Assembly: GCA_945865405.1 (NCBI GenBank) | Contig: CAMBDS010000003.1 | Coordinates: 12,374 to 76,373, forward strand | From: Caldithrix abyssi DSM 13497 | GTDB taxonomy: Bacteria; Electryoneota; AABM5-125-24; Hatepunaeales; Hatepunaeaceae | Direction of reading: 5' to 3' | DNA: 64,000 nucleotides | Part shown: positions 1 through 64,000 of the stretch, one piece after another | Layout: each line of letters opens with the position of its first letter | How positions within the stretch are numbered: position 1 is the stretch's first letter | Made by a program: the position numbers and the translations under genes | Notes under the pieces: model-generated | What the model saw: only the letters and a program-made list of their open reading frames with translations | Told to the model about the DNA's origin: nothing | Database searches by the model: none

Positions 1-3
1 AGA

Positions 4-828
4 TTACTTCTTGCGACGTTCTACAATGTACTTGCTTGACGCCTTATTCTTCCGGGTCTTGAAACCTTTGGTTGGCTTGCCCCACGGTGTGCAGGGATGA
101 CGACCACCTGACGAACGACCTTCACCACCACCCATTGGATGGTCGATCGGGTTCATTGCGACTGCTCTGCTGTGCGAGCGTCTGCCGAGCCAGCGAGAGC
201 GTCCTGCTTTACCAAGTGAAATCTGTTCGTGGTCGATGTTGCCAACCTGACCGACGGTGGCGAGGCAGTTGCGATTGAATTGCCTGACTTCACTTGAGGG
301 AAGTCTGAGCAGAACAAACTCACCGTCTTTCGCCATGACCTGTGCGGCAGCGCCAGCTCCACGGGCTACCTGCGCACCTTTGCCAGGCTTCATCTCTATA
401 CTGTGGACGAATGTTCCGAGCGGGATTTCGGCAAGAACCATGGCGTTGCCAGGTTGTACTTCGAGGCCGGAGCCGCGTTGAATAACGTCGCCGGTTTTCA
501 GACCCTGCGGTGCAACAATATAACGCTTTTCTCCATCTGCATAAAAGAGCAAAGCGATATTTGCTGTACGATTTGGATCATATTCGATAGAATGTACTTT
601 TGCCGGAATTCCAGCCTTGTCGCGCTTGAAATCGATGAGACGATATTCGCGCTTATGACCACCGCCGCGATGGAACGACGTCACCCGTCCGAGATTATTT
701 CGACCACCGCTTTTGCGCAGAGGGCGTAACAAACTCTTCTCAGGCGTCCGTGTCGTAAGTTCACTGAAGTCTGATAGGACTGTGAACCGCATCGACGGTG
801 TGTAAGGTTTGTGTGATTTTACAGGCAT
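4..828 (-). CDS. rplB: 50S ribosomal protein L2
   Basis: 274 aa; [16 protein letters not shown] and [14 protein letters not shown] motifs; S10 operon order. Confidence 0.98.
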
Positions 829-909
829 TTCTTACTATAGATGAAGTTGATGATGATGACGGGGATGGTGAATTGAAGCATCTTGCACCATCATCATAGT
901 CACACGGAA

Positions 910-1200
910 TTATGCGTTCTCAAACAATTCGATCTTCTCGTCCTTGGCAAGCGTCACAATCGCTTTCTTGCGATCCGGACGACGCCCGCTGAACCGTCCC
1001 ATGCGCTTGACTTTACCGGGAAGAACGATAGTGCGAATGGAAGTGACGTGAACCTTGAAGCGCTCCTCGACAGCTCGCTTGATTTCGATTTTGCCTGAGC
1101 CAAGGTCAACTTCAAACACGTACTTGTTCAACTTTTCCGTCAGCTTCGTCACTTTCTCGGTGACGAGAGGCCTGCGGATAATGCTTAAAATACTACTCAT
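910..1200 (-). CDS. rplW: 50S ribosomal protein L23
   Basis: RPLVTEK...KKAIVTL motifs; start placed at ATG 1200, overlapping the rplD stop. Confidence 0.95.
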
Positions 1201-1855
1201 GAGCAAGTCCTTCGGAAAGTCCCTTCAAGGCTGAACGGCTGATGATTAAGCGACGGGCCCGAAGAATATCATAGGTAGAAGCGCCAATGCCATCTTTCAC
1301 TGCAAGCCGCGGGATATTCCGGCAAGATTTGACGACTAACGGCTGGTTACCGTTGAGAAGTATCAGTGCAGACTGGCCTTCAGTCTTGAACGCCTTCAAA
1401 GTTTCGGCGATAGTTTTGGTTCTCGGGACATCAAATTTGAAGTCTTCGATGATATCGATGAAACCCTTCTGTGCCTTGAGCGAGAGTGCTGTTCGACGGG
1501 CGAGTCGCTTCACTTTGATCGGCAGTTTCAGAAGATGGTCATGCGGTTGAGGGCCGTGCATCGTTCCACCACCCACCCAAATAGGCGAGCGATTCGAACC
1601 GGCTCGTGCTCCACCGCTTCCTTTTTGCTTCTTCGGCTTGCGACCACCACCCGAAACTTCGTCGCGGGTTTTGGTGGCGTGCGTACCCTGTCGTCTATTC
1701 GACAACTCAACCTTTACAGCCAGATACATCACATGATCGTTGCGAGGAAGCCCAAACAGGTTTGGATCGAGTTCGACTATTTCGCCTGTGGATGTACCGT
1801 CAAGTCGCTTGATCGGGAGCGAAATTTTGACAAAGTTTTCTTTATCGAGTGTCAT
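1193..1855 (-). CDS. rplD: 50S ribosomal protein L4
   Basis: RQGTHATKTRDEVSGGGRKPKKQKGSGGARAGS loop. Confidence 0.97.
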   Translation of the reverse strand: MTLDKENFVKISLPIKRLDGTSTGEIVELDPNLFGLPRNDHVMYLAVKVELSNRRQGTHATKTRDEVSGGGRKPKKQKGSGGARAGSNRSPIWVGGGTMHGPQPHDHLLKLPIKVKRLARRTALSLKAQKGFIDIIEDFKFDVPRTKTIAETLKAFKTEGQSALILLNGNQPLVVKSCRNIPRLAVKDGIGASTYDILRARRLIISRSALKGLSEGLAHE

Positions 1856-1860
1856 TGTCG

Positions 1861-2487
1861 TTAGCTCCCTTTCTTAGCTTTGCAAATCGTCAGGATACCA
1901 CCGGGCGCACCTGGAACTGCGCCGCGGACAAGTACCAAGCTGTTCGCGGGATCAAGTCCGATAATCTGAAGATTTTTTGTGGTGACTCGACCGCCGCCTG
2001 AACGCCCGGCCATTTTCATACCGGGCCATGTACGCGCCGGATCGGAGTGCTGACCGATTGAGCCACCGTGGCGAAAGGCTTCGTGCGTCCCATGCGTCTG
2101 ATTCGGACGATGGAAGTTATGTCGTTTGATAACTCCAGTGAAGCCCTTACCCTTTGATACTCCGATAATATCGACCTTTTCGCCGACCTTAAATATATCG
2201 AGGGTAAAGATCTGACCAGGAGTAACCTCACCGGGGAAATCGCGAAATTCACGCAATACCTTGACCGGTTCAACGCCTGCTTTCTTAAACTGACCTGCAG
2301 CGGGCTTGATAGTGCGCTTGGGGTCTTTTTTTCCAAAGCCGAGTTGGACCGCATTGTAGCCATCGCTATCGATCGTCTTAACTTGAACGACCGGACAGGG
2401 GCCTACTTCTATGACTGTGACGGGTGAAAGGCGGCCATTATCAAAAATGGCGCTCATCCCGCGTTTTTTTCCAAGCAGCCCTATCAT
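1861..2487 (-). CDS. rplC: 50S ribosomal protein L3
   Basis: [29 protein letters not shown] motifs. Confidence 0.97.
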
Positions 2488-2792
2488 GTCTTGATCTCAA
2501 TATCTACACCGGCAGGCAATTCCAGACGCATCAGAGCGTCGATTGTGCGCGGGGAGGAGTTTAGAATGTCGATTAATCTTTTGTGAATTCGCGTCTCAAA
2601 TTGCTCACGCGATTTCTTGTCAACGTGCGGACTACGAAGAACGGTATAGACCCGCCTTTTTGTCGGAAGCGGTATCGGCCCGGAAATGGCCGCACCGGTT
2701 GCCCGTGCCGTACGAATGATCTTCTCTGTTGACTTGTCGATCAGGTTATGATCGTAAGCCTTCAGCTTGATGCGGATAGTTTGGCCCGCCAT
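2484..2792 (-). CDS. rpsJ: 30S ribosomal protein S10
   Basis: [30 protein letters not shown] motifs. Confidence 0.98.
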
Positions 2793-3000
2793 ACCTATTC
2801 AATGCTCCGGTTTCTGATGGATGATTGCTGCGGCAATACTCGGAATTTGTTGACCAATTCTAAATACAATCTTATTGCTTTACTAACACATTCGAGAAAA
2901 TGAGGTCCCCATCGCAATCCCGAACCGCGAAGAACTGCCGGTAGTTTAGAAGCCTCCGGCGAGCTTAAACCTTAATTTCCGAAGAACCAGACCAACTTGT

Positions 3001-3294
3001 TCAGGAAGAATAACTGACTACCAAACAGACCAGCCCTGCTATCCCGGCGACTACAGCGACAATAGTCAAGACTCCGCCATTCTCGCCTAAAAACCCTGTT
3101 GCGGAAGCTATCAACCAGAGGTAACCCGCTCTCCTTACCCAATCCCCCGAACTCTCAGCGGCACTATGACGCAATCTATAACCGCTTGATGCGAAGAAGA
3201 AGTTTGCCGGGAAATGGCCAGTAATTACCATGTAAAGACCAAATACGACGCCCACACCAGGGAAAAGCATTCCAAGAAGACTGAAATTGTCCAT
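3001..3294 (-). CDS. Small hypothetical membrane protein (about 97 aa, about 3 TM) between tufA and rpsJ
   Basis: Hydrophobic ORF; likely start ATG 3294 (the ORF track extends it to 3351); resembles 21690-21986. Confidence 0.6.
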   Translation of the reverse strand: MDNFSLLGMLFPGVGVVFGLYMVITGHFPANFFFASSGYRLRHSAAESSGDWVRRAGYLWLIASATGFLGENGGVLTIVAVVAGIAGLVCLVVSYSS

Positions 3295-3359
3295 CGCAAC
3301 TCCCGAACCGTGAAGAACTGCGGCAGTTAATGGCTCCGGCGAAGCCAGCAAAAAGCAGT

Positions 3360-3390
3360 GAGTCTGCCGGGCAAATCCCGTGGCAGACTC
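3360..3390 (-). terminator. Hairpin just downstream of tufA (possible terminator or processing stem)
   Basis: GAGTCTGCC...GGCAGACTC 9-bp inverted repeat with an inner GGG/CCC pair; only a weak, offset U-tract. Confidence 0.4.
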
Positions 3391-3402
3391 AAAACATGTT
3401 CC

Positions 3403-4593
3403 TTACGCGATCACCTTTGTGACGAGTCCAGCGCCGACGGTACGACCGCCTTCACGAATAGCGAAGCGAACCTGCTCCTCCATCGCGATTGGGGCGATAA
3501 GCTCTACCTTGATATCGACGTTGTCACCGGGCATGACCATCTCACGACCTTCGGGAAGCTCCACCGAGCCAGTTACGTCCGTCGTGCGGAAGTAAAACTG
3601 CGGACGGTAGCCCTTGAAGAATGGCGTATGACGGCCGCCCTCTTCTTTCGAAAGGACGTAAATTCTGCCTTCAAACTTCGTGTGAGGTGTTATCGAACCG
3701 GTCGCGGCGATAACCTGTCCACGCTCAATCGCTTCCTTGTCAATTCCGCGAAGCAACAAACCACAGTTGTCACCGGCACGACCCTCGTCAAGCAACTTGC
3801 GGAACATCTCGATTCCGGTCACGACAGATTTCTTGGTCGCAACAAAACCGACAAGCTCAACTTCATCGCCAACCTTGATGATACCGCGCTCGATACGTCC
3901 GGTCGCAACTGTTCCACGACCCGTAATCGAAAATACGTCTTCAACCGGCATCAGGAACGGCTTCTCGGTAGCACGAACTGGCTCGGGAATGAACGTGTCG
4001 CAGGCATTCATCAGGTCCATGATGCACTGGTTGTACTTCGGGTCTTCCGGGTAGTTCATCGCGTTTAAGCCTGAACCGCGGATGATCGGTGTCGTGTCGC
4101 CGGGGAACTGATACTGGTTAAGAAGATCGCGCATCTCAAGCTCAACGAGATCAAGAAGCTCAGGGTCATCGACGAGATCGACTTTGTTCATGAAGATCAC
4201 AAGATGCGGCACACCGACCTGACGGGCGAGCAGGATATGCTCACGAGTCTGGGGCATCGGACCGTCGTCGGCGGAGACTACCACAATTGCTCCGTCCATC
4301 TGAGCTGCGCCGGTGACCATATTCTTGATATAGTCGGCATGCCCCGGGCAGTCAACGTGGGCGTAATGACGGTTCTCGGTCGAATACTCGATGTGGGCGG
4401 TGTTGATCGTTACGCCACGGGCGCGCTCTTCGGGAGCGTTATCGATGGAGTCGAACGAACGCTCGGCGGAGAGACCTTTCTTGGCCAACACTAACGTGAT
4501 CGCTGAGGTCAATGTCGTTTTGCCGTGATCTACGTGACCGATTGTGCCGATATTGACGTGCGGCTTACTCCGCACAAATTTTTCTTTTGCCAT
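3403..4593 (-). CDS. tufA: Elongation factor Tu (str-operon copy)
   Basis: 396 aa; [16 protein letters not shown] motifs; follows fusA. Confidence 0.99.
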
Positions 4594-4695
4594 CTCTTAA
4601 TGTTCCGGTCTGATTTCCTGCCAAATTCCCGTTTCCGGGTCGGCTTGCATTAATTAGGTAGAATTAGCTTATTATTCTGTAAAGGACCGCTAATA

Positions 4696-6768
4696 CTACT
4701 TTTTCGATTTTTCGATCATTTCGTTCTGGACATGAGTCGGGACCTGTTCGTAGCGGAGGAACTCCATCGTGAACATCGCCCGTCCCTGAGTCAACGACCT
4801 GAGAGTCGTTGCGTATCCGAACATATTCGCCAGTGGCGACTCCGTCAAAACCACCTGGGCGTCATTACGAACATCAATACCCATAATTCTGGCGCGGCGG
4901 CTGTTAAGGTCGCCGACCACATCACCGAGATAGATGTCGGGAGTGACAACCTCCAACTTCATGAACGGCTCAAGGATCATAGCCCCTGCCCGTTTGACCG
5001 CATCCTGCACTGCCATTGAACCGGCGATTTTGAACGCTAATTCGGAAGAGTCAACTTCGTGGTAGCTTCCGTCAAGCAATGTCACAAGAACATCGATCAG
5101 TTGGTAACCGACGAGGACACCATTTTCAAGTGCCTCTCGCGCACCGCGATTGACAGGCTCAATATACTCACGGGGAATGGTGCCACCAACAACTTTGTTC
5201 TCAAAGTGATAGCCACTTCCCTTTTCGCCCGGTTCGATTCGCAGCTTGACATGACCGTATTGGCCGTGGCCACCGGTCTGCTTGACATACTTGGCGTCGG
5301 CTTCGGCAGCGCGGGTGATGGTTTCACGATAGGCAACATGAGGCTTGCCTTGATGTACCAATACACCAAACTCTCGCTTCATCCGTTCTACGAGAACTTC
5401 AAGATGAAGCTCGCCCATACCAGCGATCAGCGTCTGGCCCGACTCAGGGTCCGTTCGAACTCGGAATGTCGGATCTTCATCAGCAAGCTTGCTGAGAGCT
5501 TCGGCAAGCTTATCCTGTTCTTGCTGGCTTTGCGGTTCGATAGTGACGGAAATAACCGGTTCCGGGAAGTTCATTCTCTCCAGAACAATCGGATGCTTCA
5601 TATCACAGAGTGTGTCGCCTGTGCGAGTGTCTTTGAACCCAATCGCGGCAACAATGTCGCCAGCAAATACCTCAGTGACATCTTCACGCTTGTTGGCGAA
5701 CATCCTGACGATACGATTGAAACGCTCGCGCTTCCCGTTTGTCGAATTCAGAACCTGTTCACCAGACTTGATACTGCCTGAATAAACTCGGAAGTATGTG
5801 AGCCTGCCCATGTATGGGTCGGTCATAATCTTGAATGCAAGCGCAGAGAAAGCGACATTGGGATCGGCGGGTCGTTCTTCTGGAGCTTCTGTTTGGGGAT
5901 GATGTCCAACAATAGCCTTCACATCGACAGGACTTGGTAGAAATGCAAGGACTGCATCGAGGAGGTTCTGTACGCCCTTATATCTGAACGAAGAACCACA
6001 AAGAACTGGAGTAACCTTGCCTTGAATTGTCGCCTGACGTAAAGCCGCCACAATCTCGTCTTCAGCAATTGCCTGACCGTCAAGGAACTTCTCCATCAGC
6101 GTATCGTCAATATCACTGACTGATTCAAGAAGCTTCTCGCGCCATTCCAACGACACCTTCATCATATCGGGCGGAATATCGCTGTCATCCATGTGCATAC
6201 CAAAGCTGTCTTCACGGAACGTAATCGCCTTCATTCTTATGAGGTCAATCATACCGTTGAAAAGCTCACTCTGACCAATAGGAATCTGAATCGGGATAGG
6301 AGTCGCACCGAGACGCTCCTTAATCATTCCGACCACGCGATAGAAGTCAGCACCCGAACGGTCCATCTTGTTGATGTAGGCAAGCCTTGGTACGTTGTAT
6401 CGGTCGGCTTGACGCCAGACCGTTTCCGACTGAGGCTCTACGCCACCAACGGCACAAAAAATAGCGACAGCACCATCGAGAACTCGAAGGCTTCGTTCGA
6501 CTTCAGCAGTGAAATCGACGTGTCCCGGAGTGTCGATGATGTTGATTTGGTAATCTTTCCATGGGCAGGTGGTCGATGCTGAGGTAATCGTGATACCTCG
6601 CTCGCGCTCTTGATCCATCCAGTCCATCACGGCGGTGCCGTCGTGGACTTCACCCATTTTATAAGTACGGCCTGTATAATAAAGAACGCGTTCGGTCGTC
6701 GTCGTCTTGCCAGCATCGATATGAGCCATAATTCCGATATTACGAATCATTTTCAGATCGTAATTCAT
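4696..6768 (-). CDS. fusA: Elongation factor G
   Basis: [27 protein letters not shown] motifs; likely start ATG 6768 ([10 protein letters not shown]), 690 aa; the extension to TTG 6879 is unlikely. Confidence 0.97.
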
Positions 6769-6887
6769 GTTACCATCTACGGCTTTCGAGTTCGACGATT
6801 TCGCCTTCCCGGTAGTTCGTACTTCCGTTGGTGCAGCTGTAAGGCTCTCGGCCACTTGTAATAATCTTTCGTATGTCAATTAGAGAG

Positions 6888-6910
6888 AAAAAGACAGCCG
6901 CAAGGCTGTC
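6888..6910 (-). terminator. Intrinsic terminator-like hairpin between rpsG and fusA
   Basis: Minus strand GACAGCC-TTGC-GGCTGTC followed by TTTTTCT. Confidence 0.6.
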
Positions 6911-7163
6911 CTCTAATAGAAAGAGATCACCCTTGGTGCTATTCGCTTATATATGCGGTCACAACAATCAACGTCCGTCTCCGCGTTTACGGAAACAATT
7001 TTATCAGTCCCCCAACCCCATCTCAATACCCCCGCCCAACGTCGGCCGGAAGCCAACGGTTTAGTCAGATCGCCACAGGTGCGGCGTCTCAATTACTTTC
7101 CACTTTCCGTTTAGTGGGACAGGTATCTCACCCTGTCATTCCTACCAAATCAACCCTAAAATC

Positions 7164-7634
7164 CTACCATCTGAAATGCGCGAACGCCCTATTCGCTTCT
7201 GCCATCTTGAGCGTATCCTCACGCTTCTTAATGGTTGACCCTTCACCGTTGGCAGCAGCGATCAATTCGCTCGCAAGGTTGGCGGCCATGGTCGTTTCCT
7301 GACGGGCCCTGGCATAACTGAGTATCCACCGGATGGCAAGCGCCTGCTGGCGGGAGCCGCGAACCTCGACCGGAACCTGATACGTCGAACCACCAACGCG
7401 GCGGGACTTAACCTCAACCGGCGGGCGGGCGTTGTCAATAGCTTTGCGAAACACATCGATGCCGTTCAACTTCGTTCGTTTTGCAATAATATCGAATGAG
7501 TCGTAGAAAATTCCTTCAGCGGTCGATTTCTTACCTTGCTTCATGATCGAGTTAATAAACTTCGATACAAGGATATCGCCGTATTTGGGATCGGGAAGAA
7601 TCTCCCGCTTCACTGCACGTTTACGCCGTGACAT
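7164..7634 (-). CDS. rpsG: 30S ribosomal protein S7
   Basis: [29 protein letters not shown] motifs. Confidence 0.98.
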
Positions 7635-7682
7635 ATCGCTCTGATTATTCTGGGGTTGCGACCGGACGATCCGGCATTACAT

Positions 7683-7708
7683 AAAAAACGTCAGACAGCA
7701 AGCCTGAC
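7683..7708 (-). terminator. Hairpin plus U-tract between rpsL and rpsG
   Basis: Minus strand GUCAGGC-UUGCU-GUCUGAC then GUUUUUU. Confidence 0.45.
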
Positions 7709-7715
7709 AGGGAAA

Positions 7716-8096
7716 CTACTTCTTCAGCGCTACTTTCTTGGTACCATACTTGGAACGACCCTGCTTACGCTTGGCAACGCCAGCCGCATCGAGTGTTCCA
7801 CGGATGATATGGTAACGCACACCGGGAAGGTCTTTCACACGACCGCCTCGGATAAGTACGATTGAATGCTCTTGAAGGTTGTGACCTTCACCGGGTATGT
7901 AGCTGGTAACTTCGATGCCATTCGAAAGGCGAACACGGGCAACCTTGCGGAGCGCTGAATTCGGTTTTTTCGGAGTCGTTGTATAGACGCGTACACAGAC
8001 ACCGCGTTTCTGCGGACACTGTTCCAGCGCCGGGGCCATACTCTTCGCTTTCTTTACAGTACGACCTTTGGTGACCAATTGATTCAGGGTCGGCAA
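7716..8096 (-). CDS. rpsL: 30S ribosomal protein S12
   Basis: [23 protein letters not shown] motifs; TTG start. Confidence 0.98.
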
Positions 8097-8193
8097 AGCA
8101 ATCCTTTCGAACTCAAATTAATTCCATACCAGCCGGTAATAGCTACTCGCTTTTTCCCGGAAAACTCAAATCTACAATTTTAATACCGGTTTG

Positions 8194-11100
8194 TCAACCG
8201 TTCTCGATGTTTATATCGTCCACCAGCTCCGATTCGACGATTTCTATTTCAGTCGCGTCCGGTTCGGCGATAAACTCCCCGTCTGCTTCCGATTCAACAG
8301 ACTCAGCTTCTTGAACTGGTTCGCCTCGAAGTTGCTCTTCGGCGAGAAGTGCGGCAATCTTGACTTCCTCTTCAAGGTCTTCCTTCACAGGAATAACCTG
8401 GAGATCTGAGTCTTCGCCTTCGGGTGGCTTCACAATAAGCGTTCTGTACCGCATCAAACCGGTTCCTGCGGGAATAAGATGCCCCATAATGACGTTTTCT
8501 TTCAGACCACGCAGTGTATCAGTCTTCTGCTCTACTGCGGCGTCTGTAAGGACGCGTGTCGTCTCCTGGAACGACGCCGCCGAGATGAAGCTCTCTGTGG
8601 CAAGTGACGCCTGAGTAATACCGAGCAATATCTGCTGGTAACGGGCAGGCTGAGTCGGTCGTGTCTCGGGTTCCTTGCCTTCGATTTTCTTCAGCCGTCT
8701 CATTTCTCGTCCAAAGGCGGCTCGATCAACCAGATCACCAATCTCAAACTTCGAGTCACCCGGCTCGAGAATAATCACTTTACCGATCAGTTGTTTGTTC
8801 TCTTTGTTCAAACGTGAGAAGTCAACTTGATCGCCTTCCAGGTACATCGTGTCGCCAGGATCTTCGATGCGAACTTTCTGCATCATCTGACGGACGATTA
8901 CTTCGATGTGCTTGTCATTAATGCGCACACCCTGAAGACGATAGACATCCTGAATTTCGTTGACCAGATACTCTTGAACCTTCTGGTGACCGAGGATCTG
9001 GAGGATATCCTGTGGAGAAACAGCACCTTCGGTTAACCGTTCGCCAGCAGTGACATGTTCGCCGTCATGAACCAGCAAATGCCGTCCAACCGGTATCATA
9101 TATTTCTTGGGATCAGGTGAACTGGTTGGGGTGACCGTGATTTCACGAACACCACGTCGCAATTGTCCAAATTTGACGATACCGTCGATTTCGGTAACGA
9201 TAGCAGGATCCTTCGGGCGGCGAGCTTCGAATAGCTCGGCAACGCGTGGCAAACCACCGGTGATGTCCTTGCTCTTCGACGATTCACGCGGAATCTTCAC
9301 AATCGCGTCACCGGCCTTAACCATCTGATTGTCGGTGACCATCATCAAAGCGCCAATCGGCAGAATGTACTGACCGGACGACTTCCCGTCGGTACCGATA
9401 ATATGAATATGGGGATTGAGGCGACGATCTTTCGATTCCGTAATGACGCTCATCCGTTGACCGGTTGACTGATCCGTTGACTCGAGGACTGTCAAGCCCT
9501 CTTTGATGTCGTGAAACTGTACTTTCCCAGCATTCGCTGCAAGAATGAATGCGGAGTAAGGATCCCAGGTAAACAGAATCATACCGGTAGTCACTTTCGC
9601 GCCATCAGCAGCCTGAATCGTTGCACCGTAAGGTACTGAATATTCGGCTAACTTTCGCCCGTTGTCATCCATTAAGCGGATGAAGCCGCTACGACGGAGC
9701 GCGACGAATGTATCGTCGTCGCGGGGGATTCCCTCGATATTGACCCAACTGACCGTTCCGTCTCCCTTGGCCATCACTTGTGACTCAGCCGCCACCAGCG
9801 ATGCAGTACCACCGATATGGAACGTTCGCAGCGTAAGCTGTGTACCCGGTTCACCAATTGACTGCGCAGCAATTACGCCTACCGCTTCACCAAGATTGAC
9901 GATTTTGCCACTGGTGAGGTTTGTCCCGTAGCAAGAAGCGCAGACGCCTGTCTCGGCTTCACAAGCAAGTACCGACCTGATCGTGATTTTGGCGATACCG
10001 GAAGCGGCAATCATTTGCGCCTCTTTGTCGCGGATCATCGTATTGGCGGGAATCAAAAGCTCGTTCGTGTCGGGATGGAAAATATCCATTGCAGTAATAC
10101 GTCCGATAATGCGGGCGAACAACTGCTCCGATATCTCTTCGCCTTCCTTGGATGCCTCGACCGTCGAACCTTTGTTGGTTTTGCAGTCGAAGTCCGAAAT
10201 AATCATATCCTGAGCCACATCGACAAGACGACGTGTAAGGTAACCAGCGTCGGCTGTCTTAAGCGCTGTATCGGCAAGACCCTTTCGAGCACCGTGAGTT
10301 GAGATAAAGTACTCGAGTACCGTCAAGCCTTCTTTGAAGTTGGCGGTGATCGGTTGCTCGATAATTTCACCCTTCTGCCCGGTCATCGTCTTTTGTGGTT
10401 TGGCCATAAGACCACGCATACCTGCCAACTGCCGAATCTGCTCCTTCGAACCACGAGCACCGGAGTCTGCCATCATAAAGAGCGGGTTGAAGCCCTTTTG
10501 TGACAACTTCATGTGCGTGAACATCGCCTCGGCTACGTCGTTATTGGTATGGGTCCAAAGGTCGATGATCATGTTATACCGCTCACCGTCGGTGATGAGA
10601 CCCATTTCGTATTGGCCCTGAATCTCTTCGACCCGTGACTGGGCGATTCGGATCAGCTCGGTCTTTTCAACTGGTACTTCGATGTCAGATAGCGAAATTG
10701 AAAGACCGGCTTTGGTAGCGGTCTTAAATCCAAGGCTCTTCAGAGCGTCGAGATAAGCCGCTGTACCATCGAAGCTGACTTCGTTAAAGACTTGCAAGAC
10801 AATTTCTTCGAGCCGTTTCTTGGTGATAAGCTCGTTAAAATACTTAACACCTAATACTCCAACCGGCAAAATCTCATTGAACATGAGGCGCCCGGCGGAA
10901 GTCTCGATCATATTGCCGTTCACCTTGCACTTGATGGGGGCGTGAAGCGAAATAGCTCCAGCCTGTTGAGCCATCAGCGCACCGCGCGGCGAGGAGAAGA
11001 CCTTCCCCTCCCCTTTTCCGCCTGGGAGCAATTTGGTGATATAGTAGCAACCAAGTACGATATCCTGTGACGGTATCGCAATTGGGCGACCATTTGCCGG

Positions 11101-12615
11101 ATTGAGGATGTTTCTCGGTGACAACATCAACAGCCGCGCTTCGATCTGGGACTCGTAAGAAAGCGGTACGTGGACCGCCATCTGGTCACCGTCGAAGTCA
11201 GCGTTAAACGCCGCACAGACGAGCGGATGAAGCCGAATTGCCTTACCCTCGATCAACTGCGGCTGGAAAGCTTGAATACCGAGTCTATGCAGTGTCGGCG
11301 CACGGTTAAGCAATACCGGATGATCCTGAATGATCTCTTCCAAGAGTTCCCAGACGACATCGAGTTTACGCTCGACCATCCGCTTGGCAGACTTCACTGT
11401 TTTGGTGTAGTCGCGCTCGATCAGCTTGCGAATAATGAACGGTTTGAATAACTCGACAGCCATGTGCTTTGGCAAACCGCATTCATGCAGTTTCAGTTCT
11501 GGACCAACCACAATTACCGAACGACCGGAATAGTCAACGCGCTTTCCGAGCAAGTTCTGGCGGAAACGTCCCTGCTTACCACGAAGGTTATCGGAGAGTG
11601 ACTTCAAAGGGCGGTTGCCGTCGGAGCGCATCGCAACTGACTTCCTGCCGTTGTCGAACAACGAATCGACAGCTTCCTGCAACATCCTCTTTTCGTTGCG
11701 AAGGATGACATCAGGGGCTTTAATCTCGATCATTTTTCGCAGACGATTGTTGCGAATGATGACTCGTCGGTAAAGGTCATTCAAATCCGAAGTCGCAAAT
11801 CTACCGCCATCAAGCGGCACGAGAGGTCTCAAATCTGGCGGTACAATCGGGACAACTTTCAAGACCATCCATTCGGGGCGGTTCCCACCTTCGTGGCTGC
11901 TGGCCATGAACGCCTCGATAACTCTAAGGCGCTTGATATAATCTTGCTTACGCTGAATAGAGGTTTCGATGGCAATCAGACGACGAAAATCGCGCGACAC
12001 GGTGTGGACTTCAACCCTGCGAAGCATTTCGAGGATCGCCTCACCACCCATGAGGGCGATGAACTTGTTCGGGTCGGAATTGGGCAATAACCGGTTTTCA
12101 TAGCCAATCGTATCGAGAACATCGTTGTAATCGTTCTCGGAAAGTACTTCGCAAAATCTCTTGCCTGATGGTCCCGGTTGGATAACAGCAAAAGATTCGT
12201 AATAAATGATCTTTTCAAGGTCGCGGCCAGAGATCCCCAGCAGGTTCCCGATCTTCGATGGCAACGATTTGAAGAACCAGATATGGACAACGGGTACGGC
12301 TAGCTCGATATGTCCCATCCTCTTCCGGCGGACGTCTTTGCGAGTGATCTCGACGCTGCACCGGTCGCAGATGATTCCCTTGTATCGGATTCCGCGATAT
12401 TTACCGCAGAAGCACTCCCAATCCTTCGTCGGCCCGAAGATTCGCTCGCTGAAGAGTCCGTCTTTTTCGGGCTTATAGGAACGGTAGTTAATCGTCTCCG
12501 GCTTTGTCACTTCGCCATGGGAGCGATCGAGAATCATCTCGGGAGACGAAAGCCCAATCGTGATTTTAGTGAAGTGTTCGGTTTCTACATCGAACTGTTT
12601 TTGGCTGTAAGCCAC
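8194..12615 (-). CDS. rpoC: RNA polymerase beta' subunit
   Basis: NADFDGD catalytic motif, N-terminal Cys zinc finger, [17 protein letters not shown]; GTG start; acidic C-terminal tail. Confidence 0.99.
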
Positions 12616-12726
12616 TTAACGCCCCTGCTTAGTCGTTCGGAAGTGCTGCTGAAAATCGAACCTGAGGAAGGTCTGGAAATGATCCTACCTATGTCTCTTC
12701 CCAAATCGGTTATTCGCCGCTATTGA

Positions 12727-13485
12727 CTACCGGAAAAATGTGCCGTACCAAAGCTTTGCCATTACCAGAAAAACCATAGCCATAAAAACAGGCTTGATAA
12801 ATCCGACGCCTCTTTTCATTACCAGTCCCGACCCAATGGTTGCACCTGCAACCTGCCCCATCCCCATCACCAAACCGATCTGAAAAATGACTTGACCGCC
12901 GATTATAAAGACAATCAGCGACGCGAAATTACTTGCAAAATTCATCACCTTCGTTTTTCCTGTCGCAGAAAGTAGATCGAGTCCAAGAAAAAGAAGTATT
13001 GCCATTGTCCATAGCGACCCGGCCCCAGGCCCGAAAAAGCCATCATAGAAGCCAAGTGTCAGCCCGAAAATCAGGTGAAAAAGCCCGTAATTGATCCGTT
13101 GTTTGGTGGCTACTTCGCCAAACCCGGGCCTAAACAGCATGTAAAAAAACACAGCGGCCAACAGAAACGGAATCAAGTATTTCAGGAATCCTGCCGACAT
13201 TGATTGTACAACCAATGCCCCGCTGGCAGCTCCCACACCAGTACAGAAAACTCCGAACCACTGTTCGTTAAGCTTGACTACCCCTCCACGCGTGTAACGA
13301 TATGCCGCGGTAAAGCTTCCGAACGTTGACCCAAACCTGTTCGTTCCAAGAGCAATGTGAGGCGGAAGCCCCGCCCACAACAACGCCGGAAGTGTAATCA
13401 AGCCGCCACCACCGGCAATGGAATCGACCAGACCGCCGGTGAAGCCGACGGCGGCCATAGTCGCTAATAAAAGAGCATTATCCAA
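12727..13485 (-). CDS. TSUP / TauE-SafE family membrane protein (YfcA-like)
   Basis: GLVDSIAGGGGLITLP, ALGTN, GFYDGFFGPGAG motifs; multiple TM segments. Confidence 0.9.
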   Translation of the reverse strand: MDNALLLATMAAVGFTGGLVDSIAGGGGLITLPALLWAGLPPHIALGTNRFGSTFGSFTAAYRYTRGGVVKLNEQWFGVFCTGVGAASGALVVQSMSAGFLKYLIPFLLAAVFFYMLFRPGFGEVATKQRINYGLFHLIFGLTLGFYDGFFGPGAGSLWTMAILLFLGLDLLSATGKTKVMNFASNFASLIVFIIGGQVIFQIGLVMGMGQVAGATIGSGLVMKRGVGFIKPVFMAMVFLVMAKLWYGTFFR

Positions 13486-13502
13486 TCAGGCGTGGTTGTC
13501 CA

Positions 13503-16500
13503 CTATTCCAGCTTTACATCGAGCCCAAGTCCCATCAACTCATTGATGAGCACATTGAACGATTCAGGGATACCCGGCATCGGTAACAGATCACCCTTGA
13601 CGATAGCTTCGTAGGTGCGCGATCTACCTGACACGTCGTCGGACTTGACCGTAAGGATTTCCTGCAACGTATGTGCCGCACCGTATGCTTCCAGCGCCCA
13701 GACTTCCATTTCACCGAATCTCTGGCCACCGAACTGCGCTTTACCACCCAACGGCTGCTGGGTAATCAGTGAGTAAGGTCCAATACTCCGGGCATGGATC
13801 TTGTCTTCGACGAGATGGGACAGTTTCATCATGTAGATAACGCCAACCGTTACCGGCTGGTCGAACTGTTCGCCTGTTTGTCCGTCATAGATCCGCGTCT
13901 TGCCAGAATTGGAGAGGTTGGCTTCGGCAAGGTTTCTATTGACGTCATCAAGCGTCGCACCGTCGAAAACCGGCGTGCTGAAATGCACTCCAAGTGTCTG
14001 GCCCGCCCAACCCAACGCAGTCTCAAGTAGCTGTCCAAGGTTCATACGTGAAGGCACACCGAGCGGGTTCAGGATCATATCGATCGGCGTTCCGTCGGCA
14101 AGGAAAGGCATATCTTCCATCGGAACGATCCGCCCGACGACACCTTTGTTACCGTGACGACCTGCCATCTTGTCACCGACCTGCACCTTGCGCTTCTGAG
14201 CAACATAGACTTTGGCGAGTTGAACAATTCCGGAAGGAAGTTCGTCACCCACTTGAATCTTGTGCTTGGTATTGCGGTACTGCGTATCTTCCTCAGCAAG
14301 ACGTTCGTGGAACCGTTCGATAAGAAAGTTCGCAATATTGCTCACATCCTCATCCTCGCACCAACGGCAATCTGAGGGAATGTCATTCAGGTTAAGCCCA
14401 TCGATCAGGCTACTGCTGAATCGCTCGCCTTCCTTGATCAGAACTCGTTCACCGTTCCTGTCGGCGATTTCGAATGCAACTGACCCAGTTAGAATTTTGG
14501 CTAGCTCGCGTTTCGTCTCGTGGATTAGATCGGCTCCGGTCTGATCGAAACCGCTCTCAAGGTCTTCGATCTTCTGCTTGTCTTCAAGCCGTGCATCTGC
14601 GTCCTTCCGCTTCCGGCTGAACAGCTTCGTATCGATGACAATTCCGTCCATACCTGGTCGGGCTGTTCGGGAAGCATTTTTGACGTCACCTGCTTTGTCA
14701 CCGAAGATTGCTTTCAGGAGCTTGTCTTCCGGAGTTAGTTCGGTTTCACCTTTCGGCGTCACCTTACCGATCAGAATGTCACCTTCTTTAATGACCGCAC
14801 CGACGCGGATAATTCCGCTTTCGTCGAGATCTTTCGTCGCCTCTTCCGATACATTCGGAATTTCGCGGGTCAGATCTTCCTGCCCACGCTTCGTCTCACG
14901 AACTTGAAGCTCTACCTCTTCGATATGGATCGAGGAAAAAGCGTCGGTTCTTACAAGTCGTTCCGATACAATGATCGAGTCTTCAAAGTTATATCCGTTC
15001 CAGGGCATGAATGCTACGAGGATGTTTCGTCCAAGTGCAAGATCGCCGCGCTCGGTCGCACAACCGTCGGCAAGAACGTCACCCTTCTTCACCACGTCAC
15101 CCGCATCGACGAGCGGACGCTGATTGATGCAGGTATCCTGATTGGTTCGGAAGAACTTTCTCAGCTTATAGTTGACCTTTTCGACTGGCTGTTGACCTTC
15201 ACGATTGCGAGGATCATACATCTTTCGTTCGGCAACAATTTCGTTGGACGAGACCTTGACGATCCGCATGTCCTGGTCGGCAACCAAAAGTGTTCGGGAA
15301 TCACGAGCTGCACGTGCTTCCATACCCGTACCGACAATCGGCGCCTTCGGGATCATTAACGGAACCGCCTGTCGTTGCATGTTGGAGCCCATCAGGGCGC
15401 GGTTTGCGTCGTCGTGCTCGAGGAACGGGATCAATGCCGCAGCAACCGAAACAATCTGATTGGGCGAAACATCCATGTAATCAATACCTTCAGGTCCGGT
15501 AACCGGATAGTCTGAGCGGTATCGCGCACTGATCTTTGCCCCGATAAATTCACCTTTATCATTCAGTTCTGAATTCGCTTGAGCAATCGTCACATGATCT
15601 TCATCGTCGGCATTCAGGTATTCCAATTGCTTGGTCACCTTACCGTTCTTCACCTTGCGATAGGGAGTTTCAACAAAACCGAGTTCGTTGATCCTCGCAT
15701 AGGTGCAAAGACTTGAGATCAAACCGATGTTGGGGCCTTCAGGCGTCTCAATCGGGCAAAGTCGTCCGTAATGGGTATAGTGAACGTCACGAACTTCGAA
15801 GCCAGCGCGCTCTCTGGTAAGACCACCTGGTCCAAGCGCTGACATACGACGCTTGTGGGTCAACTCCGTCAATGGATTGACCTGATCCATAAACTGCGAC
15901 AACTGGTTGGTGCCGAAGAACGTATTAATGACAGATGAGACCGTCCTCACATTGACAAGGTCCTGCGGTGTAAGCTGTTCTGTGTCACGGATGTTCATCC
16001 GCTCCTTGATCGTCCTTGCCATACGGGAAAGAGCAATCGAGAACTGATTGGCGAGCTGTTCGCCGACGGTTCTAACGCGACGGTTGCCAAGATGGTCGAT
16101 GTCGTCCGTTTGTTCCTTGCCGATTCTAAGGTCGAGGACTCGCTTCAAAATGGCGAGGATGTCCTCATTGGTCAGGACAGTCTTTTCGAGGGGGACTTGC
16201 AAGCCAAGCTTGTTGTTGATCCGGTGCCGACCGACGGTTCCGAGATCGTAACGCTTTTCATCGAAGAACAACCTGTCGAGAAGTTTCCGGGCGGTGTCAG
16301 TATCAGGTGGGTCACCATTTCGCAGTTCGCGATAGATGACAGCAAGAGCCTCTTCTCGGTTAGCTGAGCGATCCTTGCGGAAAGTGTTGGTGAGAATATC
16401 ACAACCAACGTCGTTCTCTTCCCGCTTGAGAACCATCACCTTCTTAACGTTCCCTTTCTTCAGTCGCTTGAACGCTTCGATATCGAAGATCTGACCAGCC

Positions 16501-17276
16501 TTCAGTAAAAGCTCGCCAGTCTCGGTATCGACTTCACTCTTAAGCGAAGGCTTACCGTAGAAATCTTTGATGTTCTTGGAGTTTAGAGATACCTCTTCGG
16601 CATGGCCGAACAGATCCCAAATCTGCGAGTCGTCGGAATAACCGACCGCACGGAGGAGGGTCGTAATCGGGAAGCGTTTGCGCCTGTCGATGTAAACGTA
16701 GAGAACATCGTTGATGTCTGTAGTAAATTCAATCCATGAGCCACGAAACGGAATAACACGTGCCGAAAATATGCGTGTACCGTTGGGATGGATCGAATCA
16801 CCAAAGAAAACACCGGGCGAACGATGTAGCTGGCTGACAACTACACGCTCAGCGCCGTTGATTATGAATGTCCCCTCGCTCGTCATCAAAGGCAGGTTGC
16901 CCAGATAGACGTCCGATTCAATGGTGTGTCCGAATTCACCTTCTTCGTCCACATCGTCCCGACTGGATAGACGGAGCTTCGCCTTGAGCGGGGCTGAATA
17001 GGTCACGCCGCGCTCGCGACACTCTTCTATTGAGTATTTGGTCGGAGCAATATAGTACTCGATGAATTCCAAGACGTGTTCTTCACGATTGTCGAGAATC
17101 GGAAACACGTTGAGGAACACCGCCTGCAAACCTTTTCGCTCCCTTTTGTCGGGAGGAATGTTTTGCTGGAGGAATTCCTCGTATGAAGTTACTTGAATCT
17201 CGAGCAGATCGGGCATTTCGAGGACGTGTTGCGTTTTGGCAAACGAAATCCTCGGAATCGAATTTTTGGACTTCAA
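13503..17276 (-). CDS. rpoB: RNA polymerase beta subunit
   Basis: GDKMAGRHGNKG, QRFGEMEVWALEAYG, ETPEGPNIGLI motifs; TTG start. Confidence 0.99.
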   Translation of the reverse strand: MKSKNSIPRISFAKTQHVLEMPDLLEIQVTSYEEFLQQNIPPDKRERKGLQAVFLNVFPILDNREEHVLEFIEYYIAPTKYSIEECRERGVTYSAPLKAKLRLSSRDDVDEEGEFGHTIESDVYLGNLPLMTSEGTFIINGAERVVVSQLHRSPGVFFGDSIHPNGTRIFSARVIPFRGSWIEFTTDINDVLYVYIDRRKRFPITTLLRAVGYSDDSQIWDLFGHAEEVSLNSKNIKDFYGKPSLKSEVDTETGELLLKAGQIFDIEAFKRLKKGNVKKVMVLKREENDVGCDILTNTFRKDRSANREEALAVIYRELRNGDPPDTDTARKLLDRLFFDEKRYDLGTVGRHRINNKLGLQVPLEKTVLTNEDILAILKRVLDLRIGKEQTDDIDHLGNRRVRTVGEQLANQFSIALSRMARTIKERMNIRDTEQLTPQDLVNVRTVSSVINTFFGTNQLSQFMDQVNPLTELTHKRRMSALGPGGLTRERAGFEVRDVHYTHYGRLCPIETPEGPNIGLISSLCTYARINELGFVETPYRKVKNGKVTKQLEYLNADDEDHVTIAQANSELNDKGEFIGAKISARYRSDYPVTGPEGIDYMDVSPNQIVSVAAALIPFLEHDDANRALMGSNMQRQAVPLMIPKAPIVGTGMEARAARDSRTLLVADQDMRIVKVSSNEIVAERKMYDPRNREGQQPVEKVNYKLRKFFRTNQDTCINQRPLVDAGDVVKKGDVLADGCATERGDLALGRNILVAFMPWNGYNFEDSIIVSERLVRTDAFSSIHIEEVELQVRETKRGQEDLTREIPNVSEEATKDLDESGIIRVGAVIKEGDILIGKVTPKGETELTPEDKLLKAIFGDKAGDVKNASRTARPGMDGIVIDTKLFSRKRKDADARLEDKQKIEDLESGFDQTGADLIHETKRELAKILTGSVAFEIADRNGERVLIKEGERFSSSLIDGLNLNDIPSDCRWCEDEDVSNIANFLIERFHERLAEEDTQYRNTKHKIQVGDELPSGIVQLAKVYVAQKRKVQVGDKMAGRHGNKGVVGRIVPMEDMPFLADGTPIDMILNPLGVPSRMNLGQLLETALGWAGQTLGVHFSTPVFDGATLDDVNRNLAEANLSNSGKTRIYDGQTGEQFDQPVTVGVIYMMKLSHLVEDKIHARSIGPYSLITQQPLGGKAQFGGQRFGEMEVWALEAYGAAHTLQEILTVKSDDVSGRSRTYEAIVKGDLLPMPGIPESFNVLINELMGLGLDVKLE

Positions 17277-17602
17277 GCTCTCTCCGGAGAGGTCAACAGG
17301 TGTCGGAATCGAACTGTTTAGATACTAAGTCTTTTTTCACACAATGCGAACTATGCGGGACTGAGTTATCAAACAAACCCTTCGACGGAGTGGCAATTCA
17401 ACTATAAACGTTGAATCCCTCTCTCTTTGTCGATGAAGGGATTTCCAGGATTCGATCTTGCTGTCGGTTTGTCAAACCAGAATTAATTTTGGTCAGCAGA
17501 CAAACCTGTCGATCGGTTGTGTGTGAATTTAGAAGACTGTCTCTGCCCGGCAGGAAACTAATAGGATCATGCCGGGCATTTGTAGCAGATTCAGCTTCTA
17601 AG

Positions 17603-17980
17603 CTACTTGAGTTCGACCACGCCGCCTGCTTCTTCAACCTTGGCTTTGATCGCCATGGCTTCGTCTTTGGAGACGGCTTCTTTGATTGCCTTCGGAGCGC
17701 CATCCACCAGGTCTTTGGCTTCCTTGAGGCCAAGTCCGGTAATTGCACGGACTTCCTTGATTACCTGAATCTTCTTCTCGCCGGAGCTGACGAGGATGAC
17801 GTTGAATTCCGTCTGCTCTTCAACTTCTTCGACCGGAGCGGCTGCGCCGCCCATAGCCATACCGCCACCCATCATCATGGGAGCTGCAGCTGTAACGCCG
17901 AATTTCTCTTCGAGGGCCTTCTTAAGTTCGACCAGCTCGAGGACTGTCATTTTCTCGATTGCTTCAATTATTGCTTGCAC
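17603..17980 (-). CDS. rplL: L7/L12 from an internal in-frame GTG start
   Basis: AGGAGG at 17985-17990, 4 nt upstream of GTG 17980; gives a normal-sized 125-aa L12. Confidence 0.75.
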
Positions 17981-18553
17981 GGATCCTCCTGAGGCGCTTA
18001 TTCCCGGTCGTCCCGTTGGATTGGTTCCCGCCATTTCGGCAACCTGCTCCACAACCGAGACGAACGAACGTAGAATTTCATTTAGTACATTCACGAACCC
18101 GCTGAGCGGGCCGACCATAGCTCCCACGACCTGTCCAATCAAGACTGAACGGGGTGGAATGTTCTTGAGTTGCTCTATTTGAGCCGGATCGTATAGGGTG
18201 CCTTCGATCAATCCACCCTTTATCGATGCCTTCTGCTTCTCTCTGATAAAATCGGAGAGAATCTTTATCGGCACAACTGGATCGTCGTATCCGATGAAAA
18301 ACCCGGTCGGTCCGGTAAGTATCTCATCGAGTCCTGTGTGACCCAGCCTTCCCAGCACCAGTGTGGCGAGGGTGTTCTTGGCTACCTTGAATTTAACCCG
18401 GCTTTTGAAGCAGGTTAACCGCAGTTGATCGATATCCGAGACGGGCAGACCGGTGAAGTCTGCCATCACGATGGATCGCGCCTCTTTGAGGACGCTTTCC
18501 AATTCATCAACCGCTGTGATTTTACCCGCGGCGGGTTTTGCTGCACGAATCAT
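17603..18553 (-). CDS. rplJ-rplL: Single 316-aa ORF: ribosomal protein L10 + linker + L7/L12
   Basis: aa 1-174 are L10 (KVAKNTL, GPT, KGGLIEG); aa 192-316 are L12 ([30 protein letters not shown]); no stop codon between them. Confidence 0.9.
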
Positions 18554-18703
18554 TTGTTTTATACCGAAAAGGAAAATTTAATTGTTAAAGTGACTTAGTC
18601 AACTCGAACGCATATAACACTGATCTTATTTTCAATTTAACCCCCTGATAGATGTCAGACTCGTGGCATCAAAACAGTTGGAGTATCACAACACTACAAA
18701 TCT

Positions 18704-18961
18704 TCAGTAGACATCCTTTCGATGTCGCACTTTTACAACGATGATCTGATAAAGCTCATCAAAGATTTCATAGACGACTCGATAATCCCCCACCCTCACT
18801 CTATAAGTGTGAGAATGTCCTCTCAATTTCCGAACACCAACTGGTCGCGGCATCTGCCGAAGCCTTTCTATCGCTTCTTCTACTCGAAGAACGACAATAA
18901 GCGGCAATCCTCGAAGTTCTTTTGCAGCAGACTCACGAAAAGCAATCCCGTACTCAGCCAA
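18704..18961 (-). CDS. RelE/ParE-family type II toxin
   Basis: YRVRVGDYRVVYEI and RHRKDVY motifs; likely TTG start 18961 overlapping the upstream stop. Confidence 0.88.
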   Translation of the reverse strand: MAEYGIAFRESAAKELRGLPLIVVLRVEEAIERLRQMPRPVGVRKLRGHSHTYRVRVGDYRVVYEIFDELYQIIVVKVRHRKDVY

Positions 18962-19145
18962 TGTTGTTTTTTTTTGTTGCAATCTCCGCCTTCAGAACAG
19001 ACCATGGGATTAATGGTTCATCCTTCCGCAATTCACCAGTCAAACCGTCGCAAAAATCCTCAAACTCAACCCCCCATTTCTTCAGATCAACCAAGGCAGC
19101 TTTTCGCTTACCCTTCTCATCGTAAATAAAATCAATGCCTTTCAT
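18954..19145 (-). CDS. Probable cognate antitoxin (63 aa)
   Basis: Small ORF directly upstream of and overlapping the RelE toxin; ends with an E..IPW..LK motif typical of RelB-like partners. Confidence 0.65.
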   Translation of the reverse strand: MKGIDFIYDEKGKRKAALVDLKKWGVEFEDFCDGLTGELRKDEPLIPWSVLKAEIATKKNNIG

Positions 19146-19171
19146 TGCAATCTCCTTATAGACTCATACCC

Positions 19172-19870
19172 CTACTTCACCCCCGCAACCACCGCCTTGT
19201 TAAGCTTCACCCCAGGTCCCATCGTGCTGGAGAGGTGAATCGCCTTAACGTACTGTCCCTTGGCAGTTTGTGGCTTGAGTCGCAGAACCGCCCCAAGCAG
19301 TGAAGTGACGTTATCGAACAACTTCTCTTTCGTGAACGATGACTTACCGACCGGAATATGCAGGATTCCGTACTTATCGACGCGGAACGAAAGACGCCCT
19401 GCCTTGACTTCGGTAACCGCTTCACGAAGATCGTTGGTAACGGTTCCTGTCTTCGGGTTAGGCATCAAGCCGCGAGGCCCAAGGATCTTTCCGACTTTAC
19501 CGACTATTGGCATCACGTCCGGGGTTGCGATGATCGAGTCTATCTCGAACCAACCACCTTGAATCTTGGTGATGAACTCATCTAGTCCAACGTAATCGGC
19601 CCCGGCCTCAGTTGCCTCTTTCCAGCGATCTTCGCGGCAGAGCACAAGAAGTCTGACAGTCTTGCCGATCCCGTGAGGAAGCGAGACCGTCCCGCGAATC
19701 ATTTGATCTGCTTTACGGGGATCTACGTTGAGTGAAATGGTGATTTCAACCGTCTCGTCAAATTTTGCTGTGGCACACTCTTTGACTTTGGCGATTGCAG
19801 GTTCGAGGTCAAACTCGGCGCGGCGATCGATTTTTGCGAACGCGGACTTGAAACGCTTGCTGTGAAACAT
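19172..19870 (-). CDS. rplA: 50S ribosomal protein L1
   Basis: AKFDETVE, RGTVSLPHG, GPRGLMPNPK, STMGPG motifs. Confidence 0.98.
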   Translation of the reverse strand: MFHSKRFKSAFAKIDRRAEFDLEPAIAKVKECATAKFDETVEITISLNVDPRKADQMIRGTVSLPHGIGKTVRLLVLCREDRWKEATEAGADYVGLDEFITKIQGGWFEIDSIIATPDVMPIVGKVGKILGPRGLMPNPKTGTVTNDLREAVTEVKAGRLSFRVDKYGILHIPVGKSSFTKEKLFDNVTSLLGAVLRLKPQTAKGQYVKAIHLSSTMGPGVKLNKAVVAGVK

Positions 19871-19885
19871 TGTCTTCTGATGTTA

Positions 19886-19919
19886 GGAGGTGCATACGGC
19901 TTGAAAAGAGCCTCCCTCC
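19886..19919 (-). promoter_or_regulatory. Possible L1-binding autoregulatory RNA upstream of rplA
   Basis: GGAGG-GA-GGCU(loop)AGCC-GUAUGCA-CCUCC: two stems with an asymmetric internal loop, 15 nt before the ATG. Confidence 0.35.
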
Positions 19920-20019
19920 GGTGTAACTTATCGATTGCGCCATCACATAGATTGACGCATTTGAAAGAGATCTTATGGACGGTACAATCAGTCAAGACTG
20001 ACCGCTTGAAACGAGACGG

Positions 20020-20454
20020 CTATCCCTCTACCGTAATTCCCATATTTCGGGCAGTCCCGGCGATGATGCTCTTCGCTGCTTCCAGAGTATGTGCGTTGAG
20101 ATCGACCATCTTCTGAGTGGCAATCTCACCAAGCTGTGCCGACGTAATCTTGCCGACCTTTTCTTTGTTGGCAACTTTGGAGCCGCTCTTTATCCCGGCC
20201 GCCTGCTTTAACAGGATCGAAGCTGGTGGAGTCTTTACAACGAACGTAAATGACTTATCAGCATATATTGTGATAATAACAGGAAGCACTACCCCAAGCT
20301 GATCCTGGGTACGGGCGTTGAATGCTTTGCAGAACTCCATGATGTTGACGCCGCGCTGACCGAGCGCAGGGCCGACCGGTGGCGAGGGGTTCGATTGTCC
20401 GCCCTTAATCTGGAGCTTGACATAACCGGTTATTTTCTTCTTACTCGGTGCCAT
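20020..20454 (-). CDS. rplK: 50S ribosomal protein L11
   Basis: [29 protein letters not shown] motifs. Confidence 0.98.
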
Positions 20455-20575
20455 TTTCAGTTCCCGTTATTCTGCTGAACGCAGAGTTGGCGACTATGTC
20501 GCTGGTATGGTAATTGTGCCACTTCAGTTAGTGGCTATAGTCTGATAAATCTGTCGCCTGAGAGGCTACCTCAAA

Positions 20576-21172
20576 TTAGGACGGTGAAATGTTCGTCGTA
20601 ATTTGAAGAAAATCGACTTCGACCGGGGTTGATCGACCGAAAATCGAAACCAAAACCTTTGCCTTCCGTTTCTCATGGTTGATTTCTTTGATGGCGCCGA
20701 CAAAATCTTTGAACGGTCCGTCATTGATCTTCACCTTGTCATCAACTTGGAACTGTATGTCCATCGTCACAGATCCACGCTTCTCCTCGACCCGGCCGAG
20801 AATTCGATCAACCTCTTCACGTCGAAGTGGCGGCGGGTCCATCGGATTGCCGGCAAACCCCATCACATTGGGCGCTTCCAGTAACAAATGACGCGATTTC
20901 TCGTTCAGCACAAGCTCGATCAAGATGTAGCCCGGGAAAAAGGTTCGGGTCTTGATCTTCTTCTTGCCTTCCTTCATCTCGACGACTTCTTCTGTTGGAA
21001 TCAAAATGTCGCCAAAAAGTTCCTGAAGCCCAAGCCGTTCTATCTCCTGCGTTATCGCCGTTTTTACAACAGCTTCCATGCTGGTAAATACGCGCAGAAC
21101 GTAAAAACGCTTGACTGGCGGAGATACCTCAGTTGGCTGTGACGTGCTTTTCGTTGATTTGGCAGAGATCAC
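20576..21172 (-). CDS. nusG: Transcription factor NusG
   Basis: FFPGYILI NGN domain; KOW motif GPFKDFVG; VSIFGRSTPVE. Confidence 0.97.
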   Translation of the reverse strand: MISAKSTKSTSQPTEVSPPVKRFYVLRVFTSMEAVVKTAITQEIERLGLQELFGDILIPTEEVVEMKEGKKKIKTRTFFPGYILIELVLNEKSRHLLLEAPNVMGFAGNPMDPPPLRREEVDRILGRVEEKRGSVTMDIQFQVDDKVKINDGPFKDFVGAIKEINHEKRKAKVLVSIFGRSTPVEVDFLQITTNISPS

Positions 21173-21351
21173 AGGATAAACTGAAGAATTCGATTCAGGA
21201 TAAAGTCAATCGAAAATGTAAAGGTCGCAAGTAACAACGACAAGATTACGACAATGGTCGAACTTTCGCGCAACTCTGCCTTCGATGGCCAGATCACCTT
21301 GCCGAGTTCTATCCGAACATCGGCCAGGTATTTCTTAATTTTGTCAATCAA
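21169..21351 (-). CDS. secE: Preprotein translocase SecE
   Basis: EL.KV.WP motif followed by one TM; located between tRNA-Trp and nusG. Confidence 0.93.
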   Translation of the reverse strand: MIDKIKKYLADVRIELGKVIWPSKAELRESSTIVVILSLLLATFTFSIDFILNRILQFIL

Positions 21352-21370
21352 TTGTAACTCCGGAGTGTTG

Positions 21371-21443
21371 CAGGCCCGGAGGGACTCGAACCCCCAACCC
21401 TCGGTTTTGGAGACCGATGCTCTACCAGTTGAGCTACGGACCT
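21371..21443 (-). tRNA. trpT: tRNA-Trp(CCA)
   Basis: Full cloverleaf; anticodon arm TCGGT-CT-CCA-AA-ACCGA; TTCGAGT T-loop; CCA end not encoded. Confidence 0.96.
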
Positions 21444-21451
21444 ACGCATCA

Positions 21452-21604
21452 CTACCGCGATTCCCGATGGACGGTGCGGTTGTGACAGAATGGGCAGAAT
21501 TTCTTATATTCCACGCGCCCGGTCTGCTTGCGTTTGTTCTTGGTTGTAGTATAATTGCGTCGCTTGCATTCGTTGCAGGCGAGGATAACGAGATCACGCG
21601 GCAT
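21452..21604 (-). CDS. rpmG: 50S ribosomal protein L33 (zinc-binding form), absent from the ORF track
   Basis: Translated by hand, 50 aa: [50 protein letters not shown]. Confidence 0.95.
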
Positions 21605-21689
21605 TTTGCAATCCTTGCTGGAAAATACTCCTCATCGGGAGTAATAGCTTGAAATCTACTCTCAAATCAATAGGGCGGGTCGTTAACGT

Positions 21690-21986
21690 CTAAAGCCTTG
21701 GCCCATTCAGGCCGCGGAGCAATCCGATACCGAGGATGACAAATCCCCCAATACTCAGCCAAATACTGACCGAAAACCACCAGCCATCATGACCGCGACT
21801 AAAAAAAATTGGCAAGAGACCTGCCAACGTAAAGCAAGCCCCCATTATCCGGATCATCAAAGCTGAAATATTATGCAGCCAAGCCTTTTGATTGCTGTGG
21901 CCGTAGAAAATCGGAAGTGGCGCGCTCCCGAAAATAAGGAAATAAGGCCCGATCAGCAGAAAAATAAACAGTGCAAAGAGACCCAT
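21690..21986 (-). CDS. Small hypothetical membrane protein (98 aa, about 3 TM)
   Basis: Hydrophobic ORF; shares a motif pattern with 3001-3294. Confidence 0.6.
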   Translation of the reverse strand: MGLFALFIFLLIGPYFLIFGSAPLPIFYGHSNQKAWLHNISALMIRIMGACFTLAGLLPIFFSRGHDGWWFSVSIWLSIGGFVILGIGLLRGLNGPRL

Positions 21987-22004
21987 CGACTTCCTCCTAT
22001 CGAT

Positions 22005-22355
22005 TTAAGCCATCATCAGCTTCATTGGCTTAAGTTCCCTTTTGAAGGGGTTCAACACAAGTGCAAGTTGCTCAAGTGTGATGACACCCAAAAGTGCAGC
22101 GTCTCCCTTTTGGCCAAGAACCACTCGCGTATGAATCTCGTCGTCGAGAATTTCGATATGACATTCAGATAGGTTTCTGATCATCTCGGTTCCATCAGCC
22201 ATTTCGAAAGTCATGCTTCGCTTCGGCATTATGCCAATTTTCTTCCAAACGAGCTCTGGCAGAAGTGTAAAATGCGCACCGCTATCGACCAGAAATTTCA
22301 CTTCCCGAGAACCTTTCGGACCGGTTACCTTGCCTGTAATATAGACGATGCCCAT
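22005..22355 (-). CDS. Single-domain clan AA (retropepsin-like) aspartyl protease
   Basis: FLVDSGA catalytic motif and C-terminal ALLG; start 9 nt after the tufB stop. Confidence 0.85.
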   Translation of the reverse strand: MGIVYITGKVTGPKGSREVKFLVDSGAHFTLLPELVWKKIGIMPKRSMTFEMADGTEMIRNLSECHIEILDDEIHTRVVLGQKGDAALLGVITLEQLALVLNPFKRELKPMKLMMA

Positions 22356-22364
22356 TAGCTGCCC

Positions 22365-23555
22365 TTACGCGATCACCTTTGTGACGAGTCCAGCACCGAC
22401 GGTACGACCGCCTTCACGAATAGCGAAGCGAACCTGCTCCTCCATCGCGATTGGGGCGATAAGCTCTACCTTGATATCGACGTTGTCACCGGGCATGACC
22501 ATCTCACGACCTTCGGGAAGCTCCACCGATCCGGTCACGTCCGTCGTGCGGAAGTAAAACTGCGGACGGTAGCCCTTGAAGAACGGCGTATGACGACCGC
22601 CCTCTTCCTTCGAAAGGACGTAGATACGACCCTCAAACTTCGTGTGAGGTGTGATCGATCCGGTCGCGGCGATAACCTGACCACGCTCAATCGCTTCCTT
22701 GTCGATACCGCGAAGCAACAAACCACAGTTGTCACCTGCCCGACCTTCGTCAAGCAACTTGCGGAACATCTCGATACCGGTCACGACAGACTTCTTCGTC
22801 GCAACAAATCCGACAAGCTCAACTTCGTCGCCAACCTTGATGATACCGCGCTCGATACGTCCGGTCGCAACTGTTCCGCGACCCGTAATCGAGAAAACAT
22901 CCTCGACCGGCATCAGAAAAGGCTTCTCGGTGGCGCGAACAGGCTCAGGAATAAAGGTGTCGCAGGCGTTCATCAGGTCCATGATGCACTGATTGTACTT
23001 CGGGTCTTCCGGGTAGTTCATCGCGTTTAAGCCTGAACCGCGGATGATCGGAGTCGTGTCACCGGGAAACTGATACTGATTCAGAAGATCGCGCATCTCA
23101 AGCTCGACGAGATCCAAAAGTTCAGGATCATCGACGAGGTCAACCTTGTTCATAAAGATCACAAGATGCGGTACACCGACCTGACGCGCGAGAAGGATAT
23201 GCTCACGAGTCTGCGGCATCGGGCCGTCGTCGGCGGAGACTACCACAATTGCGCCATCCATCTGGGCTGCACCGGTAACCATATTCTTGATATAGTCGGC
23301 ATGCCCCGGACAGTCAACGTGCGCGTAGTGACGATTCTCGGTCGAATACTCGATATGGGCTGTGTTAATCGTTACGCCACGGGCGCGCTCTTCGGGTGCG
23401 TTATCAATAGAGTCGAACGAACGCTCGGCGGAGAGACCTTTCTTGGCCAACACTAACGTGATCGCTGAGGTCAATGTCGTTTTGCCGTGATCTACGTGAC
23501 CGATTGTGCCGATATTGACGTGCGGCTTACTCCGCACAAATTTTTCTTTTGCCAT
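22365..23555 (-). CDS. tufB: Elongation factor Tu (tRNA-linked copy)
   Basis: Protein reads identical to 3403-4593; preceded by Thr-Tyr-Gly-Thr tRNAs. Confidence 0.99.
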
Positions 23556-23622
23556 CGCTTAATCTTCTCCGGGGCGCATGTTCGTTAATGTCCCGCGCTG
23601 TGCGGGTGTTCTAAAATTGGTG

Positions 23623-23695
<73 letters not shown>

Positions 23696-23817
23696 AATAG
23701 AGAGTCGGTCTCCCTCACCTATGTTCTGATTACGAGCGCAAAAAACCTTCCCTCCAGCTTAAATCGTGCAATCGAAGCCGGACGGCGGGCTCTGGTGAAA
23801 TTCATCACCCAATCACG

Positions 23818-23891
23818 AGCGGGAGACGGGATTCGGACCCGCGACCCTCAGCTTGGAAGGCTGATGCTCTAGCCAACTGAGCTACTCCCGC
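23818..23891 (-). tRNA. glyT: tRNA-Gly(TCC)
   Basis: Anticodon arm TCAGC-CT-TCC-AA-GCTGA; T-loop reads TCCGAAT (non-canonical). Confidence 0.93.
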
Positions 23892-23949
23892 TGAAAAACC
23901 AATGCCAGTGGGACTAAAGAGCGTCCCGCGTACTTTTATGGGGTCGGCG

Positions 23950-24032
23950 TGGCGAGAGGTGGTTTCGAACCACCGAAGGCCTAAACCAACAGATTTACAG
24001 TCTGTCCCCTTTGACCGCTCGGGAATCTCGCC
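23950..24032 (-). tRNA. tyrU: tRNA-Tyr(GTA)
   Basis: Anticodon arm ACAGA-CT-GTA-AA-TCTGT; long variable arm. Confidence 0.95.
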
Positions 24033-24067
24033 AGATAATTAGTAACGGCCATCGTAACTTAAGGCAG

Positions 24068-24140
24068 AGCCGGCGATGGGACTCGAACCCGCGACCTGCT
24101 GATTACAAATCAGCTGCTCTACCAGCTGAGCTACGCCGGC
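24068..24140 (-). tRNA. thrU: tRNA-Thr(TGT)
   Basis: Anticodon arm GCTGA-TT-TGT-AA-TCAGC. Confidence 0.96.
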
Positions 24141-24162
24141 GTCACCCGATAATAGACCTATC

Positions 24163-24190
24163 AATATACTACACCAATTTCAGAAGTCAA
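24163..24190 (-). promoter_or_regulatory. Sigma70-type promoter (proximal) for the tRNA-tufB operon
   Basis: TTGACT-16 nt-TATATT; predicted start about 16 nt upstream of thrU. Confidence 0.65.
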
Positions 24191-24510
24191 GAGAGAATCG
24201 TCCGATCTTTCCAATTCGCTACTATCTCGTTGAAGAGCCTCCCTCCCTCGCCAAGGGGGCAGGCATTCATGATCTCTTGGAGGGCGGGTTTCAACCCGCA
24301 CTTCTTTTATGAAGAAAATTTTGATCTGCATTATTTTTAAAGAACTTAGGAAGAGCATTAAAATTTATCTTCACATCTTCACAATCGTCACCGCGCCTAT
24401 TGGACAAGGGTTTCGGGGAATACTTATTTTTTATTATCTTCACCAACTTCACAGGATTGAGTTTTTTGGGGACTGTATTGGGCAACTTGTCGGAGGAATT
24501 GATGGTTGCT

Positions 24511-24539
24511 AATATACGAAATAAAATATCAATTGTCAA
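24511..24539 (-). promoter_or_regulatory. Sigma70-type promoter (distal)
   Basis: TTGACA-17 nt-TATATT. Confidence 0.65.
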
Positions 24540-24713
24540 GTGAATGTGTCGTCAATAGGCGACCAACCTAAAAATAGTCGTGAGTCAAGGGCAATCAAAC
24601 CGGTATTCGGTACGCTAGACTTCAGTCTGTCACCTAAACGTATGGGCGAATTACATAAAAGTCCTTAAGGCAAACATACTACCTTCTTCACCACCCTCGC
24701 GCCTTTCGGCGCT

Positions 24714-24740
24714 GTCATTCCCGCGCAGGCGGGAATCCAG
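24714..24740. repeat. REP-like palindrome (ATTCCCGC-N4-GCGGGAAT class)
   Basis: GTCATTCCCGCGCAGGCGGGAATCCAG; relatives at 27825-27941 and 41968-41987. Confidence 0.8.
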
Positions 24741-24748
24741 ACGAATTG

Positions 24749-26353
24749 TTAACGAAGCAAAACAGCCTTCTTGAGTTGTTGAACACCATTGGATTTGTTC
24801 AAACAACGAATGAAATATATTCCGGCGGGCAGGTTAGAAGTGGATAATTCATGCTTGAATGAGCCGCCTTGGACTGTCTCAAGTGAGTCCTTTGACATGA
24901 GTCTGCCATCGATGTTCAGGATCGATATCGAGTAGTTTCCGGAAACTGGACTCTCGACGGTGAGCGAGAGCGATTGATTGAATGGATTCGGAAAAATTTC
25001 GATAAGAAATGGAGTAATTGGAATGGGATTGTCGGGAACAACAGAATTCACCCAATCTTCACCATGGGAGAAGATGAAAACTGGGCCATTCTTACCAACA
25101 AAATCTTTAACGTGGTCGCCATTATAGTCTCCAATAGCTCCTATGTTGTGAGGAGTAATGAATCTACCAAAACTCTCCATCACATCAATGGTTAACGAAG
25201 CGTCTGGGCTCATTTGCCGACTGCCAAAATAAAATTGTATCTCGCCGCCTTCACCAACCGTGGTGTGAGTCGTCATAATATCTCCGAGTCCGTCTCCATT
25301 AAAATCACTACCACCTATTTGCCCCTCGGTATCGTTGCTATGATTATCATCCAGATCGAGATCGGGTTCGAAATCGGGATTCTCACTCCCGAAGAAGACG
25401 TAGAAACCTGATTCATCCCAACCTTGCCGCCCTTCTGCCCACTGAATTGCCCAATCGTCATAGCCATCACCGTTGATATCGGGAAGGACAGCGAATTTTT
25501 CGTAGCTAACGTCTCGCGGAGCTATCGATTCATTAAACTCATTCAGCGACCACGAATAGGCCGCTACCGTATCCATCGGATCACCCCCATAGTATAGGTC
25601 GATCCTATGGCGAGAGCCGGGCTCTTCGACAACTACAAAGAAATCTTTATAGTCATCAGAATTGAAATTGCCTTTGTAGAATGGTCCAATAGGTGAATAT
25701 CTCTCGTCTCCATGAACCACGAACACAGACCAGTCGGCTACCGTGTCGAACTCTGCACCACCCATAAACATCTTTAAATAGAAGTACTGATCGCCCGCAT
25801 GGTACCAAGTTAGCCAATCATCGTAACCATCATTATTAAAATCAGCAGGAGAAGTAGTGAGGGTTGTGCCATAAAGGTATCCCGTTGCTAGCCTGCTGGA
25901 CATCACAAGGTCCGGAATGGAATCAAGCTCGCGACCGCCTTTGTAAAAAAGATCACGGATTGCATGCGGCTGATTGTTTGTAGCATAAGAGGATTGTATT
26001 AGAATCCACTTATCACTTCCACCACCGAGGTTTCCGAGATATGCGATCTGAAACCCAAATCCACCAGGCTCAAAAGGCCGAAAGGTGAAGTCAGGTGCGT
26101 TGTCCATTCGCTCGCCACCAAAGTAGAGATAGACCCGGTTGACATGACCCTCAAAATAGGCTGGATCATGTCCGACTAATAGCTCATCGAATCCGTCCCC
26201 GTTCTGGTCTCCGACCCAGCAGTACTGCTCACCGAACAGTTCGGGTGGTTCGCCACGGAGTTCACCGATGATCCTCGGTGGATCGAAGGCCCACGCCGAC
26301 CCCGTCGTCAGCAGCAGTGCCATTAGCATTAGCGCCAACATTAGCATTTTCAT
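24749..26353 (-). CDS. Secreted FG-GAP/integrin-like repeat protein with T9SS-type C-terminal sorting domain
   Basis: Signal peptide; repeated D.NGDG.DD Ca-binding motifs; IFPNPFNQ...GIYFI C-terminal domain. Confidence 0.85.
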   Translation of the reverse strand: MKMLMLALMLMALLLTTGSAWAFDPPRIIGELRGEPPELFGEQYCWVGDQNGDGFDELLVGHDPAYFEGHVNRVYLYFGGERMDNAPDFTFRPFEPGGFGFQIAYLGNLGGGSDKWILIQSSYATNNQPHAIRDLFYKGGRELDSIPDLVMSSRLATGYLYGTTLTTSPADFNNDGYDDWLTWYHAGDQYFYLKMFMGGAEFDTVADWSVFVVHGDERYSPIGPFYKGNFNSDDYKDFFVVVEEPGSRHRIDLYYGGDPMDTVAAYSWSLNEFNESIAPRDVSYEKFAVLPDINGDGYDDWAIQWAEGRQGWDESGFYVFFGSENPDFEPDLDLDDNHSNDTEGQIGGSDFNGDGLGDIMTTHTTVGEGGEIQFYFGSRQMSPDASLTIDVMESFGRFITPHNIGAIGDYNGDHVKDFVGKNGPVFIFSHGEDWVNSVVPDNPIPITPFLIEIFPNPFNQSLSLTVESPVSGNYSISILNIDGRLMSKDSLETVQGGSFKHELSTSNLPAGIYFIRCLNKSNGVQQLKKAVLLR

Positions 26354-26354
26354 C

Positions 26355-27785
26355 TCACTTCCCCACCCACCCGCTCCCGCTACTCGCCCCTGTTGACCAC
26401 GTCACATCGACGCCAAGCTTTCCATCCTTGATCTGGTAGCCATTCGCAGCAAGCTCTGCCCTGATCGCATCGGCACGCGAGAAGTCCCTGCCTTCTTTAG
26501 CACGGGTTCGCTCGCGGACAAGTTCGATTATTTCAGTTGGCAGGTCATCCCAGAACAGGAACCCCAAAGCCTTGTCGAACTGCCGCCAGACCGCCAGTAC
26601 AGCCTCCCCCTCCGCCAGATTAAAGGCAACCGCCGTCGCCAACCGGTTCCCCGCGCTGACAAGCTCAAACAAAGCCGCCAGTGCCGCCGAGATGTTGAGG
26701 TCGTTCTCCAGACCCTCTTTGAACGAAACGCTCCATTTTCCGATCTGTTCTGTCAGTTCGGGACGCACCGAGCCGTCCCCCAAACTCTTCTCCGCCGCAA
26801 GTCTCAGCGTATCAAGCCTCTCCAACGATGCCTGTGCCGCACCAAAAGACTCGTTGGAGAAATTGACCCCCATCTTGTAATGCGTCCCGATCAGCACATA
26901 CCGGATCGCCCGCGCCGAATAGCCTTTATCGATCAACTCCCTGAGTGTGAAGAAATTCCCCAGCGACTTCGACATCTTCTCGCCCTCGACCTGCAAGTGC
27001 GCGCTGTGCAGCCAATACCTGACGAACTCCTTGCCGGTCGCCGCGCAAGACTGCGCGATCTCGTTCTCGTGATGCGGAAAGATGTTATCGACGCCGCCAG
27101 TATGGATGTCGAACGTCTCACCCAAATATTTCATTGACATTGCCGAGCACTCGATATGCCAGCCGGGCCTTCCCCTGCCCCATGGTGAGTCCCACCCTAC
27201 CTCTCCGTCGTCCTCCGTCCAGCCTTTCCAGAGCGCAAAATCACGGAACGACTCCTTCTCCTCATACTCATCGGCGTCGATCCGAACACCTCGCTCCAAC
27301 TTTTCGAGATTCATCCCTGAAAGCTTCCCGTACTCCGCAAATTTCTCAATACTGAAATAGATATTATTCTCGGCTGGGTAAGCGATCCCCTTCTCTATCA
27401 AAGTCTTAATAATATCAATCATTTCAGAGATATGCTTCGTCGCGTGGGGATAGACCTCCACCCGCTCAATTTTCAGCGTATCGAGGTCGTTGAAAAAACG
27501 TTCGACAATCGGAGCCGTCACCTGCTCAAGCGATATCCCTCCCGTCTTAGCCGCTCGAATCGTCTTGTCGTCGATATCGGTAATGTTCATCACCTGCGTC
27601 ACTTCGTAGCCGAGATATTTCAGCGTCCGCCGCAGCAAATCCTCAAACATATAGGTACGGAAGTTCCCGATATGAGCATCGTTATAGACCGTCGGCCCGC
27701 AGGTGTAAAGCTTCACCTTGCCCGGTTCAAGCGGTTCGAACGCCACCTTCTTGCGGCGTCGTGTGTCATAAAATTGGAGAGGCAT
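26355..27785 (-). CDS. cysS: Cysteine--tRNA ligase
   Basis: YTCGPTVY, HIGN, GWHIECSAM, KMSKS motifs. Confidence 0.98.
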   Translation of the reverse strand: MPLQFYDTRRRKKVAFEPLEPGKVKLYTCGPTVYNDAHIGNFRTYMFEDLLRRTLKYLGYEVTQVMNITDIDDKTIRAAKTGGISLEQVTAPIVERFFNDLDTLKIERVEVYPHATKHISEMIDIIKTLIEKGIAYPAENNIYFSIEKFAEYGKLSGMNLEKLERGVRIDADEYEEKESFRDFALWKGWTEDDGEVGWDSPWGRGRPGWHIECSAMSMKYLGETFDIHTGGVDNIFPHHENEIAQSCAATGKEFVRYWLHSAHLQVEGEKMSKSLGNFFTLRELIDKGYSARAIRYVLIGTHYKMGVNFSNESFGAAQASLERLDTLRLAAEKSLGDGSVRPELTEQIGKWSVSFKEGLENDLNISAALAALFELVSAGNRLATAVAFNLAEGEAVLAVWRQFDKALGFLFWDDLPTEIIELVRERTRAKEGRDFSRADAIRAELAANGYQIKDGKLGVDVTWSTGASSGSGWVGK

Positions 27786-27824
27786 AATTCTGAGTAAGTT
27801 TTAACGGAAGGAAGCACATTTGTA

Positions 27825-27941
27825 GTTTTCCATCCCCGCGAAAGCGGGGATCCAGTTTGAAATTTTGGATCGGAAAATCAGAATCTGGATTGACTGCGCA
27901 AGCTTGTCCCGTTCCGGTCCCGCTTTCGCGGGGATGGAAAA
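27825..27941. repeat. Inverted REP doublet (REPIN-like)
   Basis: GTTTTCCATCCCCGCGAAAGCGGGGA at 27825 and a near-exact reverse complement at 27918-27941. Confidence 0.75.
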
Positions 27942-28040
27942 CTGAAGCTGGTGAAAAACCTGAGTTGAGTATCCATCTACAAAAAAAAGTAAGAGCGGAC
28001 ACCCTGTCCGCTCAAGACCGTTTCAGGCTTTGGCAGACCC

Positions 28041-28676
28041 CTACAATGCCGAAACCGATCCCGTCGCCTGAGCGGCAAACTCTTTATTGATCTGTGTCGC
28101 CCGCCGGTAGTAATTTCCTACCGTGATTATCGCAAACGGTATCAAAAAGTAGGCAATCCAAATCGACTCTTCGATGCGAACCGTCATCCCGATCACCATC
28201 AAGCCCAGCGTCACCATATAGCTCTTCCCATAAGGATCCGACGAGAGTACCACTCCAGTACGTCGCAATACTCTCCCGTTCAGTACAAGTATTCCTACAT
28301 CACGCAATAAAATTACCGTCGCGATCCAGATCGGCAAATCCCTGTGCAAGACAAGCAAAAAAAGCATCGACACCGTCCAGAGCTTGTCCGCCAGTGGGTC
28401 CATGATCAGCCCCAATGCTGATTTCATGTTGAGTCGCCGCGCCGCTTCCCCATCGGCAAAGTCAGATATGTAAGAGAGCGCCAGTAACCCCACGGCCCAG
28501 TAGAAAGCCAACTGTGATGGTTTGGTGTAAAGGATCGCTATCGGGATAATTAACAGTATCCTGATTAACGATATAATGTTGGGTAAAAGGGTAATTTCTG
28601 AGAGAACTTTCCGTCGGTCGAGGTAAAACTGAGTCTTCGTTCTCACCAACGGCGACCTATCCTGGCTGATCTCCAT
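28041..28676 (-). CDS. CDP-alcohol phosphatidyltransferase (PgsA-like)
   Basis: PNIISLIR and DFADGEAARRLNMKSALGLIMDPLADK signature. Confidence 0.93.
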   Translation of the reverse strand: MEISQDRSPLVRTKTQFYLDRRKVLSEITLLPNIISLIRILLIIPIAILYTKPSQLAFYWAVGLLALSYISDFADGEAARRLNMKSALGLIMDPLADKLWTVSMLFLLVLHRDLPIWIATVILLRDVGILVLNGRVLRRTGVVLSSDPYGKSYMVTLGLMVIGMTVRIEESIWIAYFLIPFAIITVGNYYRRATQINKEFAAQATGSVSAL

Positions 28677-29852
28677 TTAAACGAATGCCCGGATTATGTC
28701 AAGTAGCAATGAAGGCTGGTTCATCAACCCAATCAGGAAAGCCCTTTTCAATGTCCTATCTTCCGGTGGCAACGCCAGCAACTCATCGGCCGTCCGGTTC
28801 AGCATGTCGTCGGTCAGATTGGCGACACCATCCTTAAGTCGGTAGGCGCGATTATTCGGCTTCCCGACATCCTCCTGAAGCCGATCAACATAAATCGAAA
28901 GTGCTTTGGCAGAAGTTTCGCCGCTTTTCGCCGCTTCAGCTGCAGTTAGCCCCGCTTGATACCCGGCAAACATACCGGTCGCGATGCCTCCGCCAGTCAA
29001 CGGATTGCAATGTCTGGCAGCGTCACCCGCAAGCATTATCCCGTTTGCATAAGGCACCTTAATCGGCTTGGAAACAGGTACACCACCAGCCATCTCCCCA
29101 ACTATTGCCGCGTTGGGATAATGGTCGTCGATGAAACTCTTTAACTTCCGATATGCTGTCCCTGCCTCGTTATCCCTGACACAAACTCCAATCCCCACCG
29201 AGGCTACCGTCGGACTCTTCGGGAAAACCCAGACATACCCGCCAAGCGCCACGTCCTGCCCGAAGTAAAAGTGGCAGTATCGGTCATCGTAGTCAAGCCC
29301 CGCCAGATAGAACTGGTAGGCGCTTTCAAGGTCTGCCGCCCGGATATTTGTGTATATCCCCGCCCAACGCCCCACCCGCGAATCGACACCGTCGGCAGCA
29401 ATGACAACCTTGCAGTCAGCCTGTTGACGCTTCCCAAGTCGTTGATAAATTACCCCCTTCACCATCGACTCTTCGATAACTAACCCTGTCACGTCGCTCC
29501 GCGAGATCACCGTCACTCCCGCCTCAGCCGCAGTTTCAGCGAGATACCGGTCAAAGATGCACCGCTCAAGGATAATCCCGGTCGTATCCGGCGACACAAT
29601 CGGCACTCCGCTGCCATTAGGCGCATAGAGCACCGCTCCGGCGACCTCAGCCGCTACCCACCGCGGATCGATGGTAACAAATCTTTTTAGATTCCGAGCC
29701 GCAATCGCTTCACCGCAACGTACCGGCGTCCCGATTACAGCGTCCCTCTCCAGCAACAACGTCCGGGCCCCATTCTGCGCCGCCGTCCGCGCTGCAATTG
29801 ACCCCGCAGGCCCTGCCCCGACAACTATGACGTCATAGTTATCTGCCAGCAC
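28677..29852 (-). CDS. Geranylgeranyl reductase family, archaeal DGGR-like
   Basis: GAGPAG, PVRCGE, ADG.DS, GYVWVFPK, GDAA...NPLTGGGI motifs. Confidence 0.9.
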   Translation of the reverse strand: MLADNYDVIVVGAGPAGSIAARTAAQNGARTLLLERDAVIGTPVRCGEAIAARNLKRFVTIDPRWVAAEVAGAVLYAPNGSGVPIVSPDTTGIILERCIFDRYLAETAAEAGVTVISRSDVTGLVIEESMVKGVIYQRLGKRQQADCKVVIAADGVDSRVGRWAGIYTNIRAADLESAYQFYLAGLDYDDRYCHFYFGQDVALGGYVWVFPKSPTVASVGIGVCVRDNEAGTAYRKLKSFIDDHYPNAAIVGEMAGGVPVSKPIKVPYANGIMLAGDAARHCNPLTGGGIATGMFAGYQAGLTAAEAAKSGETSAKALSIYVDRLQEDVGKPNNRAYRLKDGVANLTDDMLNRTADELLALPPEDRTLKRAFLIGLMNQPSLLLDIIRAFV

Positions 29853-30114
29853 TGGCCGTACCGTTCTGTTTCAACAAATCAGCGAAACTTGCAACCCCTG
29901 TCTCATTCCACGAGAGCGCCTCAACAGGACAGGCCGGGATACAAAATCCGCACTTGATGCAATCGGGCCCAACAATGCCCAGAGTATATTCGTCCAGCGT
30001 GATGCAGTCTGCCGGACAGATACCGACGCAAGCCCCACACTGGTCGCAAAGTCGCGGATTGACCAGAATAGGAGTTTCCGCCGTGATATCGAGTCTGGCT
30101 TTTATTTTGCTCAT
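29839..30114 (-). CDS. 2x[4Fe-4S] ferredoxin
   Basis: Two CxxCxxCxxxCP motifs (CDQCGACVGICP, CIKCGFCIPACP). Confidence 0.93.
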   Translation of the reverse strand: MSKIKARLDITAETPILVNPRLCDQCGACVGICPADCITLDEYTLGIVGPDCIKCGFCIPACPVEALSWNETGVASFADLLKQNGTASAGR

Positions 30115-30230
30115 TTATTGGTATTAAATTGATTGGATGGCGTCACAAAGCGATGGGACGCTCGTTCAACTTCCCGCTGCCGACACGCTTAGGTTGGCAA
30201 CACTTTCCCACTTTCCCACTCCCCCCTCTC

Positions 30231-31418
30231 CTACCCAAAATCAGTCAACAACGACCTGAACGCATTCAAGAAGACCCCCGGATGGTTCTTCAAAATCTTA
30301 TATAGTATTGTCCCAAACGTCCGGTCTTCCGGCTTTATCAGATTAATCTCTTTCGCCGCATTGTTGAGCGACTGATCCGTCAACCCTCCCAACGACCGCC
30401 TGATATTGTGAGCAATCTTATGCGGAACGATCACCTTCTTTTCGATCTTTTCAACGTACTTCAACAGCCGCTTCGCCGAAAGGTCTCCTTCGCCAATCGC
30501 CTGCACTGCCGTCTGACCAGCATGAAATCCTCCGGTCATACCCGAAAGTATCCCCGCTCCGGTGATAGGATTGCAATGTCTTGCCGCATCCCCCACCAGC
30601 ATCAATCCGTCCTTGGTCGGCTTCTTCAACGGTGGCGCACCGGGCACTCCCCCCGCCATCTCCCCCACTATCGAGCACTTTGGGAATCTTCGTTTAAGAA
30701 AAGTCTCAAGCCGCTCGTAGGCTGACCCCATTTCGGTCTCAATAGCCGGAAACCCAATCCCTACCAGCACCGTAGTTCGACTCTTGGGAAAAAGCCAGAT
30801 AAACCCGCTCGGCCCAATGTACGACCCGACATAAATCTCGGCGCTCGTCGGATCAAAATCGACTCCTGCCACAATAAACTGATACGTTGGTGCCAGATCT
30901 TTCAGAGTCATCTGTGTGTTGATCCCGGCAAACCGTCCGATCCGTGAGTCAACCCCGTCCGCCCCGATCACCACCGACGCTTCTACCTCAGTCCTCACTC
31001 CAAACCGCGAATAGCTAACCCCGGTGATTCGGTCGCCATGCTTCAGCACTCCATTCACATCGGCGCGAGTGATTATCTCACTTCCCGCATCGGCTGCAAG
31101 TTCCGACAGAAATCTATCAAACAGGCTCCGTTCCAAAATCACTTCAGGATTGTCCTTGCCGACAATCTCGACCTGCTCACCCGACGGTACGACAATGTAG
31201 CCATGATCGACAATTGTCGCCACCCAACGTTCCTGAATCGGGATGAACTCTTTGAGCACGTTCAGTGATGTCGCTTCCCCACACCGTACCGGCGTCCCGA
31301 TAACAGGATCGCGCTCAAGCAAAAGAGTCTTCGCCCCTGCCTTGGCCGCTTCACGCGCGGCCATCGATCCGGCTGGTCCCGCCCCAACAACAACTACATC
31401 GTAGCGGTCATTTTTCAT
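30231..31418 (-). CDS. Geranylgeranyl reductase family, DGGR-like paralogue
   Basis: GAGPAG, PVRCGE, GFIWLFPK, GDAARHCNPITGAG motifs. Confidence 0.9.
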   Translation of the reverse strand: MKNDRYDVVVVGAGPAGSMAAREAAKAGAKTLLLERDPVIGTPVRCGEATSLNVLKEFIPIQERWVATIVDHGYIVVPSGEQVEIVGKDNPEVILERSLFDRFLSELAADAGSEIITRADVNGVLKHGDRITGVSYSRFGVRTEVEASVVIGADGVDSRIGRFAGINTQMTLKDLAPTYQFIVAGVDFDPTSAEIYVGSYIGPSGFIWLFPKSRTTVLVGIGFPAIETEMGSAYERLETFLKRRFPKCSIVGEMAGGVPGAPPLKKPTKDGLMLVGDAARHCNPITGAGILSGMTGGFHAGQTAVQAIGEGDLSAKRLLKYVEKIEKKVIVPHKIAHNIRRSLGGLTDQSLNNAAKEINLIKPEDRTFGTILYKILKNHPGVFLNAFRSLLTDFG

Positions 31419-32421
31419 GAACGGAGTTCATTCGCGTCACAGCAGCACCATTGGCGTATTCGGCACGAAAATTGGGGTAATCAAGGCCAAAGCGGTTCCA
31501 ATGGTACCATCTCGCTATCGGTAGGTAAACCACCATCGCCACCAGGAAGTAGGGATAACCTATAGCGATACCCATTGCCAATAAAAAGATCGCCGCCTTA
31601 TTTCCGGCGACCGACAGCCGGTAATCCCGCCTCTTCAAAGCTAAAGCAATCAGTATGGTACATGCCACTGCCGGCACAACTACCACCCAATCGCGAACGA
31701 ATATCCCAATCAGCCCCGCAACAAATACCATCACCCCGGCGAAAAGTGCCGTATTACGCTCGCCAAATGCAACGGCAAAGCTTCGTTTCCCCGTCTCCCG
31801 GTCACCCTCAAGGTCGGGTATCGACGTAAGCAGACACCCCGCCGAAAACGCCAGGATATACGGAAGCTCTCGCAACAGGCCAATATCCCTGCCTGCGATC
31901 AATTCCCCCAGTTGCAACAATAGCCAACCGCCAATAGCCCCGGAAAGCACGCCTCCGACCGGAGTTCGCTCAAGTGCCAGTGGTGTATAGTTGTAGAGTA
32001 TCCCCGCAACCGCAAATGTTGCGATCATCCAGTACCCAAGATGACCAAATCCGGAATAAATCAATGCGGCTGGAGCGATAATCCCAAGCAATATCCCGAC
32101 CACATGTTGAGTCTTTCGGCTGACGAGATCGTTGGCAATCAGCATCGATTTCCCGTTCCGTCGGTCTCCTTCACGGTCGCGCATCTGATTCAACAGATAG
32201 ACGAGCCCAAACAGCGCCGACATCGAAATAGTGACAATCAACCAGCGTGTCGCACCAATCTCATCATGATCTTTCACCAGTCCATGCCCGGCAAGTAACA
32301 TCGTCCAAAGTGGAAAGATCAATGTCGGCCTGAGCAAGAAAAACCAGTCGAGTAGTCTGGCGATGCTTTCGTGCTTCTGTTTTTCAGCAGCCAAGCTTGA
32401 TCGTTCCTTCGTCTTCATCAT
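31408..32421 (-). CDS. UbiA-family prenyltransferase
   Basis: NQMRDREGDRRN and PDLEGD Asp-rich motifs; about 8 TM; start uncertain (ATG 32421 or TTG 32394). Confidence 0.85.
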   Translation of the reverse strand: MMKTKERSSLAAEKQKHESIARLLDWFFLLRPTLIFPLWTMLLAGHGLVKDHDEIGATRWLIVTISMSALFGLVYLLNQMRDREGDRRNGKSMLIANDLVSRKTQHVVGILLGIIAPAALIYSGFGHLGYWMIATFAVAGILYNYTPLALERTPVGGVLSGAIGGWLLLQLGELIAGRDIGLLRELPYILAFSAGCLLTSIPDLEGDRETGKRSFAVAFGERNTALFAGVMVFVAGLIGIFVRDWVVVVPAVACTILIALALKRRDYRLSVAGNKAAIFLLAMGIAIGYPYFLVAMVVYLPIARWYHWNRFGLDYPNFRAEYANGAAVTRMNSVHEK

Positions 32422-33823
32422 TATCAATCGGGTATTTACCCGTAAAGCACGCCGTGCAGTAACCCTGACCATTCTCATGCGGAACGCCGGATACAAGCTC
32501 TTCCACACTCAAATATTCGAGCGAATCGGCGGCGATGAAATCGCAGATCTCTTCCAGAGTCATATCGTTGGCGGCAAGTTGTTCCCGTGACGGAAAATCC
32601 ATGCCGTAAAAACAAGGGTGCCTCACCGGCGGCGAGCTGATCCTGACATGCACTGCCAGCGCTCCCGCTTCGCGGATATGTTGCACCAGCTTCTTCAACG
32701 TCGTCCCGCGAACTATCGAATCATCGACCAGAATTACCCGCTTCCCCTTCAGGACGCCAATCACCGGGTTGAACTTTACCTTGACGCCGAAGTCGCGCAG
32801 CTTCTGCTCTGGTTCGATGAACGTTCTGCCAACATAGTGATTCCGGATCAACGCGATCTCAAACGGCAACCCTGATTCGTGAGCATACCCCAGCGCCGCC
32901 GTGTTGGACGAGTCTGGTACCGACATCACAAAATCGACATCCGCTGGTGCCGGGTGGTACTTGGCGAGGATATGGCCGAGCTTACGGCGCGTCTTATCGA
33001 CGTTATCGCCAAACACACGACTGTCAGGTCGTGAAAAATAGACATACTCGAAGATGCAATGAGTCGGCTTGTTCGGCGGTGTGAACCGAAAATTCCGCAT
33101 ACCATCGTGATCGAAAATTATCACTTCCCCGGGTTCCACGTCGCGAATATATGTCGCCCCGATCAGGTCAAGCGCGCACGACTCGGACGCCACTACCCAT
33201 CCGCCATCCTTTTGCCCAAGACACAACGGTCTGAATCCATTCGGATCGCGAGCTGCTATCAGGCTGTTTCTGGTCAACAGCGTCAGCGAGTAAGCCCCCT
33301 TCACCATCCGCAACGCTTCGAGGAATCTGTCGAGAAAGGTCGGCGTGTGTGACCTCGCCGCAAGCTGAAGGATCAGCTCGCTGTCGCTGGTCGTCCGAAA
33401 AAGCGACCCCTCTTCCTCAAGAAACTTTCTAAGAGGCAGGTAGTTGACCAAATTTCCGTTATGAGCCATCGCAACCGATCCCGACCTATCCTCGACCAAC
33501 AACGGCTGAACGTTCTGCTCCGATGAAGGCCCTGTCGTCGAGTAACGATTATGACCAATCGCCGCGCCACCTTCGAGGCTGTTCAGAACCGCTTTGTCGC
33601 GGAACGCATCGGCGACAAGCCCCTTGGCAGCATGCCTAAAGAGCAACTGCCCGTTCGTCGAGACAATTCCCGCAGCCTCCTGACCACGATGCTGGAGCGC
33701 ATATAAACCCAGATAGGCTATATTTGCCGCCGCAGGTAACCCCCAAACGCCAACGACCGCACAGTTAGGCCTTACTGCGTCAATATTTCGACTCTCATCC
33801 ATAACTATTTCGTTACGATCCAA
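32384..33823 (-). CDS. purF: Amidophosphoribosyltransferase
   Basis: Propeptide followed by CAVVG, LQHRGQE, VDDSIVRGTT, Fe-S Cys (CIFE, CFYG, CTAC). Confidence 0.97.
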   Translation of the reverse strand: MDRNEIVMDESRNIDAVRPNCAVVGVWGLPAAANIAYLGLYALQHRGQEAAGIVSTNGQLLFRHAAKGLVADAFRDKAVLNSLEGGAAIGHNRYSTTGPSSEQNVQPLLVEDRSGSVAMAHNGNLVNYLPLRKFLEEEGSLFRTTSDSELILQLAARSHTPTFLDRFLEALRMVKGAYSLTLLTRNSLIAARDPNGFRPLCLGQKDGGWVVASESCALDLIGATYIRDVEPGEVIIFDHDGMRNFRFTPPNKPTHCIFEYVYFSRPDSRVFGDNVDKTRRKLGHILAKYHPAPADVDFVMSVPDSSNTAALGYAHESGLPFEIALIRNHYVGRTFIEPEQKLRDFGVKVKFNPVIGVLKGKRVILVDDSIVRGTTLKKLVQHIREAGALAVHVRISSPPVRHPCFYGMDFPSREQLAANDMTLEEICDFIAADSLEYLSVEELVSGVPHENGQGYCTACFTGKYPIDNDEDEGTIKLGC

Positions 33824-33860
33824 GTATTATTAATTCTACCTTGCAATATTTAAGATTCCT

Positions 33861-33970
33861 GCAGGCAGACGTCTCGTCTGCCTGCACAAAACTTGGAGGG
33901 TGGACTTTCAGCCGCTCTGTCTTCAATCAGCAATCAGCCGCGTGTAGCCCGGCCAGCTTCGCTGGGCGGG
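33861..33970. repeat. Cluster of three REP-like palindromes
   Basis: GCAGGCAGAC-GTCTC-GTCTGCCTGC; TTGGAGGGTGGACT...; GTAGCCCGGCCAGCTTCGCTGGGCGGG (exact copy at 62713-62739). Confidence 0.8.
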
Positions 33971-33985
33971 CCCTATTCCTTTGCC

Positions 33986-34441
33986 CTACCTCACCGCCCA
34001 ACCCAAACTGATCTTCACTCCGTCCCAAGCTTCGACATTCACGGAGAGCTTATCACTCACGTCAAAATCGAAAAGGTGAGCATCCACGTAGGCGTCCAGC
34101 GACGAATAGATTAGCCACCCCGCAAGGATCCAGACCATCCGATTCCGCTGATCCTTGTAAATCGTCGCTGATCGATCATCGTTAAACCGTCGTGCGTCGC
34201 GAAAAAGCTGATGTTCGCGCACAATCCCAAAAATCAACCCCTGCTCAACAGCCCCGACAATCACAGCTTTAAGAGGCCGCCTATTATACGCCTGCCCCCA
34301 GCCCGGAAATGCCAGAGATCGCAACGCAGCCCCCCCCGGCGAAGGTTTCCACTCAGCTTGGGCGACTACCGTCGAATCTGCCAGTGCCGCACCCGACCAA
34401 ACCATCAGTGCAAAAAAGGCTATAGTGCCGAAGCGATACAA
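33986..34441 (-). CDS. DUF5683-like exported/membrane protein
   Basis: A.LRS...PGWGQ.YN and DAYVDAHLFDFDVS motifs. Confidence 0.7.
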   Translation of the reverse strand: MYRFGTIAFFALMVWSGAALADSTVVAQAEWKPSPGGAALRSLAFPGWGQAYNRRPLKAVIVGAVEQGLIFGIVREHQLFRDARRFNDDRSATIYKDQRNRMVWILAGWLIYSSLDAYVDAHLFDFDVSDKLSVNVEAWDGVKISLGWAVR

Positions 34442-34803
34442 TCGATCTCCACAAGTCCGCCCTTGGGCAGGCCAGCTACCTGAACCGTGCTTCTGGCAGG
34501 CGGCGTATCGTTAAAATAACGAGCATAGACCTCATTGACGGTCGCGAAGTCATTCATATCGGCAAGAAAAATCGTTGTCTTCAAAATCTTATCGTAATGC
34601 GATAGTCCCTTGTCCAGTATCGCGCCGATATTCTTCATCGCCTGTTCGGCTTCCGCGGCGACGCCACCCTCTATGATCTGGCCAGTCTCAGGCACAATCC
34701 CCAATTGCCCCGCAACGAACAACAATTTGCCGTCATACATGATCCCCTGACTGTACGGCCCAATTGCGGCAGGCGCTTTCGACGTTTCGACGATATTCTT
34801 CAC
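34420..34803 (-). CDS. ridA: RidA/YjgF family deaminase
   Basis: APAAIGPYSQ, PPARSTVQV..LP.G.LVEI motifs. Confidence 0.93.
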   Translation of the reverse strand: MKNIVETSKAPAAIGPYSQGIMYDGKLLFVAGQLGIVPETGQIIEGGVAAEAEQAMKNIGAILDKGLSHYDKILKTTIFLADMNDFATVNEVYARYFNDTPPARSTVQVAGLPKGGLVEIDCIASAL

Positions 34804-35003
34804 TGCGAACTCCTTTGTGATTTATTATCACGTTTTATCTCTTCGAAATCTGCGTCCTCAATCTCAAGATTTCGAAAGGCTTCTTTTTCCGGTTCGACGG
34901 GACTCTTCGGAATTTGTGAACCACTCCCCCAATTCCGGAACATGCTTCTGACAATTCTGTAAAATAAGCCAAACAACAAAATTAATACTATTAGCCTCAT
35001 CAT
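34800..35003 (-). CDS. Small hypothetical membrane-anchored protein
   Basis: N-terminal TM, C-terminal IEDADFEEIK; overlaps the next gene by 4 nt. Confidence 0.65.
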   Translation of the reverse strand: MMRLIVLILLFGLFYRIVRSMFRNWGSGSQIPKSPVEPEKEAFRNLEIEDADFEEIKRDNKSQRSSQ

Positions 35004-35004
35004 G

Positions 35005-35646
35005 TCAAGCCTCCGGATTGAAGTATGTCGTACCGGGAGGAAAGTCCAGGATTAGGTCCATCAATCTCTTTCGTTGTTCTGAATTGTTGACGAAATCTAT
35101 CCTACTTGTGTTGATGATTAACAGCGGCGACCTTGTCCAATGAATAAAAAAATTGTTATAAGCTTCTGTCACGGTCTGTAGGTATTCTATCGTAATCTGA
35201 CGTTCATACGGAATATCTCTTATCCGCAGGTTCGTCATCTGGCGTTCGGTAGGAGCCTGCAAATAGACCACGAGGTCGGGCTCAGGAATATCGGTCGCCA
35301 GAGCATTTGCCAAAGTCAGGTAAAGGTGTAGGTCCCGCTCCTGCAAGTTCATCGAAGCGAACATCCGGTCTTTGTCGAACAGATAATCCGACACCGTCCG
35401 TTTGCGGAACATATCGAGCTGTAGCAACCCGGCAAGCTGCCTGTGTCGTTGCAACAAGTACGTCAACTGCGTCTGCAACGCCCAACGAGCCGGATCCCTG
35501 TAGAAATCGGCGAGAAAGGGATTGGATGCCGGATCTTCCAATATCAGATCCGCCTCCAACTCTTTGGCAAGCAGCTTCGCCAACGACGATTTTCCTACCC
35601 CGATTGATCCCTCAATCGCGATATAGCTACCGGGCTTCAAGCTCAT
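35005..35646 (-). CDS. Deoxynucleoside kinase
   Basis: IEGSIGVGKSS P-loop; PDLVVYLQA. Confidence 0.92.
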   Translation of the reverse strand: MSLKPGSYIAIEGSIGVGKSSLAKLLAKELEADLILEDPASNPFLADFYRDPARWALQTQLTYLLQRHRQLAGLLQLDMFRKRTVSDYLFDKDRMFASMNLQERDLHLYLTLANALATDIPEPDLVVYLQAPTERQMTNLRIRDIPYERQITIEYLQTVTEAYNNFFIHWTRSPLLIINTSRIDFVNNSEQRKRLMDLILDFPPGTTYFNPEA

Positions 35647-36158
35647 ATTCGCAAAGCCTTTTGATAGAGTTTAACTCGCTCTTTATCGTCGCATTTATCG
35701 AGCGCCGATTTTACCGTGATGTTGGTGCCTGGAATATTCAAATCAGGGGCAATTTCCGAAAGCGGCGTCAGTACAAAACGTCGGTTCAACAGGAACTGAT
35801 GAGGCAGGATTAATTCCGTCGAATGCAGTGTTACCTCTCCAAAAATCAGGAGGTCGATATCGAGTTCCCGTTCGACCCAACGCTGCTCGCGAGTCCCCCT
35901 TCCAGCCTCAATTTCAATCTGCTTGACTATCTTCAGCAACTCCTCCGGCGACGACACGGTTTCGATTTCTACCACAGCATTCAAATATAAGGCTTGAACT
36001 ACCCCGCCCCAAGGAGTCGTCTCATAAACCCTGCTACAACGGCAAACCTTTTGCCCCCCGTCTCCCTTTAGGTTATCGACAGCAAACTGCAACTGCCCCA
36101 TTCGGTCGCCGACATTTGACCCCAACCCAAGGTAAACCGTAATCTCCCCAATCTTCAT
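35643..36158 (-). CDS. folK: 2-amino-4-hydroxy-6-hydroxymethyldihydropteridine diphosphokinase
   Basis: YLGLGSNVG, YLNAV, R.LDIDLL, LPH motifs. Confidence 0.96.
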   Translation of the reverse strand: MKIGEITVYLGLGSNVGDRMGQLQFAVDNLKGDGGQKVCRCSRVYETTPWGGVVQALYLNAVVEIETVSSPEELLKIVKQIEIEAGRGTREQRWVERELDIDLLIFGEVTLHSTELILPHQFLLNRRFVLTPLSEIAPDLNIPGTNITVKSALDKCDDKERVKLYQKALRI

Positions 36159-36523
36159 TCTTCAATCTTCAATTTCCGTGTGACCTCCACCTCCACCGTC
36201 CCAAACGGCCCCGGCAAAGGTGCTTGCGGCTTCCTCACCCTGACTCTCACAACGAGATCCGGATAGATAGCAAGAATTTTCGCGCAAAGTTCTTCTGCCA
36301 ACGCTTCGATCAGGTTAAACCGTGTCCCCGTGACGACCGACTCAACCACCCGATAGACTCTGTCATAGTCATACGCCTGACTGATTTCGTCTGATTTACC
36401 TGCCAGAGAGAGATCTCCTGCCAGCTCGACGTCGATTTCGAAGTTTTGCCCGTTCTCTTGCTCATGTGCCAAAACCCCATGATGAGCAAAAAACGTCAGA
36501 TCTTTAAGTCTAATAAAATCCAA
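36155..36523 (-). CDS. folB: Dihydroneopterin aldolase
   Basis: HGV...E...GQ.F.IDV, YD, LIEALAE, KP.AP motifs. Confidence 0.95.
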   Translation of the reverse strand: MDFIRLKDLTFFAHHGVLAHEQENGQNFEIDVELAGDLSLAGKSDEISQAYDYDRVYRVVESVVTGTRFNLIEALAEELCAKILAIYPDLVVRVRVRKPQAPLPGPFGTVEVEVTRKLKIEE

Positions 36524-36587
36524 AACTTTTCAAGAAGTAATTTGCCTTCAACCGACCAGTCACCAGTCACTAGCCACCTGACACCAG

Positions 36588-37646
36588 TCACTGACCTATC
36601 AATTCCCCAAGATACGCCGTCACCCCTCCCCCCAGCCCCTTAAGGTCGTAACCGCCCTCAAGCAGTGAGATCATCCTGCCTTCGCAGTATTTATCCGCAA
36701 TTGCTTTCAACCGCCTCGCGAGTTCCTTATAGCCAGAGTCCGTCAACTTCAGCGCCCCCAGCGGATCTCTGAAATGAGCGTCGAACCCAGCCGACACCAG
36801 CAGGAATTCCGGCGCAAACTCTTCCAACTTCGGCATCACATACCGGTCAAATGCCGCAAGGTACTCCCTGTCCCCACTACCCGGCGCGAGAGGCACGTTC
36901 AGCGTGAACCCTTTTCCCGCTTCTTCTCCCGAGTCTTCCCTCCGCCCCGAATTATACGGGTACGAGTCTGCCGTATGCAAGCTGACATACAGCACCGTCG
37001 GGTCTTTCCAGAATGCTTCTTCGGTGCCATTGCCATGATGAACGTCGAAGTCAACAATCGCCACTTTCCCAATGCCATGTTTCGTCTGCAAGTATTTCGC
37101 GAGGATCGCGATATTATTGAAGATGCAGAACCCCATCGGCCGGTCATAAGTCGCATGATGTCCCGGCGGCCTCGTCGGCGCAAACCCGATTTTCTCCCCA
37201 CTGCTTGCGGGGGGGGTAGGGGGGGGTGTTTCCTCCTCTTTCCGCTTTCCGCTTTCAGCTTTAGTCAGGGTGGGTGTCTCTTCCTCTTTCCACTTTCCAC
37301 TTTCCTCTTTCGCCATCACCGCATCCGCCAACGTCAGCCCCGCCCCAACCGCTCGCATCGCCGCCGGATACGATGCCTCCCCGACTGCCGCTTCCATTCG
37401 AGGCAGGAATTCCCCGCCCTTCTCGCAGATCCGCCTCATCGCTTCGACGTACCGCGGCAGATGAACGAGCGACACCTCCGCTTGCGTCGCCTCACGAGCT
37501 TCCAGCCGGACTATCCGGTCAGCCCAAGGCGCCATCTCAAGTGCAGCCATTACCGCCTTGATTCTGTCAGGATATTCGGGATGCCCCAGCCCCGCGTCAT
37601 GTTCGAGGAACGCGGGGTGATAGGCGAGAAGTAGGTTATTTTGCAA
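36588..37646 (-). CDS. Zn-dependent histone-deacetylase-family protein with a repeat-derived insertion
   Basis: RPPGHHA, GFCIFNN, DFDVHHGNGT, SAGFDAH, LEGGY all intact. Confidence 0.93.
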   Translation of the reverse strand: MQNNLLLAYHPAFLEHDAGLGHPEYPDRIKAVMAALEMAPWADRIVRLEAREATQAEVSLVHLPRYVEAMRRICEKGGEFLPRMEAAVGEASYPAAMRAVGAGLTLADAVMAKEESGKWKEEETPTLTKAESGKRKEEETPPPTPPASSGEKIGFAPTRPPGHHATYDRPMGFCIFNNIAILAKYLQTKHGIGKVAIVDFDVHHGNGTEEAFWKDPTVLYVSLHTADSYPYNSGRREDSGEEAGKGFTLNVPLAPGSGDREYLAAFDRYVMPKLEEFAPEFLLVSAGFDAHFRDPLGALKLTDSGYKELARRLKAIADKYCEGRMISLLEGGYDLKGLGGGVTAYLGELIGQ

Positions 37647-37649
37647 ATT

Positions 37650-37982
37650 TCAATACCATGCCAAAATATTTTCTACGGCTGCCTTAAGAGAGGATAGATC
37701 GTTCGTGGCGATTACCCAAACCATCTCATAATCGGTTTCTAAGTAATCGTGAGTCAGTACATCCCGCAAACCAGCGATTTTTCGCCATGCTATTTCAGGA
37801 TGACTTTTTCGGGATAGAGGCGATATGTGCTTCACTGCTTCACCGATGTTAATCAGTTGCCGAACAAGAGCATCCTGCCAGTGACGTAAAGCTATGAAGT
37901 CGTCGTGACCAACCTTGATATACTCCTCAATTTGTTGAATTGAGTCTAAAATACTGTGAAGATAAATCTCCTCTGACTTCAC
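37650..37982 (-). CDS. HepT-like (DUF86) HEPN RNase toxin
   Basis: IGEA and RDVLTH (RX4H) motifs. Confidence 0.9.
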   Translation of the reverse strand: MKSEEIYLHSILDSIQQIEEYIKVGHDDFIALRHWQDALVRQLINIGEAVKHISPLSRKSHPEIAWRKIAGLRDVLTHDYLETDYEMVWVIATNDLSSLKAAVENILAWY

Positions 37983-38254
37983 AGCGGTACCGCCTCAGCC
38001 AATATATTGTCGCGTAAATACTTATTAAGGCCTCGTTCGGTAACGACATCGACTTTACGACCAAGAATGTCCTCAAGGTCTTGTTTTACGCCAATCAAAT
38101 CAAGCAACGACCTGCCGTCTTCAAAATCGATCAGTAGATCGATATCACTATCGGGACGTTCCTCGCCTCTGGCGAATGACCCAAAGATACGGATGTTTCG
38201 ACCGCCATACTGCGTGGCGATCCGAAGTATTTCAGCTTTGATTTTGGGATTCAT
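37979..38254 (-). CDS. MntA-like minimal nucleotidyltransferase antitoxin
   Basis: FGSFARGEERPDSDIDL (GSX10DXD). Confidence 0.92.
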   Translation of the reverse strand: MNPKIKAEILRIATQYGGRNIRIFGSFARGEERPDSDIDLLIDFEDGRSLLDLIGVKQDLEDILGRKVDVVTERGLNKYLRDNILAEAVPL

Positions 38255-39717
38255 TTTAACAACGTGATTGATTTCGATGTGGAAAATCCGGATCCCTGAA
38301 GGTAAATAACATACTTCCCCGCCGGTAGCCCTTTCGCGTCCCAGACGACCCGCTGCTCCCCCGCGTTCGTGTAGGTCGGGCTGCCGAGCCCGACATTTGG
38401 AAACAAACTCGCCACCTTCCTCCCCGTCGGGTCAACGATCTCCAGCCGCGTCGGGGCCGGTTTATCGAGCCCAAAAGAGATGTTCAGCGTATTATTGAAC
38501 GGGTTCGGGTAGGCGGAAAGAAGGTAAGGGGTTGATGGTACATTGGATACAATGGGATCACGGACGGATACGGGGTCGGGGGTTGTTTTAACAAGAAACA
38601 GACCATCTCCGAGTAAAGCATAACTGCCATCTTCATTCATAACAAGTGCTCGTGCCCAATCCGTTCCGTTATCAACAATTAAAGACCATAGTGAATCGCC
38701 TTGCTCGGAAATTCTGACAAGAAAGTGATCATTATTGGCATCGCCAAATGATTGCGAGGAGCCGTAAAGCGCCATTCCACTCTCATGAGCTGGTATCATT
38801 TGCGCAGGAAACTCCGCTTCAATACCACCGTAATATTTCTCAAAAACTAAATTTAAATCTCTATTAAGAAACAAAATTTGGTAAGATTTTCTTGATTGAA
38901 ACGTCGGGAAACCCTTCTCCCCAAACACGAAGTAACCACCTCCCCTTTTCTCAATCGAACGGATTGTACCCGTGTATTCTTCAAAACTATTTCTCTGAAT
39001 CAACCTTCCCTGTAAATCGAGTGTTGCGATCACATAAAAAGTTACTGTAGTGCCTTCGTACTCTACGGCTCTGTTGCAAGCGACTGTCACAATTTCGGCT
39101 TCAAATACAAAATCAACAAAATCAATATCTTGGCCACTATCCAACAATTCCACATAAGGAAGTGGTACACTGCCTAATGAGTCACCATTACTGTCGATTG
39201 AAATTATCCAAGCACTACCATCATTCAATGAAGATGTCAAAAGCATCTGATACTCATCTGAATCTACCTGTCGTACTTGGCGGCAAGAATTAGTATTTCC
39301 GGTTCCGAATGTTCGTGACCATAGTGAATCTCCAGATTCATTTAACTTCATCACCCATGCTGATGATTCAAATTCACCAATAGAATTCGTCGTTCCAAAT
39401 ATCAAGAACCCTGCATCTTCGGTTTCAAACATCTTTTTGCATGATTCAGTTTGATTGCCTCCATACTCCCGAAACCAATCTTGCTGACCAAGCGAGTCAA
39501 TTTTAGCAACGACTATGTTTGTGCCATTACGATTGGCTTCACGATGAACCAATCCGGCGATAACAAAGCCATTATCGTGTGTCGAATTGATCGCTGAGGC
39601 ATATTCAGGATCCTCATCCAAACGAAACGTCTTCTCCCATTCCACTTCCACCTGCCCATACCCTTCCCCCACCCAGAGTCCCCCCACCACCAACAGCGAT
39701 AGAAGTAAAGTCTTCAT
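38251..39717 (-). CDS. Secreted beta-propeller-like protein with T9SS-type C-terminal domain
   Basis: Signal peptide; repeated GDSLWS motifs; AYPNPFN...G.Y C-terminal domain. Confidence 0.82.
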   Translation of the reverse strand: MKTLLLSLLVVGGLWVGEGYGQVEVEWEKTFRLDEDPEYASAINSTHDNGFVIAGLVHREANRNGTNIVVAKIDSLGQQDWFREYGGNQTESCKKMFETEDAGFLIFGTTNSIGEFESSAWVMKLNESGDSLWSRTFGTGNTNSCRQVRQVDSDEYQMLLTSSLNDGSAWIISIDSNGDSLGSVPLPYVELLDSGQDIDFVDFVFEAEIVTVACNRAVEYEGTTVTFYVIATLDLQGRLIQRNSFEEYTGTIRSIEKRGGGYFVFGEKGFPTFQSRKSYQILFLNRDLNLVFEKYYGGIEAEFPAQMIPAHESGMALYGSSQSFGDANNDHFLVRISEQGDSLWSLIVDNGTDWARALVMNEDGSYALLGDGLFLVKTTPDPVSVRDPIVSNVPSTPYLLSAYPNPFNNTLNISFGLDKPAPTRLEIVDPTGRKVASLFPNVGLGSPTYTNAGEQRVVWDAKGLPAGKYVIYLQGSGFSTSKSITLLK

Positions 39718-40130
39718 TCTAGGTCTCCCATAAGTCTTTCTTCAGCGAATTTCAGGAATTCTTCTGCACGTCGGATATGAAACGAAGCTTCGTCGATTGT
39801 CACATCCCTACCACGACGGGCTTCGACAACAGCGCGAGCCTTCTCGGCATCAGCGAGATATTCGACGAACCTCGCCAAGTCCACGCGTGAGCCGAACTTC
39901 CTTCGGAATGTCGCAATAGTCGCAATATGATTTGTGAAAGCTCGCTCTTTTACGCCAAGTAAATCACTTGCAAGGTAATAAATCGAGAAAAATGCTCGCT
40001 CAACGGCAAAACCTGGATAGCCAGAGTCGAGTAACATCTTCGCGGCATTTAAGCTCTCCGAAGCCTTAACAATCCATAGATTATCAATCTCGTCAAGTAT
40101 CGGCGCAATATCTTCCGGAATCTTCTTCAT
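39714..40130 (-). CDS. HEPN-domain protein without an adjacent nucleotidyltransferase gene
   Basis: KA.E.L.AA..LL..GY...A..R.FFSIY pattern; start set to ATG 40130 after AAGGGG. Confidence 0.75.
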   Translation of the reverse strand: MKKIPEDIAPILDEIDNLWIVKASESLNAAKMLLDSGYPGFAVERAFFSIYYLASDLLGVKERAFTNHIATIATFRRKFGSRVDLARFVEYLADAEKARAVVEARRGRDVTIDEASFHIRRAEEFLKFAEERLMGDLE

Positions 40131-40149
40131 CCCCTTAACCCTTAAACCT

Positions 40150-40695
40150 TCAACTCTTAAACCTCTCCCACCATTCAACTGCCGCCTTCATGAACTTCTC
40201 TAACAGCTCTCGGCTCTTCTCGTCTTTAAGGTTGCCTTCAGAGTCGAACTTCTCTGCCGACATCCCCAAAAGGAACTCCGGGCGAGGCATCGCGTACGCA
40301 TTCAGGTACTGCATCAGAAGCCTCATCTGAATCTGCGCTCTCGCCGTCCCGAACATCCCGCTCGACGCCCCCAAAATAACGACCGGCTTTTTATCGAACG
40401 GTTGCTTCGGCGGCCTCGAAGCCCAGTCTATCGCGTTCTTCAACACCCCCGGAACTCCGTAGTTGTATTCGGGTGTAGCGATCAGGATCCCGTCCGCGTT
40501 CTCGATCTTCTTCCGGAACTCGACCACCACCTCAGGCAATCCCTTCGCTTCGACATCGCCATCGTAGAACGGAATGTCGTGAAGTTCATATATTTCAGTC
40601 GTCACGCCCTTCGGTAAGTGGCTGATTGCAACCTTGAGTAATTTGCGGTTTGTCGATTCGACGCGAAGCGCGCCCTGAATAGCAAGTAATTTCAA
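40150..40695 (-). CDS. NADPH-dependent FMN reductase (ChrR/SsuE-like)
   Basis: TPEYNYGVPGVLKNAIDW and G..RAQ motifs. Confidence 0.93.
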   Translation of the reverse strand: MKLLAIQGALRVESTNRKLLKVAISHLPKGVTTEIYELHDIPFYDGDVEAKGLPEVVVEFRKKIENADGILIATPEYNYGVPGVLKNAIDWASRPPKQPFDKKPVVILGASSGMFGTARAQIQMRLLMQYLNAYAMPRPEFLLGMSAEKFDSEGNLKDEKSRELLEKFMKAAVEWWERFKS

Positions 40696-40773
40696 TGGTA
40701 ATTCCTAATTCTTTAATTTCATTCGTAATTTGTAATTCGTATTTCGTAATTTCTGTTGAATCTTCCAAAAAAA

Positions 40774-41427
40774 TCAACAGTTTATTTCACCTAACAATAT
40801 ACTCGTCTTTGTGACTCTTGCAAAGCCCAATGACAGCCCAAGCAAGCTCGCCACGTGCAACTCCTCAGTGATCGATCCGGTCGCGTCGGCAGGAAAATGG
40901 ACGCGGTAATCACGGTAGTAGGCGTCGCGAGCCGTCGATTCACAACAGAGGTTCGTCATAACTCCTGAGATGACGAGATCTTCGACCTTTAGAACCCTTA
41001 GTACTGTTTCGAGGTCGGTGTTGTAGAATCCTGAGTATCGATGCTTGAAAATCTGTTTCTCTCCCGGCTTGGGTGCAAGTTCGGGAGTGACTTCTGAATC
41101 GACCGAGCCCTCAATGCACATACCTTTCCACCACCAGCCCATGATCCCGGCATCGGTGAGCGCCGCATCGTGGACATGACGGGTGAATATGACTGGAAGA
41201 CCGGCTTTTCGAAAGGTTTTCAACAACGAAACCGCGTTGTGCATTATCGCAGGACCACCTTCCGTATAGGTAGGTGAAGCTGGATCGAGAAAAAAACGCT
41301 GCATATCGACAATGATTAGAGCGGAGGCTGGCGCAAGCCTGAAGTCATGAGTATTAAACGGCGATATCTGCTTCAACCAACGTTCAGTTGAGGCGTCGAG
41401 TGTTTCAGGGGTAACGTATGGAGTCAT
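40774..41427 (-). CDS. Isochorismatase-family cysteine hydrolase
   Basis: VDMQ, KHRYSGF, GVMTNLCCESTARDA motifs. Confidence 0.93.
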   Translation of the reverse strand: MTPYVTPETLDASTERWLKQISPFNTHDFRLAPASALIIVDMQRFFLDPASPTYTEGGPAIMHNAVSLLKTFRKAGLPVIFTRHVHDAALTDAGIMGWWWKGMCIEGSVDSEVTPELAPKPGEKQIFKHRYSGFYNTDLETVLRVLKVEDLVISGVMTNLCCESTARDAYYRDYRVHFPADATGSITEELHVASLLGLSLGFARVTKTSILLGEINC

Positions 41428-41433
41428 TGTATC

Positions 41434-42732
41434 CTAATTATTAACTGAAAGAATCCAGCACTTCAAATACTCCGTCTCGGGATGTCCCGGCAGAATCGGA
41501 TGATCCGGCGCATGACTTCCCGTCGCGATGACCCGCACCCGCTTCCATTCCTGAAACGCCGCCCTGCCTATCACTTCAAGGTGTTTCTCCCGCGTCAACA
41601 AGTGCGAGCATGAGCACGTCACCAGCAGCCCTCCCGGCTTCACAACCCTAAGCGCAGCCCGGTTGATCGCAATGTAAGCGTTCACCCCTTGCGACACAGC
41701 CTGCCGGTTCGGGATAAGTGCCGGCGGATCGACAACCACCACATCCCACCGTTGTTTTCGCTTGGTTGCATCCTTCAGGAACTCCTCCACATCAGCCTGC
41801 ACGAACACAGCCCTATCTTCCAGCCCGTTCAGTGCCGCGTCTTCCTTCCCCCACGCAATCGCTTTTGACGACGAGTCAACCATCAACGCTTCCGCCGCCC
41901 CCGCCTGCAACGCCGTCAGCCCCCAGCCACCCGTGTACGAGTAAAGGTCAAGCACCTTCTGATTACCATTCCCGCGCAAGCGGGAATCGGCTTGACGCTC
42001 AGATATACTGCCACCTCCGTCATTCGTAATTCGTAATTCGTAATTCGTAATTGCCTGCGTCAGTAGGCTTCTATTTCCCCTCTGATCCAAAAAGTACCCC
42101 GTCTTCTGTCCTTCCTTGGGTCGTGCCGTGAACGTCAACCCCCCGCTCGCAAACAGCACCTTATCGGGCGTCATCCCGTAGATCTGCCGGTCTTCTTCGG
42201 CGAGCCCCTCCATCTTCCGGTACGGACTTTTTCCCTTAAAGTATATCCCCGCAGGCTTGACCACCTCCACCAGTGCCGCAACGACCTCATCCAGCCGCTT
42301 CTCGATCCCAACTGTCAGCGACTGCATCACAAGCTGATCCCCAAATCTATCGACTATCAGCCCCGGCAGCCCGTCGCTCTCTGAGTAAATTAAACGACAT
42401 GCATCAATTTTGGGGACTTCAACTTCATTGCCAGCAATTCGAAATTCGTAATTCGTAATTCGTAATTTTCTATACTCCCACGCCGCCCTGACCCTCCTCA
42501 AAATTAGCCCCCCATCCCAAACCTCTTCCCCTCTTGTCAACAACCTCACTGCGATCAGCGACTGCGGGTTGACGTACCCACGTCCCAGCACCGCTCCGCG
42601 CGCCTCGCACAACACCACCGCTTCCCCCGGCTCAAGTCCCTTCAGCGGTTCGACAATCTCTCCGGCGAACGCCCAGAGATGCCCGTTCTTGATTCGCGCT
42701 TCATGATTTGGCTTTAGATGAAGAGTTTTCAT
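41434..42732 (-). CDS. rlmI: RlmI-like class I SAM-dependent rRNA methyltransferase with two repeat-derived insertions
   Basis: PUA-like N-terminus, ESDGLPGL.VD, GQKTGYFLDQR, DLYSYTGG, DPP, CSCS. Confidence 0.88.
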   Translation of the reverse strand: MKTLHLKPNHEARIKNGHLWAFAGEIVEPLKGLEPGEAVVLCEARGAVLGRGYVNPQSLIAVRLLTRGEEVWDGGLILRRVRAAWEYRKLRITNYEFRIAGNEVEVPKIDACRLIYSESDGLPGLIVDRFGDQLVMQSLTVGIEKRLDEVVAALVEVVKPAGIYFKGKSPYRKMEGLAEEDRQIYGMTPDKVLFASGGLTFTARPKEGQKTGYFLDQRGNRSLLTQAITNYELRITNDGGGSISERQADSRLRGNGNQKVLDLYSYTGGWGLTALQAGAAEALMVDSSSKAIAWGKEDAALNGLEDRAVFVQADVEEFLKDATKRKQRWDVVVVDPPALIPNRQAVSQGVNAYIAINRAALRVVKPGGLLVTCSCSHLLTREKHLEVIGRAAFQEWKRVRVIATGSHAPDHPILPGHPETEYLKCWILSVNN

Positions 42733-43265
42733 GCCCGCGTCAAAACGTAGCAGTATTCATCGCTAGATGCGCCCTTAAAAAAGTCCGCATTGACCTTCAT
42801 TTCCCCCCGCTTAAACCCCAGTCTCTCCAGCAGTTTCATCGACGCGAGGTTCCGCGTGTCGCACTCGGCTCTGACCTCAGGCACCCCCGCTGTGAACAAC
42901 GCCTCAATCACCCGTTGGCAAGCCTCTGTCGCAAACCCATGCCGCCAGAACTGCACGCCAAACTCATACGCCATCAGCGCCCGCCCGTCCGCCTCAAGCG
43001 TCACCTGCACCACCCCCAGGCATTGCCGCCCCTCCTTCTGCCTCACCGCCCAGTTGAACCACCCCTCAGCCCCATCCGGCGACTGCCTTGCTTCCAAAAA
43101 CCGGAATCGTTCGGCGAGGGCTTCGACAGTTAACGGCGGCTCCTGTGGAATGAAGCTGTACATCCGGTAGTCCGAGTATATCTCGAACAGCTCCGCCGCG
43201 TGACCGGCTACCAGCGGTTCAAGCCATAGCCGTTCCGTATCGTAATATTTCTCACCGATTGGCAA
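42729..43265 (-). CDS. GNAT N-acetyltransferase (RimJ/RimL-like)
   Basis: TERL.L.P, WRHGFATEA, N.AS.KLLERLGF motifs. Confidence 0.9.
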   Translation of the reverse strand: MPIGEKYYDTERLWLEPLVAGHAAELFEIYSDYRMYSFIPQEPPLTVEALAERFRFLEARQSPDGAEGWFNWAVRQKEGRQCLGVVQVTLEADGRALMAYEFGVQFWRHGFATEACQRVIEALFTAGVPEVRAECDTRNLASMKLLERLGFKRGEMKVNADFFKGASSDEYCYVLTRA

Positions 43266-43277
43266 ATTTTACTCCCG

Positions 43278-44459
43278 TCAATCCTTCATCCTCACCACCA
43301 GCATCGTCATGTCGTCAAATTGAGGTCGCCCCTTCTGAAAATCTCTGCACTCGTCCAGGACATGCCTCGTCAACTCGTTCGCCGACCTGGCCGGATTGAT
43401 CTCAACCAATTTTGCCAGCCGTTCTTCGCCAAACTCCTCATCCGCGTTGTTAATCGCTTCTGTCACTCCATCAGTGTAAAGCACCAGCGAATCACCCGGT
43501 TCCAATGACAAAACCTCCGCCGAATAATCGACCCGCTCCATCACGCCCGCCACTAACGAATATGTCGTCTTAAGCTGCTTGACAGCCACTTCTCCATTCC
43601 GTACAGTCCGCAGGAACGGCATATTGTGCCCGGCAGAGGCAAAAATGAATCTGCCACTCTCAATATCGAGAATCCCGTAGAAAATGGTTATGAACATCGA
43701 AGCGCTCTGGTCAAAATAGACCAGACGTTCGTTGAACAGCCGCAGCACCTCATTCGGATAAGCCCCATCTCTGCTCAGCGTCCTGAAAAGCGTCCGGCAT
43801 CCCGACATGAATATCGCCGCAGGCACCCCCTTACCGGAAACGTCGCTGATGACGATCCCATAGCGTTGCGGATCTATCTGGAACACATCGAAATAGTCGC
43901 CGCCGATTTCCCGCGCCGGTTCGCAAGTCCCGTAAATATCTACTGTTGGCAGGTCGGGGAACTTGCCCGGCAGAAACCCCTTCTGGATATTCCACGCCAC
44001 CTGCAGTTCCGCCTCAGCCGCCATAGCTTTCGCCTGCTTTTCAGTGCTTGACTGCAAGCGATGAATGACGTTGTTTGCGCTCGAAAGCAACAGTTTGACT
44101 TGAATTTCGTGAGGTAACTGCGCCGGATCCTTTATGACGACGACGGTGCAGATACTCTTCGCCCGTACCGATGCCGATGTAGGCTCACCGGTCATTACCG
44201 ACATTTCGCCGAAAAGTGCTCCGGGGCTAAGGGTATCGATCAGAAAATGATCTTTACCGGTTGAGCTTCGCTTCCAGACTTCCGCTTTGCCGAGGTATAG
44301 GAATTGAAACCCGTCGGTCGTTTGGCCTTCTTCAAGGATCGTTTCTCCCGGCTCGAACGTCCTCATATCGACGATCTCGACGATGTGTTGGAGTTCATCA
44401 TCGGAAAAATTGCGAGTCAGCTCAAGCTGTTGAAAGAAGGCGATTATTGTTTTTTTCAT
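43278..44459 (-). CDS. cNMP-binding domain + SpoIIE/RsbU PP2C phosphatase
   Basis: LFGEMS in the N-terminal domain; GGDYFD, DVSGKG, YTDGVTEA, DDMT in the C-terminal domain. Confidence 0.9.
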   Translation of the reverse strand: MKKTIIAFFQQLELTRNFSDDELQHIVEIVDMRTFEPGETILEEGQTTDGFQFLYLGKAEVWKRSSTGKDHFLIDTLSPGALFGEMSVMTGEPTSASVRAKSICTVVVIKDPAQLPHEIQVKLLLSSANNVIHRLQSSTEKQAKAMAAEAELQVAWNIQKGFLPGKFPDLPTVDIYGTCEPAREIGGDYFDVFQIDPQRYGIVISDVSGKGVPAAIFMSGCRTLFRTLSRDGAYPNEVLRLFNERLVYFDQSASMFITIFYGILDIESGRFIFASAGHNMPFLRTVRNGEVAVKQLKTTYSLVAGVMERVDYSAEVLSLEPGDSLVLYTDGVTEAINNADEEFGEERLAKLVEINPARSANELTRHVLDECRDFQKGRPQFDDMTMLVVRMKD

Positions 44460-44490
44460 CTAAACTTACTTCTCTGTTCGATTTTTTATT

Positions 44491-44852
44491 GGGGAGGATA
44501 GACATTCCTGTCTGTCAGGAGGACGGATCACCGAATCCGTCCTGAACATTACTTACATAATACTCTCGTCATCGTCACAGATCTGTCAGCCCCAATCCAG
44601 TAAGGTTTAGAGGCGTGACCATGATCGTGAAAATTTGCGATCTTAAAAAACTTGAGAAAAAGTAGTGAATTTTATTGACTTTGCGAAGGGCAAGGGGGAA
44701 GGGTCCCAGTACCCGTCCCTATTCCCGTAGGACAGATGGTCCCCGCCTGTTAGTACGACAGACTTTAGTCTGTCACCTTACCGTACGGGCGAAGCTCGCC
44801 TTCGCCCTCAGCCTCGTGTAGGTTATCCGTCCCGGTTGACTAAGGAGGACGG
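44491..44852. repeat. Intergenic cluster of REP-like palindromes
   Basis: GACATTCCTGTCTGTC (cf. 63839-63867), AGGACGGAT-N6-ATCCGTCCT, GACAGACTTTAGTCTGTCACC (cf. about 24617-24634), GGGCGAAG...CTTCGCCC. Confidence 0.7.
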
Positions 44853-44871
44853 TTTTTTTTAACTACTGTCT

Positions 44872-46359
44872 CTAAAACGGAAGATTGTCTTCAACTTCAT
44901 CAGTCCCGTCGTTCGAACCATTGCTATGTAAAGCCGAGAAGAATCGTTTTACTCGAGGATCCACTTTCACATCAGATTCTCTTATCGCTCTTCCTAAGGT
45001 AATTCGTTCAAGCACCCTGCATCTGCTTAATGCAACATATACTTGCCCAGAAGCAAATGCCCCATTCCCAAGATCAATGTGAATATTTTCGATTGTTTTG
45101 CCTTGACTCTTGTGAATCGTGATCGCCCAAGCGAGCATAAGAGGATATTGAATATACCTACCTACGATAATGGGTTTTATTTTGTTCTCTGCTTCATTGA
45201 AGACAAACTCATAGTAATCCCACGACACCTTTTGAACGTCAAAAACCATTCCTTTATTCTCGTCTGATGTTACCTCAACCGAAATACTATCGATGCCGAA
45301 TGTCCGTATTTTGCCCAATGTGCCGTTAACCCATCGCTTATTTACATCATTCTTTGTAAACATGACCATAGAATCATTCTTAAGAGTCAAATTATCTGGA
45401 GAAGGGACTCTCTTATCTTTGGGAAATTTACCCTCAAATCGCCCTATAAACACTTTTGCTTCGCTTTGAAGCCGCATCAATTCGTCTTTGTTTATTTGGT
45501 CAGCATCTTTATTTGTACTACAGAGGGTTATCTGATTTACAATTTTCTCGCCTACCCGACTATTAAGAAGTGGAAGGACAACCGAAAGTCGTTCTCCAAC
45601 TCTAACCTGATCCAGAATGTCAATAAATGCTGAATCCTTCTGCCTGAATACTCGGGTCAATTCTATATGATCGATCTCTTGATTTTCCAAAAGTTTCGCA
45701 CTAAAGAAAAAGAACCCAGAAGAATATCCTAAGTTTATTAATACGCGTTGTTCTTCCTCGTCAGTTACCGGAGGAAGCTGAAAAAGATCACCAATGACAA
45801 GAACCGATACTCCACCAAAGGGGATGTTTTTTTGGCCGCGCTGGACTCTTAGAAATCGATCTATGCCATCCATTAGGTCTGCCCGTACCATTGAAATCTC
45901 ATCGACTATGAGTAGTTGGAGTTTTGCGAAAAGTTTTCTATCAGGAAGTGGTTTGATGTCCTCCGAGGTAATTATTCTAGGAGGAAATCTAAAAAAGGAA
46001 TGAATCGTCGATCCTTGAACATTCAGAGCAGCAACACCTGTTGGAGCCACTGTTGCCCAATTTCCTTTGAATTCGTGCCTAATATATCGAATAAGAGTTG
46101 ACTTACCTGTACCTGCCCTACCGCTGACAAATGTCAAGGGATTGCCAGCGCTAACAAGTTGCAAGATTTTCTGATACTCAGGAATAACCTCAATGTCTTC
46201 AATAGAATCAAAGAACTCAGAACTTCTCTTGACTTGCCCTGTGAGAGCGTCAACACTCCGCCTGACTTTATGTGCTGATTCGTCTACACTTCTGTTTAAT
46301 TCTCCAACTCGAGCAGTTGTGAATCCCAACGCCCGTTTGAGGTCATCCAATAATCCCAT
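44872..46359 (-). CDS. PIF1/RecD-like SF1B helicase
   Basis: GRAGTGKST, IVDEISMV, GDLFQLPP, AITIHKSQG, YVALSR motifs. Confidence 0.92.
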   Translation of the reverse strand: MGLLDDLKRALGFTTARVGELNRSVDESAHKVRRSVDALTGQVKRSSEFFDSIEDIEVIPEYQKILQLVSAGNPLTFVSGRAGTGKSTLIRYIRHEFKGNWATVAPTGVAALNVQGSTIHSFFRFPPRIITSEDIKPLPDRKLFAKLQLLIVDEISMVRADLMDGIDRFLRVQRGQKNIPFGGVSVLVIGDLFQLPPVTDEEEQRVLINLGYSSGFFFFSAKLLENQEIDHIELTRVFRQKDSAFIDILDQVRVGERLSVVLPLLNSRVGEKIVNQITLCSTNKDADQINKDELMRLQSEAKVFIGRFEGKFPKDKRVPSPDNLTLKNDSMVMFTKNDVNKRWVNGTLGKIRTFGIDSISVEVTSDENKGMVFDVQKVSWDYYEFVFNEAENKIKPIIVGRYIQYPLMLAWAITIHKSQGKTIENIHIDLGNGAFASGQVYVALSRCRVLERITLGRAIRESDVKVDPRVKRFFSALHSNGSNDGTDEVEDNLPF

Positions 46360-46554
46360 GTATCATTCCGTAAATTTTAACATCAACGGTCTAATGTGAC
46401 TTTTTCTGGTAATTTCTGCATCCTATTGGGGAATCCAATACTATTCCCACCCCAAAAAAACTCGCCTTCTTCCCATGCCTCTTCGCACCGATCCGATGAA
46501 CACGATAGTGCTCCGTCTGACTTCCGAAGATCCATAGATTTGCAAAAAGGGCTG

Positions 46555-46581
46555 TTTGAGGTCACAATCTGTGACCTCAAA
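46555..46581. repeat. Perfect 12-bp-arm palindrome
   Basis: TTTGAGGTCACA-ATC-TGTGACCTCAAA. Confidence 0.8.
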
Positions 46582-46620
46582 CGACTATCTCTATTCCAGC
46601 AACAAACTTCCGTTGTGATA

Positions 46621-47459
46621 TCAAACCTTCTTCCCAACCCTCAACCCCTTCCTGGCTTCCCCTTCCAGCTTTCGTTCCACTTTTTTCACGTCCTCTTCCG
46701 CTGGCAGACTTTCCGGCTTGATCCCTTGTTTGGTGAGCAACCCTCTCACCTCGTTGTTGTTTTAACATGCTCGCGGGTAATCGTAGGTTCTGTCGATATT
46801 TTGTTGTCGCGCCGGGTATTGAAAACGGTGATCTCATTGGCGAAATTCTTGGCGGATATGGTGATCGTCGGGAGGAAGTCGGCAAGCGGACGGTTAGCAG
46901 GAACGCCAAGTTTATCCTTCATCTCCTTCGTCGAGAAACCGCCGAACAACTCCTGATCGCCCTTGCTCCTGATTCGCGCAAAGCCCGCCTCATCGACGCC
47001 ACGTTCATAGATGAGTGCCGAGAGTTCATTTTCCGTCATGGCAAGCCGCTTTCGCGCCACAACCCGCTCGCGGAGCTTCAGGCGCTCCTCCAACAGCTCC
47101 TGCTTGCGTGTCTGCAATGCAAAGTAGGTCTGGGCGAAGGCGATGCGCTCCTTGCGCGGATCTCCATTCTGAGCAATCAGATAGCAGGCGTAGCGAGTCA
47201 GCAGGATGTCGTCAGCCTCCCTCTGTCCGCCCTTGCCAATCTCGATCATTTTGTTGACGTCAACAAAATGATCCGACACTGTATGTCCTGCATTTGCACA
47301 GGCTTCCTGAGCCTTTTCCACTACCTTGAGGAAATTTCTCCACTCAGAGTACTCTAGAAGCTTTTGATAATCCCGGGCATACCAAAACTCAACATCATCT
47401 TCACGATGAACTTTCTCCTCGAAACCTTCGACGAGACTCTTAATTAGATCGTTTTTCAT
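46621..47459 (-). pseudogene. dinD: DinD-like DNA-damage-inducible protein with a 1-nt frameshift near 46760
   Basis: WYARD, LTRYACYLIAQNGDP.K..IAFAQ.YFA, RSKGD motifs; adding one A restores EHVKNNNEVRGLLTKQGIKPESLPAEEDVKKVERKL to a stop at 46621. Confidence 0.75.
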
Positions 47460-47524
47460 TCATCGACACCAATCAGTTTCCTCTGATGGACTTGTCTGGA
47501 TGTTTCACGGCCTTCGGCTCCCGC

Positions 47525-49174
<1,650 letters not shown>

Positions 49175-49183
49175 TCAATAAGC

Positions 49184-49248
49184 TTGGAGGGCGGACTTCA
49201 GTCCGCCCTATGGGTAAAATAGCACTTGGAGGGCGGACTTTAGTCCGC
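49184..49248. repeat. Tandem pair of GGAG-class REP palindromes
   Basis: TTGGAGGGCGGACT(TC/TT)AGTCCGC twice; also at 24277, 33893, 62589 and 63903. Confidence 0.8.
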
Positions 49249-49287
49249 ACTGTTTTCGGTAGGACCGGATTCGAACTACCGTGGTGA

Positions 49288-49494
49288 TTAGTATCCACCT
49301 TCTCTGATTTTTTTATTTGTCAAGTAAGCCCACGCCTCATCCTCCTCAGCACTCAACCAATCCTCGGCCAGGAGGGGTTGCGCAAGAATCATAGCCTCAC
49401 GCAGTTCCGGATCGACGAGCAGCTTTTCTTCCGGTAAATCGTGAAGACGAGTCTCGATAAGTTCGTGTGTGTCTAAACCGCTTTTATGGGGCAT
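49288..49494 (-). CDS. Small antitoxin-like (DUF2281-type) protein, no adjacent toxin
   Basis: C-terminal DWLSAEEDEAWAYL motif. Confidence 0.55.
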   Translation of the reverse strand: MPHKSGLDTHELIETRLHDLPEEKLLVDPELREAMILAQPLLAEDWLSAEEDEAWAYLTNKKIREGGY

Positions 49495-49562
49495 TATCGT
49501 TCCGTAGCTAATTCGCTAATCTGTGAAATTCTGGATGAAAGTATCTCGTTTGATATAAAGGC

Positions 49563-50588
49563 TTATCGATTAGCCAAAATAACTCTATTTTGGCCAATCC
49601 CAGTTACAACTACGTATCTGTCAACAACAAGAACTCTTAGACAGGCCGACATACTTCCAGATGTTGGCTCGTATTCTCCAAGGCGTCTTACTAAGTCATC
49701 GTACGTAATTTTTCGTTCTCTCAAAATAATTGATTTCATTTTAGATATTTGAGTATCTGGATTTCTTAATTGCCTTCTATACTTATCAATGTATGGCGGT
49801 TCTCCCGAGACTATTCTTGGTTTAGGTGGCCCAACTATATGGTCTAAAGGCGGGGGCACGATAATTGGGGTTTCTTTTTCGATAATCGTAGGTTGTTTCT
49901 TGACATCTAACATTTCATTGATCTTTTCCTTTACAAAGTCTCTTATATCTCCAACTTTGAATTGAATATCAGGATGATTCGTACCAAGATTTTCTTGAAA
50001 TACTGGGATAAGCACCATAATAAAATCATCCTTTTTCTCGCTCATTTCCCTCCAGACATCGTTCATAGCGTTTCTTAGATTTTGGCGTTCATTGTCTCTT
50101 TGTTGTTGTCTTTTCGATTCTCCTTCTAAATCATCTATTTTATCAAATGAGATCATCGTCAAACGGTTTGCAGCATCAGCATCATTTTCCAACTCCAGAT
50201 CAACAGCCCAAATTTGATTATCCTCAAATCGAGTCCCTTCTTGAAACGTTCTATAAAGAACGTATCGAGAACCATCGGTCAAAAGTCCGTAACGAACCCC
50301 CTCGCTAACTAAGTACCGGGCAAGTTGCCTAATAATTTCCGAATTGAACGGAGAGCCGAGCTTTTTAACTTCGATAAGAAGCTTCTTGCGACCTTCTTTT
50401 CTTAACGTGTAGTCTGGGCGACCATCAATTCCCCTCATTTGAGGAATGATGGAATATGGACTCCAGCCAAGAGTATGAAGTAATGGAAGCACTAAATGGT
50501 CGCATACTGCTTGCTCAGTGCCTGAATATAAAGAGCGCTCTTCATCGATGGCTTCCAATACTTCTTTGATCGCGTCTTCAATTAACAT
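49563..50588 (-). CDS. HsdR N-terminal-like (PD-D/ExK) nuclease-domain protein
   Basis: E..V...L..PLL..LGW, RPDYTL, IEVKK, QL.RY, LTDG; AT-rich coding. Confidence 0.8.
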   Translation of the reverse strand: MLIEDAIKEVLEAIDEERSLYSGTEQAVCDHLVLPLLHTLGWSPYSIIPQMRGIDGRPDYTLRKEGRKKLLIEVKKLGSPFNSEIIRQLARYLVSEGVRYGLLTDGSRYVLYRTFQEGTRFEDNQIWAVDLELENDADAANRLTMISFDKIDDLEGESKRQQQRDNERQNLRNAMNDVWREMSEKKDDFIMVLIPVFQENLGTNHPDIQFKVGDIRDFVKEKINEMLDVKKQPTIIEKETPIIVPPPLDHIVGPPKPRIVSGEPPYIDKYRRQLRNPDTQISKMKSIILRERKITYDDLVRRLGEYEPTSGSMSACLRVLVVDRYVVVTGIGQNRVILANR

Positions 50589-50623
50589 TGTCTCCTCCCT
50601 TATGGTTAGAGCGTTCTGTCTCG

Positions 50624-50968
50624 TTAGGATACATAAATCACCCTTGACTCTGACAGTATCGATTCCCTACGATAAGGATTCCGACTCCGTTCCACCGCCC
50701 GTCTTGTCAACAGATCAACTTCCCGTCCGAAGACTGCAACAAGCTCATCGCGCATATGTCCCATATCAAATAACGTCCAGTGAGCATCTTCAGTCCATGA
50801 AACCATCACATCAACATCGCTCTTCGGCCCAAAATCATCTCTGAGTACTGACCCAAATAACGACAGTTCCGTAATCTTCCACTTTTTGATAAAGTTCATC
50901 AACTGACGTTCCGTTATCCCCAGCCTCCGCAACTGTTCTGCCTCTATCTTCAAACCGTCCCTACTCAT
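50624..50968 (-). CDS. Minimal nucleotidyltransferase (MntA-like) without a downstream HEPN partner
   Basis: LFGSVLRDDFGPKSDVDV; GREVDL motifs. Confidence 0.88.
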   Translation of the reverse strand: MSRDGLKIEAEQLRRLGITERQLMNFIKKWKITELSLFGSVLRDDFGPKSDVDVMVSWTEDAHWTLFDMGHMRDELVAVFGREVDLLTRRAVERSRNPYRRESILSESRVIYVS

Positions 50969-52716
50969 AAGCCCTCCCCCACATCGATGATTCTCGTCTC
51001 GCCAACATACTTCTTTGATTTGTAAGTTGTCGTTCGGGAAAGTCTCCCTGTAATCTCGATCATTCTTGTCGCCGAATTCAGAATCTTCTCAACTGTTTTG
51101 GCAACTTCGATATTGTCGGGAAACCTATATAACAGCAACTCGGTCGCAGTCACAATAACTTGCATCGGTTGGTTGATCTCATGGCTAAACGCTCCCGCCA
51201 TCTCCAACATCCCCTCCAGCTTTTCTCGCTCACGCCTCGCTTCGTCAGCCTCTAGCTGTATCGTGATGTCCTGCAACGTTCCCGACAACCTTTTACCTCC
51301 TGTACCATCTGTCACCCACTCCCCTAAAATATGGAAGGTAGGTATCCGGCCATTATCCTGACGGTTTGCACGTCCAATCACATCGACAATGGAATTCCAC
51401 TCAAACGCCGATCGGAAAGACTTCCGCACCTGACCGCGATCCGCCGAGTGAATCCTTGTTAAAAACTGTTCGAGGGAACAATCACCTTCATGATCCTGTC
51501 GATTCATCAGCCGGTAAAACTCCTCTGATCCCGAAAAAGCGTCCCGTTCCGTATCCCAACTAAAACTTCCCACCCGCGCCATTCGCTGCGCCTTGACAAG
51601 TTCCACACTCTTGATCCGCTCAATTTCAGCTTCTTGTTTGACACGTTCCGTTTCGGCTTGAGCAAGCAGCCTTCGCTCCTGTTCTTCGATGGAAGTTGTG
51701 GTCAATTGTTCGCGCAGATCGTAAGCACGTTTGATATGTTCAAGAGCTGTTTTATAGTCACCAAGCTTTTCATGCACTTCAGCCAGACTCTCTTCGATCT
51801 TCAGCACACCTTTTTTTGATCCCGTTGGCTGCACTACTAATAAAGCTTCATTAAGCAGTTCTATTGCCTCAGCCTGGTTACCGTTAACTGATTTCAGCAT
51901 CGCAATATTCAGCAACGCCATCGCAATGTTGTAGGGATCCCCAACTTCACGCCTTAAACTCAAAGATTCTTCAAGGTAACCAATCGCTTCCTCGAGCCTA
52001 TTGTCACGCTTAAGTATGATTCCGATATTGTTGAGAATATCAGAGATAAGCAGCTTATTGCCTATGCCTTTCTCTATTTCAAGGCTTAATAGCAAACACT
52101 TCAATGCTTCCCGATGGTCGCCTAATTGACTGTGCGAAGCACCAAGTTCACGATAAGTTTGCGCAAGAGTAGATGTCTTTTTCTCGGGATCCTGTAAGCT
52201 TAATCCCCGCTTAACCGACTCTAAACCCCTCTCAAATTGCCCCGATTCACGGTAGAGCTGGCCTAAATTCAGAAACGCTATCGCCTGCTTGCTCTTGTCC
52301 CCCAATTTCTCGGCGATCTTTGAAGCTTGGAGCGTCAATTCGAGTGCCGTTGCTAATCTGCCATTCGCGATCTCTATTCCACTGAGTAAGTTTAACAAGC
52401 TAAATTGCAAATGTTTGTCGTCGATCTCACGCGCAATAATCTGAGCTTTTGTTGCATAACTAATACTTGATTCAAACTTCCCGGCCGCATAATCAGTCCA
52501 ACCAAGCTTAAAATATGACTTTGCAATCCCTTGTCTGTCATTGGATCTTAGCGAAAGCTCCAAAGCTTCCCCGGCAAGAACTCGCGCCTGTTCCTGGTCG
52601 GAATAGATGTGCTTCTCTGCGTCGCGGAGCAAAATTTCTAAACGCTCTTGATGTGGCTGCTGAGTTGCTATAGGAATCTGTAATCCCGGTTCTGCGTTCG
52701 GATCAGACAATTCCAC
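50965..52716 (-). CDS. TPR repeats + PAS + HisKA dimerisation domain, no HATPase domain
   Basis: Repeated LNNIG/NLG TPR helices; VGSFSWD PAS; FSHEINQPM H-box near the C-terminus. Confidence 0.8.
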   Translation of the reverse strand: MELSDPNAEPGLQIPIATQQPHQERLEILLRDAEKHIYSDQEQARVLAGEALELSLRSNDRQGIAKSYFKLGWTDYAAGKFESSISYATKAQIIAREIDDKHLQFSLLNLLSGIEIANGRLATALELTLQASKIAEKLGDKSKQAIAFLNLGQLYRESGQFERGLESVKRGLSLQDPEKKTSTLAQTYRELGASHSQLGDHREALKCLLLSLEIEKGIGNKLLISDILNNIGIILKRDNRLEEAIGYLEESLSLRREVGDPYNIAMALLNIAMLKSVNGNQAEAIELLNEALLVVQPTGSKKGVLKIEESLAEVHEKLGDYKTALEHIKRAYDLREQLTTTSIEEQERRLLAQAETERVKQEAEIERIKSVELVKAQRMARVGSFSWDTERDAFSGSEEFYRLMNRQDHEGDCSLEQFLTRIHSADRGQVRKSFRSAFEWNSIVDVIGRANRQDNGRIPTFHILGEWVTDGTGGKRLSGTLQDITIQLEADEARREREKLEGMLEMAGAFSHEINQPMQVIVTATELLLYRFPDNIEVAKTVEKILNSATRMIEITGRLSRTTTYKSKKYVGETRIIDVGEGL

Positions 52717-52742
52717 CTCGATAAAGTCGAATAAAGTTAATT

Positions 52743-53489
52743 TTACACTCCTCGCTTTCGCACTAATTCCAAATCCGCGGCAGTATTGATTTCAACCCCG
52801 GCGTGCTCGACAATTGCCACCGAATACCTTACCCCCTGTTCGACAAGCCTGAGTTGCTCCAGCCGTTCGGTCAACTCCAATTGGCAAGGCGGCAGACTCG
52901 TGAACTGCTCCAGCGCCTCTCGCCGGTATGCATAGATCCCGATATGCCGCAAAGCCGACTTCCACAGGCCATTTTCCAGAGTCAATTGCGACGGTATCGG
53001 CGATCTCGAAAAATATAACGCCCGCCCATTTTTATCGACCACTACCTTCACGACCGCTGATTCGGTGTAGTCTTCGAACGACTCGATTTGCGCAGCAGCT
53101 GTGCCGACCCCTGCAAGTCCGTCGGCAAGTAGTTTTTCAACAACAGCGTCGATCGATTCGGAATGAATCTGAATTTCGTCGCCCTGTATATTGATGACGA
53201 TGTCGTCCATCCGCTGGTCGCTCTGTTTCGACAATTGCTGATAAGCCTGCCATACCCTGTCCGACCCGCTTTGGCACTCCTCAAAAGTCTCGACCACGTC
53301 CGCCCCCCACGACCTCGCCGCCTTGGCGATGATCTCGTCCCCTGCCGCGATTACCAGCCTGTCGAGCTTCGTCGCCTTCGACGCACGCGTCCACGTATGC
53401 CACAGTACCGCCTTGCCCTCCACTTCGAGCAGCATTTTGCCGGGCAGTCGTGTCGAACCGTAGCGTGCCGGTATGATACCGTAAATCAA
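52743..53489 (-). CDS. kdsB: 3-deoxy-manno-octulosonate cytidylyltransferase
   Basis: IIPARYGSTRLPGKML, NIQGDE, ALYFSRSPIP, HIGIYAY, ERLEQLR motifs. Confidence 0.96.
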   Translation of the reverse strand: MIYGIIPARYGSTRLPGKMLLEVEGKAVLWHTWTRASKATKLDRLVIAAGDEIIAKAARSWGADVVETFEECQSGSDRVWQAYQQLSKQSDQRMDDIVINIQGDEIQIHSESIDAVVEKLLADGLAGVGTAAAQIESFEDYTESAVVKVVVDKNGRALYFSRSPIPSQLTLENGLWKSALRHIGIYAYRREALEQFTSLPPCQLELTERLEQLRLVEQGVRYSVAIVEHAGVEINTAADLELVRKRGV

Positions 53490-53884
53490 ACTTTTCCTTC
53501 CCCCACCACCGCATCTGCTTCGATCTCCACCAGCAACCCCGGCTCAACCAGTCCGCTAATCTCCACCAGTGTCGAAGCCGGCATCACGTCTCCGAAAAAC
53601 TCACGGTGTGCTTTCGAAATAGCTTCGAACTGGCTGATATCGGTCACGTAAACCCTTGTCCGAATCACATCCTTAAGCGACGCCCCCGCCTCTACAAGTG
53701 CCTGTTCGATCTTCGTAAAAGCTGTAATCGCCTGAAGATAAACGTCCCCCGCCCCGATAATCTTCCCTTGATCGTCCACACCTGCGGTCGTTCCTGACAC
53801 AGCAACAACATTCCCGATTCTCACCGCCCGGCTATATCCGTAAACGGGCTCCCACGGCGCTCCCGAGGATATATTCCGCCTCAC
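53486..53884 (-). CDS. RidA/Rut family protein (second)
   Basis: SSGAPWEP..GYSRAV, SGTT, LVEIEADA motifs. Confidence 0.9.
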   Translation of the reverse strand: MRRNISSGAPWEPVYGYSRAVRIGNVVAVSGTTAGVDDQGKIIGAGDVYLQAITAFTKIEQALVEAGASLKDVIRTRVYVTDISQFEAISKAHREFFGDVMPASTLVEISGLVEPGLLVEIEADAVVGEGKV

Positions 53885-54204
53885 GTTTCAGCCCCTTTGA
53901 TGACTCGCGGCACGATAAAATAATCGCCCTTCTTTTGCGGTGCATTCTTCATCACTTCGGAGACGGGCAGCGAAGGCCGAACCACATCATCCCTCAGCAC
54001 CGAGTGGAGATCCAACACATGATGGAGCGGCTCTATCGACGTGGTATCGAGTTCATTTAACTGCTCGACGAAGTCGATAACGCTGCTCATCTTCGCTGCA
54101 AGCTGCTCCCGCTCGTCTTCTGAAGGGGACAGTCTCGCCAGTTCGGCGATCCGGTTCACCTCCTCAAGTGAGATTCTTCGTCCCTTCGTTTCTTCGTGTT
54201 TCAT
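53881..54204 (-). CDS. gatC: Asp/Glu-tRNA amidotransferase subunit C
   Basis: IA.LARL, V..L.ELDT..IEP, LR.D, NAP...GDYF.VP.VI motifs. Confidence 0.93.
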   Translation of the reverse strand: MKHEETKGRRISLEEVNRIAELARLSPSEDEREQLAAKMSSVIDFVEQLNELDTTSIEPLHHVLDLHSVLRDDVVRPSLPVSEVMKNAPQKKGDYFIVPRVIKGAET

Positions 54205-54848
54205 TATCGAATTGGGTCTTTTATCACCACTTCACATGGTGCAAGCCGCTGAAACTCTTCCGCATCCTTTCGACTCCCGACTACATCCGGGTCACCCCAA
54301 TGAATTGGGATCGCTACTTTTGGCTTCAGCATATTCACCGCATCGACCGCTTGCGACGGGTTCATCACATAAGTCCCCGAGACCGGCAGCAAGACGATGT
54401 CGCACTCAAAGTCTCTCATGTGCGGAAACGCGTCGCAATCGCCTGTCTGATAGATCTTCACGCCATCAAGCTCGATGATGTACCCGACAAACCCCATCTC
54501 ACGGGTATGAAACTGCTTGTCAGTGTTGTAAGCCGCCGTCGCATATACGTCCAGCCCGGCGATCCGATGCTTCATATAGGCAAGCGTGTAGAGGCTGGCG
54601 GTCGGAAACTGCTCACGGCAGCACTCAGCAACGAGCGTCTTCCCATCCTTTGCCAATGCCTTCTTTATGTCCGGGACGCTAAAGTGGTCGTAGTGGTTGT
54701 GAGTCACCAGCACCAGATCGCCGTCACCACCCATGCTCGCCGGTAATTTCCACGGGTCGATATAGATCGTCTTCGATGCAGCAATCCTCACTGCCGCATG
54801 ACCGATCAACTGAATCTTATCGACCATGTTCTTGATTTTTTCGTCCAT
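54204..54848 (-). CDS. MBL-fold metallo-hydrolase
   Basis: GHAAVRI, THNHYDH, GDCD, PIHWG motifs. Confidence 0.88.
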   Translation of the reverse strand: MDEKIKNMVDKIQLIGHAAVRIAASKTIYIDPWKLPASMGGDGDLVLVTHNHYDHFSVPDIKKALAKDGKTLVAECCREQFPTASLYTLAYMKHRIAGLDVYATAAYNTDKQFHTREMGFVGYIIELDGVKIYQTGDCDAFPHMRDFECDIVLLPVSGTYVMNPSQAVDAVNMLKPKVAIPIHWGDPDVVGSRKDAEEFQRLAPCEVVIKDPIR

Positions 54849-54870
54849 TTCATTTCCCTTTTCTGTAACT

Positions 54871-54901
54871 CCCCCCTGCTATTGCAGGGGGGTAGGGGGG
54901 G
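54871..54901. repeat. C/G-rich palindrome plus G-tail element
   Basis: CCCCCCTGC-TATT-GCAGGGGGG-TAGGGGGGG; relatives at 37196, 62618 and 63939. Confidence 0.7.
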
Positions 54902-54930
54902 TCATTTTACCGCTTTCCCCATCCCTCCCC

Positions 54931-55389
54931 TTATGTCAACGCAAAAATTACTGTCTTCGGTGCGCCTTGTGCCGGCTGGTACATGTAAAACATCTGACGC
55001 GGGTCGCGGCTTCTTCTGGCAGCAACTCGTTCCTTCAGCAACTCAAAACTCTTGCTCATGTTGCCTTTGGAGAAGTAGTGAACCTTCGAATCGGCACTCG
55101 TATGAATGTCGTATGTGAAGACCTGACTATCGTACTGATCCTTCTTCTCGACTTCTATCATGATACGGGCGTTCATTTTGCCGTATTCGATAAACACCAT
55201 CGAGTTCTTGACCTTGTAGTTATTCGTCTTGATGTCACGATTGAGCTTTTCAAGTTTGCCTTCGAGTCCGATGGCATTCCCCAAAATGAAGAAACAGTTC
55301 ACAAAATAGAACGATTTGCCCGTCCATTCATGTTCTTTATTATCCCAGACTTCGTCACTGATGTCTCGTGATGGTGCGAAACTTGCCAT
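54931..55389 (-). CDS. Hypothetical protein
   Basis: 152-aa ORF filling the gap between gatD and the MBL gene on the operon strand; no motif I can name with confidence. Confidence 0.6.
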   Translation of the reverse strand: MASFAPSRDISDEVWDNKEHEWTGKSFYFVNCFFILGNAIGLEGKLEKLNRDIKTNNYKVKNSMVFIEYGKMNARIMIEVEKKDQYDSQVFTYDIHTSADSKVHYFSKGNMSKSFELLKERVAARRSRDPRQMFYMYQPAQGAPKTVIFALT

Positions 55390-55416
55390 TTTACCCTCTC
55401 GATTAGTTCTATTGTG

Positions 55417-55473
55417 CCGTCACACGTCTCGTGTGACGGTTCTTCTTACTGCGTCACAGGAGACCTGTGACGC
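55417..55473. repeat. Pair of related palindromes with complementary loops
   Basis: CCGTCACAC-GTCTC-GTGTGACGG and GCGTCACAG-GAGAC-CTGTGACGC. Confidence 0.75.
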
Positions 55474-55530
55474 CACGTTCCAACTCTCTACTCTGCACTT
55501 TGCACCCTGCACTTTGCACTTCCCCTCTCC

Positions 55531-56919
55531 CTACTTCCTGACCTTGCTAATGAACTCTTCCACTTCGGGAATGCCACCTTGAAGGATCAAATACCCATTC
55601 GACGGTTCCCGCTCGGTGATCTCCCCCGCAATCGGAGTATACATGATCTCCTTCACTTTATCAAGATCATTCGTCTGACCCAGCGCCCACCCCAGCTTAA
55701 CGTATCCTACTTCCGGCAGCATATTCGCCATCGGGACAACGCCCAGCTCCATCATATCGCGCCCCGTATCATAGACGTACATCTGGACATATCCCCAAAG
55801 CGTCTGCACCGTCATATAAACCGCGATTCCCTTGTCCCGCGCCCGCTTCAAGGCCGGGTAGAGCGGCTTGTTGACATGCCCCAGTCCCGTCCCGGCGATA
55901 ATGATCCCCTTGTAACCATTGTCGATTAAGCTGTCGATGATATCGGCTTTCATATTCGGATAGTAGTAAACTATCGATACCGCCTCTTCGAACGCCGTAT
56001 TGATGACGACGTTACGGTCGAAGCGCCTACGCTTGTAGTCCTGCCTTAGTGGAGAGATCGTCTGACGGCTGACGGTAGCGATGGGAATATCACCGATAGT
56101 CCTGAACGTCGAGCGGTAGCTCGAGTGCATCTTTCTGACTCTCGTCCCGCGGTGAAGGATGCCATACTCATCCGAAGTAGGCCCAAACATGCAGACCATA
56201 ACCTCGGCAATATCCGATTCAGCAGCCGCCTTGACGCTGTGCATCAAGTTCAGCGCCGCATCCGATGAAGGCCTGTCTGACGACCGTTGCGAACCCACCA
56301 TCACAATCGGCACCGGTGAGTTCTGCACCATGAACGATAGTATCGCCGCCGTGTGGTGCATCGTATCCGTCCCGTGACCAATAACGATCCCTTGCACTCC
56401 TCTCTCGATCTCGCGCCCAATAGCTTCCGCCGTCCCCCGCCACTGCTCAGGCCCCATGTTCTCGCTGAAGACCCCATAGAGCTTCTCAGTCTCAAGATTG
56501 CAAATGTCGGCAAGTTCCGGCACCGACCCGTACAACTCCCCCGGCGAAAAAGCCGGTATAACTGCGCCGGTCCTATAGTCCAGCCGTGAAGCTATAGTCC
56601 CCCCCGTCCCGAACAGTTTCACGCGAGGCAACTTCGGATCGAACGGAAACGCTTTCTCAGGAATCTTGTAGTGAGCTTCCTTCCGACCCGTCACCTCTAT
56701 CGCCTCGACCTGAGCCGACGCTATCCCGACGTTATATCCGCTCCTCAGCTTGATAACGATATGGAGAGGATCTGCCGTCTCGCTTCGCGGCAGGATAATC
56801 CCGGTGAACAGCCCCCGCTTCGTCTTGATATTGACGTCACTCCAGACCATCGCCCCGAAATTCTTCAGGGTCGAGAGCGCTTCGCCGCGATAACCTTTAT
56901 AACTTTCTTGATCCGACAT
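55531..56919 (-). CDS. gatD: Glu-tRNA(Gln) amidotransferase subunit D
   Basis: GatD-type N-terminal domain (G.ILPR...IVIKL.SGYNVG) before the asparaginase fold; GTGGTIASR.DY.TGAV, HGTDT, GSQRSSDRPSSD, RKMHS; likely start ATG 56919. Confidence 0.92.
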   Translation of the reverse strand: MSDQESYKGYRGEALSTLKNFGAMVWSDVNIKTKRGLFTGIILPRSETADPLHIVIKLRSGYNVGIASAQVEAIEVTGRKEAHYKIPEKAFPFDPKLPRVKLFGTGGTIASRLDYRTGAVIPAFSPGELYGSVPELADICNLETEKLYGVFSENMGPEQWRGTAEAIGREIERGVQGIVIGHGTDTMHHTAAILSFMVQNSPVPIVMVGSQRSSDRPSSDAALNLMHSVKAAAESDIAEVMVCMFGPTSDEYGILHRGTRVRKMHSSYRSTFRTIGDIPIATVSRQTISPLRQDYKRRRFDRNVVINTAFEEAVSIVYYYPNMKADIIDSLIDNGYKGIIIAGTGLGHVNKPLYPALKRARDKGIAVYMTVQTLWGYVQMYVYDTGRDMMELGVVPMANMLPEVGYVKLGWALGQTNDLDKVKEIMYTPIAGEITEREPSNGYLILQGGIPEVEEFISKVRK

Positions 56920-57043
56920 TCTATTACTTCTAATTTTCTTATTTAGTATCGTTCCGGAGTGCGCATGCTTGTTTGCGCTTAAATGTCTGTGCAGCCCAAT
57001 CAGCTTTGCCGCGTGGGCTATCTGACCTTCCACTTTCTACTTT

Positions 57044-59026
57044 CTACATCCACTCCGCCAACTTCACATCGACTCTCTCCGATAGTAATCTCCCCGGCCA
57101 TCTTCCCTTCAACTGCCCCATCAATAGTCCCATTGCCGCCCGCTTCCGAATCTCAATATCCTTCAATCCAATCGAAGCGGCAAGGTGAATCCCCTCCTCG
57201 ACCCATCCGGTAATTTCTGACTCGTTGGCTGGTCTCGGTAGCATATCGTCGTCGAATCGCCCCGCTTTAGCCGCATCGGTCAGCGCATCGATGATCCCCT
57301 CACGAGTAATCTTCCCCGCCTTGAACGCCTGCAAAATCTCCCCCATCATTTGAGCGGAAAGATTTTCGGTTGCGATTCTCTTCCTGCCCAGCGACTTCGG
57401 TAATTGTATCAAAACAATCGCCACAAATGTCGGGTCGAGCTTCCACTCCTGCACTGCCGTCTTGAAGAGAGGCGCATATTGCGAGATTGCCAATAGCCTG
57501 ATGCAATCTTCCGGCACGCCCAGTTCGACATACCATTGTTCCCGCTCCCAATAGAACTCCGGCAGCGCCGCCCTCAGCATCGCCAACCGTTCCTCTGTTA
57601 CCTTCTTCGGAGGCAAATCGGTATCGGGGTACATCCTGTTCGGCCCCGGCAAAATCCGCTCAAACCCATTCGTCCCGTCGTCGAAAGCCTGCCTCGTCTC
57701 AGACGGTATCCCGACCGTCGCTTCCTGGGCACGAATCTCGATCTCCCTCGCAGCAGATTCAGTGTCCTGAACACTCCCCCATACCAGCACCAGCGTGTCC
57801 TTATCTGTGGCTCCGACTGTCTTCTTCAAAGTTGCCCACTCCGAGGCTGCCAAGAAATCGCTGTGGCTATCGGAATGAAGTATGTTCGGGAGAGTTGTCA
57901 GACACGAGATAACCCTCACCCTGTCGGAAATCTCCGACCCGAAGTAAGCGTCGGTCTGCGTGGGCCAATGGAGTAACTGCTGGAATCCTTTCAACGAAAT
58001 GCATTTGACGACATGCCCCTGCGCAATCGAATCGTGTATCGGCGTATAGCGCGATTTGCGCAAGATTCTCGTCACGTCATCTCTTCGTGCCTGGAATGTC
58101 TCCGGCGTGATGCCGCGTCGTGCAAGCTCTTCCCTGAGCCTTATCAGGTTGAACTGCCGCATCGCTTCGTTGTAAGTCAAAATCGGCACTGTCGCCAATT
58201 TATCAACGCCCTTGATCTCAATTCTCGTACCGCCGTGCACCGAAACATTGACGTCCTGCCTTCCCGCCCCAATCCCTGTCCTAACTCTTCCCGTTGATCG
58301 CGCCAGACGCCTTATGATTTCCCCCACCTCAGCCACTTCCTGCGGCGTAATCATCTGCGGGCCAGTCACCGTCTCCATCAGCGGCATCCCAAGCCTGTCG
58401 GCGAGGTAAATCCTTCTATGCCCAATATCCGACACTTCACGGCACGAGTCTTCCTCCAGCCCCACCTGAAAAATGTCGATGATCCGGTCCTTATACGGGA
58501 TAGTCCCATCGACGCCGACTAAAGTCGTCCGTTGAAATCCTGTTGGAATCGATCCGTCAAGATATTGCTTTCGGGCGATATGGATCTCATCGACTAACGC
58601 GCAATGATAGAGCATCGCCGCTTGAATTGCAATGTCGAGCGCGTCCTGGTTCAAGTGAAATGGCGGAGTGTCGTCCATCTCGTATGTACAGACGGTGTCA
58701 CGATTGATATGGTAGATGATGTCTTTGCGAGTCTTGAACTCCATCAGCGCCGTCCCGTCATACTCGCCAAGCTCTGAGAGTGTCGGGCGCATATGGCGAA
58801 GCATCTCGGCGTGGAACACATCCGAGTACCGCCCCGCCGGGCAGTGGCAGAACAGCTTCTTGGCCGTCAAAAGTTGTTGATGAACTTCCAGGCCGCATCG
58901 AAACCCGATTCTGGCGTAGTCATCTTCCGTCATCTCCGCGAACGGCTTGAAGCGAAAACTAAGGTAGTCGGCCGGATCGTCCGGCATTGGGCGATGCACG
59001 CCAATTGGTGGGATAACTTTGGGCAA
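57044..59026 (-). CDS. gatE: Glu-tRNA(Gln) amidotransferase subunit E
   Basis: GLEVHQQL, RPTLSELGEYD, DGS..TGFQRT, LEEDS.R, DRLG.PL.E, RQDVNVS, AspRS-like insertion with HSD, RMYPDTD; start TTG 59026 or ATG 58987. Confidence 0.92.
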   Translation of the reverse strand: MPKVIPPIGVHRPMPDDPADYLSFRFKPFAEMTEDDYARIGFRCGLEVHQQLLTAKKLFCHCPAGRYSDVFHAEMLRHMRPTLSELGEYDGTALMEFKTRKDIIYHINRDTVCTYEMDDTPPFHLNQDALDIAIQAAMLYHCALVDEIHIARKQYLDGSIPTGFQRTTLVGVDGTIPYKDRIIDIFQVGLEEDSCREVSDIGHRRIYLADRLGMPLMETVTGPQMITPQEVAEVGEIIRRLARSTGRVRTGIGAGRQDVNVSVHGGTRIEIKGVDKLATVPILTYNEAMRQFNLIRLREELARRGITPETFQARRDDVTRILRKSRYTPIHDSIAQGHVVKCISLKGFQQLLHWPTQTDAYFGSEISDRVRVISCLTTLPNILHSDSHSDFLAASEWATLKKTVGATDKDTLVLVWGSVQDTESAAREIEIRAQEATVGIPSETRQAFDDGTNGFERILPGPNRMYPDTDLPPKKVTEERLAMLRAALPEFYWEREQWYVELGVPEDCIRLLAISQYAPLFKTAVQEWKLDPTFVAIVLIQLPKSLGRKRIATENLSAQMMGEILQAFKAGKITREGIIDALTDAAKAGRFDDDMLPRPANESEITGWVEEGIHLAASIGLKDIEIRKRAAMGLLMGQLKGRWPGRLLSERVDVKLAEWM

Positions 59027-59146
59027 TATAGTGTCAAATCATCGACTGCAAGCCCGCCGTGGCACGCAGAAACTAACGATTATACTGACAATTACTGACT
59101 ACGGCGCGTCAGCAATCGGTGCGATTCATGGAATCCAAAACATTTA

Positions 59147-59187
59147 AATATAAAGAAACGCCCCGCCAAAAAGTAGCGGGGCGCTTC
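59147..59187 (-). terminator. Intrinsic terminator after meaB
   Basis: GAAGCGCCCCGC-N9-GCGGGGCGTTTC followed by TTTATATTT. Confidence 0.7.
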
Positions 59188-59265
59188 TGTTTCAGAACAA
59201 GTTCGCAAAATGGACTCGTTCCGTCAAGTCTTAGTGTAGCGTGAACTGAAGGTTGTAAAAGTTCG

Positions 59266-59295
59266 GTTCCGTCAGGTCAAAAGACCTGACGGAAC
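59266..59295. repeat. Perfect 13-bp-arm palindrome
   Basis: GTTCCGTCAGGTC-AAAA-GACCTGACGGAAC. Confidence 0.75.
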
Positions 59296-59303
59296 TTCAA
59301 TCT

Positions 59304-60236
59304 TCATTTCCCCAAAACTCCCCTCACCAATTTCTGCGCCGCCTTCCTGATCTCATTCGACCTGTCGCTCACTTCCTGCACTCGAGCTGGCGGTGTCATC
59401 TCCCAAAAGCGTTTCAACAGCAGTTGCTCTGCCACCCTTCGCGTCCTGTCGATCCGTTGATCCGTCCTCCTTGTCAGCAACGTCCCGTCCTCCTTCGATG
59501 ACGCGAACCGTTGCTCTATCCAGTTGCAAAATTCATCCATTCCGTCGCCATTGCGCGCCAGTGTCGGGATCACCCCCGGCCTGACTTTATAGCTCTTCAA
59601 TTCAAGCGCCCCCTCCAGATCACTTAAATACCTCTGCGACCCTCGTAAATCCATCTTATTGACCAGAAACAGATCGGCAATTTCCATCAGCCCTGCCTTC
59701 ATACTCTGGATCATATCACCTGATCCCGGTTCCAGCACCACAACGGTAATGTCACAAGCCCCCACAATGTCTGTCTCAACCTGCCCCACGCCCACCGTCT
59801 CGATAATGACCCGGTCGAACCCCGATTGATCGAGAATATCTGCCGCATCGACCGCCGTCACCGCCAGCCCCCCGGTCGATCCACGCGTAGCAATGCTCCG
59901 CACAAAGACACCTTCGTCCCCCGCAAGATCCGCCATCCTCACCCTGTCGCCCAACAAAGCTCCTCCCGTGAACGGCGAAGATGGATCCACAGCGATGATC
60001 CCCACTGTCAAGTCCCGCTTGCGAAACCTAACGGCGAGTTCATTAATAATGCTTGACTTTCCCGCCCCAAGAGGCCCCGTGACACCAATGCGGAGTGCTT
60101 CCCCGACTTGACGGCCTCCAATGACCACCGGCATCGGATCGTCGGGGCCAAGCCTGTCGAGTTGGCTCAGCATACGCGAGAGAATGAGTTGTCGTGATTG
60201 AGACAAGGGATTGCTTTCATAAGAGATATTAGCCAC
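59304..60236 (-). CDS. meaB: MeaB/ArgK-family GTPase
   Basis: G..GAGKSS, AVDPSSPFTGGALLGDRVRM, ETVGVGQ, KAGLMEIAD, NK.D motifs. Confidence 0.93.
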   Translation of the reverse strand: MANISYESNPLSQSRQLILSRMLSQLDRLGPDDPMPVVIGGRQVGEALRIGVTGPLGAGKSSIINELAVRFRKRDLTVGIIAVDPSSPFTGGALLGDRVRMADLAGDEGVFVRSIATRGSTGGLAVTAVDAADILDQSGFDRVIIETVGVGQVETDIVGACDITVVVLEPGSGDMIQSMKAGLMEIADLFLVNKMDLRGSQRYLSDLEGALELKSYKVRPGVIPTLARNGDGMDEFCNWIEQRFASSKEDGTLLTRRTDQRIDRTRRVAEQLLLKRFWEMTPPARVQEVSDRSNEIRKAAQKLVRGVLGK

Positions 60237-60261
60237 CGGGCATCCTTACCCGCCGGACTTC

Positions 60262-60290
60262 AATATACTACCTGAGGTGAATTGTAGCAA
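60262..60290 (-). promoter_or_regulatory. Sigma70-type promoter for meaB
   Basis: TTGCTA-17 nt-TATATT. Confidence 0.55.
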
Positions 60291-60389
60291 CCGCTTTCCC
60301 CTTTTCTGCCTTCTCAACTTGCCGACATTTCCACTTTCGCACTTTCCCTCCCTTCCAGAAATTATTTTTTTCACGATTCGAGAAAATTG

Positions 60390-60418
60390 TTGCATATCAC
60401 ACTTTCAAGCAATATATT
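60390..60418 (+). promoter_or_regulatory. Sigma70-type promoter for the LPP20 operon
   Basis: TTGCAT-17 nt-TATATT; GGAGG RBS before ATG 60461. Confidence 0.6.
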
Positions 60419-60460
60419 ATTGATGCAGTTAATCCGCTCCCCAAACTTTTTGGAGGTAGA

Positions 60461-61054
60461 ATGCACCGCTTTCCTTTTCGACCAACCTTACTTCTGCTCA
60501 CCCTTGTCATAATCATTGGGTGCGGCGGAACAAAACACACCGGAATCACTCCCGAAGCAACCAAAACCGTCATCGACGACGCTCCCAACTGGTTCCTCAA
60601 TCCTCCGCAAGACGATGATTACATTGCCGGAGTTGGCACAGCCACCTCTCGCGACATGCAACTCGCCAAGGACAAAGCTACAGAGTCCGCCCGCTTCGAA
60701 GTCGCCAAAGGCATCGAGACCAAGTACGAAGCCATCTCCAAGCGCTTCCAGGAAGAGGTCGGCACCTCTGTTGACGCCCAGTACCTCGACCAATTCACCC
60801 AGGCCACGAAAGCCACTGTTTCGCAAATCCTTACAGGTGTCAGCGTCGATAAAGTCTCCCTTGGTGAAGAGAGCGGCGTCTTCCGCGCCTACGCATTGGT
60901 AAAGCTACCTTTAGGGGCCGCATCAGAGGCTTTGATGAATCGCATTAAGCAACAGGACGAGCTTTACACTCGTTATCGTTCTACCGACGTCTTCGAAGAA
61001 CTTGAGAAAGATGCCCAAAAATTCGAAGACTGGAAAAAGACCCAAAACCACTAA
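60461..61054 (+). CDS. LPP20-family lipoprotein
   Basis: Signal peptide with lipobox IIGC; P.WF..P, GVGTA, A...A...AR.E motifs. Confidence 0.82.
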   Translation: MHRFPFRPTLLLLTLVIIIGCGGTKHTGITPEATKTVIDDAPNWFLNPPQDDDYIAGVGTATSRDMQLAKDKATESARFEVAKGIETKYEAISKRFQEEVGTSVDAQYLDQFTQATKATVSQILTGVSVDKVSLGEESGVFRAYALVKLPLGAASEALMNRIKQQDELYTRYRSTDVFEELEKDAQKFEDWKKTQNH

Positions 61055-61061
61055 GAGTTCC

Positions 61062-61157
61062 GCTGTCAGACGCCCTCGTCTGACAGCAACAAAAGTTCTT
61101 CTGCCGCCCTCCCGCGGTCGGCAGCCATAGTGTCCTGGCGGACGCCCTCGTCCGCCA
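61062..61157. repeat. REP-like palindromes with GCCCTC loop
   Basis: GCTGTCAGAC-GCCCTC-GTCTGACAGC and TGGCGGAC-GCCCTC-GTCCGCCA; same class at 33861 and 63767. Confidence 0.75.
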
Positions 61158-61204
61158 TCCCAAATGCTCTGTCAGCAAACGAACAAGCAGATAGCGGTTT
61201 CGTC

Positions 61205-62569
61205 ATGGCAAACTCGAATTACAACACGCTTATCTTAAGGCCCCCCAACCGGCCCATCCTGTCACTCCTGCTCCTGACAATATTCCTCTCTGTTTCCCAG
61301 CTTCCCCTTTTCGCTCGCGACGACACACACTCTCGCGTCGAGTCGCTCCGCCAAAACCCACGCTACATCTCGGCCTCCGGTGAATCTGCCGATCTCGAGT
61401 CTGCCCGCCACAGTGCTGAAAAAGCCTTGGTCAGCCAGATCCAGATTGCTATCGGTGTCACCAGCTCCTACAATTCCAACGCCGTCGAAACCAATGACGA
61501 CCTGAAGCTTACCACCGAATTTGTCACCCGCCACCAGAGTTACGCCGGGATGCTCTTCAAAGGTCTCGGCTATATCGAGAACCAAAACAAGCAGAACTGG
61601 TCGGTCTTTGCCTACATCCACCGCGACTCACTCGCCGCATCGTATGCTTACCAGAAATCAAAGATCATCGCCCTCACTTCTGCCGGACTCGAATCGGTCA
61701 AACGTGGTAGCCTCAACGACGGGCTGAGGAACCTCCATCAGGCATGGCTATTATCGCATTTTTACCCTGATGCAATCGACTTCTCTGCCTTGCAACTCCA
61801 TCTCCCTTCCAACCCCAAGGTCGCAACGGCGGAACTGATCGATGGATATCTTGCACGACTCGAAATCTCCGCTTCTGATTGTTACCGGGACGACCCGCTG
61901 GTTATAGCCCCCTTAAAATTGACGCTCGACGGCATTCCCGTCAAAGACATGACAATCAGCTACTACGGCGGGCACGGTATGGAGTATGCTCGCGTCTTGA
62001 ACGGTAAAGCCGATCTCCCGTTAAGCTTTCAGCCCATCTCGTCTCAACAACGAATGCTTATCACCGTTGAATACATCTTCGAGACCGAGTTGAAGTCTGA
62101 CCCTGAGCTTGCCGGACTTTACGAGATGTTCGGCACCGGTGATTTCCCTAATCTGAAAACTGTCACTCTCCGCTTTCCTTGGATTATGCCCGCGCCAGCC
62201 GAGCCTATGCCCATCCAACCGACCGCAACGATGGCGACTATAGGCGCAATTCAATCAACCAAAAGTCCCGATCCTATTCCTTCACTCTCCGAGCCTCTCG
62301 CCAACCTCTGGTCGCTCCACTCGACGCCTGAATTTCTCGAGATGTTGGTGCAATACTCTAAGCTTGGCCAGCTCTGCTACGGTCGCAAAACCGACTTCGG
62401 GGACGGGATCGGCTGCCACGTAGCCGTCTTCGACGACGACGAAGTCATCGTCTTTCTCCTCTTTGATGGTGTGCAGTACCGCACTTTGGACGACCGCGGC
62501 ATCTACACCGACCTGTCTGGCGAGTTCCGAGGCCGCCGCCAGGTCTGGATCAAGGAGTCCGACAAATGA
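61205..62569 (+). CDS. Exported protein with an LPP20-like N-terminal domain
   Basis: Signal peptide; YISASG...A...A.KAL.SQI; start ATG 61205 preferred over GTG 61130. Confidence 0.7.
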   Translation: MANSNYNTLILRPPNRPILSLLLLTIFLSVSQLPLFARDDTHSRVESLRQNPRYISASGESADLESARHSAEKALVSQIQIAIGVTSSYNSNAVETNDDLKLTTEFVTRHQSYAGMLFKGLGYIENQNKQNWSVFAYIHRDSLAASYAYQKSKIIALTSAGLESVKRGSLNDGLRNLHQAWLLSHFYPDAIDFSALQLHLPSNPKVATAELIDGYLARLEISASDCYRDDPLVIAPLKLTLDGIPVKDMTISYYGGHGMEYARVLNGKADLPLSFQPISSQQRMLITVEYIFETELKSDPELAGLYEMFGTGDFPNLKTVTLRFPWIMPAPAEPMPIQPTATMATIGAIQSTKSPDPIPSLSEPLANLWSLHSTPEFLEMLVQYSKLGQLCYGRKTDFGDGIGCHVAVFDDDEVIVFLLFDGVQYRTLDDRGIYTDLSGEFRGRRQVWIKESDK

Positions 62570-63705
62570 CTCAACCTCTCAACTTTCTTGGAGAGCGGCT
62601 TTTCAAGCCGCTCGATTCCCCACCGCTTGCGGGGGGGACAAAGGGGGGGTGTACACTTAACGTTCCCCTGCAGACCCGCCGTGGTCGGCAGAATATCAAC
62701 AACAACGCGCGTGTAGCCCGGCCAGCTTCGCTGGGCGGGTCCCATTTTCCTCTTTCCGTTTTCCTCTTTCCTCTTTCTCTCATTCTCTTATTCTCTTCCC
62801 CCTCTTTCGCCCTCACCAGCACCGTCAACCTTTCCGGCGACTTCGACCCGAATCTCAAAGAGCAAATAAGAGCCTCCCTTACCTTGACACTCAACCGCTT
62901 GGTTCCCGCCAACTGGGACGACATCAAGTCTAAATTCACCCCCGGAGGCTTGAAAAGCTTGGCCGAGCTTTCCACCCAGACAAAAATGGTCAACGTCAAT
63001 CCACTTTACGAAACCGACCTGCTGGCATTGCCCGGCGGTGGTTGGGAGGTTCGCAACATCAAAGTACTGCTCGACACTCGCGGCCTTCCCGGCAACCCCT
63101 ACCAGCATCTGGTCTTCTCCTTCACGCCCGAAGGACTGATTGCCGATGTCCGTTTTGCCATCGAGCAACAACAGTACGAAAACGTCTTCAAGCCCTCGCT
63201 CCATTTGCAGGACGCTGCACACCGCCAGCAAATCCTCCAGTTTGTCGAGATTTTTCGCACAGCTTATAACCGCAAAGACCTCGACTTCCTGAAAGGCGTT
63301 TACAGCGATGACGCCCTCATCATCGTCGGCAAGGTTCTAAAACCGAAGGCTGGCTCCGGCGACCTGCTTGAGCACTCGCACCTGACTCGCGAGCGAATCG
63401 CCTTCATCCGCGAGAGCAAACAAGAGTACATCACCAAACTTCAAAAGGTTTTCGCCAACAACGAATTCATAAAGGTCGGTTTCGCTGACATCGAGCTTCT
63501 CCGTCACCCGACAATTGACCAGATCTACGGTGTCACTTTAAGGCAGGATTGGCGCTCCTCATCTTACGAGGATCACGGCTGGCTCTTCTTGATGATCGAC
63601 TTCCGCAAACCGGAACAACCCCTGATTCACGTCCGTTCGTGGCAGCCTGAGCGCTTCAGTGACGGCTCTGTCGTCAGCCTCGGCGACTTCGAGGTCATTG
63701 AATGA
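62566..63705 (+). CDS. Exported protein with a C-terminal NTF2-like domain and a repeat-derived N-terminus
   Basis: ATGA overlap with the upstream stop; FRTAYNRKD...SDDALIIVG...Q.W.S..Y.D.G.LFL..DF...P.IHVRSWQ. Confidence 0.75.
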   Translation: MTQPLNFLGERLFKPLDSPPLAGGTKGGCTLNVPLQTRRGRQNINNNARVARPASLGGSHFPLSVFLFPLSLILLFSSPSFALTSTVNLSGDFDPNLKEQIRASLTLTLNRLVPANWDDIKSKFTPGGLKSLAELSTQTKMVNVNPLYETDLLALPGGGWEVRNIKVLLDTRGLPGNPYQHLVFSFTPEGLIADVRFAIEQQQYENVFKPSLHLQDAAHRQQILQFVEIFRTAYNRKDLDFLKGVYSDDALIIVGKVLKPKAGSGDLLEHSHLTRERIAFIRESKQEYITKLQKVFANNEFIKVGFADIELLRHPTIDQIYGVTLRQDWRSSSYEDHGWLFLMIDFRKPEQPLIHVRSWQPERFSDGSVVSLGDFEVIE

Positions 63706-64000
63706 GCAAAACACTCTCCACTGCCGACTCAACTCGGGTATGGGCGACTTCAGTCGCCCATTTTCCGCAGGCAGACGCCCTCGTCTGCCTGCGATCAACG
63801 TCGCGTGCAACCCGCACAACTTCGCTGGGCGGGTCCTCGGGGAGGACAGACATTCTTGTCTGTCACCATGTTTCTGCCGCAGGGTGTCCTCACCCTGCGG
63901 ACTTGGAGGGCGGACTTTCAGTCCGCTCTTACCCTAATCCCCACCGCTTGCGGGGGGGACAAAGGGGGGTGTACTCCTTGATCAGTCCCTTCTGCCGCAG
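63702..64000 (+). CDS. Partial ORF running off the window, built from stacked REP palindromes
   Basis: ATG 63702 overlaps the TGA at 63703-63705; 99 codons open to the window end (translated by hand); no recognisable domain. Confidence 0.4.
   Translation, partial: MSKTLSTADSTRVWATSVAHFPQADALVCLRSTSRATRTTSLGGSSGRTDILVCHHVSAAGCPHPADLEGGLSVRSYPNPHRLRGGQRGVYSLISPFCR

Follow-up and report, generated by a model that had tools for sequence, protein, structure and literature searches.

An in-frame fusion of the ribosomal stalk genes rplJ and rplL, with a conserved putative internal start for free L12, in a class of the phylum Candidatus Electryoneota

The window, i.e., the whole 64,000-nt stretch of DNA analyzed, carries the ribosomal stalk genes rplJ (uL10) and rplL (bL12) in the context nusG-rplK-rplA-rplJ-rplL-rpoB-rpoC, as in the canonical operon. 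In contrast to that operon, however, there is no stop between the two genes: they form a single 316-codon ORF without internal stop, in which the former spacer is translated as a linker (Table 1). The original prediction had described L10 and L12 as sharing one stop-free frame, and the ORF listing, Pfam, and NCBIfam all bear this out. Pfam places Ribosomal_L10 (PF00466) at aa 9 to 102 (E = 2e-23), Ribosomal_L12_N (PF16320) at aa 192 to 238, and Ribosomal_L12 (PF00542) at aa 250 to 316 (E = 4.4e-28). The NCBIfam L10 equivalog NF000955 matches aa 11 to 173 over positions 3 to 165 of its 168 (149.6 bits versus a cutoff of 85), and the L12 equivalog TIGR00855 matches aa 192 to 316 (147.2 bits versus a cutoff of 84.4). 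The fused ORF hence contains a complete L10 and a complete L12. The L10 part is a bacterial uL10 by both its equivalog match and its alpha8 helix but, in all 16 genomes of the class, is not a separate polypeptide with its own stop; the L12 part has the N-terminal domain, hinge, and C-terminal domain of bL12 (PF16320, PF00542, TIGR00855, and AF2).

Table 1. Features of the fused rplJ-rplL gene (positions are those of the window)
Feature	Position	Strand	Basis or remark
Fused rplJ (uL10) + rplL (bL12) ORF	17603..18553	-	In-frame fusion; stop codon 17603-17605
Start ATG of the L10-L12 chain	18551..18553	-	A/T-rich leader, no Shine-Dalgarno (SD) upstream
uL10 globular rRNA-binding domain, aa 1-132	18158..18553	-	PF00466; NF000955 above cutoff; AF2 pLDDT 83-89
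uL10 C-terminal helix alpha8, aa 133-177, docking rail for L12 N-terminal domain dimers	18023..18157	-	AF2 helix 135-177; T. maritima L10 alignment
Predicted disordered linker, aa 178-191	17981..18022	-	AF2 pLDDT <50; from end of L10 homology to L12 start of unfused relatives
Out-of-frame (+1) TAA within linker	17998..18000	-	+1 TAA in 14/18 sequences
AGGAGG Shine-Dalgarno, read as S-G-G in linker	17985..17990	-	GGAG core in 18/18 sequences
In-frame GTG, codon 192, putative start of free 125-aa bL12	17978..17980	-	Start codon in 18/18 sequences
bL12 N-terminal dimerization/L10-binding domain, aa 192-218	17900..17980	-	PF16320; AF2 helices 192-200 and 204-218
bL12 flexible hinge, Ala/Gly/Met-rich, aa 219-247	17813..17899	-	AF2 pLDDT <50; only indel site in 16-genome alignment
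bL12 C-terminal factor-binding domain, aa 248-316	17606..17812	-	PF00542; aligns to E. coli and T. maritima L7/L12 structures

On the minus strand, the junction reads GGA CGA CCG GGA ATA AGC GCC TCA GGA GGA TCC GTG CAA GCA ATA ATT. The 17-aa linker initially proposed is found at aa 175 to 191, and the AGGAGG lies, as had been noted, 4 nt before an in-frame GTG, the intervening bases being ATCC. The AF2 prediction, a monomer model with a 114-sequence alignment, lays the chain out as a confident L10 globular domain, the alpha8 helix, a disordered stretch (aa 178 to 191), the L12 N-terminal helices, a second disordered stretch (aa 219 to 247), and the C-terminal domain. In this monomer, the tethered L12 N-terminal domain has a pLDDT of 55 to 58 and shows no confident docking onto L10. 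The most conserved segment of the fused protein is aa 192 to 222, with 86% mean pairwise identity.

A toxin-antitoxin-like pair lies between rplA and the fused gene (18704-19145, minus strand), where a 92-aa ParE-family toxin (PF05016, E = 4.7e-11) overlaps an upstream 63-aa ORF without a Pfam match. One relative (locus L107) has a different small cassette, DUF2204-like, in the same gap, and because the two cassettes differ, the rplA-rplJ gap may be an insertion hotspot. The window also carries two tuf (EF-Tu) copies about 19 kb apart (3403-4593 and 22365-23555, both minus strand) that encode 100% identical proteins; two copies are likewise present in three other genomes of the class. An Rfam scan of the whole window found no L10 leader or other RNA element, the matches being tRNAs only. 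The five tRNA genes (21371-21443 and 23623-24140, minus strand), four of which cluster beside the second tuf copy, form an ordinary arrangement.

The original prediction had cautioned that removal of one G at about 17998 to 18007 would end L10 at GRPE-stop and that a single-base error could therefore have created the fusion. The tract in question, CCGGGAATAA (18007..17998), does contain a +1-frame TAA (18000..17998), and with one G fewer L10 would end in ...GRPE-TAA, 16 nt upstream of the GTG, as expected if one extra G masked the true L10 stop of an ordinary rplJ-stop-rplL pair. This explanation is, however, refuted by the comparative data. A six-frame search found the frame free of stops over residues 1 to 316 in 16/16 species genomes from 14 genera (60 to 89% amino acid identity), and order- and class-level searches added no genome to these 16, every one of which is fused. 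All members of the class are metagenome-assembled genomes (MAGs), and those sampled were assembled independently. Since the same frame is open in every one of them, its openness is far beyond chance. At the suspect spot, several relatives use different codons and lack a run of Gs, e.g., CCG AGC TTA (L004) or GAT GGG CTT (L006), and the linker residues are kept through synonymous changes. The search of related genomes that had been proposed as a check thus extends the fusion to the whole class and contradicts the single-base error.

Beyond these genomes, about 60 further metagenome proteins with 56 to 93% identity at 100% query coverage have the same three-domain architecture and are likewise fused, and among the 1.84 billion cluster representatives of a library, about 30 entries, 297 to 332 aa long, match the query from end to end in one stretch. 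The same library also yielded proteins of 593 to 1066 aa with five to seven separate L12 C-terminal domain matches (P0121, P0124, P0135, P0137, P0190, and P0216); these look like multicopy bL12 C-terminal domain repeat proteins.

The fusion is ancient and present in every sampled genome of the class, and we regard it as genuine with near certainty. Elsewhere in the phylum, rplJ and rplL are separate; in Candidatus Tariuqbacter, which belongs to another class of the phylum, a stop codon precedes L12. Among 80 named-genome loci, the genes were separate in 71 and fused in nine, all nine from the window's clade, including Calditrichaeota bacterium AABM5.125.24 and Candidatus Hatepunaea meridiana, the latter assigned by NCBI taxonomy to the phylum Candidatus Electryoneota in the FCB group. 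Each of the 16 genomes has a single rplJ-rplL locus, and no second L10 or L12 gene was found in any of them, the window's own genome included. A source of free protein in a second rplL or rplJ gene elsewhere is hence ruled out for these genomes.

The linker between L10 and L12 comprises 14 to 18 residues and shows no indels in the codon alignment of the 16 genes, where all indels fall in the L12 hinge. Its codon entropy is higher at the third position (1.29) than at the first (0.91) and second (0.80). All four CGN codons occur at R182, while G184 is read from GGA, GGC, or GGG and A187 from GCA, GCC, or GCT. This codon-level pattern indicates that the linker is translated and kept in frame.

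An out-of-frame stop recurs within the linker: among 18 sequences (the 16 class genomes plus two metagenome sequences with L or M at position 192), 14 have the +1 TAA, three instead have a TAG in the other frame, and the last lacks any such stop. The TAA at 17998-18000 may be a relic of the ancestral L10 stop. Its recurrence at the same place in 14/18 sequences would also be expected if programmed frameshifting to it freed L10 from a fraction of the ribosomes. We reject this possibility as scarcely credible: the three sequences with a TAG in the other frame and the one with no stop do not fit it, no conserved slippery motif lies upstream of the TAA, and the I/L-S/T residues encoded there account well enough for the nucleotides. 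In addition, the SD is downstream of the TAA and therefore cannot serve as a prfB-type stimulator.

The other conserved element of the linker is the predicted initiation site for L12. Every fused gene of the class has the pattern GGA GG(A/T/C) or GGA GAA, three more bases, and a start codon, so that in 18/18 sequences the GGAG core and the start codon are spaced identically. All 18 have GGA at codon 189, a codon that accounts for 28% of Gly in the rest of these genes. Of the 57 columns with an invariant amino acid and at least 4-fold degeneracy, G189 alone has zero codon entropy in the 16 genomes (mean, 1.64 bits). Codon 192 is GTG in 15 sequences, ATG in two, and TTG in one, GTG making up 19% of Val codons elsewhere. 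A prediction from this pattern could be tested with the two metagenome proteins with L or M at residue 192, whose DNA proved to have TTG and ATG, respectively. Codon 192 is, as far as these sequences go, always a bacterial start codon even where the residue changes. The conservation of the G-G-S residues could partly reflect a need for linker flexibility, but flexibility alone is insufficient because it leaves the invariant synonymous site at codon 189 unexplained.

In the unfused relatives within the phylum, L12 begins at the aligned GTG and is preceded by a GGAG-type motif, whereas no such motif was found in the 40 nt before the L10 ATG in any of the 16 genomes. The window as a whole has a Bacteroidota-like initiation style with few SD-led exceptions, rplL keeping a strong SD and rplJ having none; by admittedly crude start assignments, a 5-nt SD precedes the first start codon in three of its 45 long ORFs. 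A search of the window's MAG for the conserved 16S 3′-end motif (anti-SD) gave no match.

The RNA from -30 to +20 of the internal start folds more weakly than the gene's average 50-nt window in 17/18 sequences (mean, -6.6 versus -10.1 kcal/mol), although the sequences are related and neither this count nor the 18/18 counts above represent independent trials. For the internal start of the window itself, folding is at least as strong in 198 of 200 shuffled sequences. Codon adaptation gave a mixed outcome. An L12 half that is translated more often should match the codon usage of highly expressed genes more closely. This is the case in the window's genome (98th percentile for L12, 28th for L10), but when the weights are taken from tuf alone, L12 lies above L10 in just 7/10 genomes. 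The signals for a bL12 start of its own are present and conserved at the sequence level, and the site is predicted to be used. The internal-start idea raised three expectations, all of which held: conservation of the GGAG core together with the start codon, a location exactly where unfused relatives begin L12, and the lack of a further L12 gene in the 16 genomes. In our assessment, the internal start very probably gives rise to free L12.

Distant full-length matches to the fused protein include one already flagged by database annotators, [quoted passage not shown] (AP022671.1), as well as other Nitrospira/Nitrospirales and Chloroflexi proteins. In the GTDB class of KM1, the genes are fused in 24/81 sampled genomes, several of them on megabase contigs. 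These genes share with the window's the domain architecture, a linker of about 14 to 20 aa, and an in-frame SD-like motif followed by ATG. The Nitrospira gene keeps AAA GGA GAA GGG GAC ATG, with the ATG invariant in 12 genomes; the one Chloroflexi locus examined keeps CAG GAG GGT ACG GGA ATG; and the fused gene of a soil group keeps GTA GGA GAC ACC GCA ATG. They differ from the window's fusion in origin. The window's linker is only 6 to 17% identical to the linkers of the other fused groups (12% to that of KM1), and its L12 part is 56 to 65% identical to theirs (56% to KM1) as opposed to 65 to 75% to the unfused L12 of its own phylum. Because the linkers are unrelated and the L12 part is closer to the unfused L12 of the same phylum, we consider the fusions to be of independent origin. 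The same observations rule out horizontal spread of one fused gene between phyla. The window's gene and the Nitrospira-type fused L10-L7/L12 accordingly do not share common descent as fusions, and their identical architecture arose by convergence.

At three loci from unfused members of KM1's GTDB class (L138, L139, and L141), nothing but one TAA and a spacer free of stops parts rplJ from an rplL in the same frame, an arrangement that is likely the state before fusion. With a single in-frame TAA between the genes, one substitution would suffice for fusion. The spacer of such unfused relatives (e.g., GAA GGA GAT TTC GAA ATG) corresponds to K-G-E-G-D-M of the fused clade, which suggests that fusion can come about by losing one stop codon. 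At L137 (genome G082), also in KM1's class, an additional stop-free rplJ-rplL frame has a different linker, NKSNAQEGKEEAMGKLSQEEL, and may represent yet another independent fusion within that class.

In the L10(L12)n stalk of bacteria, a base protein holds non-covalently bound, exchangeable L12 dimers that recruit EF-Tu, EF-G, IF2, and RF3. The L10 of T. maritima reportedly binds three such dimers (Diaconu et al. 2005). Like the canonical L10(L12)4-6 stalks of E. coli and T. maritima, the fused gene encodes a complete L10 with an alpha8 of Thermotoga length and a complete L12; residues 111 to 173 of its L10 align without gaps to residues 114 to 176 of the 180 of T. maritima L10 (PDB 1ZAV chain A). 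According to a passage in PMC3299993, each L12 dimer takes about 10 residues from the L10 C terminus. With an alpha8 of this length and no other L12 gene, the stalk most likely consists of one fused L10-L12 chain plus about five free L12 copies, the number of dimers bound by the window's alpha8 being read from helix length only. If there are six binding places, one covalent L12, and no other L12 gene, the remaining L12 copies must come from the internal start. With no stop between the genes, every L10 made carries one L12.

The mechanism we propose begins with the loss of the rplJ stop codon in the common ancestor of the class (Candidatus Electryoneota, FCB group; formerly AABM5-125-24), whereby the short rplJ-rplL spacer, including the L12 SD, would have become the translated disordered linker of 14 to 18 residues. 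Ribosomes initiating at the SD-less rplJ ATG would encounter no termination signal before the rplL stop and would make the 316-aa L10-linker-L12 chain, whereas those initiating at the retained AGGAGG-N4-GTG would make an ordinary free L12 of 125 aa. A free L12 would serve as partner of the tethered L12 N-terminal domain, probably at the most distal alpha8 site; a disordered tether of 14 to 18 residues could span about 50 to 60 Å, enough to reach it. This overall explanation, i.e., stop loss, two products from one ORF, and a stalk of fused chain plus free L12, is in our view quite probable.

Two other ways of building the stalk from this locus have to be weighed against it. In the first, only the fused protein would be made, without internal initiation, and the stalk would have a single tethered L12 or the fused chains would pair mutually. 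The apparent rarity of SD-led initiation in the window's organism is what speaks for it, yet the SD core and the start codon are conserved at synonymous sites, alpha8 keeps its full three-dimer length with 66% mean pairwise identity, and it is as a dimer that the N-terminal domain of L12 binds L10. PMC3299993 further describes E. coli as slowed in initiation and elongation when L12 dimers are lost. We therefore deem this alternative very improbable.

In the second, the fused chain would be a precursor: a protease would cut the linker, and the mature stalk would be a canonical non-covalent L10(L12)6, the extra L12 coming from the internal start. The linker is predicted by AF2 to be disordered and accessible, and R182, G184, L/I185, S/T186, and A187 are more conserved than a passive tether needs, such that a protease could recognize them. 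For such a cut, however, neither a protease nor a cleavage motif is known, and as the Nitrospira and Chloroflexota linkers are unrelated (6 to 17% identity), each lineage would need its own solution. Processing of this kind hence seems unlikely, if less so than the absence of internal initiation. That the fused chain sits uncleaved in the ribosome is the reading we lean toward, by a narrow preference.

In-frame internal initiation is the source of two isoforms per ORF in IF2 alpha/beta (infB), ClpB, and CheA long/short. The fused rplJ-rplL gene would share with these systems an internal SD and in-frame start within one ORF and, as predicted here, a long and a short product. It differs in that the short product is a complete ancestral ribosomal protein needed in several-fold excess over the long one and in that the two products are predicted to assemble together. 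With the archaeal/eukaryotic P0, in turn, the fused protein shares a design in which the base protein has its own factor-recruiting element beside separately bound dimers. The element in P0, however, is a short acidic tail shared with P1/P2, whereas the window's protein carries a whole bL12 and the added part is not homologous. Archaeal L10 NCBIfam models score the fused protein at 18 to 37 bits against cutoffs of 331 to 547, which sets it apart from the P0 type.

The fused L10-L12 with retained L12 SD and start codon is a novel form of bacterial stalk, convergent with the unpublished Nitrospira and Chloroflexota cases. No description of a natural bacterial L10-L12 fusion, whether from Electryoneota, Nitrospira, or Chloroflexota, was found in the literature searched, outside of which most subscription journals lay; none is described in the genome paper on Nitrospira KM1, in work from 2026 on rplJ/rplL codon usage, or in work from 2025 on L12 copy number.

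A broader reading, to which we give even chances, is that there is no free L10 in the class, nor in the Nitrospira clade and some Chloroflexota, and that every ribosome there contains the uncleaved chain, so that one arm for factor recruitment is permanently tethered and the exchangeable L12 copies are odd in number. This would amount to convergence on the P0 design from at least three origins, kept by selection. If so, selection might act, for example, via the seeding of stalk assembly or by guaranteeing at least one L12 per ribosome in slow-growing cells; the fusion may be adaptive or merely tolerated. Work on stalk stoichiometry assumes separate subunits. If a covalent chain is fixed across whole clades in three or more phyla, it would offer a natural experiment on why L12 is multicopy and exchangeable and on how the stalk assembles, and also on a 1:5 expression ratio set inside one ORF by an SD-less outer start and a strong SD-led inner one. 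Since a convergent version occurs in cultured Nitrospira, the model is directly testable. The fused genes are currently annotated just as “L7/L12,” “L10,” or “hypothetical,” and marker pipelines that expect single-copy rplJ and rplL may mis-score the genomes that carry them.

Follow-up and report, generated by a model that had tools for sequence, protein, structure and literature searches.

A five-gene cassette encoding a UbiA-family prenyltransferase (UbiAx), two geranylgeranyl-reductase-family flavoproteins (GGR_A and GGR_B), a ferredoxin (Fd) and a CDP-alcohol phosphatidyltransferase (CDPOH) was found in a 64,000-nucleotide window, the whole stretch of DNA analysed, from a Calditrichota MAG that is ~90% complete. 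The best explanation, and in our judgement probably the right one, is that the cassette serves archaeal-type isoprenoid ether-lipid synthesis in a bacterium. The reductases, Fd and CDPOH most likely saturate such lipids and add their head groups, because GGGPS and a DGGGPS-type UbiA are encoded in the genome, the phyletic pattern is shared and GGR, GGGPS and DGGGPS genes are neighbours in other bacteria. An isoprenoid ether-lipid pathway had been proposed in the initial annotation; the module as a whole fitted that proposal, but UbiAx did not prove to be the DGGGP synthase.

Gene order and junctions

The interval from purF to cysS held five co-oriented ORFs on the minus strand, mostly overlapping or abutting, in agreement with the earlier description. 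The amidophosphoribosyltransferase gene purF (32384..33823, minus strand) formed the upstream flank, and its 3' end overlapped the start of UbiAx (31408..32421; a membrane protein of 337 aa, PF01040) by 38 nt; because of this overlap, the two genes are probably co-transcribed. The UbiAx ORF was open up to 32508, and the alignment of its relatives began at the ATG at 32421. UbiAx overlapped GGR_A (30231..31418, TIGR02032) by 11 nt, a gap of 116 nt separated GGR_A from Fd (29839..30114, 91 aa, Fer4 families), Fd overlapped GGR_B (28677..29852, an archaeal-type, DGGR-like isoprenoid reductase by TIGR02032 and its 3OZ2 match) by 14 nt, and GGR_B abutted CDPOH (28041..28676, PF01066). The 2x[4Fe-4S] ferredoxin previously noticed between the reductases was confirmed by two CxxCxxCxxxCP motifs. 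Directly after the CDPOH stop, a terminator-like hairpin (27993..28013, minus strand) had a 9-bp stem with 6 G-C pairs and a T-rich tail; cysS (26355..27785, minus strand), the downstream flank, lay beyond the hairpin and outside the module. The cassette genes are best explained as the distal part of a single transcription unit, purF-UbiAx-GGR_A-Fd-GGR_B-CDPOH-terminator, a reading held with somewhat better than even confidence. The block around them was of housekeeping type (folB-folK-dNK-ridA-DUF5683-purF ... cysS).

Protein families of the cassette

UbiAx scored 73.9 bits against PF01040 (cut-off 34.2), and its AF2 model (pLDDT 94) had a UbiA fold. Its translation reads NQMRDREGDRRNGK followed by SMLIAND, with DLEGDRETGK as the second motif; NQxxDxxxDxxNxK, DxxxGDxxxGK and a C-terminal WYxxxRFxxxYP were recognised, and both Asp-rich Mg2+/diphosphate motifs were intact. 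The RPxPSG loop, whose cap-loop Arg is kept by other UbiA families, was absent, as the initial annotation had observed (no RP..P.G). In the UbiA tree, UbiAx sequences formed a clade (SH-aLRT 96) distinct from those of DGGGPS (98) and MenA (100); the family comprised 249 representatives at E<1e-30. The nearest solved structure to the UbiAx profile by sequence was MjDGGGPS 6M31 (38 bits, E 7e-9), and the DGGGPS-type protein was the nearest own-genome paralogue to the family HMM (68.8 bits). Judged by tree and motifs, UbiAx is neither DGGGPS nor MenA and belongs to a separate uncharacterised UbiA clade. The earlier suggestion of a DGGGP synthase was not supported for UbiAx; a DGGGPS-type gene was located on contig C5. 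The chemistry of UbiAx could differ from that of DGGGPS, since it has no RPxPSG cap-loop Arg and lies outside the DGGGPS clade.

Both reductases contained the PF22578 GGR catalytic domain and exceeded the TIGR02032 cut-off of 158.8 bits (GGR_A, 202 bits; GGR_B, 215 bits). GGR_B reached 231 bits on the Thermoplasmatales DGGR model, and neither protein reached the NCBIfam DGGR equivalog cut-offs. GGR_B matched T. acidophilum DGGR 3OZ2 with 216 bits, and 3OZ2 was nested inside the bacterial cassette GGR clade. GGR_B carried GxGxxG, PVRCGE, YxWxFP, LxGD and RxxFD. As had been read earlier, PVRCGE was common to both reductases and F replaced Y in one (YxWxFP to FxWxFP), with GGYVWVFP in GGR_B versus SGFIWLFP in GGR_A. 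The two proteins were 48% identical without gaps and sisters in the tree, and the GGR_A copy between UbiAx and Fd was found only in the source locus and in L007. By these comparisons GGR_B was duplicated at genus level, and GGR_A is the recent, fast-evolving copy. The earlier suggestion of paralogues of different specificity remained unproven, the GGR_A orthologue of the sister species retaining the Y of YxWxFP. Fd preceded GGR_B in nearly all loci with a reductase after UbiAx, and the GGR proteins of L105, L109 and L121 carried an Fd-homologous domain as an N-terminal fusion; Fd presumably supplies the reductase with electrons.

CDPOH, a divergent PgsA/Cls-like protein, scored 101 bits against PF01066, and 71.5 and 74.4 bits on the PgsA and ClsA models, both under cut-off. 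It was the third such gene of its genome, beside PgsA-like and PssA-like paralogues on contigs C4 and C22, and was 34% identical to the PgsA-like one over 94 aa. The nearest solved structure was S. aureus PgsA 7DRJ (28 bits).

Co-occurrence, neighbourhoods and alternative explanations

The search for GGGPS that the initial annotation had proposed located a gene on contig C21 above the TIGR01769 equivalog cut-off, by this score a bona fide GGGPS. The DGGGPS-type UbiA on contig C5 was canonical; the DGGGPS clade of the tree united it with M. jannaschii DGGGPS and GGGPS-adjacent UbiA genes. The source genome also encoded CdsA, uppS, two polyprenyl synthases and dxs of the MEP pathway. The absence of G1P dehydrogenase and CarS, a concern from the start, was borne out: no G1PDH was found in the genome (best PF13685 match, 17.9 bits), and a partial screen turned up no CarS.

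Across 79 Calditrichota genomes, UbiAx occurred in 41, GGGPS in 39 and the DGGGPS type in 40; 38 genomes had all three and 38 had none. GGGPS and the DGGGPS type occurred in no UbiAx-negative genome (Fisher p ~1e-20 for co-occurrence, phylogeny ignored), and the pattern also held genus by genus inside family f3. The independent loss events behind it were few, namely families f6 and f7 and four genera of f3. Three f6 genomes without GGGPS or UbiAx had a high-scoring GGR-family gene that was only 25% identical. The cassette, GGGPS and the DGGGPS type, three unlinked loci, were gained or lost together almost perfectly.

The order UbiAx-Fd-GGR(-CDPOH) was preserved in Calditrichota, LCP-89, KSB1-type and marine lineages, with UbiAx identity from 78% down to ~25% and variable downstream genes; a module of this type is spread over several FCB-type lineages, and the cassette is its Calditrichota form. 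The most conserved junction of all was purF-UbiAx, found in nearly all related loci, other phyla included (exceptions L043, L105 and L167). The cysS flank was syntenic in Calditrichota, and ftsY or a helicase gene took its place in other lineages. In families f3 and f4, Fd-GGR lay away from UbiAx, which still adjoined CDPOH there; CDPOH was missing from several other lineages. At L167 (uppS-cdsA-UbiAx), the UbiAx family member overlapped cdsA by 4 nt. GGGPS-centred metagenome loci contained DGGGPS-type-GGR-GGGPS clusters, three with ferredoxin::GGR fusions, and at L105 a UbiAx-family gene was 2.7 kb upstream, on the same strand, of a DGGGPS-Fd::GGR-GGGPS cluster.

In the pathway we propose, GGGPS and the DGGGPS-type UbiA would convert GGPP to unsaturated di-geranylgeranylglyceryl phosphate, bacterial CdsA would turn this into its CDP form, and CDPOH would put a glycerol-phosphate-type head group onto the activated lipid. 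Fd would pass electrons to the FAD-dependent GGR_B, as is reported for the adjacent reductase and ferredoxin genes of Methanosarcina acetivorans, and GGR_B, of which GGR_A is the duplicate, would saturate the isoprenoid chains. For UbiAx, the most likely role in this pathway is to attach a geranylgeranyl or phytyl group to a glycerol-phosphate lipid, a reaction that would either supplement the DGGGPS step or offer an alternative to it.

A saturated-quinone pathway, the alternative raised in the initial annotation, would cast UbiAx as a quinone prenyltransferase of MenA/UbiA type and give the two reductases a MenJ-like role in side-chain reduction. MenA models were the top NCBIfam matches of UbiAx, only at 42.5 bits and lower, and the source genome has complex I subunits, heme O synthase and four UbiA genes, with no canonical MenA among them. 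However, canonical MenA-like genes were found in 73/79 Calditrichota genomes (101 bits in the sister species) and coexisted with UbiAx in 38/41 UbiAx-positive ones; the UbiAx and MenA clades are separate, and the reductases scored 54-59 bits on the MenJ model versus 215-231 bits on DGGR. There would also be no DHNA to prenylate, because neither MenB nor MqnA/D (best 19.9 bits, cut-off 26) was found over cut-off in this 90% complete MAG. With the CDP-alcohol transferase, the cdsA coupling and the GGGPS co-occurrence left unexplained as well, quinone synthesis is scarcely tenable.

It is unlikely that UbiAx makes another prenylated or phosphoribosylated lipid, not a glycerol ether, with the GGGPS/DGGGPS link reflecting only a common GGPP supply, although its position outside all characterised clades and its missing RPxPSG loop would agree with this. 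Phytyl-PP from reductase and Fd might be attached by UbiAx to a small acceptor, much as chlorophyll synthase and homogentisate phytyltransferase work together with ChlP; these enzymes ranked second for UbiAx among solved sequences and NCBIfam models, respectively. However, no candidate aromatic-acceptor pathway was nearby. UbiAx might otherwise use PRPP on a lipid phosphate, which would suit the conserved position after purF, and the DPPR synthase structure 8J8J was among its fold matches; yet a separate DPPRS-like gene (contig C18, 233 bits) scored only 33 bits with the UbiAx family HMM. The CDPOH and cdsA neighbours point instead to a CDP-activated glycerophospholipid, as does UbiAx within 3 kb of the L105 cluster to an ether lipid. 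Functional coupling cannot be proved from conserved order alone, because the synteny of purF and cysS equals that of the cassette genes. In an ancient, slowly rearranging housekeeping block, UbiAx, Fd-GGR and CDPOH could each serve an unrelated process. The displaced Fd-GGR of f3/f4 and the patchy CDPOH would fit such a block, but we consider it quite improbable: the genes mostly overlap or abut before a single terminator, fusions confirm the ferredoxin-GGR pairing, the three unlinked loci share their gains and losses, and UbiAx recurs near lipid genes in unrelated contexts (L167 and L105).

Comparison with known systems

CDPOH shares with PgsA (S. aureus, 7DRJ) and ClsA (NF053678) the motif DxxDGxxAR...G...D...D, a length of ~200 aa and multiple transmembrane segments; unlike them, it stays under both equivalog cut-offs (71-74 bits) and is tied in position to UbiAx. 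The structures of Methanocaldococcus jannaschii DGGGP synthase (6M31/6M34/7BPU; Ren et al. 2020, as summarised in PMC9385802) have the UbiA fold of UbiAx, which keeps the N, DxxxD, second Asp-rich and Y...K motifs. UbiAx differs in having NQ for ND, hydrophobic residues (KLFLIA-type) for the RPxPSG cap-loop segment, additional conserved N-terminal (D..F.LRPTL.FP.WT) and C-terminal (WY...RF...YP) motifs and a clade of its own; the orthologue of the M. jannaschii enzyme sits elsewhere in the same genome.

For the GGR of Methanosarcina acetivorans, the ferredoxin encoded next to it is reported as electron donor (Isobe et al. 2014, cited in PMC7852524; discussed in PMC10821996); a 2x[4Fe-4S] ferredoxin gene is likewise adjacent here. 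Like that enzyme and T. acidophilum DGGR 3OZ2, the cassette reductase is an FAD reductase with GxGxxG, PxRCGE, YxWxFP, LxGD and RxxFD. Unlike them, it has a bacterial host and a genus-level duplicate with F for Y, and unlike archaeal DGGR, both copies fall under the equivalog cut-offs.

An "archaeal-like" ether-lipid gene set of GGGPS, DGGGPS and GGR was described in Ca. Cloacimonetes (Villanueva et al. 2021, PMC7852524), and the distribution of such FCB-superphylum genes was surveyed by Coleman et al. 2019 (PMC6431249); the sections of both papers used here make no mention of the UbiAx clade. The Ca. Cloacimonetes set resembles ours in its bacterial GGGPS, DGGGPS-type UbiA and Euryarchaeota-like GGRs, in yielding neither G1PDH nor CarS (the latter, in our genome, by partial screen), and in the bacterial CdsA and PgsA-type enzymes presumed to complete the lipids. 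GGGPS and DGGGPS are co-localised there, whereas they are unlinked in the Calditrichota MAG, where the operon that carries the reductase is a separate one and also encodes its ferredoxin, a dedicated CDP-alcohol transferase and a prenyltransferase of a third clade.

Organization of the cassette

The five genes named in the initial annotation were all confirmed as minus-strand ORFs, and their family assignments by Pfam and NCBIfam. On that strand, purF (32384-33823) was followed by the UbiA-family prenyltransferase UbiAx (31408-32421; PF01040), the reductase GGR_A (30231-31418; TIGR02032), a 91-aa 2x[4Fe-4S] ferredoxin (Fd, 29839-30114), a second reductase GGR_B (28677-29852; TIGR02032) and the CDP-alcohol phosphatidyltransferase CDPOH (28041-28676; PF01066); cysS (26355-27785, minus strand) lay after these six packed ORFs. 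From purF to CDPOH, neighbouring genes overlapped by 38 nt (purF/UbiAx), 11 nt (UbiAx/GGR_A) and 14 nt (Fd/GGR_B), were 116 nt apart at GGR_A/Fd and abutted directly at GGR_B/CDPOH, and a terminator-like hairpin (28013-27993, minus strand) stood 3' of the CDPOH stop. No sigma-70-like promoters were found on the minus strand within the cassette, and the counts for the region were not above those of shuffles. The motifs quoted in the initial annotation were present in the translations, with PVRCGE in both reductases and UbiAx lacking the RP..P.G loop. The observation was thereby confirmed, while its interpretation was partly supported.

Reductases, ferredoxin and CDP-alcohol transferase

Membership of the geranylgeranyl reductase (GGR) family was judged from the TIGR02032/PF22578 cut-off and the motifs GxGxxG, PxRCGE (catalytic Cys), YxWxFP, LxGD and RxxFD. 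Both reductases belonged to the family, GGR_A with 202.3 bits and GGR_B with 214.8 bits on TIGR02032 (cut-off 158.8). Their best scores on the archaeal DGGR equivalog models NF041160, NF041080 and NF041385 were 215.5 and 230.9 bits, below the cut-off of 780, and those on NF045655, the model of the quinone side-chain reductase MenJ, were 54.0 and 58.8 bits, far under the cut-off of 700; the DGGR-model scores were approximately four-fold higher than the MenJ scores. The alignment of GGR_B to Thermoplasma acidophilum DGGR (3OZ2) spanned all of GGR_B and scored 216 bits. When all reductases collected in the analysis were placed in one tree, 3OZ2 nested within the cassette-reductase clade, in line with the DGGR likeness seen initially.

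GGR_A and GGR_B were 48% identical without gaps, and GGR_A was the sister of GGR_B on a longer branch. Only two loci, that of the window and L007 of the same genus, had a reductase copy between UbiAx and Fd; another genus (genome G007) carried an independent second copy at a different position. The sister relationship and the limited occurrence indicate that the two reductases result from a recent local duplication. The Y-to-F change pointed out in one reductase was indeed found in GGR_A (SGFIWLFP, FxWxFP for YxWxFP, vs GGYVWVFP in GGR_B), and it is a species-level change because the L007 copy still reads GGYVWIFP. GGR_A as an ancient paralogue defined by this change was rejected, since it is a same-genus sister of GGR_B and the sister species keeps the Tyr. 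With so recent and local a duplication, the proposed difference in specificity between the paralogues is possible but unsupported. The gap between GGR_A and Fd (30115-30230, 116 nt) was the sole non-overlapping junction of the cassette, with a similar gap of 135 nt in L007, and may have been left behind by the duplication that gave GGR_A. The genome had two bona fide GGRs, both inside the window.

Ferredoxin::GGR fusions, with an N-terminal 2x[4Fe-4S] domain and a GGR_B-type reductase in a single ORF, were observed at L105:6489-7946, L109:52-1548 and L121:585-1997. Each fusion ORF was directly upstream of GGGPS, and a DGGGPS-type gene lay upstream of the fusion in L105 and L121 (GGGPS and DGGGPS are the archaeal-type ether-bond enzymes). 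At the sequence level, these natural fusions confirm the pairing of ferredoxin and reductase in bacteria, Rosetta-stone style and independently of the cassette.

In the phylum-wide GGR survey, which was capped at 25 scored candidates for each genome, only presences are usable. A second GGR-like flavoprotein (100-130 bits, ~440 aa; e.g., L043:7946-9295) was widespread in the Calditrichota families f2-f4, with or without UbiAx. Genome G034 had a low-scoring GGR-like gene divergent beside UbiAx, and its GGR-family genes numbered as many as five, two of them in tandem (L057). Family f6 was without UbiAx, GGGPS and DGGGPS type; a GGR-family gene occurred in three of its six genomes (G046, G047 and G051; loci L045 and L049), with 219-224 bits on TIGR02032 and only ~25% identity to GGR_B. 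By its sequence, this gene encodes a different GGR-family enzyme from GGR_B.

CDPOH belonged to the CDP-alcohol transferase family with 101.4 bits on PF01066 (cut-off 22), and its motif DxxDGxxAR(x8)G(x3)D(x3)D read as DFADGEAARRLNMKSALGLIMDPLAD. On the PgsA equivalog TIGR00560 (cut-off 109.1), CDPOH stayed under the cut-off with 71.5 bits, and a paralogue on contig C4 reached 97.7 bits. Three CDP-alcohol transferases were found in the genome (CDPOH and those on C4 and C22); CDPOH is an extra copy because the C4 gene matches PgsA better and the C22 gene is PssA-like. In the non-Calditrichota relative L037, the slot between GGR and ftsY (9378-9899) held three tiny ORFs (52, 43 and 63 aa) and no ferredoxin gene was called; relatives of L037 had a CDP-alcohol transferase in this slot. 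L037 may be a decayed cassette.

Identity and distribution of UbiAx

UbiAx belonged to the UbiA superfamily with 73.9 bits on PF01040 (cut-off 34.2), and N78, D82, D86, D203 and D207 were invariant among 132 sequences. Its AF2 model (pLDDT 94, pTM 0.91) had the UbiA fold, and the top Foldseek matches were the A. fulgidus UbiA homologue (AfUbiA) and MjDGGGPS (probability 1.00), in a structure search that confirms the fold and does not separate substrates. The UbiA motif read NQMRDREGDRRNGK, and the loop was NGKSMLIAND, bearing out the earlier caveat about the missing RP..P.G. Family members shared NQxxDxxxDxxNxK, with hydrophobic residues after it, and DxxxGDxxxGK; further shared motifs were D..F.LRPTL.FP.WT at the N-terminal end and (W/F)Y...RF...YP at the C-terminal end. 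The family comprised 249 cluster representatives at E<1e-30 in a full HMM search (only ~20 in a word-based search). Source names of the relatives were generic or automatic (e.g., "UbiA family prenyltransferase"), and some came from KSB1 and LCP-89 bins. No NCBIfam model exceeded 42.5 bits on UbiAx. The best solved sequence match was MjDGGGPS, and on the UbiAx family HMM the DGGGPS-type gene of the same genome outscored the remaining UbiA paralogues. In the ML tree, UbiAx (SH-aLRT 96), DGGGPS (98; including the M. jannaschii fragment and GGGPS-adjacent genes) and Calditrichota MenA (100) formed three separate clades. UbiAx is a predicted prenyltransferase of an uncharacterised, widespread clade.

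The order purF-UbiAx-Fd-GGR-CDPOH-cysS prevailed in most of families f1, f2 and f5, and purF-UbiAx-CDPOH-cysS, with Fd-GGR elsewhere, in f3 and f4. One genome had purF-UbiAx-cysS, and other lineages had purF-UbiAx-Fd-GGR-CDPOH-ftsY, purF-UbiAx-Fd-GGR-helicase or purF-UbiAx-GGR-CDPOH-cysS. A divergent but clear member of the family, which the UbiAx HMM scored at 222 bits, was found in uppS-cdsA-UbiAx (L167:5377-7912), with a 4-nt overlap of cdsA and UbiAx. This was the only context found with UbiAx coupled to CDP-diglyceride synthase in place of purF, and a polyprenyl synthase (ispA) and dxs lay ~4 kb downstream. UbiAx therefore recurs beside genes for an isoprenoid-chain reductase, a CDP-alcohol transferase and CDP-diglyceride synthase, as would be expected if it made a phosphatidate-like isoprenoid lipid. 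However, purF is just as constant a neighbour, a caution that part of the gene order is mere old synteny. In the window (33986-34441) and in related loci, the order ridA - DUF5683-type membrane protein - (variable genes) - purF - UbiAx was conserved even across lineages with UbiAx proteins only ~30% identical, which is unusually deep for gene order.

Across 79 Calditrichota genomes, UbiAx was present in 41, GGGPS in 39 and the DGGGPS type in 40, every genome with either of the latter two being UbiAx-positive. All three loci occurred together in 38 genomes and none of them in another 38; the three discordant genomes were 89-93% complete. The pattern also held from genus to genus within f3, where four genera had none of the three loci and seven had them. 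The loci are on different contigs, so the pattern reflects co-inheritance, not linkage, and few independent loss events lie behind the count. This all-or-none trait within one phylum provides relatives with and without the set that can be paired for comparison by lipidomics.

Ether-lipid genes, alternatives and a proposed pathway

The window is contig C3 of the genome assembly (2.76 Mb, ~90% complete; relatives, Calditrichota). The genome encoded GGGPS on C21 (44359-45099), which scored 156.5 bits against PF01884 and, above the equivalog cut-off of 161.55, 218.8 bits against TIGR01769. A DGGGPS-type gene on C5 (33542-34381) had the motif NDFHD...NCPDRPIPSG and 205-210 bits on DGGGPS-type models, below equivalog cut-offs, and fell in a clade with MjDGGGPS and GGGPS-adjacent UbiA genes. 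The ether-lipid module proposed initially thus gained two members on other contigs that co-occur with UbiAx. The four UbiA-superfamily genes were UbiAx, the C5 gene, a heme O synthase (C8) and a DPPR-synthase-like gene (C18). A CdsA homologue (C12), uppS, dxs and two polyprenyl synthases were also present. G1PDH (EgsA/AraM), which the initial annotation had named as a gene to look for, was not found in the ~90%-complete genome (best PF13685 match 17.9 bits, cut-off 28), and CarS (PF01864) had no match among the 10 of 23 multi-TM ORFs (147-199 aa) scanned against Pfam.

Among 80 GGGPS loci gathered from metagenomes, GGGPS was directly beside a DGGGPS-type UbiA gene in 4 and beside a GGR-family gene in 5. 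The reductase was clearly of GGR_B type in at least three of these five (L105, L109 and L121), and the order DGGGPS-(Fd::)GGR-GGGPS occurred in L105 and L121. This clustering ties the cassette reductase type to the products of GGGPS and DGGGPS. In L105, a UbiAx-family gene also lay 2.7 kb upstream in the same orientation. Judging from these neighbours, the usual partner of GGGPS is the C5-type gene, not UbiAx. No recurrent lipid gene was found beside GGGPS in 20 Calditrichota loci (L065-L084, one per genome); only alaS recurred, adjoining GGGPS in 14 of 20, including C21.

The initial annotation had considered the window's UbiA gene as a DGGGP synthase, and the cassette alternatively as serving a saturated quinone. 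DGGGPS identity was judged from grouping with characterised DGGGPS, equivalog models and the loop NDxxDxxxDxxNKPxRPxPSG; UbiAx scored 23.5 bits on PRK12882 (cut-off 296), had a different loop and fell outside the DGGGPS clade. UbiAx as the DGGGPS of the genome was rejected, the canonical orthologue being on C5. On the MenA model TIGR00751, UbiAx scored 23.8 bits (cut-off 102.15), and it was not in the MenA clade (support 100). MenA-like genes were present in 73 of the 79 genomes, including 38 of the 41 with UbiAx. The quinone reading was rejected on these low MenA and MenJ scores, the separate clade and the MenA-like genes alongside UbiAx; the separate clades and this coexistence show that UbiAx is neither MenA nor DGGGPS. 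In the window's own ~90%-complete genome, no MenB or MqnA/D was found over cut-off and no MenA was detected. Its men genes are probably in the missing 10% of the assembly, and a true loss is possible. The genome had two nuoJ-like genes and a heme O synthase with a CtaA-like neighbour, and the sister species had a MenA-like gene (101 bits).

In the proposed ether-lipid pathway, GGGPS and the C5 enzyme would form DGGGP, as suggested by homology and the published activity of Cloacimonetes homologues (PMC7852524). CdsA would activate DGGGP, in keeping with evidence cited in PMC7852524 for bacterial CdsA replacing CarS, and CDPOH would add the head group. Ferredoxin-reduced GGR_B, perhaps with GGR_A, would saturate the chains, a step suggested by homology, the fusions and the M. 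acetivorans example to which PMC7852524 and PMC10821996 refer. In the least certain step, UbiAx would add, or alternatively install, a prenyl chain, the acceptor being a glycerol-phosphate lipid; its reaction may instead be of PRPP type or not involve a glycerolipid. We consider it conceivable, though rather unlikely, that UbiAx is a previously unrecognised bacterial ether-lipid synthase catalysing a step that the archaeal pathway lacks. For instance, geranylgeranyl or phytyl might be ether-linked to a G3P-based bacterial acceptor (e.g., lyso-phosphatidate or G3P). If true, this would yield hybrid ether/ester or G3P-based isoprenoid phospholipids, completed by CdsA and CDPOH, explain the use of archaeal-type genes by FCB-type bacteria without G1PDH and CarS, and provide a natural enzyme bridging the "lipid divide". 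A new kind of ether bond formed by UbiAx would also open mixed or hybrid membranes, and the origin of sediment isoprenoid ether lipids, to direct experiment.

Relation to known systems

Orthologues of GGGPS and DGGGPS were reported in 12 of 12 FCB phyla surveyed, including Caldithrix, and G1PDH in only two of the 12 (Coleman et al. 2019, PMC6431249). Cloacimonetes GGGPS and DGGGPS were active in E. coli, and Euryarchaeota-like GGRs were noted in the same work (Villanueva et al. 2021, PMC7852524). With these FCB homologues published, the general trait is therefore already known. In the literature searched, including the available text of PMC7852524 and PMC6431249, neither the UbiAx clade nor its operon with Fd, GGR and, in part of the loci, CDPOH was found described, nor were bacterial ferredoxin::GGR fusions or the all-or-none phyletic pattern. 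To the known set the locus adds a reductase with its own ferredoxin, a pairing confirmed by natural gene fusions; in Calditrichota, a predicted dedicated head-group transferase alongside the reductase; and, welded to the module, a membrane prenyltransferase from a third clade that is widespread and uncharacterised. The locus represents a variant form of the "archaeal-like" lipid gene set already known from bacteria, and its point of interest is the uncharacterised prenyltransferase UbiAx.

Follow-up and report, generated by a model that had tools for sequence, protein, structure and literature searches.

An intact gatE-gatD operon in an uncultured Calditrichota bacterium, and a possible role in asparagine supply

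The locus and its two proteins

The genome of an uncultured Calditrichota bacterium holds intact copies of gatE and gatD, whose positions in the window (the whole 64,000-nucleotide stretch of DNA that we analyzed) are given in Table 1. The short gap between them indicates an operon, and in 64 of 69 assessable loci from other bacterial phyla, gatD lies downstream of gatE and less than 150 bp away. Translation of gatE probably begins at the ATG at 58987, where the 647-amino-acid form in the database cluster begins, and the true start of gatD is likely Met39, at 56919. The hairpin forms the upstream border of the transcription unit that holds gatE. The 125 nt separating the hairpin from gatE contain no leader ORF rich in Asn or Gln, nor did we find a leader peptide of Asn codons ahead of gatE in 98 loci.

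Table 1. Features at the gatE-gatD locus, in window coordinates
Feature	Position	Strand	Description
gatC	53881-54204	(-)	Small subunit of bacterial GatCAB; TIGR00135, 91 bits (cut-off 47)
152-aa ORF	54931-55389	(-)	Immediately downstream of gatD
gatD	55531-57033	(-)	ORF of 500 aa from GTG; asparaginase-type amidase subunit with GatD-specific N-terminal domain (NF003217, Pfam)
gatE-gatD spacer	57034-57043	(-)	10 nt
gatE	57044-59026	(-)	ORF of 660 aa from TTG; kinase/amidotransferase subunit with cradle domain, AspRS-like insertion, helical domain, and YqeY-like tail (alignment, Pfam)
Terminator-like hairpin after meaB	59154-59188	(-)	15-bp stem, then T run

Synteny of the whole block meaB-gatE-gatD-orf152-MBL-gatC-kdsB extends to an independent assembly from the same genus, and the flanks (kdsB, and a cluster of tRNA-Thr/Tyr/Gly/Thr and tRNA-Trp genes) are bacterial. 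These observations exclude a chimeric contig, which had been a concern of the earlier note on this DNA. Nucleotide composition is uniform over the window, and homologues are present on closed chromosomes of 4-5 Mb. The 152-aa ORF has no match in Pfam or NCBIfam; it is conserved at this position only in a same-genus genome (G002, 76% identity). Linkage of gatC to gatDE was also found only in G002. In our genome, gatC lies three genes downstream of gatD, and gatA and gatB are on a separate contig (C22).

Both proteins pass NCBI's curated cut-offs. GatE scores 515 bits against NF003107 (cut-off 456) and 442 bits against TIGR00134 (cut-off 320), while every GatB model gives at most 135 bits against cut-offs of at least 315 (for the best of them, 135 versus 338), which rules out that GatE is a GatB. 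It aligns end to end with GatE from Pyrococcus abyssi (1ZQ1_C, 328 bits) and Methanothermobacter thermautotrophicus (2D6F_C, 310 bits). The AspRS-like insertion, which is absent from GatB, accounts for about 160 extra residues within the Pfam GatB_N match (residues 44-480). The helical and YqeY-like tail domains are also present, with GatB_Yqey at 26.1 bits, slightly below its cut-off of 27. The Mg2+-binding catalytic residues of the M. thermautotrophicus enzyme (His15, Glu157, and Glu184; PMC2330236) are kept as H49, E191, and E218 and are invariant in an alignment of 10 bacterial sequences (A1).

GatD scores 516 bits against NF003217 (cut-off 310) and 511 bits against TIGR02153 (cut-off 324), and contains the Pfam domains GatD_N, Asparaginase, and Asparaginase_C. 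It matches P. abyssi GatD (1ZQ1_A) at 404 bits and any asparaginase at 145 bits or less, and the motifs GTGGTIAS, HGTDTM, and RKMHS align with those of P. abyssi GatD. The asparaginase model TIGR00519 gives 388 bits versus 511-516 for the GatD models, and a true asparaginase from a relative (G022) shows the reverse pattern. A stand-alone type I L-asparaginase (AnsA, about 330 aa) is ruled out by these scores and by the extra N-terminal domain.

In comparison with a copy from the same genus, pN/pS is 0.046/0.80 for gatD, 0.068/0.85 for the gatE cradle, and 0.30/0.80 for the gatE tail, so both genes are under purifying selection. Constraint on GatE is weakest in its tRNA-binding tail, where identity within one genus is 30-60%, compared with 88-98% in the core.

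The central claim of the earlier note, that a bacterium encodes genuine GatE and GatD, is borne out by the model scores, the catalytic residues, and the native bacterial context. The motifs that it listed are present in the translations, and the GatB hallmarks that it found lacking from GatE, YFYPDLPK and YRYFPEPDL, are both in the genome's own GatB. Judging from its sequence, the gatE-gatD operon is native and intact, and its predicted product is a GatDE-type tRNA-dependent amidotransferase.

Reviews of aminoacyl-tRNA synthesis still treat GatDE as an archaeal signature enzyme for making Gln-tRNA(Gln), and its presence is sometimes used as a domain marker. Nevertheless, relatives are present in the genomes of at least 591 bacterial species, and at NCBI they already carry the name GatE; our literature search found no paper that discusses bacterial GatDE. 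So the idea that GatDE is archaea-specific, as the earlier note put it, holds in the literature, where the enzyme is described as exclusive to Archaea and as an "archaeal signature protein" (PMC2330236, PMC2811023), but not in the genomes. Our copy falls in a multi-phylum bacterial sub-clade ("type 1") in which gatE and gatD are tightly linked. The large bacterial GatDE clade that contains this sub-clade has a Heimdallarchaeota sequence as its nearest archaeal relative in our sample. GatDE here is a conserved, selected bacterial gene pair.

Gene content of the host and its relatives

In the host, both tRNA(Gln) genes (CTG on contig C6, TTG on C28) and the tRNA(Asn) gene (GTT on C17) have U1-A72 and G73, while tRNA(Glu) and tRNA(Asp) have G1-C72. 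Base pair 1-72 of tRNA(Gln) is thus of the bacterial rather than the archaeal (A1-U72) kind, and GatDE cannot be using the archaeal identity element. The genome has AsnRS and a complete bacterial GatCAB, and we found neither GlnRS nor AsnA in it. Of its two GluRS, one has Arg and the other (GluRS2) has Thr at the position of Arg358 of the Thermus thermophilus enzyme. From this gene content, GatCAB and GluRS2 appear to form the host's route to Gln-tRNA(Gln), with GatDE as a second amidotransferase beside them; the earlier note's view of GatDE as the Gln-tRNA pathway of this bacterium is not supported. On gene content, the host does not need GatDE for asparagine either, as it has GatCAB and an AsnB-like gene with an N-terminal Cys (adjoining murA). 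Its single, bacterial-type AspRS has Leu at Escherichia coli position 30 and Met at position 82. Leu30 is reportedly the discriminating state (Bernard et al. 2006), but this marker has a modest effect and behaves inconsistently in family f6.

We also compared the gene content of 79 related genomes from the phylum. The distributions of GlnRS and GatB complement each other ([[7,33],[33,5]], p = 4e-10): 33 of the 38 genomes without GlnRS encode GatB, and the remaining 5, which have neither gene, are either incomplete or belong to a genus in which another genome carries it, so we put these absences down to incomplete assembly. GatB is kept in 16 of 19 GatDE-containing genomes that lack GlnRS, and only incomplete genomes have GatDE with neither GlnRS nor GatB. 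Across the 79 genomes, there was no case of GatDE standing in for GlnRS or GatB, and GatDE seems to be dispensable for glutamine in all of the genomes examined. GatDE and GlnRS occur together without GatB in 25 genomes. We sampled GluRS from 17 of these 25, and because every single-copy GluRS sampled has the discriminating Arg, no source of Glu-tRNA(Gln) is visible in them. GatDE is mildly enriched in genomes with GlnRS (odds ratio 3, p = 0.03). Its presence correlates with no marker of a non-discriminating AspRS or GluRS.

GatDE and asparagine synthetase AsnA are nearly exclusive ([[4,44],[24,6]], odds ratio 0.02, by Fisher tests on gene content that ignore phylogeny). Of the 38 genomes that lack GatB, 28 encode GatDE but not AsnA and 9 the reverse; none encodes both, and the single genome that encodes neither is 87% complete. 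That genome is also the only one to lack all of AsnA, GatDE, and GatCAB. In 28 genomes GatDE is the sole member of this trio, and 12 of these 28 lack an AsnB-like gene as well. The presence of GatDE and AsnA varies between congeners (genera g34 and g52) and inside families f1, f2, and f7. An independent-pairs test on a weak tree of AspRS fragments gave only 5 supported contrasts (AsnA opposite in about 3.5, the same in 1; p about 0.4), so this phylogenetically corrected test was underpowered. In a second clade of 161 genomes, 32 have GatE and 14 have AsnA with no overlap (2.8 expected, p = 0.04), and 115 lack both GatDE and AsnA.

Gene order also links the two. Three genomes (G054, G057, and G071) have asnA between gatE and gatD, and on a metagenome contig (L233) the stretch immediately upstream of gatE-gatD holds, on the same strand, a divergent asnA that shares 39% identity with that of G054. 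In all, asnA is co-oriented with and adjoins gatE and gatD at 4 loci from two apparently independent lineages.

We saw no sequence sign of a non-discriminating AspRS in the phylum. Almost all of its AspRS have Leu at position 30 whether or not GatDE is present, and the AspRS of amidotransferase-free genomes (G003 and G013) resembles that of genomes whose only amidotransferase is GatDE.

What GatDE might do

We suspect, with a probability of roughly 40%, that GatDE has been selected in this phylum for asparagine supply, via the amidation of Asp-tRNA(Asn). By homology, GatD would free ammonia from Asn or Gln, and the ammonia would pass through a tunnel to GatE, which would use ATP to phosphorylate the side-chain carboxylate of a mischarged aminoacyl-tRNA and then amidate it. 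The substrate would be Asp-tRNA(Asn), which has U1-A72 like tRNA(Gln), and the product Asn-tRNA(Asn). GatDE would then play the part of GatCAB, and replace AsnA, in tRNA-dependent asparagine synthesis of the kind found in Thermus, Deinococcus, and Bdellovibrio. In favor of this reading are the near-exclusion between GatDE and AsnA, the loci that join asnA to gatE and gatD, and a precedent: asparagine is made on tRNA in bacteria that have GlnRS, AsnRS, an amidotransferase, and only one AspRS, of the bacterial type (PMC4206432). On the other hand, archaeal GatDE is strictly specific for Glu-tRNA(Gln), and its GatE insertion domain, which is retained here, was modelled as clashing with class II AspRS (PMC2330236, PMC2811023). 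The Leu30 shared by almost all AspRS of the phylum, the host's own GatCAB and AsnB-like gene, the lack of Asn-codon leaders, the few contrasts of the independent-pairs test, and the 115 genomes of the second clade with neither GatDE nor AsnA also count against it.

We also considered a bolder proposal, which we hold only tentatively: bacterial GatDE may be an Asp-tRNA(Asn) amidotransferase that, together with a relaxed AspRS, is the only asparagine route in dozens of Calditrichota species. If so, this role might extend to many of the bacterial species that carry GatDE, GatDE and AsnA would be interchangeable in evolution, and gaining GatDE (sometimes with glnS) would let a lineage drop GatCAB entirely. 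A family regarded as exclusively archaeal and as dedicated to glutamine would thereby have switched its substrate.

In three loci from other phyla (L085, L087, and L260), glnS adjoins gatE-gatD on the opposite strand. This arrangement points to glutamine and counts against a role in asparagine supply.

It is somewhat less probable that GatDE is a classical Glu-tRNA(Gln) amidotransferase, re-tuned to U1-A72 and kept as a back-up or condition-specific route beside GatCAB here and GlnRS in relatives, for instance when glutamine is scarce or for clearing mischarged tRNA(Gln). The family has no other demonstrated activity (PMC2330236, PMC2811023); conservation of the catalytic core is complete, the GluRS with Thr at position 358 is a source of the substrate in the host, and the neighboring glnS genes and the mild enrichment with GlnRS fit. 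But GatDE replaces neither GlnRS nor GatCAB, the sampled genomes with GatDE and GlnRS but no GatB show no source of Glu-tRNA(Gln), and both the near-exclusive pattern with AsnA and the asnA-gatE-gatD operons are left unexplained. We think it unlikely that GatDE is a dual-specificity amidotransferase or a quality-control enzyme whose cellular role is set by whichever mischarged species the host's synthetases produce. The shared U1-A72 and G73 of tRNA(Gln) and tRNA(Asn), as opposed to G1-C72 in tRNA(Glu) and tRNA(Asp), would suit such an enzyme, as would links to both asnA and glnS and the loosely constrained tail. However, no marker of a non-discriminating synthetase tracks GatDE, and a pure quality-control role does not predict exclusivity with AsnA.

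Less probable still is a use outside translation, in which the kinase-plus-amidase chemistry amidates an acidic residue on something other than the canonical tRNAs, or handles asparagine or ammonia with AsnA and GatD as metabolic partners. In its favor, the synthetase markers reveal no substrate source, and in many genomes of the phylum gatE is not linked to gatD but lies more than 1 Mb from it. Several loci have a gene for protein-isoaspartate methyltransferase after gatE, and in L233 a glnA-like gene stands ahead of asnA-gatE-gatD. Moreover, Asn is at least as good a donor as Gln for the M. thermautotrophicus enzyme (PMC2330236). Yet GatE keeps all of its tRNA-related domains under purifying selection, and gatD and gatE strictly co-occur, being found together in the phylum except in incomplete assemblies. 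A donor partnership with AsnA would also predict co-occurrence, whereas we observe exclusion. Finally, a decaying relic of horizontal transfer, or an assembly or binning artefact, is very improbable. The gatE of one relative (G034) is broken by in-frame stops, and transfer is suggested by the placing of the type 1 operon within a group drawn from many phyla. But both reading frames are intact here, the window is uniform in composition, homologues lie on closed chromosomes, and this explanation is already contradicted by pN far below pS and by synteny in the independent assembly.

The alternation with AsnA makes the role of GatDE testable. If it reflects function, then the family has changed its substrate, and metabolic reconstructions are in error where they list these bacteria as asparagine auxotrophs or assign glutamine charging to GatDE. 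The evolution of both indirect aminoacylation routes would then need revisiting. If it does not, then bacterial GatDE is an apparently redundant enzyme that is kept by selection and still needs explaining.

Comparison with known systems

Archaeal GatDE (M. thermautotrophicus, PDB 2D6F, with tRNA(Gln); P. abyssi, PDB 1ZQ1) has the same two subunits with the same domain order, aligns over its full length (310-328 bits for GatE, 394-404 bits for GatD), and shares the Mg2+ ligands and the Thr/Thr-Asp/Lys amidase motifs. It differs in its host, whose tRNA(Gln) has A1-U72 rather than the U1-A72 of our bacterium. The GatE loop adjoining base pair 1-72 is VKRG[LI]GTI in archaea but VRTGIGAG here, and in the tail the bacterial copy has another residue in place of the first Gly of the GXXAXGX motif (KRAAMGL). 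The gene order is gatE then gatD here, and gatD then gatE on putatively archaeal metagenome contigs (assigned by similarity only). Unlike the archaeal enzyme, bacterial GatDE is not the sole route to Gln-tRNA: its hosts also have GatCAB or GlnRS, and its distribution complements that of AsnA.

Many relatives share the gene-content logic of T. thermophilus, D. radiodurans, and Bdellovibrio bacteriovorus, which have tRNA-dependent asparagine synthesis along with AsnRS and GlnRS (PMC4206432). In these relatives AsnRS is present, AsnA and often AsnB are absent, an amidotransferase is retained despite GlnRS, and tRNA(Asn) has U1-A72; like Bdellovibrio, they have a single bacterial-type AspRS. The known route uses GatCAB, whereas GatDE would fill that place here, and the AspRS carries the "discriminating" Leu. 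We know of no precedent for GatDE as the amidotransferase of tRNA-dependent asparagine synthesis.

As for bacterial GatCAB, its GatB subunit and GatE are paralogues that share their kinase and amidation chemistry and a YqeY-like tail. In the host, both enzymes must act on U1-A72 tRNAs. GatE differs from GatB by its AspRS-like insertion and by the two missing hallmark motifs, and its amidase partner is the asparaginase homologue GatD rather than the amidase-family GatA with GatC.

The gatE-gatD pair and its neighbours

The earlier note described an adjacent gatE-gatD pair, and we found both open reading frames where it placed them, on the minus strand and separated by 10 nt. GatE passes the equivalog models NF003107 (515 bits; cut-off, 456) and TIGR00134 (442 bits; cut-off, 320) and falls below the cut-off in every GatB model. 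GatD passes NF003217 (516 bits; cut-off, 310) and TIGR02153 (511 bits; cut-off, 324), contains the Thr, Thr-Asp, and Lys motifs, and scores 404 bits against P. abyssi GatD versus at most 145 bits against any asparaginase; a domain search places GatD_N ahead of its two asparaginase domains. GatE can be aligned over its whole length with the subunits of known structure from P. abyssi and M. thermautotrophicus, and it keeps all three Mg2+ ligands (H49, E191, and E218), which are reported to be essential (PMC2330236). The family membership of both proteins is secure.

Both genes are under purifying selection, because nonsynonymous differences are much less frequent than synonymous ones in each segment. 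Relative to G002, an independent assembly from the same genus, the pN/pS values are 0.046/0.80 (gatD), 0.068/0.85 (gatE cradle), and 0.30/0.80 (gatE tail). (Synonymous sites are saturated in this comparison, so we give pN and pS instead of dN/dS.) Of the two proteins, GatE is evolving much more quickly (77% identity within the genus, versus 94% for GatD), and its divergence falls mostly in the insertion and the tRNA-binding tail. Between two congeneric species, the YqeY-like tail is 30-60% identical, the catalytic core of GatE is 88-98% identical, and GatD is 94% identical. The tail scores 26.1 on Pfam's GatB_Yqey, just under the gathering score of 27.

The contig is not chimeric, a possibility that the earlier note listed as one that would refute its reading: the block meaB-gatE-gatD-orf152-MBL hydrolase-gatC-kdsB is also found in the independent G002 assembly. 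Base composition is even along the window, and the genes neighbouring gatE-gatD are bacterial. The 152-amino-acid ORF is kept at the same position, with 76% identity, in G002 only. Similarly, the linkage of gatC to gatDE is not a general association, as it occurs in this genus (also in G002) and nowhere else. Across 80 gatE loci from other phyla, gatD alone recurs as a neighbour, and the remaining "clusters" are antisense frames. An Rfam scan of the window found tRNAs only.

Coordinates of the features discussed. C numbers are contigs of the host genome unless another genome is named; L numbers are sampled gatE loci or metagenome contigs.
Feature	Location	Strand	Remarks
gatE	window 57044-59026	-	passes GatE equivalog models
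YqeY-like tail of GatE	window 57044-57460		GatE residues about 520-660
gatD	window 55531-57033	-	passes GatD models; GatD_N and two asparaginase domains
152-aa ORF	window 54931-55389	-	directly 3' of gatD; no Pfam or NCBIfam match
gatC	window 53881-54204	-	of bacterial GatCAB; three genes downstream of gatD, same strand
gatA and gatB	C22:7732-10673		different contig from gatC
GluRS	C16:49647-51218	-	Thr at Arg358 position
GluRS	C1:23753-25399	-	Arg at Arg358 position
AsnB-like gene	C16:43529-45463		next to murA
glnA-like gene, asnA, gatE, gatD	L233 166-6359		metagenome contig; consecutive, on one strand
glnS	L085 674-2422		opposite strand to gatE-gatD; Myxococcota MAG
glnS	L087 9303-10964		opposite strand to gatE-gatD; Bacteroidetes MAG
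glnS	L260 6562-8241		opposite strand to gatE-gatD; 3.1-Mb metagenome contig
Protein-L-isoaspartate O-methyltransferase	L009 7161-7886		Calditrichota
Protein-L-isoaspartate O-methyltransferase	L011 7626-8348		Calditrichota
Protein-L-isoaspartate O-methyltransferase	L024 5249-5953		Calditrichota
Protein-L-isoaspartate O-methyltransferase	L025 6033-6719		Calditrichota
Protein-L-isoaspartate O-methyltransferase	L087 445-1056		near gatE; Bacteroidetes MAG
Fragmented gatE	G034 C33:547245-549133 (L026)		in-frame TGA stops

Routes to Gln-tRNA(Gln)

The named proteins most similar to the host's GatE are in keeping with a place in Calditrichota. The host genome (2.76 Mb in 43 contigs, about 90% complete) encodes GatC in the window, adjacent GatA and GatB elsewhere (the GatB shows the canonical hallmarks, with 514 bits on TIGR00133), two bacterial GluRS, AsnRS, a single AspRS of bacterial type, and an AsnB-like gene. 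It has neither GlnRS nor AsnA; the presence of glnS and base pair 1-72 of tRNA(Gln) were both points that the earlier note proposed to check. Both tRNA(Gln) genes are of the bacterial type (U1-A72 with G73), and tRNA(Asn) has the same pair and G73; in tRNA(Glu) and tRNA(Asp), the pair is G1-C72. Arg358 is the tRNA(Glu)-discriminating residue in the GluRS of T. thermophilus. We confirmed this residue against 1J09; the aligned position is Arg in one host GluRS and Thr in the other, the combination normally seen where one GluRS is discriminating and the second charges tRNA(Gln). (The AsnB-like gene lies about 4 kb from the GluRS with Thr, and this proximity is repeated in G002.) Given GatCAB and the two GluRS, the host already has the indirect route by which bacteria usually make Gln-tRNA(Gln), and the suggestion that GatDE is the Gln-tRNA pathway here is not supported.

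The same holds across the phylum. We profiled 79 species genomes of Calditrichota for GatE, GatD, GatB, GlnRS, GluRS, AsnRS, AsnB, AsnA, and AspRS. GlnRS and GatB are each present in 41 genomes and are complementary ([[7,33],[33,5]], p = 4e-10): GatB is found in all but five of the GlnRS-less genomes, and each of those five either is incomplete or has a congener that carries the gene. GatDE, which is present in 48 genomes, cuts across this split. GatB is retained in 16 of the 19 GlnRS-less genomes that have GatDE, and another 25 genomes have GatDE and GlnRS without GatB. On this distribution, GatDE is never the sole path to Gln-tRNA(Gln) in the phylum. Furthermore, all of the single-copy GluRS that we sampled, from 17 of those 25 genomes, have the discriminating Arg, as do the GluRS of genomes without any amidotransferase. 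Judging from these genes, there is no visible source of Glu-tRNA(Gln) for GatDE in one third of the phylum.

GatDE might instead be a back-up route that draws on a non-discriminating GluRS. Among 43 GluRS, the Arg358 marker does separate first from second copies, but it is alike in genomes with and without GatDE, so this idea gained no support. On the other hand, in three loci from other phyla, glnS is directly beside gatE-gatD, which fits a link to glutamine or a dual role.

GatDE and asparagine

AsnRS is near-universal (72 of 79 genomes), so GatDE is not needed for charging tRNA(Asn) as such, and we can rule out a missing AsnRS as the reason for its presence. The distribution of AsnA, however, is almost the mirror image of that of GatDE. 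AsnA is present in 4 and absent from 44 of the genomes with GatDE, and it is present in 24 and absent from 6 of those without (odds ratio 0.02, uncorrected for phylogeny). This count leaves out the "GatD" of G022, which is a plain asparaginase, and allows for the split gatE of G015, which is an assembly gap. Among the 38 genomes that lack GatB, 28 have GatDE only, 9 have AsnA only, none has both, and one, which is 87% complete and whose congeners have AsnA, has neither. With that exception, no genome is without all three of AsnA, GatDE, and GatCAB. In 28 genomes, GatDE is present and the other two are absent, and 12 of these 28 also lack an AsnB-like gene, whereas GatDE-less genomes all have AsnA or an AsnB-like gene, save two incomplete ones. 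AsnB showed no clean pattern across the 79 genomes, and because AsnA co-occurs with AsnB-like genes in amidotransferase-free genomes, these may not be asparagine synthetases.

The GatDE/AsnA states vary within four families (f1, f2, f4, and f7) and between congeners in two genera (g34 and g52). Independent contrasts are underpowered, with only five supported pairs: AsnA changes against GatDE in about 3.5 of them and with it in 1 (p about 0.4). In a second clade (161 genomes of the class that contains an Ignavibacteriales genome), 32 have GatE, 14 have AsnA, and none has both, versus 2.8 expected (p = 0.04); 115 have neither.

Gene order points the same way as this distribution, toward asparagine. 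In G054, G057, and G071, asnA sits between gatE and gatD, and in the metagenome contig L233, an asnA of a different lineage comes just before gatE-gatD on the same strand, after a glnA-like gene. The L233 asnA reaches 380 bits on TIGR00669, and its identity to the one in the Calditrichota gatE-asnA-gatD operons is only 39%. We found no asnA remnant in the gatE-gatD spacer of G073. As a separate observation, a gene for protein-L-isoaspartate O-methyltransferase, which repairs deamidated Asn or isomerised Asp, directly follows an unlinked gatE of the second type (see below) in four Calditrichota genomes.

The patterns above match a scheme that is known from other bacteria. [quoted passage not shown] By analogy, GatDE may play the amidotransferase part of such a scheme in Calditrichota, and we would put the chance of this at roughly 40%. 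A relaxed AspRS would form Asp-tRNA(Asn), and GatDE, having adapted to the U1-A72 that is common to tRNA(Asn) and tRNA(Gln), would amidate it.

Several observations keep us from going higher. The archaeal enzyme is specific for Glu, and in a published model its insertion domain clashes with AspRS (PMC2330236). The host has GatCAB and an AsnB-like gene, so GatDE is not strictly required there. The statistics are uncorrected for phylogeny and the contrasts are few, glnS adjoins gatE-gatD in three loci, and no Asn- or Gln-rich leader peptide or attenuator was found upstream of gatE in 98 loci. Nor does AspRS lend support. Bernard et al. reportedly identified, in 2006, Leu at position 30 (E. coli numbering) as a discriminating marker, with a modest effect; across 75 genomes (positions 30 and 82), the marker does not correlate with GatDE, and almost all AspRS have the "discriminating" Leu with or without it. 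Family f6 (G046-G051) has an AspRS with the "non-discriminating" His at position 30. Three of its members (G048-G050) nevertheless have neither GatB nor GatDE, and these also have a second GluRS with a residue other than Arg at 358, though GlnRS is present and there is no amidotransferase.

Spread of bacterial GatE and comparison with known systems

Among 1.8 billion representative proteins, 663 clusters matched GatE at E < 1e-30, and their scores show a gap: bacterial-type sequences and one from Heimdallarchaeota score 446-656 bits, and other archaeal GatE (e.g., from Thermoprotei) score at most 365 bits. In a FastTree phylogeny of 140 sequences, one clade takes all of the named bacterial GatE; the nearest named sister of this clade comes from Deltaproteobacteria, and the sequence from Heimdallarchaeota lies outside (support 100). 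Calditrichota has two lineages within the bacterial clade. Type 2 tracks the families of the phylum; its gatE and gatD either are unlinked (closed genomes have over 1 Mb between them) or flank asnA. The window copy belongs to type 1, which has tightly linked genes and nests among sequences from Caldithrix, Myxococcota, Neomarinimicrobiota, Aminicenantes, Terriglobales, Ignavibacteria, Kapabacteria, Chlorobiota, Rhodothermaceae, and Planctomycetota, which suggests transfer of the operon between phyla. A short positively charged loop of GatE has been placed beside base pair 1-72 (PMC2811023); it reads VKRG[LI]GTIRQD in archaea, VRRGIGSVRQD in type 2, and VRTGIGA[AG]RQD in type 1. In G034, which also has GlnRS, GatB, and an AsnB-like gene, gatE is fragmented and gatD is intact elsewhere in the genome.

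Reviews call GatDE exclusive to archaea (PMC2330236, PMC2811023), and the earlier note gave this as the established view, but relatives are present in at least 591 bacterial species genomes, and annotations from NCBI and JGI already name such proteins GatE. A full-text literature search found no paper that discusses bacterial GatDE. The host copy is like the archaeal enzyme in its family, its full-length GatE alignment, its Mg2+ ligands, and its GatD amidase motifs. It differs in the domain of its host, in the identity element of the tRNA, and, if our proposal is correct, in its physiological role. Thermus, Deinococcus, and Bdellovibrio use an amidotransferase on tRNA in their scheme, and in Calditrichota, we propose GatDE for that part.
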